The notes: generated by a model not told the origin, from the letters alone. A stretch of DNA of 24,000 nt from Catenibacterium mitsuokai (GCF_025148785.1 NZ_CP102271.1:877569-901568), one strand, 5' to 3'; counted from the first letter of the stretch, positions 1-24,000 are shown. Numbers and translations: made by a program.

Positions 1-534
1 CTTATTATTCTTAAAACGTTCATACATAGCTCTATTGATTCCACAATGAATAGTCATGAAATCCACACCATCTTCTGCATGCATTCTTACAATATCTAAC
101 CATTCTTTTGCAGTAATATCTTTTAAAGCCTTATGATAGTAAACTACAGCATCATAAATAGGGACTGTACCAATGATGGCAGGACATTCTTTAGTTAATC
201 TCTTTCTAAAAGTACGTGTATCACCATAAGAACTTAAGTCCATGATTGATTCAGCACCCATTTTTACTGCATTATTCACTTTTTCAATTTCTACATCCAT
301 GTCCTTGCAATCTCTAGAAATTCCTAAGTTGACATTGATCTTAGTCTTCAACATTGAACCAATACCACTTGGATCAATAGAAGTATGATTCTTATTACAT
401 GGAATAATAGCATGTCCTTTCGCAATATGTTCACGTAATACTTCTACATCCATAGATTCTTTTGCGGCTACAATTTCCATTTCAGGTGTAATAATCCCCT
501 GTCTTGCAGCATCCATTTGTGTTGTGTAACTCAT
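1..534 (-). CDS. thiC: Phosphomethylpyrimidine synthase ThiC, N-terminal part (3' end lies beyond the window start)
   Basis: My translation of the minus strand from the ATG (complement of 532-534) gives [50 protein letters not shown]...MTIHCGI, a typical ThiC N-terminus. An AAAGGAGG RBS sits just upstream and a TPP riboswitch lies in the leader. This ORF is absent from the ORF track because it is open at the window edge. Confidence 0.9.
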
Positions 535-552
535 ACACTTCCTCCTTTAAAC

Positions 553-585
553 AATAAAAAAAGGTATACCTGAGCATGTATACCT
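553..585 (-). terminator. Intrinsic terminator hairpin between the TPP riboswitch and thiC (expression platform)
   Basis: On the minus strand AGGTATAC-ATGCTCAG-GTATACCT is followed by a T8 run. It lies between the riboswitch aptamer and the thiC RBS. Confidence 0.65.
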
Positions 586-597
586 AAAAAAACAAAA

Positions 598-682
598 TTC
601 CTACGCCGGCATTATCCGTATCAGGTTTTATGGGTCGAAATCCGATCGTATTTCTTCTCAGCCGTCGCGTCAGCTCCCCTTT
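598..682 (-). promoter_or_regulatory. TPP (THI-box) riboswitch aptamer
   Basis: The minus strand reads GGGGAGCTGACGCGACGGCTGAGAAGAAATACGATCGGATTTCGACCCATAAAACCTGATACGGATAATGCCGGCGTAG. It contains the conserved CTGAGA and ACCTGAT..GGATAATGCC..GCG THI-box elements directly upstream of thiC. Confidence 0.88.
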
Positions 683-917
683 TTTTATTTGGTTGATAGT
701 GGTATATTACATCTTATATAAATAAAATGCAACGCTTTCATTAAAAAAATGTTACAAAATTATTGTGAAATTTTAAACAAATAATGTAACAATGAATACA
801 TTGTTATCTTATGACTATCTGTCAACAAAATATCACTTATTTATTGGATTGATGAACTGATAATGTAAAGATGAAACATTTTTACGAAAGTTTGATCTCT
901 ATTTGTGAAAATTATAG

Positions 918-2396
<1,479 letters not shown>

Positions 2397-2401
2397 TACT
2401 C

Positions 2402-2430
2402 AAGAGATAGCTATGGCTATCTCTTTTTTA
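2402..2430 (+). terminator. Rho-independent terminator after the GH1 gene
   Basis: AAGAGATAGC-TATG-GCTATCTCTT is a perfect 10-bp stem followed by a T-run. Confidence 0.8.
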
Positions 2431-2486
2431 GCAGTCTGATTTGACAAGTGCTAAATAAAGACTATAATTATCAACAGGTGATAAAG

Positions 2487-3215
2487 ATGCGTAACTATGT
2501 ATTTGATTTTACTCATTCCTATAAAGGGGATTATCCACAGTTAACTTATTATGATTGTAGTGACATTGAAGGAACACGCTTATTCTGTGATCAACATGCA
2601 GAAAAACAATTAAAAGAGATGATAAGTAAGAATGGTATTTCTGGTATTCATTTTATTGATTCAGGCGATTATCATTACATCACTAAATTGATGACTGATT
2701 TTATTCATGAACCTTTTGATCTTGTTTTGATTGATCATCATACAGACATGCAATCTTCTATTGTAGGAGATATGCTTAGCTGTGGAAACTGGGCTAAAAA
2801 AGCTTTACAAAATCCTTTCCTTCATCGTTTATACTTAATAGGACCAAGTAAACATGATTTAAAATCAGTGGAACGGAATAAAGTATTAAGTTTCAGCATA
2901 GAAGAACTAGAACAAGGTGCTACTATTCCTCTTGAAACGAAATATCCTGTTTATATTTCTATAGATAAGGATGTCTTAGATGAAAGATATGCCATGACAA
3001 ACTGGAATCAAGGAGATATGTCACTGGGGATGTTAGAGGATGTATTAGCGCACTTCTTAAAAAACTGTGAAGTAATTGGTATTGATATATGTGGTGATGA
3101 TCCAGATATTGATGATTATCCTACTTATATAAAAGCGGAAAGAATCAATAATCTTTCTGATGATGCACTTTATCAAACTGCTATGAAAATACTTAAAAGG
3201 AGACAAAAGAAATGA
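2487..3215 (+). CDS. Arginase/agmatinase/formiminoglutamase (ureohydrolase) family protein
   Basis: The metal-binding motifs LIDHHTDM (DxHxD) and SIDKDVLD (SxDxDxxD) are present. I prefer the ATG at 2487 (AGGTG RBS 6 nt upstream) over the GTG at 2448 in the ORF track. Confidence 0.7.
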   Translation: MRNYVFDFTHSYKGDYPQLTYYDCSDIEGTRLFCDQHAEKQLKEMISKNGISGIHFIDSGDYHYITKLMTDFIHEPFDLVLIDHHTDMQSSIVGDMLSCGNWAKKALQNPFLHRLYLIGPSKHDLKSVERNKVLSFSIEELEQGATIPLETKYPVYISIDKDVLDERYAMTNWNQGDMSLGMLEDVLAHFLKNCEVIGIDICGDDPDIDDYPTYIKAERINNLSDDALYQTAMKILKRRQKK

Positions 3216-3772
3216 GAAAAGATTTTGGTGCACGTGCACTTACTTATCCACAGCCTGTCTATATGATTGGGAGTTTTGATAAGAATGATCATCCTGATTT
3301 AATGAATGCAGCATGGGGTGGCATTAGCGATACAATGGAAATTTCATTGAGTCTTTCTAGTGGACATAAAACAGTCCAGAATATCTTAAAAACACAGGCT
3401 TTTACTGTCAGTATTGCAGATGAAGATCATGTAGTAGCGTGTGATTATGTGGGTGTTGTATCAGGGCATAAGGAACCCAATAAACTAGAAAAAGCAGGTT
3501 TTACTTATACGCCATCTAGTAAAGTTCATGCACCTATTATCAATGAATTACCTATATGTCTAGAATGTCGTCTCAAGGACTATGATTTAGATACAGAAAT
3601 CATGAAAGGTGAAATTGTCAATGTATCTGTAGATGAACGTATCTTAGATGAAACAGGAAGAGTCGATGTATCTAAAGTAAAGCCTATCACATTTGATCCA
3701 TTCAATAATCAATATGTAGGTTTAGGAAAGATTGTTGGGCGTGCTTTTAAAGATGGTTTTAAACTAAAATAA
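3212..3772 (+). CDS. Flavin reductase-like (FMN-binding split-barrel) domain protein
   Basis: 186 aa. The N-terminus LTYPQPVYMIGSFDKNDHPDLMNAAWGG is typical of flavin reductase/flavoredoxin-like proteins. ATGA start/stop overlap with the upstream gene. Confidence 0.65.
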   Translation: MRKDFGARALTYPQPVYMIGSFDKNDHPDLMNAAWGGISDTMEISLSLSSGHKTVQNILKTQAFTVSIADEDHVVACDYVGVVSGHKEPNKLEKAGFTYTPSSKVHAPIINELPICLECRLKDYDLDTEIMKGEIVNVSVDERILDETGRVDVSKVKPITFDPFNNQYVGLGKIVGRAFKDGFKLK

Positions 3773-3789
3773 GGACTCATTGAGTCCTT
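3771..3789. terminator. Bidirectional terminator hairpin between convergent genes
   Basis: AAGGACTC-ATT-GAGTCCTT has A/T runs on both sides. It sits between the stop at 3772 (+) and the stop at 3795 (-). Confidence 0.7.
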
Positions 3790-3794
3790 TTAAA

Positions 3795-4391
3795 TTAGTC
3801 TTTTTTAACTGTATGTAATTTATCTAATAAACCACTCTTTTTAAATGTAGGTGCTAAAGCTAAATAAAGTGCTGAAGAAATCACAATCGCAATGACTGCA
3901 TTAGTAATAGTAGTCACTGCATTCCAAGATGCAAGAGCTAAAGCAGCTTGAGAAGGTGCACCAAGTAATACTGAAGTATAGAAATAAGAGAATAGTGGTT
4001 CAGCAATCACATTAAATAATAAACCTGCAAATGTAGAAGCGACTACACCAATCACTAACTGCTTACCTTCTAGTTTTTGAATCTTGAATACTCTATGGGC
4101 TACTAGACCTGTAATAACCCCAATACTAAACTTTAAGATAAATGTCTTTGGTGCAACTATTACATAAGTAGGATCAAGTAAATCACCAATACCCATACCA
4201 ACTGCGCCTGCAACTCCACCAGGAACACCACCTAATAATAAAGCAGCCAATACACAGAAAGTATTTCCTAAATGGAATGAAGTAGTTCCTCCTGGTGTTG
4301 GAATCTTGATCTGTAGGAATGTGAAGGCGATATAAGCTAAAGCCGCCATCAATCCTGTTACTGCAATTTTTAATGTTTTATTTTCTTTCAT
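3795..4391 (-). CDS. ECF transporter S component (substrate-capture subunit, substrate unknown)
   Basis: 198 aa polytopic membrane protein. The Gly-rich helices (LLLGGVPGGVAGAVGMGIGDLL) and the size are typical of ECF S components. GGGGGAG RBS. No riboswitch is visible in the leader. Confidence 0.65.
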   Translation of the reverse strand: MKENKTLKIAVTGLMAALAYIAFTFLQIKIPTPGGTTSFHLGNTFCVLAALLLGGVPGGVAGAVGMGIGDLLDPTYVIVAPKTFILKFSIGVITGLVAHRVFKIQKLEGKQLVIGVVASTFAGLLFNVIAEPLFSYFYTSVLLGAPSQAALALASWNAVTTITNAVIAIVISSALYLALAPTFKKSGLLDKLHTVKKD

Positions 4392-4492
4392 ATAAAACTC
4401 CCCCTTTGATGAATAACACTATACATACATTCTGACATTATATAAATATTCAGTTATCAACTAAAAAAATAAGGTCAGTTTTAAAACTGACC

Positions 4493-4939
4493 TTATTCAT
4501 GTACGATTTTCCCAAATAAGAAACGGATCAGAGGACCACAATAGAAAATCTGGAATAATAATGCGACAGGGAAGTTTATGAATGTTGTCTGGAAATAGAC
4601 TGAAACATCAATGTTCTTGAATAATACAGTTGCGATTAAACTCATGCATGGACACATGATACAAACAATCATACATGAGATTGCAAGAGTAATCACAATA
4701 GGACGATCTGTAGTCTGTACAAAACGGAAAGCAAGCTTATGAGCTAAAGAATCTACAACAAGTAGTTCTAAAAAGAAAGCGACAGGCCACATGATAATCA
4801 TTTCGTGGAAGGCAAGTAAAAAGACCTGGTTTGTCATTCCTCCGATATTTAATGAGATGTTGAAGAGAATCATGACATACACCATTAAGAATGACATCAT
4901 CGCAGTAAATAATAAATTCTGTTTAAATGTTTTAGGCAT
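4493..4939 (-). CDS. DUF2798-family small membrane protein
   Basis: 148 aa with four predicted TM segments. The N-terminus MPKTFKQNLLFTAMMSFLMVYVMILFNISLNIGG resembles DUF2798 proteins. AAAGGAG RBS. A palindromic terminator (AAGGTCAGTTTTAAAACTGACCTT, about 4469-4496) overlaps its stop. Confidence 0.6.
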   Translation of the reverse strand: MPKTFKQNLLFTAMMSFLMVYVMILFNISLNIGGMTNQVFLLAFHEMIIMWPVAFFLELLVVDSLAHKLAFRFVQTTDRPIVITLAISCMIVCIMCPCMSLIATVLFKNIDVSVYFQTTFINFPVALLFQIFYCGPLIRFLFGKIVHE

Positions 4940-4965
4940 TGGAAAAATGCTCCTTTCTTGAAATT

Positions 4966-4999
4966 ATACAAAAAAACAACACTTAATATAAGTGTTGTT
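4966..4999 (-). terminator. Rho-independent terminator downstream of the MocR-type regulator gene
   Basis: On the minus strand AACAACACTT-ATATT-AAGTGTTGTT is followed by a T7 run. Confidence 0.75.
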
Positions 5000-5091
5000 C
5001 GTTATCAAGCTATGCTTGTGCGTTTCCAATAATACCCTAAATCAATCTTCTTTTTTTGCATGATTTACTTTAATATATTTTAAGAAATATG

Positions 5092-6483
5092 TCAATAAAG
5101 TATTTTTTCTAATATTTCTATAGCCTGTGGTAACTTATCTAAATCGATAGAAGAGTAGTTCATAATGAAGGTATGGGATGTATGAGGTATATTCTTAAGA
5201 TAGTAATGAGAAATAGCTCTTAGATGGATTCCTTCTTCTTTTAATTTATTGATAAGTGTTTCATCAGACATATGTGTATGAATCGTGATAAGGAAATGAA
5301 GACCTGCATCTTCCTTGGAAATAGTAATCATATCCTTTAAACTACTTTCTTCTAACATTTTTACAATCGCATCACGCTTATTATGATAATGGTTACGTAA
5401 TTTAGTAATATGCTTATCAAAATAATGTTCATTAATAAATGATGCAAGAGTATATTGTTCGAAGTTAGAGACTGTACAGGCATAAAAAGAGAGCTTCTTA
5501 TTATAGCGTTCTAATAAATGGTGAGGAAGCACCATATAACTAATACGAATTGTAGAGGCAAGAGTCTTAGTAAAAGTATTCATATAAATAACCTTTTCAC
5601 TTAAATCAATACTTTGCAGGGCAGGAATAGGCTGTCCACTTAAACGCAATTCACTGTCATAATCATCTTCTATAATATAGCGATGTTCCTTCTTATTTGC
5701 CCATCCAAGTAATTCATAACGTCGAGATACAGGCATAATAATACCAGTTGGGAAATGATGAGAAGGAGAGATATGCGCAATATCTACATCTAAATCTTCT
5801 AATTGATTGACTAGTATTCCCTGCTCATCCATATCTATAGGAACACATTTTGCTCCCAAACTAGAATAAACATCTAATATTTTATTATAACCAGGATTCT
5901 CTACGGCATAGACAAGATCTAAACCTAATAATTGTACGAGTAGTCCATATAAATATTCAGTTCCTGCACCAATAATAATTCTTTCTGGTTCAACATCCAT
6001 ATTTCTGAATTCTTTTAAATGGTGAGAAATCGCTTCTCTTAATTCATAAATACCACCTACTGGAGGATTAACCATTAGTTCTGATTGGTGTTCATTTAAT
6101 ACGTCCTTCATAAGTTTTGCCCAGGTTGTGAAAGGAAACAAATGGGCTGGTGTCTGATTAGAAGAGAAATCACACCAATAGGATTCTTTCTTAATAGAAG
6201 GTTTATGAATCATCTTGGCAGGAATAAGGGGTGTCTTATTATTAATAGGAGATACATAAAAGCCTTTCTTAGGTAAAGAATAAATATATCCTTCAGCCAT
6301 TAACTGAGCATAAGCATTCTCTATTGTGATAATACTAATACCTAGATTTTTCGCAAATGTACGCTTAGAAGGTAACTTCTCATCTGCTATCAGATGTCCC
6401 TCTAGAATATCATTTTTGATAAATGTATATAATTGCTGGTAGAGAGATTTATGGTTATTTTCATCAAAACTATATGTAAGCAT
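5092..6483 (-). CDS. MocR/PdxR-type regulator: GntR winged-HTH fused to a class I aminotransferase-like (PLP) domain
   Basis: 463 aa. The N-terminal GntR HTH reads LPSKRTFAKNLGISIITIENAYAQLMAEGYIYSLPKKGFYV. It is followed by a roughly 350-aa aminotransferase-fold domain (..NPGY.., ..SFTKTLASTIRISYMV..). Confidence 0.85.
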   Translation of the reverse strand: MLTYSFDENNHKSLYQQLYTFIKNDILEGHLIADEKLPSKRTFAKNLGISIITIENAYAQLMAEGYIYSLPKKGFYVSPINNKTPLIPAKMIHKPSIKKESYWCDFSSNQTPAHLFPFTTWAKLMKDVLNEHQSELMVNPPVGGIYELREAISHHLKEFRNMDVEPERIIIGAGTEYLYGLLVQLLGLDLVYAVENPGYNKILDVYSSLGAKCVPIDMDEQGILVNQLEDLDVDIAHISPSHHFPTGIIMPVSRRYELLGWANKKEHRYIIEDDYDSELRLSGQPIPALQSIDLSEKVIYMNTFTKTLASTIRISYMVLPHHLLERYNKKLSFYACTVSNFEQYTLASFINEHYFDKHITKLRNHYHNKRDAIVKMLEESSLKDMITISKEDAGLHFLITIHTHMSDETLINKLKEEGIHLRAISHYYLKNIPHTSHTFIMNYSSIDLDKLPQAIEILEKILY

Positions 6484-6576
6484 AAATTCATCCTTTCTTT
6501 TCTAACCATTATAGCGTAATCATTTGAAAAAAAGAAGAAAACAGCATAGAATAGTCATATTAATGGAGGATAATCT

Positions 6577-7155
6577 ATGGCGTTAACGGCTAAAAGAATT
6601 ACAGAGAATTTTAAGGAATTAGAAGATCTTAATAATGAAGCATTCCCTAAAGAAGAACGTGTCTCTATTGAGAGAATGATTGATTTATCTCAAACAGGTA
6701 TATCCGATCTTTATGGTGTCTATGATGAAGACACATTTGTTGGTTTCTTTATGACAATGACATCTGCTACATGTGTTTATTTATTCTATCTCGCAATTCG
6801 TTCATCACTTCGTTCTCGTGGGTATGGCGGACGTACTTTAAAGTTGATGGATGATCTCTATCAAAGACAGATTGTGTTGGATATGGAACCTTTAGATGAT
6901 CAAGCAGATAACTATGAACAGCGTTTAAGACGTACTAAGTTTTATGCGAGTCATGGCTACCGTTCTAGCGGGTATCATTTATTCTATTGGAATCAGACAT
7001 TTGATTTATTATGTACAAGAGGTCCTTTCCTAAAAGATGACTTTATTGAGATTACTAAAGAACTTCAAAGAGTTGTGGATGAATCCGGAGAAGGGGACTT
7101 CCATCCAAAGATGTTGAAGGCAGCCTATGATATTCTAGATATTATTGATTTATAA
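6577..7155 (+). CDS. GNAT-family N-acetyltransferase
   Basis: 192 aa. It carries the acetyl-CoA motif-A-like segment LAIRSSLRSRGYGGRTLKLM. It is divergent from the MocR regulator, the usual arrangement for a MocR target gene. Confidence 0.7.
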   Translation: MALTAKRITENFKELEDLNNEAFPKEERVSIERMIDLSQTGISDLYGVYDEDTFVGFFMTMTSATCVYLFYLAIRSSLRSRGYGGRTLKLMDDLYQRQIVLDMEPLDDQADNYEQRLRRTKFYASHGYRSSGYHLFYWNQTFDLLCTRGPFLKDDFIEITKELQRVVDESGEGDFHPKMLKAAYDILDIIDL

Positions 7156-7177
7156 GAACCGAAAGGTTCTTTTTTTC
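7155..7177 (+). terminator. Rho-independent terminator after the GNAT gene
   Basis: AGAACC-GAAA-GGTTCT is followed by a T7 run. Confidence 0.75.
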
Positions 7178-7257
7178 ATTTCCTAACACTTAGGAAGTGA
7201 AATTGAATGCATAAAGCACTGTAAACCATTACAATAAAGGTACAGGAGGTTATACGT

Positions 7258-9132
7258 ATGAATAATAGACAGCAGCGTATTATAGATATCCTTTATGATT
7301 ATGATGAATGGGTGACAGGTAAAGAGCTTGCTTCTATGTTGTCTGTATCAGATCGTACAATCCGTTCTGATATTGAGCATATTAATAAAGAGTATGAATG
7401 TACTCTTATAGAAGCCAATCGTCGTAAAGGTTATCACTTAGACGAGATGCTGACAAGTGTCAAAGGAATTACGACAAAGTCAGTCATTCCTCAGACATCT
7501 CAGGAACGTGTATCTTGGATCATTAAGGAATTATTGTTTAAACAGGAAATCAATCTCATTGAATTACAGGATCGTATTTATGTCAGTGGTTATACGATTG
7601 ATAATGACTTAAGAAATATCAGACGTATACTCAATGAATATCCTTCTTTAAAAGTGGTACGTGTAAAGAACCACATTCGTTTAGAAGGTAATGAAAATGA
7701 GAAGCGTTCTGTATATAAGCATCTATTAGAATCAGAAATCAAAGGAAACTTCACAAATATCAGTGCCTTGTCTCATTTATGGAAGGATTTTAATCTCATT
7801 GATGTGGTAGAAATCTTTAAGAATGTCTGCGCAAATAATCATTATAAGTTCAAGAATGTCAGTCTTCCTATGTTGATGATGCATGCGGGTATTGCGATTG
7901 AACGTATCAGGAATAAGAATTATTTATATGAAACACAGAGTGATTGTACAGGTATTGATTTAGAGTATCGTGTCTCAAAGGATTTCTTTGAAGAATTATC
8001 ACAAAAGTTAGGTATTCCTTATGTTGAAGAAGAAGTCGTTAAGTTTGCTTTCTTATTAGAAGGAAGAGGCAGTCATGTAGACTTAAAAGCAGAATCACAA
8101 CAGTTAGTAGAAGAAGTATTATTAGACATTAAAGATTGTTTTGATATTGATTTTAGAGATGATGAAGAACTTTACAATAGCTTAGTCATTCATATGCAGT
8201 CTTTGCTTGATCGTATTAAAGTAGATAAACCTAATACAACAGCTTATTTAAAGGAGATTAAAAGGCAATATCCTCTAGTCTTTGAAATGGCGATACATGC
8301 CAGCGATGTCATTTCTAAAGCTACAGGTAAACCTTTAGTAGAAGATGAAATCTCTTATCTCGCTTTACATTTTGGAACAGCCTATGAAAGACATATCGAT
8401 ACACAGAAATACCGTGTAGTTATGATTATTCCCCATAATCAGATGCTGGCGAAAGCATGTATGGATAAGATTGAAACACGTTTTAGAGAACGTATGGAAA
8501 TTATTAAAGTATTCCCATTCTTTGAAAATAATATGATTGCATCACTTCATCCTGACTTGATTTTGACTGTTGTACCTTTACAGCATGAATTATCTATTAA
8601 GACAGTATCAATCAGTTTATTTGTGAACTATGAGGATGAAAGTCAGATCTTCCAGGCATTGAATCAATTAGATAGAGAAAAATATCATGATCAGTTCTGT
8701 CATATTGTAAAGAAGCTGATCGGACAGGAAACATTCTTTATAAAAAAAGACATCGCATCTAAGGAAGATGCCATTAACTATTTATGTGACAATCTGATTC
8801 AGTTAGGCTATGCCACACAAGAATATAAAGAAGATGTTTTTAAAAGAGAAGAGATGGCAGGAACAGCCTTTGTGCAGGGCTTTGCGGTACCTCATGCCAT
8901 TACAGTACAGCCATTGCGTTCTACTATATCCGTCATGGTCTTAAAGAATCCCGTTAAGTGGGGTAAGTATGAAGTACGTCTTATTCTCTTATTATCTATT
9001 AGTGAACAGGATAATCAGATGCTGCATACATTTTTTGACTGGTTATCCAATGTACTTATTGATTACAACCAGCTGATGCAGTTTATCGAAGCAGACAATT
9101 ATCAACAATTTATGAAATTAATGACAGCGTGA
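7258..9132 (+). CDS. PRD-domain transcriptional regulator (LicR/CelR/MtlR type: HTH + 2 PRD + EIIB-like + EIIA(Mtl/Fru)-like)
   Basis: 624 aa. It has an N-terminal HTH (WVTGKELASMLSVSDRTIRSDIEHINKEY). The central PRD-like regions contain the conserved histidines (..LMMHAGIAIERI.., ..LVIHMQSLLDRI.., ..ISYLALHFG..). The C-terminal EIIA(Mtl)-type segment reads (..GFAVPHA..). The gene sits directly upstream of a PTS operon. Confidence 0.85.
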   Translation: MNNRQQRIIDILYDYDEWVTGKELASMLSVSDRTIRSDIEHINKEYECTLIEANRRKGYHLDEMLTSVKGITTKSVIPQTSQERVSWIIKELLFKQEINLIELQDRIYVSGYTIDNDLRNIRRILNEYPSLKVVRVKNHIRLEGNENEKRSVYKHLLESEIKGNFTNISALSHLWKDFNLIDVVEIFKNVCANNHYKFKNVSLPMLMMHAGIAIERIRNKNYLYETQSDCTGIDLEYRVSKDFFEELSQKLGIPYVEEEVVKFAFLLEGRGSHVDLKAESQQLVEEVLLDIKDCFDIDFRDDEELYNSLVIHMQSLLDRIKVDKPNTTAYLKEIKRQYPLVFEMAIHASDVISKATGKPLVEDEISYLALHFGTAYERHIDTQKYRVVMIIPHNQMLAKACMDKIETRFRERMEIIKVFPFFENNMIASLHPDLILTVVPLQHELSIKTVSISLFVNYEDESQIFQALNQLDREKYHDQFCHIVKKLIGQETFFIKKDIASKEDAINYLCDNLIQLGYATQEYKEDVFKREEMAGTAFVQGFAVPHAITVQPLRSTISVMVLKNPVKWGKYEVRLILLLSISEQDNQMLHTFFDWLSNVLIDYNQLMQFIEADNYQQFMKLMTA

Positions 9133-9140
9133 GGTAACAT

Positions 9141-9692
9141 ATGAAAAAACAACAACAGACTATTGCATCATTACCAAGACGTTTTGGTGCATATTTATTA
9201 GATTGGTATATTGGTGCTCTTTTTACATCATTTCCTATCGCAATTGTGTCACAGAAGATTTATGGCACAATGAAGAACCAGAATCTATTAGAATACCCTC
9301 ATCAATTAGGACTGATTTGTGGGCTATTCGCATTACTAGGCGCAATTATTTATTATGTCATTATTCCTTTGGTGATTAATAAGGGACAGACAATTGGTAA
9401 AAGAATATGTCATATTAAGATTGTAAAGAGTGATGGCAAAGATGTAGGCCTTAAAGAACTGATACTTAGAGAAGTATTAGGCGCCATTATTATTGAAGGC
9501 GTTCTATATTCTGCAAGTACAATATTACATCAGGTATTACAGATCAGTTTAGGTATTAGTTTGGTAAAGCCGATGATGTATGTTGGCTTTGCGATTACAA
9601 TCGTGAGTGCTATTTTATGTTTAGTGAATAAGAAAGAACATCTAGCATTACATGATTATCTAGCACGTACTAAAGTAGTGAATTTTTCCTAA
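9141..9692 (+). CDS. RDD-family membrane protein
   Basis: 183 aa. The N-terminus RRFGAYLLDWYIGALF and the later QTIGKRICHIKIV are RDD-domain hallmarks. Three TM segments. Confidence 0.7.
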   Translation: MKKQQQTIASLPRRFGAYLLDWYIGALFTSFPIAIVSQKIYGTMKNQNLLEYPHQLGLICGLFALLGAIIYYVIIPLVINKGQTIGKRICHIKIVKSDGKDVGLKELILREVLGAIIIEGVLYSASTILHQVLQISLGISLVKPMMYVGFAITIVSAILCLVNKKEHLALHDYLARTKVVNFS

Positions 9693-9766
9693 ATAGAGGA
9701 AATCGCATTCACTACCTGAAAATAAATATAAGTTTATACTATGAATTGTGAGATGGAGGAAATCAC

Positions 9767-10093
9767 ATGGAAGATTTAGAATTATTAAGTTTTAACATTA
9801 TTTCTGCCGTGGGTACTGCAAAGTCACGTTATGTACAGGCAATGTATCTTGCTGAGAAGGGTGATTTTGATGAAGCTCGCGCAAAAATAAAAGAAGGAGA
9901 AGAAAGTTTTGTGAAAGGTCATGAAGCACATGCATCACTTATCCAGAAGGAAGCATGTGGTGAAAAGACAGTTCCAACAATTCTTCTTATGCATGCGGAA
10001 GATCAGCTTATGAATGCTGAAACAACAAAAATCATGGCTGAAGAGATTATCAAACTATCTCAAAGAATTAAAAAATTAGAAGGAGGAGAATAG
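9767..10093 (+). CDS. PTS lactose/cellobiose-family EIIA component
   Basis: 108 aa, an all-helical EIIA(Lac/Cel) with GDFDEARAKIKEGEESFVKGHEAHASLIQKEA and MHAEDQLMNAET. GGAGG RBS. Confidence 0.9.
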   Translation: MEDLELLSFNIISAVGTAKSRYVQAMYLAEKGDFDEARAKIKEGEESFVKGHEAHASLIQKEACGEKTVPTILLMHAEDQLMNAETTKIMAEEIIKLSQRIKKLEGGE

Positions 10094-10094
10094 G

Positions 10095-10418
10095 ATGAAA
10101 AAGGTTTATTTATTCTGTAGTGCAGGTATGTCTACTAGTATTCTTGCAAGCAAGATGCAGGAAGTCGCAAATAGCCATAACTTACCAATCAAGGTGGCTG
10201 CTTTCTCTCATAACAAATTAGGAGAAATCGTTAAATCTGATTGTCCTGATTGTATTTTACTTGGTCCACAGGTTGAATATCTTTATGACGAAACAGTAGC
10301 TAACTTCGGGCACCTAAACATACCTATTTCTGTGATCGACCAGGATGATTACGGTATGATGAACGGTGAAAGAGTACTTAAAAAAGCTATTCTATTAATC
10401 AAAAAAAACAATAAATAA
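10095..10418 (+). CDS. PTS lactose/cellobiose-family EIIB component
   Basis: 107 aa. The phosphocysteine loop is in MKKVYLFCSAGMSTSILASKMQ. Confidence 0.9.
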   Translation: MKKVYLFCSAGMSTSILASKMQEVANSHNLPIKVAAFSHNKLGEIVKSDCPDCILLGPQVEYLYDETVANFGHLNIPISVIDQDDYGMMNGERVLKKAILLIKKNNK

Positions 10419-10441
10419 TAATTAAAGGGAGTACTTAAAGT

Positions 10442-11809
10442 ATGATGAAACAACTTGAAAAGTATTTAATGCCTTTAGCGGAAAAAATTGGGCGTAATAA
10501 ATACTTAATGTCAATTCGTGATGGTTTCTTAGTATCAACACCATTACTTATTGCAGGATCAATTTTCTTATTAATCGCAAACTTTCCAATTGCAGCTTGG
10601 ACAAAATTTTTAGAATCAACAATTATCAATCAGACAACTGGTGAGTCACTTGCTGCATTCTTATCAAAGCCATCTGATGCAACATTCACTATCATGGCAG
10701 TATTTGCAGTAATGGGTATCGCTTATTCATTTGCTGGTCAGATGAAGACAAACAAGATCTTCGGTGCTGCCTGCGCACTTATGTCATGGTTCCTAATCAT
10801 GCCATATTCAATCACTGGTAATGTTGCTGTAGGATCTAAAACTATTGAAGCAACTCTTTCTGGTATCCCATTAGGATGGGTTGGTGCTAAGGGTATCTTC
10901 GTAGGTATCATTACTGCATTCTTAAGCGTACATATCTATGCTTGGGTAGAAGGTAAAGGCTGGACAATCAAGATGCCAGCTGGTGTTCCACCAACAGTTG
11001 TAGAATCTTTCTCAGCATTGATTCCAGCAACATTTGTAATGACTTTCTTCTTCCTAGTAAACTTAATGTTTGGTTTCTTAGGAACAAACGTATTCCAGAT
11101 TATCTTTGAATTCTTACAGACACCATTACTTAACCTTGGTGATACATTAGGGGCAATGGTTGTTGCTTATATCTTCTTACACTTATTCTGGTTCTTCGGT
11201 ATTAACGGTGGATCTGTAGTAGGTGCTGTATTTAACCCAATTCTTCAGACTTTATCAGCTGAAAACATTCTTTACTTCACTCATCACCAGGGTACAGGAC
11301 ATATCATCTGTCAGCAGTTCCAGGACTTATTCGCTACATTTGGTGGATGTGGTTCTACATTATCATTATTAATCGCAATGTTATTATTCTGTAAATCTAA
11401 ACGTATTACAGACTTAGGTAAACTTGCTTTAGTTCCAGGTATCTTTGGTATCAACGAACCAATCGTATTCGGTTTACCAATCGTATTAAATCCAACTATG
11501 CTTATTCCATTCATGTTAGTACCAACAGTAAACATCATTATCTCATACTTCTGTATGGCTCTTAAGATTGTTCCAATCTGTTCAGGTATCAACATCCCTT
11601 GGACTATGCCACCAATTATCTCAGGTTTCTTAGCAACTAACTGGGTAGGTGCACTGCTTCAGGCTGCCTTAATCGTTATTGGTGTTATTATCTATATGCC
11701 ATTCATCAAGGTACTTGATAAGCAGTACTTAAATGAAGAAGCTCAGGCTCAGGCTGCTAAAGAAGAAGACGACATTGATTTAGACGACTTATCTTTTGAC
11801 GATCTATAA
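10442..11809 (+). CDS. PTS lactose/cellobiose-family EIIC permease
   Basis: 455 aa polytopic protein. The N-terminus LMPLAEKIGRNKYLMSIRDGF and the later GINEPIVFGLPIVLNP are typical EIIC(Cel) motifs. It has an acidic C-terminal tail. Confidence 0.9.
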   Translation: MMKQLEKYLMPLAEKIGRNKYLMSIRDGFLVSTPLLIAGSIFLLIANFPIAAWTKFLESTIINQTTGESLAAFLSKPSDATFTIMAVFAVMGIAYSFAGQMKTNKIFGAACALMSWFLIMPYSITGNVAVGSKTIEATLSGIPLGWVGAKGIFVGIITAFLSVHIYAWVEGKGWTIKMPAGVPPTVVESFSALIPATFVMTFFFLVNLMFGFLGTNVFQIIFEFLQTPLLNLGDTLGAMVVAYIFLHLFWFFGINGGSVVGAVFNPILQTLSAENILYFTHHQGTGHIICQQFQDLFATFGGCGSTLSLLIAMLLFCKSKRITDLGKLALVPGIFGINEPIVFGLPIVLNPTMLIPFMLVPTVNIIISYFCMALKIVPICSGINIPWTMPPIISGFLATNWVGALLQAALIVIGVIIYMPFIKVLDKQYLNEEAQAQAAKEEDDIDLDDLSFDDL

Positions 11810-11825
11810 GAAGGAGAGACGAAAC

Positions 11826-12347
11826 ATGAAAATCGTAATGATTTATGACCAGATCCAGTCTGGTAAAGGGATTAAAGATGATCACATGGTACCTTTAGGA
11901 CTAGTAAAAGAATCATGTGGACCTGCTATTATGATGGAACCATTCTTAAAACAGGTAAATGGACATGTTGTATGCTGTTTATATTGTGGAGATGGATTCT
12001 ATGAAGCAAATAGTGATGAAGTCAGCCGTAAACTTTGCGCAATGGTAGAAAAAATTAAACCAGATGTTGTTGTATGTGGTCCATGTTTCAACTATCTTGG
12101 CTATGGACGCATGGCTGCACGTGTCGCTTATGATATTAACGAAAAAACTCATTCACATGCTATGGCTGCAATGAGTATAGAAAATGAAGAGACAATTAAT
12201 GAATATAAAGACAAGGTTCATATTATCAAGACACCTAAGAAGGGTGGTACTGGTTTAAATGAATCATTAGAAGGAATCTGTCAGCTTGCCAAGGCGATGT
12301 GTGAGCAGAAAGACGAAGACATTGTTGCTTCTAAATATTGTTTCTAA
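11826..12347 (+). CDS. Stand-alone homolog of the N-terminal domain of glycine/sarcosine/betaine reductase component B (GrdB-like), function unknown
   Basis: 173 aa from the ATG at 11826 (AAGGAGAG RBS). The track start at 11796 overlaps the EIIC gene and has no RBS. The segments KIVMIYDQIQSGKG...GP, VVCCLYCGDGFYEANSDEV, KPDVVVCGPCFNYLGYGRMAARVA and HIIKTPKKGGTGLNESL align by eye to the GrdB N-terminus. Confidence 0.55.
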   Translation: MKIVMIYDQIQSGKGIKDDHMVPLGLVKESCGPAIMMEPFLKQVNGHVVCCLYCGDGFYEANSDEVSRKLCAMVEKIKPDVVVCGPCFNYLGYGRMAARVAYDINEKTHSHAMAAMSIENEETINEYKDKVHIIKTPKKGGTGLNESLEGICQLAKAMCEQKDEDIVASKYCF

Positions 12348-12355
12348 ATTAACTT

Positions 12356-12383
12356 GAGGATACGTGAGGACGTATCCTCTTTC
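12356..12383 (+). terminator. Hairpin with a weak T-tract (possible partial terminator or processing site inside the operon)
   Basis: GAGGATACGT-GAGG-ACGTATCCTC is a perfect 10-bp stem, but it is followed only by TTTC. Confidence 0.4.
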
Positions 12384-12403
12384 AATAAAAGGAGGATATT
12401 AAT

Positions 12404-13357
12404 ATGTACGGTATTATTGCTACTTGGAGAATGGCTTTAGAAGGTATTACAAAAGCAGATGAAATGTTAAAGAATCATGGAGATGCAGGAGATGCAATCG
12501 TTGAAGCTGTTAAGGCTGTAGAAGATTTCCCATATTATAAATCAGTAGGTTATGGGGGATTACCTAACGAAGAAATGATTGTTGAATTAGATGCGGCTTA
12601 TATGAACGGAAATACTCTTTCAGTAGGATGTGTTGGTGCAATCAAAGACTTTGCCAATCCTGTAGAAATCGCAAGAAAATTATCTCATGAAAAGGTCAAC
12701 AACTTCTTAGTTGGTGCAGGTGCTGAAAAGTATGCATCTAAGAATGGTTTTGAAAGAAAGAACATGCTCACTGAACGTGCTGAAATTCATTATCATAATA
12801 GATTAAAAGAAATGACTCAGGAAATTAAACCTTATTCTGGTCATGATACAGTAGGTATGGTCTGCTTAGATGAAAATGCAAAGATGACTTCTGCAACTTC
12901 TACGAGCGGTCTATTTATGAAGCGTTCTGGTAGAGTAGGTGATTCACCTGTATCTGGATCAGGTTTCTATGTTGATAGTGAAGTCGGTGGTGCAAGTGCT
13001 ACAGGACTTGGTGAAGATGTAATGAAGGGCTGTGTCTCTTATGAAATCGTAAGAATGATGAAAGAAGGTATGCACCCACAGGCTGCATGTGAAAAGGCTG
13101 TTAATACATTCTCTAAAGAATTAATCAAACGTCGTGGTGAAGCAGGAGATATGTCTTTAATCGCTATGAATAATAAAGGTGAATGGGGATGTGCCACAAA
13201 TATTGAAGGTTTCTCATTTGTAGTTGCAACTCCAGAACTTGAACCAACTGTATTTGTAGTAAAGCATGAAGGTGAACATAGCGTGTTTGAAAAAGCAAGT
13301 CAGGAATGGCTTGATGATTATATGCGTACAAGAACAGCCCCATTGGTAAGAAAATAA
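12404..13357 (+). CDS. N4-(beta-N-acetylglucosaminyl)-L-asparaginase / isoaspartyl peptidase family (Ntn hydrolase)
   Basis: 317 aa. The autoprocessing and nucleophile site is GHDTVGMVCLD. GRVGDSPVSGSGFY and GLGEDVMK are family motifs. Confidence 0.85.
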   Translation: MYGIIATWRMALEGITKADEMLKNHGDAGDAIVEAVKAVEDFPYYKSVGYGGLPNEEMIVELDAAYMNGNTLSVGCVGAIKDFANPVEIARKLSHEKVNNFLVGAGAEKYASKNGFERKNMLTERAEIHYHNRLKEMTQEIKPYSGHDTVGMVCLDENAKMTSATSTSGLFMKRSGRVGDSPVSGSGFYVDSEVGGASATGLGEDVMKGCVSYEIVRMMKEGMHPQAACEKAVNTFSKELIKRRGEAGDMSLIAMNNKGEWGCATNIEGFSFVVATPELEPTVFVVKHEGEHSVFEKASQEWLDDYMRTRTAPLVRK

Positions 13358-14451
13358 TGAATGAAGAAATACTAAAGGCTGTTGATGAGATTGCAGATGA
13401 GATGATTGAAGGCATCAAACGTATTGTACGTATTGATAGTGTAGAATCTGAGGCTGTGAATGATGCTCCTTTTGGAGAAGGTGTACGCCATGCACTTGAT
13501 GAAACACTCCAGTTATCTCGTGATCTTGGATTTGAAACAGTGGATGTTGATCATTATATCGGTTATGCACGTTACGGTAAAAGTGATGATTATGTATGTG
13601 CCTGTGGTCATTTAGATGTTGTACCAGTAGGTGAAGGCTGGAAACATCCACCATTTAGTGCTTATGAAGAAGACGGTGTGATTTATAGCCGTGGTATTCT
13701 AGATAACAAGGGTCCTATTCTTTCATGTCTTTATGCTTTAACTGCTTTAAAGAGACTTGGCATAAAGCCCGAAAGAGAAGTACGTATCATCTTTGGCTGT
13801 GATGAAGAATCAGGATTTGAGGATTTAAAATATTATTTAGATCATGAAAAAGCACCTATTGCCGGCTTTACACCAGATTGTAAATATCCTGTTGTTTATG
13901 CTGAAAGAGGACGTGCTGTTATCAAAGTGAAAGCTGATCTAGATCATTTGATTACTTTTATGAATAAGTATATCTTAAATACACAAAACAAAGGTGAAAG
14001 ACTTGGTATTGATTATAAGAATGATGAGTTTGGACAATTAGAAATCCGTAACTATCATTTAACTAAAGAAGACTTCAGCTTTTCTATTAGTTATCCAGCA
14101 GGAATTACACTAGAAGAAATACTTGATAAACTCAATCGTATTGAAGGGTATAAGTATGAAGTCGTGTCTCATTTCAAGCCTGTTTATTTTGATAAAAAGG
14201 CACCTATGGTAGAAATCATGAAAGAGACATATGAATATGTAACGGGTAATGATGGAACTCCAGTTACTACAACAGGTGGTACTTATGCAAAAATGATGCC
14301 TCATATTGTCCCATTTGGACCTTCTTTTCCAGGACAGAAAGGTATTGGACATAATCCCAATGAATGGATGACAAGAGAGGATCTCATTACAAATGCAAAG
14401 ATTTATGCTTTAACACTATATCAATTATCTAGAAAGGAAACAGAACTATGA
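13357..14451 (+). CDS. M20-family metallopeptidase (dipeptidase-like)
   Basis: 364 aa with GHLDVVP, RGILDNKGP and GCDEESG metal and catalytic motifs. TAATG overlap with the upstream gene. Confidence 0.8.
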   Translation: MNEEILKAVDEIADEMIEGIKRIVRIDSVESEAVNDAPFGEGVRHALDETLQLSRDLGFETVDVDHYIGYARYGKSDDYVCACGHLDVVPVGEGWKHPPFSAYEEDGVIYSRGILDNKGPILSCLYALTALKRLGIKPEREVRIIFGCDEESGFEDLKYYLDHEKAPIAGFTPDCKYPVVYAERGRAVIKVKADLDHLITFMNKYILNTQNKGERLGIDYKNDEFGQLEIRNYHLTKEDFSFSISYPAGITLEEILDKLNRIEGYKYEVVSHFKPVYFDKKAPMVEIMKETYEYVTGNDGTPVTTTGGTYAKMMPHIVPFGPSFPGQKGIGHNPNEWMTREDLITNAKIYALTLYQLSRKETEL

Positions 14452-15188
14452 TTGAAGTATGCTGTGGAAGCTATAAGGATGGCTTACGTGCTTATAAGGG
14501 TGGTGCCACACGCATTGAACTAAACAGTGCCCTTTATTTAGGTGGTTTAACACCTTCTGTGGCTTCATTAAAACTCTTAAAAAGAGAAACAACATTAACT
14601 ATTATTTGTATGGTTAGACCTCGTGGTGCTGGTTTTACTTATGATGAAATAGAATATAAACAGATGTTATTAGAAGCAGAAGACCTATTAGAAAATGGTG
14701 CAGATGGCCTCGCTTTTGGCTTTTTAAAGAGTGATCATACAATTGACGAAAAGCGTACAAGAGAATTTGTAGAACTTATTCATAAATACCATCGTACGGC
14801 TGTATTCCATCGTGCCTTTGACTGCTGTGATGATTTAGATCATGCTATGACTCAATTAATTGAACTTGGCATTGATCGTGTTTTGACAAGTGGTGGTCAG
14901 CCAACTGCGATAGATGGAGCAGATAAAATCAAATCATTACAAGAAAATTATGGTAAGGATATTGAAATTCTTGCAGGAAGTGGTGTGAACTATAATAATG
15001 CATCCTCTTTAATGGAACATACAGGTATCTCTCAGGTACATTCTTCTTGTAAGGATTATGAAGAAGATCCTACAACTTCAGGCAAGTCTGTCACTTATAG
15101 CTATTATACGGGCACACATGCTAATGATTATGAAAGTGTGGACCAGGAAAATGTCGAAAAACTTGTCAGCAGCCTACAAAACAAATAA
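14448..15188 (+). CDS. cutC: CutC-family protein (TIM-barrel, so-called copper homeostasis protein)
   Basis: 246 aa. The N-terminus MIEVCCGSYKDGLRAYKGGATRIELNSALYLGGLTPS and the later RVLTSGG are characteristic of CutC. ATGA overlap with the M20 gene. Confidence 0.85.
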   Translation: MIEVCCGSYKDGLRAYKGGATRIELNSALYLGGLTPSVASLKLLKRETTLTIICMVRPRGAGFTYDEIEYKQMLLEAEDLLENGADGLAFGFLKSDHTIDEKRTREFVELIHKYHRTAVFHRAFDCCDDLDHAMTQLIELGIDRVLTSGGQPTAIDGADKIKSLQENYGKDIEILAGSGVNYNNASSLMEHTGISQVHSSCKDYEEDPTTSGKSVTYSYYTGTHANDYESVDQENVEKLVSSLQNK

Positions 15189-15555
15189 AAGATATATTAT
15201 TACTTTCTTTGCGGTGTTCTTTTCGGCACTCTTACAGACATTTGTTCTTCAGACGTTTTTGAATCCTTCTGACCTTTTATCAAGTGGTTTTACCGGTATT
15301 GCGATTTTAATTAATCGTATCAGCATGCTTTATGGATATTCATTATCTATTTCCACGCTTGTGATTGTACTGAATCTACCTGTCGCAATTGTATGTTATA
15401 AGACAATAGGTAAGAAATTTGTTTTCTTCTCTTTCTTACAAGTTATCTTCTTCAGTATTTTCACAAGGGTATTATCATTTGATCCATTATTTGATGATGT
15501 GATCTTGAATGTCTGTTTTGGTGGATTTCTTTATGGCTTTGCGATTGCGATGTGA
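15151..15555 (+). pseudogene. YitT-family membrane protein gene, 5' fragment truncated by transposon insertion
   Basis: From the ATG at 15151: MSKNLSAAYKTNKRYIITFF...LLSSGFTGIAILINRI...VLNLPVAIVCYKTIGKKFVFFSFLQ...CFGGFLYGFAIAM*. This matches the first ~134 aa of YitT proteins, which are normally ~280 aa. The reading frame stops at a TGA that belongs to the TGTGA transposon terminus. The upstream extension in the track (15058) overlaps cutC and is rejected. Confidence 0.8.
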
Positions 15556-15700
15556 TTTTCCCGTTGAATTGTTCCGTTCGTTGATTTGTTCCGTTCAGAT
15601 AGGATATTTTCCCTTTGATTACTTCCGTTCGTGATTTTAATTAGTTCCGTTCGTGGATTTAATTAGTTCCGTTCGCGAAATTTGATTAGTTCCGTTCGGA
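15551..15700 (+). repeat. Transposon end: TGT terminus plus an array of putative TnsB-binding sites
   Basis: It starts TGTGATTTTCCCGTTG. Exact TTCCGTTCG copies lie at 15572, 15623, 15645, 15667 and 15690, and the last four are on a 22-23 bp register as ATTAGTTCCGTTCG. A TTCCGTTCA variant lies at 15589, and degenerate copies lie at 15558 and 15609. All are in the same orientation. Confidence 0.8.
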
Positions 15701-15750
15701 GGATGGCAAATTTAACATTTAGTTCCCAATTCGGGGTATAGGAGGAAACA

Positions 15751-15936
15751 ATGTATAAATCAAAACGCAGCCTCAAAGTGTACAAGGCACCACTTGGTTT
15801 AAATAGTAAACAGCAGATTCCAAGAATTCAGCTTCAGGGCCGGTGACTCGAAGCACTTGGATATCACGTGGGCGATAAAGTTGATGTTCAGTGTACTGGT
15901 GACATGATCATCATCAATAAAATGAAGACTATATAA
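15751..15936 (+). pseudogene. symE: SymE-family (AbrB-fold) type I toxin homolog interrupted by an in-frame TGA
   Basis: GGAGGAAACA RBS. Translation gives MYKSKRSLKVYKAPLGLNSKQQIPRIQLQGR*LEALGYHVGDKVDVQCTGDMIIINKMKTI. It matches the SymE core IPxIxLxGxWLExxGFxxGxxVxV, with the TGA (15844-15846) exactly where the conserved Trp (TGG) is expected. Confidence 0.7.
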
Positions 15937-15943
15937 AACAAAC

Positions 15944-15971
15944 AAGCGTCGGCAATGAGTCGGCGCTTTTC
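15944..15971 (+). terminator. Rho-independent terminator after the symE-like gene
   Basis: AAGCGTCGGC-AATGA-GTCGGCGCTT is a 10-bp stem with two G-U pairs, followed by TTTT. Confidence 0.6.
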
Positions 15972-16124
15972 TGACATATAATATATGATAAAAGATAGTG
16001 AAAAACGATGAAACGCGCAGACGATACATCAATATTGGTGTATAATGTGTGTAGAAATATTTATGACGAACAAATACTAAGAAAGGACTGTGGCTTATGA
16101 ACACAAAGACTTGGGGAGATACGA

Positions 16125-17078
16125 ATGGATAAACTGATTGATATTAACGCGTATCCCGTAAAGGATACCTTGAAGATTCTTCTTCAAGATAAATCAACGA
16201 AAAAGAACATTATCTGGGCTACAGACATTTATAGCGAATATGGTCCAGGATTCAACGATAAGAACCAAATTAAGCAGTCGTTGTTTAATGGAACGAATGC
16301 GTTTAAGCTGCGCCCTCGTATTAGCAAGACTTTTGAGGAACAGCAAGAACGCACCCGCAAGAAGGCTGAGGTTATGACGCCCGTGTGGCTTTGCAATAAA
16401 ATGAACAATTACGCTGATGAGCAGTGGTTTGGACGTAAAGATGTCTTTAATCATGAGAACAACGACAATACATGGACTGTCAATGAAGAAAAGATAGTTT
16501 TTGATGGAAAACGTACATGGAAGAAATACGTGGACTCCCGTAGACTTGAAATTACATGTGGAGAGGCCCCGTATCTTGTCTCACGTTATGATACAACAAC
16601 AGGTGAGTTGATTGTACCGCCAATCAATAGAATCGGATTTTTAGACCGTAAACTACGTGTTGTGAATGAAAATACAATCACCGAAGAAGAATGGCTTAAA
16701 TGGGCTGAGCGAGCAATACAAAGCTGTTACGGTTATGAGTACCAGGGTGACAATCTCTTGATTGCCCGTATCAATGTACTTTTATCATTCTACGAATATT
16801 TTATAGAGCGTTGGAAACATGATCCCAATATGAAGATATTGACGCGTATAGCGAACATTATCAGTTGGAATATCTGGCAGATGGATGGTTTGAAAGACAC
16901 AGTTCCACTAGGAAAACCATACGAGGAGAATCATCAATTAACATTATTTGAACTCCTTGAATTTGAAGATGAAACAACACAATCAGCAGAAACAATAGAA
17001 GAGGCTGTTCCGTGTAAGATTTATGATTGGCGTGCTAACACATCAATGTTATTTAAAGATTGTAAGAAAAGAGGTTAA
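16125..17078 (+). CDS. N-terminal (AdoMet-binding) half of a gamma-class, TaqI/Eco57I-like N6-adenine DNA methyltransferase
   Basis: 317 aa, GGGGAG RBS. It has a motif X-like AEVMTPVWLCNKM (nt 16365-16406) and a motif I-like RLEITCGEAPYL (nt 16542-16580; compare M.TaqI LEPACAHGPFL). It has a motif II/III-like YGYEYQGDNLLIARINVLL (nt 16725-16784). No NPPY motif is present in this ORF. Confidence 0.6.
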   Translation: MDKLIDINAYPVKDTLKILLQDKSTKKNIIWATDIYSEYGPGFNDKNQIKQSLFNGTNAFKLRPRISKTFEEQQERTRKKAEVMTPVWLCNKMNNYADEQWFGRKDVFNHENNDNTWTVNEEKIVFDGKRTWKKYVDSRRLEITCGEAPYLVSRYDTTTGELIVPPINRIGFLDRKLRVVNENTITEEEWLKWAERAIQSCYGYEYQGDNLLIARINVLLSFYEYFIERWKHDPNMKILTRIANIISWNIWQMDGLKDTVPLGKPYEENHQLTLFELLEFEDETTQSAETIEEAVPCKIYDWRANTSMLFKDCKKRG

Positions 17079-17084
17079 AAGAGT

Positions 17085-18113
17085 ATGAGTAAAAAATTAT
17101 TTGATTTTTGCATTGGAAATCCACCTTATCAGCAAGAATCTAATGGAGCTAACGATAATAGTACCCCTATTTATCACAATTTCTTAGAAGCTGCATTTTC
17201 GATTAGTAAGAAAGTTGAAATGATTCATCCGGCTAGATTCTTGTTTAATGCCGGTGGAACGCCAAAAGCATGGAACGAAAAAATGTTAAATGACGAGCAT
17301 TTTAAAGTATTACGTTATGAGGAGGATGCTACGAAAGTTTTTGCCAATACGGATATCAAGGGTGGTGTCGCAATAACTTATCGCGATTGTGATACTATTT
17401 ATAAAGCAATTGGTGTATTTACAAAATACCCTGAATTAAATTCTATTAGACAAAAAGTGTGGGAGAAAACAACAGACAGCTTATGTACGGTAATAACAAA
17501 TCGTGGAATTTATCGTTATTCAGATATGGTATACAAAGTTCATCCAGAGGAAATGAAAAAAACAGCTGATAGACGAATTGCTCCGAGTTGTTTCGAGCGT
17601 ATGCCAACCTTATTTACAGAAGAAAAACCTATAGATGATAAAGAATATATACAAATTCTAGGGGTGAATAAAAGTAACCGTTTTTATAAGTGGTTTAGAA
17701 AAGATTTTGTGAAAGATGTAGATAATTTGAAAAAATATAAAGTTTTGGTACCAAAAGCGAGTGGTTCGGGGGCATTTGGGGAAACGTTAAGTAATCCGTT
17801 AGTAGTAGGCCCGATGGTTGGATTTACAGAAACTTTTATTTCGATAGGAGCTTGCGATAATGAGCAGGATGCTAACGCGACATTGAGGTATGTTAAAACT
17901 AAATTTTTACGTACTTTGCTTTCAATTTTAAAGGTTACACAAAATAATGCAAAACCAACATGGGCATATGTTCCTATCCAGGACTTTACATCTAAGTCTG
18001 ATATCGACTGGTCTAAATCTATTCATGACATTGATTTACAGCTTTATAGAAAGTATGGGTTAAGCGCTGAAGAAGTTGCATTTATCGAAACTAATGTAAA
18101 GGAGATGGAATAA
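17085..18113 (+). CDS. Catalytic (NPPY) and putative target-recognition half of an Eco57I-type N6-adenine DNA methyltransferase
   Basis: 342 aa. It starts MSKKLFDFCIGNPPYQ, with motif IV NPPY at nt 17118-17129. The C-terminal tail IDWSKSIHDIDLQLYRKYGLSAEEVAFIE is typical of Eco57I-family methylases. It is in the same reading frame as the upstream ORF, separated by one TAA and two codons. Confidence 0.8.
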   Translation: MSKKLFDFCIGNPPYQQESNGANDNSTPIYHNFLEAAFSISKKVEMIHPARFLFNAGGTPKAWNEKMLNDEHFKVLRYEEDATKVFANTDIKGGVAITYRDCDTIYKAIGVFTKYPELNSIRQKVWEKTTDSLCTVITNRGIYRYSDMVYKVHPEEMKKTADRRIAPSCFERMPTLFTEEKPIDDKEYIQILGVNKSNRFYKWFRKDFVKDVDNLKKYKVLVPKASGSGAFGETLSNPLVVGPMVGFTETFISIGACDNEQDANATLRYVKTKFLRTLLSILKVTQNNAKPTWAYVPIQDFTSKSDIDWSKSIHDIDLQLYRKYGLSAEEVAFIETNVKEME

Positions 18114-18114
18114 T

Positions 18115-21100
18115 ATGGCACCTAAAATTACTATTCAAACCACAAAAAAAGTTGTGCCAATTATTTATTGCTACACAACTCCTGAAATTGCCCGTCATAA
18201 CGGTTGGGTAAAAATTGGTTATTCAGAACAAGATGCTGAGAAACGTATCGGTCAGCAAACACATACAGCAGATATTGAATATCATATTGAATGGTCGAAA
18301 AATGCAACATTCGATGATGGATCTGGGGAACTTTTTAAAGACTCAGACTTCCACGCATATCTTGTGAAATGTGGTATTAAACGTCAGAAAGGTACAGAAT
18401 GGTTCCAAATTAGTCCTACTGAGGCTAAATCTAAACTTGATGAATTTCGTGAGAATAGAGGTATTAAGAAGGCTGACAGTGTTATTCCATACCGACTTCG
18501 TAATGAACAAAATGAAGCTGTTGAACGTGCACAAGATTATTTCACACTTCATGAACGTGGCGAATTTCTTTATAATGCAAAACCTCGTTTTGGAAAAACT
18601 TTAACGGTATATGACCTTGCTAAGAGAATGTGTCTTGAAAAGGTTCTTATTGTTACGAATCGTCCTGCTATTGCTAACAGTTGGTATGAAGATTACTGCA
18701 AGTTCCTCGGTGCGGAATCCGGGTTTTCATTTGTTAGTGAAGTAGACGCATTAAAAACACAACCACATGTGTTATCAAGAAAACAATATACAGACGAGTT
18801 GATTAAAGGAAATGTTGGAGAAAATTGTATTGAATTTGTTTCTCTACAAGATTTGAAAGGCTCTGTGTACTTTGGTGGACACTTCAATAAGCTTGAAGAA
18901 GTAGCCCATATGGAATGGGATATGCTTGTTATTGATGAAGCCCATGAAGGTGTTGATACATATAAAACAGATATTGCGTTTGACCATATTAAGAGAAAAC
19001 ATACATTGCACCTTTCTGGTACACCATTTAAAGCTCTTGCAAACGAGAAGTTCCCGGCAAACGCTATTTATAACTGGACTTATGCTGATGAACAAAGGGC
19101 AAAAGCAAACTGGAAATCAGTAGATGGTGATCCGAACCCTTATGAGAATCTGCCTCAGCTGAATATGTACACATATCAGATGAGTGAAATTATTCGAGAA
19201 GAACTTAGTCAAGGTGTGGAAGTGAATGGTGAAACTGAAGAATATGCATTTGATTTAAATGAGTTCTTTGCAACAAATGAACGTGGATTCTTTGTCCATA
19301 ACAGTTCAGTAGATAGATTCTTAGATGCTATGACAATGCAGACTAAGTTCCCATTCTCTACTCCGGAGCTTAGAGATGAATTAAAACACACATTATGGCT
19401 TCTTAACCGTGTAGATAGTGCAAAGGCACTAGCTAAGAAACTTGAAAAACACCCTGTATTTAAGGATTATAAAGTAGTTCTTGCCGCAGGTGATGGACGT
19501 CTGGATGAAGAAGACGAGGTGTTAAAATCCTTCGACAAGGTAAAAGATGCTATCGAAACTTATGATAAAACGATTACGCTTTCTGTAGGTCAGTTAACGA
19601 CTGGTGTAACTATTCCAGAATGGACTGCAGTAATGATGCTTTCTAGCATCAAGAGCCCTGGATTATATATGCAGGCAGCGTTTAGAGCACAAAATCCTTG
19701 TTTGTTCTCAAACGGTAGTGAATTCTTCCGTAAGAAAGATGCTTACGTATTTGACTTTGACCCAGCAAGAACATTGATTATCTTTGAAGCATTTGCTAAT
19801 GACTTGTCTTCTAGTACTTCTGGTGGAAAAGGAGATACAGGCACTCGTGAAGACCATGTACGAGAATTATTGAATTTCTTCCCTGTAATCGGAGAAGATG
19901 AAGATGGCGAAATGATTGCATTAGATGCAGCTAAAGTATTGTCTATCCCAAGAAAAATCAAATCAAAAGAAGTGGTCCGCAGAGGATTTATGAGCGACTT
20001 CCTGTTCCAGAATATCAGCAATGTATTCCGTGCGCCTCAGGCTGTTATTGATATGATTCAGCAAATGGATCCAGCAAAAGATCCAGGACCGCTTGCGGGA
20101 GTTACCCCTTCTACAGGTAAGGAATTGGATATCAATAAAGATGGCGAAGTTGAATTACCAGATGAAATGGTTATTGGAGAAGCAACAGAGCTTTTTGGAG
20201 AGAAGATTTTTGATAATGTTGATGTACATGATACTTTAAACGATATCATCGAATCCACTCCGGATAAGCCTCTAACAAAAACAGATATTGAAGCACAGAA
20301 ACAGCTTGAACAGTTGAAAAAAGCTTTTAAAGAACAGGTTACTAAGCCTATTATGGATACAGCAACACAGAAATATGGAGATGACATGTCATCTCATGCT
20401 GCGAAAAAGATTGAAAACAAGATCAATACAGTGGCGGAGTCTACTCTTGAATATGAATTCGGTAGCTATCAGGTAGAACAAAAAGCCCTTGAAGCAGACA
20501 GACAAAATGAGATTGCTGCGGCAACATCTGAAGAAGAAGTTATTGAAATCAATAACACCTTCGATAAGAAGCAAAAAGAGGCTTCTGAGGCTTTTAAAGA
20601 ACGAATGGGTAAAACTATCGACACTATGGTAAAAGACGCTGGAGAGACCGTTGTACGTGATGTGGAGACTGAAAAGAAGGAAAAGACTAAACGTACTATT
20701 GAAGATTCAATTAAAGACCATTTACGTGGCTTCTCACGAACTATTCCGTCATTCTTAATGGCATATGGTGATGATGATACCACGCTTGAGACGTTCGATC
20801 AGATTATTCCGGACCAGGTATTCGTTGATGTGACGAGCATCACCCTTGAACAGTTTAGATTCCTTCGCGATGGCGGTGATTACCCGGATGAGGAAACTGG
20901 AGCAACAGAGCACTTTGAGGGGCATCTGTTTGATCCAATTGTATTTAATGACTCTGTGAAAGAATTCCTTGGTCTTAAGGTTAAACTTGCGGATTACTTT
21001 GATGTAGCTAATGAAGAAGATATCTTTGATTACATTCCACCACAAAAGACGAACCAAATCTTCACACCTAAGCCTACGGTGAAGGACATGGTTGACCGTC

Positions 21101-21465
21101 TTGAAGGAGAAAACCCTGGTTGCTTTGATGATCCTGATAAAACATTTGTTGACCTTTATATGAAGTCTGGTATGTATGTTACAGAAATTGTGAAACGTCT
21201 GTATCAGAGTGATCGTATGAAAGCTCTATATCCAGACAGAAAAGAGCGTTTGAATCATATCTTCGCTGAACAGGTATATGGCCTTGCTCCAACAGAGATT
21301 ATTTATAGAATCTGTTTGGCGTACATCATGGGATTCAGTGACGAAATTACGATTAAAAAACATAATATCAGGCTTTGTGATGCGCTAGAATACGCTAAAA
21401 ACGGTACTCTTGAAGAGAAGCTAGAGGAATTATTTCCAGAACTTGCAAACAAGGAGGGATGCTAA
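18115..21465 (+). CDS. T5orf172/GIY-YIG-like nuclease domain + SF2 (type III Res-like, DEAH) helicase + charged linker + C-terminal methylase-N-half-like domain
   Basis: 1116 aa, AAGGAG RBS. The N-terminus (aa ~14-110) reads IIYCYTTPEIARHNGWVKIGYSEQDAEKRI...DFHAYL...GTEWF (T5orf172 pattern). Helicase motifs are AKPRFGKT (motif I, nt 18577-18600), VIDEAHEG (II, nt 18928-18951), SGTP (III), QLTTGVTIPEW (V) and QAAFRAQNP (VI, nt 19672-19698). The C-terminus has QIFTPKPTVKDMV, FVDLYMKSGMYV and VYGLAPTEIIYRICLAYIMG. Confidence 0.8.
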   Translation: MAPKITIQTTKKVVPIIYCYTTPEIARHNGWVKIGYSEQDAEKRIGQQTHTADIEYHIEWSKNATFDDGSGELFKDSDFHAYLVKCGIKRQKGTEWFQISPTEAKSKLDEFRENRGIKKADSVIPYRLRNEQNEAVERAQDYFTLHERGEFLYNAKPRFGKTLTVYDLAKRMCLEKVLIVTNRPAIANSWYEDYCKFLGAESGFSFVSEVDALKTQPHVLSRKQYTDELIKGNVGENCIEFVSLQDLKGSVYFGGHFNKLEEVAHMEWDMLVIDEAHEGVDTYKTDIAFDHIKRKHTLHLSGTPFKALANEKFPANAIYNWTYADEQRAKANWKSVDGDPNPYENLPQLNMYTYQMSEIIREELSQGVEVNGETEEYAFDLNEFFATNERGFFVHNSSVDRFLDAMTMQTKFPFSTPELRDELKHTLWLLNRVDSAKALAKKLEKHPVFKDYKVVLAAGDGRLDEEDEVLKSFDKVKDAIETYDKTITLSVGQLTTGVTIPEWTAVMMLSSIKSPGLYMQAAFRAQNPCLFSNGSEFFRKKDAYVFDFDPARTLIIFEAFANDLSSSTSGGKGDTGTREDHVRELLNFFPVIGEDEDGEMIALDAAKVLSIPRKIKSKEVVRRGFMSDFLFQNISNVFRAPQAVIDMIQQMDPAKDPGPLAGVTPSTGKELDINKDGEVELPDEMVIGEATELFGEKIFDNVDVHDTLNDIIESTPDKPLTKTDIEAQKQLEQLKKAFKEQVTKPIMDTATQKYGDDMSSHAAKKIENKINTVAESTLEYEFGSYQVEQKALEADRQNEIAAATSEEEVIEINNTFDKKQKEASEAFKERMGKTIDTMVKDAGETVVRDVETEKKEKTKRTIEDSIKDHLRGFSRTIPSFLMAYGDDDTTLETFDQIIPDQVFVDVTSITLEQFRFLRDGGDYPDEETGATEHFEGHLFDPIVFNDSVKEFLGLKVKLADYFDVANEEDIFDYIPPQKTNQIFTPKPTVKDMVDRLEGENPGCFDDPDKTFVDLYMKSGMYVTEIVKRLYQSDRMKALYPDRKERLNHIFAEQVYGLAPTEIIYRICLAYIMGFSDEITIKKHNIRLCDALEYAKNGTLEEKLEELFPELANKEGC

Positions 21466-21650
21466 TGCCAAGACAGAAAAAAGACGCTAAGATTTTAAAT
21501 ATTAAGTTGGCAAAAGAGATTAGTGACCAGCTGGAACAATTTTGCGAAGAATCAGGAATATCTAAAACTGTAGCGACAGAAAAAATTCTATCGAAGTATT
21601 TTGAGGAATATTTCAGTAGACCAGAAGAAGAGCGTACACTTTTCAAATAA
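21465..21650 (+). CDS. Ribbon-helix-helix (CopG/Arc-like) DNA-binding protein
   Basis: 61 aa from the ATG at 21465. This start overlaps the helicase TAA stop as TAATG and lies 6 nt after AAGGAGGG. The beta-strand/helix/helix pattern is KILNIKLAKEISDQLEQFCEESGISKTVATEKILSKYFEEYF. Confidence 0.65.
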   Translation: MPRQKKDAKILNIKLAKEISDQLEQFCEESGISKTVATEKILSKYFEEYFSRPEEERTLFK

Positions 21651-21664
21651 GAATATTAAAAAAT

Positions 21665-21699
21665 GCCCACAGGCCAAATAAGCTTGTGGGTATTTTTAT
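21665..21699 (+). terminator. Rho-independent terminator closing the four-gene module
   Basis: GCCCACAGG-loop-CTTGTGGGT is followed by ATTTTTAT. Confidence 0.7.
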
Positions 21700-21916
21700 G
21701 CCTAAATAGAACATGTATGTAAGATTTCTTTTGAGTTGCAATTGGGAAAAAGCGCGGATTTACAGGCAAAATTACAACATTCAGTTTGAGGCTGTATGAG
21801 AAACGAAACGTGTTGTCTGATTCTGACATATAGAGTATGCCAAAGTAATTTATCCCTAAAAATAGGGACAAATTTAGGTATAACTGTAAACCATAGATTC
21901 AAAAAGGAGGAAACAC

Positions 21917-22378
21917 ATGGAGAAAATTGAATTCACAAACCCGGAGAGCAAGGAACTTAACGAAGAAGTAAGGAACTACCTTGAATTGATGAGGGATACG
22001 GAAGCCCTTATTGGTGACGGGATGGAGAAGCTGAAAGGGGCCAATTGGGCAAAGCTTTGGAACAGCCTTGACAAATTGGTTTTTTATCCGAAAACATACG
22101 AAGGGAATTTGGCTATTTTCAAAACTCGATGCGACATCCGATACATAAGCTTATTTACGAAACCGGAATTTTGCTGTGATCAGGAAGCAGACTTTAAGTT
22201 GGGCGGCATCCTTAGATCATGGCTTGATGATGGTCAGAAACGTGGCTATTCGCTTCTTATTAACACGACCATCAATGAATATTGGGGACATGGCATTTTT
22301 ATCGATCCGGATACAGGGCATATTGCGCCTGTGATGACGGATTATGATGCGGAGCACCGTACTTATACATTATATTGA
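21917..22378 (+). CDS. Hypothetical protein, no recognisable domain
   Basis: 153 aa with a strong AAGGAGG RBS. G+C and codon choice resemble the tnsA block. The 3' end overlaps the convergent recombinase-like gene by 16 nt. Confidence 0.5.
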   Translation: MEKIEFTNPESKELNEEVRNYLELMRDTEALIGDGMEKLKGANWAKLWNSLDKLVFYPKTYEGNLAIFKTRCDIRYISLFTKPEFCCDQEADFKLGGILRSWLDDGQKRGYSLLINTTINEYWGHGIFIDPDTGHIAPVMTDYDAEHRTYTLY

Positions 22379-23037
22379 TCAGCATCGATCTCGCCCGAAT
22401 CTGGGAACATTTTCCTGTATTCATCAACTAATTTTCGAAATATGTAACGAGTAATGGGTTTATTATCCGGAAGCTTACCTGCCAATAATTTCATCGCTTG
22501 GCGTTCAGTGATCTTGTGCAGGCAATATTGTTCTATGACATCAAATTCTTTTCGCTGTAAGCTCATTAGTGATATACGACGTTTCGGTCTTCCAGAAGCT
22601 TTCCTGTGACCAGGAAGCTGCTCGATAGGCTGCGCCTGACGATAGTTATGGATTTGGCTAAGTGTTCCGGATAATAGCTCATGGTCGTGGGTATCATCTT
22701 TGTCGTCATATTCAAGCGATGGGATTCGCAGGTGGATCTGTTTGTCTTGAAGGAGTTTTAGTGTTTTTTGTATTTTGGGCAAGGTGCCGCCAAGTACATA
22801 GATATTTGCTACATATAACGTATCGCCACTTTGAATAGGGCGACGTGGTGAAATATCGCCCTTAAATGTGTCGCTGTCCGAATAGACAGAACGAGCCACG
22901 TCGCAACATTTTATGTAGAAGTAGTTGTGTTCTGAGCCGAGCCAGTGGGTTGTATCTGGCAAATGTTTGCGTGCTATTTCGTATTGTTCGTTTATATTTT
23001 CGATTCGCGTATTACGAAACAGCCACCACTCGCTCAT
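22363..23037 (-). CDS. Serine-recombinase (resolvase/invertase)-like protein lacking catalytic residues, with a C-terminal HTH
   Basis: 224 aa from the ATG at 23037 (GAGGAGG RBS). The track start at 23055 has no RBS. It aligns by eye to gamma-delta resolvase: WLFRNTRIENINEQ against LFGYARVSTSQQ (Ser10 position is Glu, Tyr6 position is Asn). GDTLYVANIYVLGG aligns against GDVILVKKLDRLGR (the D67/R68/R71 positions are Y/V/G). The C-terminal part reads SGRPKRRIS...ITERQAMKLL. Confidence 0.6.
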   Translation of the reverse strand: MSEWWLFRNTRIENINEQYEIARKHLPDTTHWLGSEHNYFYIKCCDVARSVYSDSDTFKGDISPRRPIQSGDTLYVANIYVLGGTLPKIQKTLKLLQDKQIHLRIPSLEYDDKDDTHDHELLSGTLSQIHNYRQAQPIEQLPGHRKASGRPKRRISLMSLQRKEFDVIEQYCLHKITERQAMKLLAGKLPDNKPITRYIFRKLVDEYRKMFPDSGEIDADQYNV

Positions 23038-23295
23038 GGCACAGCCTCCTCTCATTTGTAATGGTTACTGGTACTAACCAACACATTATATCATATTATT
23101 TAAAAATGATGTCCGAAAATTAGAAGTTTCAAAAAAATAAAATAAAACCGTATAAATGCGGTAATTGCAGATAAATTCTTGTCTGAAAATTGTTTGAAAA
23201 AGGTCGTTTATTTGTATGTGAAAATAAAAGCACATGAGAAATCAAGCATATTAATTGCGAAGGCGAAAACAAAAATAAACAGGAAGGAGAAATAA

Positions 23296-24000
23296 TTGAA
23301 ATCACATAAACGAAAAATCGAAGAAGGACGTTGTCAGGGATACGGAAAAGACTATACCCCATTTATTCTGGTCAGAGAATATAAGGGGCGGGGTACAGCA
23401 TCAGTCATCTGGGATCCCTTTGAAGAAAGATTGATCCACTGCCTGTCGCAGACAGAAGTTGCGGTGTATGAAACAATCCGCTGGCAGGACAATGTGGAAC
23501 ATATCCGCGAACAATATCTTTTAGATACAGATAGGATGAATGCCATTGCAGAAGAACTTGGGATGAAGAAAGCTCCATGGTGGACCACGGATTTTCTGGT
23601 AGATTACGATGATGGAAGCAAGACGGCGTTCTCAGTCAAATACGACAGAAGCGCATTTGATCCGAATAAACGTACCTACCGTGGAAAAGAATCAAGGCTG
23701 CACAATCTGGTAATGCGTCAGAGAGCAGAACAGATCTATTGGGAATCTCAGAAAGTGAGGTTTAAGCTGGTAACGAACGAAGATATTAATCAGGTGCTTG
23801 TGTGGAATGTAAAAAGCGTCATGAGCTATTACGAATCATTTAAGGTGATCAGCAAAGAACAGAAACTGAAATATCTGATTGCACATAAATATGTATATAT
23901 TCCGATGGATAAACAGATTTTGGATTTCCATGAGATTGTAGAGCGTGCTGGTTTCGACATTGATGAGCTGTATAAGCGAGTATTAGTGGCACGTGACCTT
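23296..24000 (+). CDS. tnsA: Tn7-type transposase endonuclease subunit TnsA (partial; continues past the window end)
   Basis: TTG start preceded by an AGGAAGGAGA RBS, with an in-frame TAA immediately upstream. Translation gives KRKIEEGRCQGYGKDYTPFILVRE...IHCLSQTEVAVYETIRWQDNVEHIREQY...WWTTDFLVDYDDGSKTAFSVK. This closely parallels Tn7 TnsA (RRIKEGRGQGHGKDYIPWLTVQE...HLLSDLELAVFLSLEW...IREQF...STDFLVD...QVK), including the E/D/K catalytic positions. It is absent from the ORF track because it is open-ended. Confidence 0.9.
   Translation, partial: MKSHKRKIEEGRCQGYGKDYTPFILVREYKGRGTASVIWDPFEERLIHCLSQTEVAVYETIRWQDNVEHIREQYLLDTDRMNAIAEELGMKKAPWWTTDFLVDYDDGSKTAFSVKYDRSAFDPNKRTYRGKESRLHNLVMRQRAEQIYWESQKVRFKLVTNEDINQVLVWNVKSVMSYYESFKVISKEQKLKYLIAHKYVYIPMDKQILDFHEIVERAGFDIDELYKRVLVARDL

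What the first reader, a model, noticed from the sequence alone, without database searches (positions are those of the whole stretch)
16125..21650. Compact four-gene restriction-like module with a non-canonical domain layout (split N6A methylase, T5orf172-helicase fusion, RHH) carried as Tn7-like cargo
Four same-strand genes are packed with 6-nt, 1-nt and -1-nt junctions and closed by one terminator. Genes (i) and (ii) are the two halves of a TaqI/Eco57I-type adenine methylase. Gene (iii) is a 1116-aa protein with an SF2 DEAH helicase core flanked by an N-terminal T5orf172/GIY-YIG-like domain and a C-terminal methylase-like half. Gene (iv) is an RHH protein. The layout does not match the classical types. 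Type III Res subunits carry a C-terminal PD-(D/E)xK nuclease. Type ISP enzymes are single polypeptides with an Mrr-like nuclease. Type I systems have a separate HsdS. A GIY-YIG-superfamily nuclease driving a translocase, coupled to a split methylase, would be a distinct restriction or defense architecture. Its position on a mobile element is typical for defense cargo.
Basis: partly seen in the sequence, partly recalled or inferred. Interest (0 to 1): 0.85.

Follow-up and report, generated by a model that had tools for sequence, protein, structure and literature searches.

The report
Three-piece helicase-nuclease restriction-modification module
This is a widespread but untested DNA-defence gene cluster on a Tn7-like transposon, in which one swappable protein (the catalytic half of a DNA methylase plus its DNA-reading part) could complete either of two "half methylases", one free-standing and one attached to a DNA motor with a nuclease.

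Summary
Four co-directional genes lie at 16125-21650 with 6-nt, 1-nt and TAATG junctions and one strong terminator. They are cargo of a complete Tn7-like element in yitT of Catenibacterium mitsuokai DSM 15897.

- g1 and g2 are the N- and C-halves of a gamma-class N6-adenine methylase. They are one ~650-aa protein in 22 of 80 related loci.
- g3 is T5orf172 nuclease, then SF2 translocase, helical coupler and a second methylase N-half. Its best structural match is the Type ISP enzyme LlaBIII.
- On lactic-acid-bacteria plasmids g2 is fused to g3 instead, beside a small N-half-only protein. Every layout therefore has two N-halves and one C-half.
- The trio co-occurs in 69 of 69 informative loci across many phyla, including archaea.
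- g2 is exchanged as a cassette. Systems with 95-99% identical g1 and g3 share only 8-14% identity in the g2 middle region, as expected of a specificity subunit.

Best reading: an ATP-dependent restriction-modification system of the Type ISP/Type III kind with a GIY-YIG-type nuclease and a tripartite methylase. This is a new variant of a known kind. Its pieces are already auto-labelled (MTase_II, Type IIG), and the general idea was predicted in 2009. No function has been tested.

The parts
16125..17078 (+). g1: methylase N-half subunit (317 aa). It has an N-terminal extension, motif X (EVMTP, residues 82-86), a deviant motif I (LEITCGEAPYL, residues 141-151), motif II (YGYEY) and motif III (NIWQMDGL, residues 249-256). 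There is no motif IV.
   Evidence: PADLOC PDLC03390 MTase_II 1e-104. Fused to g2 in L004 and 21 other loci. hhalign against a canonical N6_Mtase N-half protein gives 97.3%, E 1.8e-11. The AF2 model of a fused homologue matches DrdV, PglX, HsdM and TaqI.
17085..18113 (+). g2: methylase C-half plus target-recognition cassette (342 aa). NPPY motif IV is at residues 12-15 (nt 17118-17129). The variable middle region spans about residues 100-240 (nt 17382-17804). The C-terminal part is conserved.
   Evidence: Pfam Eco57I 57.7 bits, profile positions 72-171 only. PADLOC PDLC03375 and PDLC03626. Conservation profile. Cassette swapping between near-identical systems. Fused to g1 in L004 or to g3 in L085/L086.
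18115..21465 (+). g3: nuclease-motor subunit (1116 aa).
- T5orf172/GIY-YIG-like domain: residues 16-109 (nt 18160-18441).
- SF2 motor: about residues 127-640 (nt 18493-20034), with GKT at 160-162 and DEAH at 274-277.
- Poorly conserved helical coupler: about residues 690-884 (nt 20182-20766).
- Highly conserved second methylase N-half: about residues 975-1095 (nt 21037-21399). It carries QIFTP, DLYMKSGMY, VYGLAPTE and NIRLCDAL, and has no motif IV.
   Evidence: Pfam ResIII and T5orf172. Invariant residues in 53 homologues. AF2 model pLDDT 68. Foldseek top hits LlaBIII, LlaGI and HsdR. hhalign of the C-terminal part against a canonical N-half: 87%, E 4e-6. In L086 the full Pfam Eco57I profile spans the g3-like/g2-like junction.
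21465..21650 (+). g4: small RHH/Arc-like protein (61 aa from ATG 21465; the ORF listing gives 21459). It is an accessory gene, probably a regulator.
   Evidence: Pfam RepB-RCR_reg 21.1 bits against a cutoff of 21. PHROGs Arc-like repressor. Present in only 8 of 80 genome loci, but in all close relatives.
21659..21697 (+). Intrinsic terminator hairpin followed by a U-run, closing the operon.
   Evidence: RNA fold -22.8 kcal/mol, z = -5.67, 0 of 200 shuffles fold as well.
15546..15698 (+). Near end of the Tn7-like element. It comprises the 5-bp target-site duplication TGCGA (15546-15550), the terminus TGTGATTTTCCC from 15551, and six repeats of (T)AGTTCCGTTCG at 15569-15698. The host yitT gene is cut here.
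   Evidence: Six such matches at 15569-15698 (seven in the window, one unrelated at 12603) against 0.78 expected. YitT_membrane profile is truncated at position 113 of 205. The other end, the TSD and the rest of yitT are seen in L094.
23296..24000 (+). Start of the tnsA-like gene. It runs off the window. The genes that follow encode a 750-760-aa protein, an AAA_22 protein and a TniQ protein.
   Evidence: Pfam Tn7_TnsA-like_N 41.4 bits. Gene order in L093-L095.

Best explanation
The module is an ATP-dependent, methylation-based restriction-modification system. It works like a Type ISP or Type III enzyme but is split into three proteins.

Proposed roles:
- g2 carries the catalytic half of a gamma-class N6-adenine methyltransferase fold (motif IV NPPY onward) and a variable target-recognition region. 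It sets the DNA sequence that is read.
- g1 supplies an AdoMet-binding half (motifs X and I-III). With g2 it forms the enzyme that marks host DNA.
- g3 carries a GIY-YIG-superfamily (T5orf172) nuclease, a Type I/ISP-like SF2 double-strand DNA translocase, a helical coupler and a second, deviant AdoMet-binding half. g2 can dock on that half.
- Recognition of an unmethylated site is thereby coupled to ATP-driven translocation and DNA cleavage.
- g4 is an optional RHH regulator.

The system travels as self-contained cargo on a Tn7-like transposon, on integrative elements, on plasmids and in bare chromosomal islands.

Shown here: domain identities, the split and alternative fusions, co-occurrence, cassette swapping of g2, and the transposon context.
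Inferred: methylation activity, restriction activity, which half pairs with g2 in which state, and the cleavage mechanism.
For: 1. g1+g2 form one methylase. They are fused in 22 of 80 loci. The full Pfam Eco57I profile spans the junction. The AF2 model of a fused homologue (pLDDT 78) matches DrdV, PglX/BrxX, HsdM and M.TaqI.
2. g3 is ISP-like. Foldseek's best hits are LlaBIII (E 3.7e-10, 1060-1082 aligned columns) and LlaGI, then HsdR of EcoR124I. Walker A, DEAH, SGTP and motif VI are invariant. So are Y18, K33, G35, R44, H80 and E95 of the T5orf172 domain. T5orf172 passes Pfam's cutoff. Nuclease activity of this domain is shown for ICP1 Odn (PMC8263062).
3. g3 plus g2 form a single 1417-1455-aa protein on Lactiplantibacillus, Enterococcus and Lactococcus plasmids. 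Each sits beside a small N-half-only methylase protein. Among 50% cluster representatives, lengths in the listed best 150 include both about 1100 aa and about 1300-1560 aa.
4. The trio is obligate. In 69 of 69 informative loci g1 and g2 lie directly upstream of g3.
5. g2 behaves as a specificity subunit. Pairs of systems with g3 95-99% and g1 94-97% identical have 8-14% identity in the g2 middle region. Divergence of g3 correlates with g1 (r = 0.75) but not with g2 (r = 0.1-0.2). One locus has a tandem duplicate of g2.
6. The module is mobile and self-contained. It is found in a Tn7-like element, an integrase/Toprim/MobA element, a bare chromosomal island and plasmids. It occurs in many phyla and in archaea.
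Against: - There is no functional data for this family: no methylation motif, no phage or plasmid restriction, no nuclease assay.
- The analogous DnmA-YeeB-YeeC trio of B. subtilis gave no restriction or phage defence (PMC9973331).
- Both N-halves have deviant motif I (CGEAP in g1, KSG in g3). AdoMet binding by either is therefore unproven.
- Sequence profiles of g1 and of the g3 C-terminus find no PDB methylase.
- The two profiles align with each other only at the FTP motif (4.9% probability).
- The g3 model is of moderate quality. pLDDT is 68, and it is below 50 in much of RecA2.
- In fused layouts one N-half has no covalent C-half partner, so the shared-g2 idea needs domain exchange or a higher-order complex. 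I could not run a multimer prediction.
- T5orf172 could act only as a DNA-binding domain.
Confidence: 0.7

Rival explanations
1. Type III-like two-component reading. The only methylase is g1+g2, a 'Mod' equivalent. The half-methylase at the g3 C-terminus is a catalytically dead relic used only as a docking surface. Through it the 'Res' equivalent (g3) binds Mod. g2 never completes the g3 half.
For: The g3 half lacks the acidic residue at the end of beta-2 (VYGLAPTE) and has K in the glycine loop (DLYMKSG) (by inspection). g1-g2 is covalently fused in 22 of 80 loci. The small subunits of plasmid relatives have a canonical motif I, LEPAAGDGNFL.
Against: In plasmid relatives g2 is covalently continuous with the g3 half, and the full Pfam Eco57I profile aligns across that junction. 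The small N-half protein is nevertheless retained there. The g3 half is among the most conserved parts of g3, with column identity 0.68-0.82. That is more than a passive relic would need.
Confidence: 0.3
2. The module serves the mobile element rather than the host. It would be an orphan or anti-restriction methylase with a helicase, protecting or establishing the transferred DNA. Large methylase-helicase proteins of conjugative elements and phage P1 DarB are proposed to act this way.
For: The module is almost always found on or next to mobile elements: Tn7-like, integrase/MobA, plasmids, and ArdC nearby in L004.
Against: Putative nuclease catalytic residues are invariant. The hypervariable swapped specificity cassette is the signature of restriction specificity diversification. 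A 95%-identical copy sits in a chromosomal island with no mobility genes. Defence systems are themselves typical cargo of mobile elements.
Confidence: 0.08
3. BREX- or DISARM-like exclusion. Methylation marks self, and the motor protein blocks replication of unmethylated DNA without sequence-dependent double-strand cleavage.
For: The fused g1-g2 model matches PglX/BrxX as well as DrdV. In vitro cleavage has been hard to show for several methylation-based systems, for example MANTIS (bioRxiv 10.64898/2026.09.23.753747).
Against: No BREX, DISARM, Gao_RL or Hma profile in PADLOC matches any of the four proteins. The overall fold match is to cleaving Type ISP and Type I motors. A nuclease-type domain is conserved.
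Confidence: 0.1
4. An inactive relic, like B. subtilis dnmA-yeeB-yeeC, retained only for an epigenetic methylase.
For: Several relatives carry broken g1 or g2 genes (9 of 80). PMC9973331 provides the precedent.
Against: All four window ORFs are intact. The g3 protein sequence is found on 17 contigs that were read, and the four genes recur in the same order in all five places shown. g3 copies at least 90% identical occur in several genera. Motifs are invariant across phyla.
Confidence: 0.05

Closest known systems
Type ISP restriction-modification enzymes (LlaGI, LlaBIII)
   Same: The domain order is nuclease, SF2 motor, helical coupler, gamma-class N6A methylase, TRD. LlaBIII and LlaGI are the best structural matches of g3, over about 1050-1080 columns. 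Plasmid relatives of g3+g2 are single polypeptides of about 1420-1455 aa.
   Different: The nuclease is T5orf172/GIY-YIG-like, not Mrr/PD-(D/E)xK. Here the methylase is cut before motif IV, and the catalytic/TRD part is a separate gene. An extra N-half methylase subunit (g1) is always present. There is no detectable sequence similarity to LlaBIII.
DnmA(YeeA)-YeeB-YeeC trios (MmeI-like methylase + helicase + GIY-YIG/T5orf172 protein). Predicted as restriction systems by Morgan et al. 2009 (PMC2731913). Inactive in B. subtilis; partly protective in Vibrio crassostreae, as cited in PMC9973331.
   Same: The same three activities are combined (N6A methylase with TRD, SF2 helicase, T5orf172 nuclease) in one conserved operon on horizontally acquired DNA.
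   Different: There the methylase is one complete MmeI-family protein, and the helicase and T5orf172 are separate proteins. Here T5orf172 and helicase are fused. The methylase is Eco57I-type with no MmeI Pfam domains. It is split, with a duplicated N-half.
Type III restriction-modification (Mod/Res, e.g. EcoP15I)
   Same: A separate methylase with specificity component works with a helicase-nuclease subunit that depends on it for site recognition. NCBI once named g3 'type III restriction enzyme, res subunit'.
   Different: From general knowledge, Type III Mod is a beta-class methylase and Res has a C-terminal PD-(D/E)xK nuclease. Here the methylase motif order is gamma-class, and the nuclease is an N-terminal T5orf172.
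Type IIG/IIL enzymes (Eco57I, MmeI, DrdV) and the REBASE-derived PADLOC profiles MTase_II and REase_MTase_IIG
   Same: g2 is an Eco57I-family methylase part. g1, g2 and part of g3 match PDLC03390, PDLC03375 and PDLC03626. The fused g1-g2 model matches DrdV.
   Different: Characterised Type IIG enzymes have no ATPase motor and use a PD-(D/E)xK nuclease. The 'IIG' label on PDLC03626 is an automatic class name, not a characterised enzyme of this layout.

Membership tests
Type ISP RM | Single polypeptide carrying all activities | tested here: not met
   The window has three separate genes. Plasmid relatives fuse g3+g2 but still need a separate small subunit.
Type ISP RM | N-terminal Mrr-family PD-(D/E)xK nuclease | tested here: not met
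   The N-terminal domain matches Pfam T5orf172 (25.7 bits) and MUG113. No PD-(D/E)xK family was hit.
Type ISP RM | SF2 helicase-like motor, coupler, then gamma-class N6A methylase and TRD in that order | tested here: met
   Foldseek alignment to LlaBIII and LlaGI over about 1050-1080 columns. Motif order and fused relatives.
Type ISP RM | Hemimethylation of an asymmetric site and cleavage by head-on collision of translocating enzymes | not testable with these tools
   This needs methylome sequencing and biochemistry.
Type III RM | Res subunit with a C-terminal PD-(D/E)xK nuclease and a complete beta-class Mod methylase | tested here: not met
   The nuclease-type domain is N-terminal T5orf172. 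The methylase motif order is X-I-II-III-IV (gamma-class) and it is split.
Type IIG RM (Eco57I/MmeI type) | Nuclease, methylase and TRD in one chain, with no NTPase | tested here: not met
   An SF2 motor is present with invariant Walker A and DEAH. PADLOC REase_MTase_IIG matches only g2 (1.3e-32) and a 90-residue stretch of g3 (1.9e-12).
Eco57I methylase domain (PF07669) | Score above Pfam's gathering cutoff | tested here: met
   g2 scores 57.7 bits against 25.3, covering the C-terminal 100 profile positions only. The full profile is covered only in fused relatives.
T5orf172 domain (PF10544, GIY-YIG superfamily) | Score above the gathering cutoff and conserved catalytic-type residues | tested here: met
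   25.7 bits against a cutoff of 20. Y18, K33, G35, R44, H80 and E95 are invariant in 53 homologues. Catalysis was not tested.
DnmA-YeeB-YeeC type system | MmeI-family methylase (MmeI_* Pfam domains) with separate helicase and T5orf172 proteins | tested here: not met
   There are no MmeI Pfam hits for g1 or g2. T5orf172 and helicase are one protein. Direct comparison with YeeB and YeeC was not possible.
Named defence systems in PADLOC v2 (BREX, DISARM, Gao_RL/MANTIS, Hma, Druantia and others) | A profile match to a signature protein | tested here: not met
   The only matches are MTase_II, REase_MTase_IIG and a weak PDC-S57 hit (E 0.0027).
Tn7-like transposon (carrier) | TnsA, a TnsC-like ATPase, TniQ/TnsD, TGT termini with repeated subterminal sites, and a 5-bp target duplication | tested here: met
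   TnsA-like N domain at 41.4 bits. AAA_22 and TniQ genes are on record. Six end repeats. The TGCGA duplication and imperfect terminal inverted repeat were seen by inspection. The 750-aa TnsB candidate has no Pfam hit on record and was not tested.

The most novel reading that the evidence does not exclude
One exchangeable 'catalytic half plus TRD' subunit (g2) alternately completes two different half-methylase domains. With g1 it forms the active self-marking methyltransferase. With the deviant half at the end of g3 it forms a methylation-state reader wired to a translocase and a GIY-YIG-type nuclease. Restriction and modification would then share specificity by split-domain complementation, a coupling principle not described for Type I, II, III or ISP systems. 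It would explain why all layouts keep two N-halves and one C-half, and why g2 alone is swapped.
Probability: 0.25. Interest if true: 0.85.

Novelty: new variant of a known kind. Interest (0 to 1): 0.62.

Why it matters
This family is very common in gut and dairy bacteria.
- Each of the three database searches returned thousands of protein clusters at 90% identity.
- 811 clusters at 50% identity match g3 at E ≤ 1e-30.
- It occurs across phyla and in methanogens.
- It also sits on Enterococcus plasmids next to the resistance gene optrA.

Despite this it is annotated only as 'helicase', 'Eco57I domain' or 'hypothetical'. If active, it is a major uncharacterised barrier to phage and plasmid transfer in the gut and in food fermentations.

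It would also extend ATP-dependent restriction enzymes to a GIY-YIG-type nuclease. It offers a natural three-piece methylase whose specificity module is swapped in the wild. That is useful both for understanding how restriction and modification stay matched and for engineering programmable methylases.

Tried and rejected
- Single-sequence and profile searches of g1, g2, g3 and the g3 C-terminus against PDB sequences gave nothing useful. The only hits were weak UvrB/XPD matches to the motor.
- BLASTP of g1 against the g3 C-terminus was not significant. hhalign of their profiles aligned only the FTP motif, at 4.9% probability. The two N-halves are therefore not recent duplicates.
- NCBIfam gave no hits for g1-g3.
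- The simple terminator scan did not list the real terminator. Folding was needed to find it.
- I looked for programmed-inversion or shufflon features around g2. I found only a tandem duplicate in one locus and inserted accessory genes, and no evidence of inversion. I did not pursue this.
- I considered MANTIS/Gao_RL, BREX, DISARM and Hma. All were rejected on PADLOC profiles and on nuclease type (MANTIS uses a PLD nuclease).
- Literature searches found no description of this family.
- I could not run DefenseFinder, REBASE BLAST or AlphaFold-Multimer.

Full report
**1. The observation**

The ORF listing gives four co-directional ORFs:
- g1, 16125-17078, 317 aa
- g2, 17085-18113, 342 aa
- g3, 18115-21465, 1116 aa
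- g4, ending at 21650

The gaps are 6 nt and 1 nt. The g3 stop overlaps an ATG at 21465 as TAATG. A Shine-Dalgarno sequence (aaggaggg, 21451-21458) is correctly spaced for that ATG, and homologues of g4 are 60-61 aa. The true g4 is therefore most likely 21465-21650.

A hairpin at 21659-21697 (-22.8 kcal/mol, z = -5.7) followed by a U-run closes the operon. The consensus scan did not list it.

The window comes from Catenibacterium mitsuokai DSM 15897. There the genes are annotated 'hypothetical', 'Eco57I...', 'type III restriction enzyme res subunit / DEAD box helicase' and 'hypothetical'.

**2. What the proteins are**

*g2.* It starts at FDFCIGNPPYQ, which is beta-4 plus motif IV. It matches only positions 72-171 of Pfam Eco57I, at 57.7 bits.

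*g1.* It has no Pfam hit. It is a full-length match to PADLOC PDLC03390 'MTase_II' at 1e-104.
- In a Clostridia MAG (L004) one 657-aa protein is collinear with g1 (55% identity) and then g2 (45%), with the joint two residues before the g2 start.
- Pfam's complete Eco57I profile spans that joint.
- An AlphaFold model of another fused homologue (P0214, pLDDT 78) matches DrdV, PglX/BrxX, a Type I HsdM and M.TaqI.
- hhalign of the g1 family against a 230-aa plasmid protein with a canonical N6_Mtase N-half gives 97.3%, E 1.8e-11. It aligns EVMTP/EVFTP, LEITCGEAPYL/LEPAAGDGNFL, YGYEY/YGIEF and NIWQMDGL/NIVRGNTL.

So g1 carries motifs X and I-III, and g2 carries motifs IV-VIII plus the rest. The split falls between beta-3 and beta-4.

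*g3.* Pfam gives ResIII (50 bits), T5orf172 (25.7 bits, cutoff 20) and a weak Helicase_C. In 53 homologues the following are invariant:
- the putative GIY-YIG-type residues Y18, K33, G35, R44, H80 and E95
- Walker A (GKT 160-162), DEAH (274-277), SGTP and motif VI
- a C-terminal block: NQIFTP, DLYMKSGMY, VYGLAPTE and NIRLCDAL

That block aligns to the canonical N-half at 87%, E 4e-6.

The AlphaFold model (pLDDT 68, weak in RecA2) has as its best PDB matches the Type ISP enzymes LlaBIII (E 3.7e-10, 1060-1082 aligned columns) and LlaGI. HsdR of EcoR124I, Snf2/ISWI, XPB and SauUSI follow. g3 is therefore nuclease, then dsDNA-translocase-type motor, then long helical coupler, then a second methylase N-half that stops about 25 residues after motif III.

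*g4.* It is marginally RHH/Arc-like.

**3. Relatives and context**

The g3 family is very large. More than 8000 clusters at 90% identity came back from each search. 811 representatives at 50% identity match at E ≤ 1e-30.

A scan of reference genomes returned 80 loci. They come from Bacillota, Actinomycetota, Bacteroidota, Spirochaetota, Alphaproteobacteria, Planctomycetota, Melainabacteria-like bacteria and methanogenic or methylotrophic archaea, mostly at 57-70% identity.

Architecture of the 80 loci:

| State of g1 and g2 upstream of g3 | Loci |
|---|---|
| Split | 38 |
| Fused | 22 |
| Both present, one broken or partial | 9 |
| Upstream DNA missing | 11 |
| Upstream DNA present, g1 or g2 absent | 0 |

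g4 occurs in 8 of the 80 loci.

On plasmids of Lactiplantibacillus, Pediococcus, Enterococcus, Lactococcus and others the layout differs. A small N-half-only protein comes first. It is g1-like at 38% identity in L085. In L086 and L091 it is a canonical N6_Mtase N-half of 230-248 aa that ends after motif III. It is followed by one protein of 1417-1455 aa that equals g3 joined to g2 (g3 46-47% identity, g2 29-48%). Pfam's full Eco57I profile spans that junction.

g2 is thus found fused to g1 in some lineages and to g3 in others. Every layout keeps two N-halves and one C-half. These alternative fusions argue that all three proteins act in one complex.

**4. g2 is the specificity cassette**

Column conservation in g2 is 0.37-0.57 at the N-terminus and 0.47-0.62 at the C-terminus, but 0.21-0.30 across residues 100-220. 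In g3 everything except the coupler is conserved at 0.6-0.86.

Systems that are nearly identical in g3 and g1 have essentially unrelated g2 middle regions, and their g2 ends are also diverged:

| Locus pair | g3 identity | g1 identity | g2 middle-region identity |
|---|---|---|---|
| L026 / L027 | 99% | 97% | 14% |
| L036 / L054 | 98% | 96% | 11% |
| L042 / L060 | 96% | 97% | 9% |
| L023 / L031 | 95% | 94% | 8% |

Across all pairs, g3 divergence tracks g1 (r = 0.75) but not g2 (r = 0.1-0.2). This is the pattern of HsdS or TRD exchange in restriction systems. One locus (L078) has two tandem g2 genes that are 94% identical.

**5. Mobile context**

The host yitT gene stops at 15555, at profile position 113 of 205. 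A TGTGATTTTCCC terminus starts at 15551. Six (T)AGTTCCGTTCG repeats follow at 15569-15698; seven such matches occur in the window against 0.78 expected by chance, the seventh being unrelated at 12603. A TnsA-like ORF starts at 23296.

The full element is visible in L094. Its order is:
- near end, SymE-like ORF, g1-g4
- two small ORFs
- the TnsA-like gene, a 750-aa protein, an AAA_22 protein and TniQ
- the far end with an imperfect inverted terminus
- the same 5-bp TGCGA, then the rest of yitT

The element is about 14.8 kb. 'Tn7-like cargo' is therefore correct.

Close copies of the quartet also occur elsewhere:
- in an integrase/Toprim/MobA element in Negativicoccus
- between murE-like and miaB/mutS genes with no mobility genes, at 95% identity

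g3 copies at least 90% identical occur in Holdemanella, Peptostreptococcus and Pseudobutyrivibrio.

**6. Most likely mechanism**

I commit to an ATP-dependent restriction-modification system (about 0.7).
- g1+g2 methylate an asymmetric site read by the g2 variable region.
- g3 receives the 'unmethylated site' signal through contact between its own half-methylase and g2 (or g1-g2).
- g3 then translocates and cuts with its T5orf172 domain.

The domain identities, split, fusions, co-occurrence and cassette behaviour are shown here. Methylation, restriction and the pairing rules are inferred.

Two sub-models remain open:
- g2 alternately completes both halves (about 0.25).
- The g3 half is only a docking relic, giving a Type III-like Mod/Res arrangement (about 0.3).

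Other readings are less likely (see the rivals): a methylase that benefits the mobile element, BREX-like exclusion without cleavage, and an inactive relic.

**7. Comparison with what is known**

The module works most like Type ISP enzymes. It fails two of their defining features: a single chain and an Mrr nuclease.

It combines the same three activities as the DnmA-YeeB-YeeC trios. Those were predicted to be restriction systems in 2009 (PMC2731913). They were inactive in B. subtilis and partly protective in Vibrio (PMC9973331). The present module has a different methylase family and a different gene layout.

T5orf172 has been listed among restriction nuclease domains of N6A systems (PMC4738411). 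It has been shown to be a nuclease in phage ICP1 (PMC8263062).

PADLOC's REBASE-derived profiles already tag the pieces as MTase_II and REase_MTase_IIG. No named defence system matches. MANTIS/Gao_RL uses a PLD nuclease. I found no paper that describes this family.

**8. Verdict**

This is a real, conserved and highly mobile module. It is a new variant of a known kind (ATP-dependent restriction-modification). Its unusual feature is a tripartite methylase with a duplicated N-half and a swappable catalytic/TRD subunit.

Interest is 0.62. The family is abundant and uncharacterised, and the split-domain logic is surprising. However, the general architecture was anticipated and nothing has been tested functionally.

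Noticed in passing
window 15751-15936 (+): A SymE-toxin-like ORF lies just inside the transposon end. It has an in-frame TGA at 15844-15846, exactly where the family has a conserved Trp (…LQGR*LEALGYHVG…). With W substituted it passes Pfam SymE_toxin (43 bits, cutoff 29). It is either a pseudogene or a read-through gene.
   Followed up: partly
window 15546 onward; L094 7441-22281: The Tn7-like element is about 14.8 kb and sits in yitT with a 5-bp TGCGA duplication. Its tnsA, 750-aa, AAA_22 and TniQ genes read towards the far end, and the cargo lies between the six-repeat end and tnsA. This differs from canonical Tn7. The 750-aa TnsB candidate has no Pfam hit on record.
   Followed up: partly
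L007 7357-8001; L017 5360-6940; L057 6910-7980; L049, L052 and L079 between g1 and g2; L055 6450-6821: In relatives, accessory genes are wedged between the core genes. They include a stand-alone 214-aa T5orf172-like protein, a pair that by sequence inspection looks like a nucleotidyltransferase/HEPN (MNT/HEPN) module, a DUF1016-like protein, XRE-HTH and toxin-antitoxin-like genes, and a DUF559-like protein. The same phenomenon is reported for Type I systems (PMC9881135).
   Followed up: no
L078 5838-6866 and 6976-8004: Two tandem g2 genes are 94% identical. Their differences cluster in residues 224-310. This may represent two specificities or a recent duplication.
   Followed up: partly
L005-L084; The distribution crosses phyla and domains at 57-70% identity, including Methanocorpusculum and Methanomethylophilaceae. 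g3 copies at least 90% identical occur in Catenibacterium, Holdemanella, Peptostreptococcus anaerobius and Pseudobutyrivibrio. This implies very recent horizontal spread in gut communities.
   Followed up: partly
L086 2369-10332 (Enterococcus faecium pAT02-a) and many other Enterococcus plasmids: The fused version (small N-half protein plus a 1445-aa protein) lies directly downstream of the oxazolidinone/phenicol resistance gene optrA.
   Followed up: no
window 21917-22378 (+) and 22363-23055 (-): Two further cargo ORFs lie between the module and tnsA. The 153-aa ORF has no family hit. The 230-aa ORF has only a weak resemblance to the resolvase N-terminal domain (E 0.019). In the places shown for this element's own copies (L093-L097) both ORFs follow g4. 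In the 95%-identical L087 copy the region downstream of g4 shows a different gene.
   Followed up: partly
g3 residues about 640-860 (window 20033-20694): The long helical coupler is the only poorly conserved part of g3 (column identity 0.13-0.45, against 0.6-0.86 elsewhere). It is predicted as very long helices (724-884).
   Followed up: no
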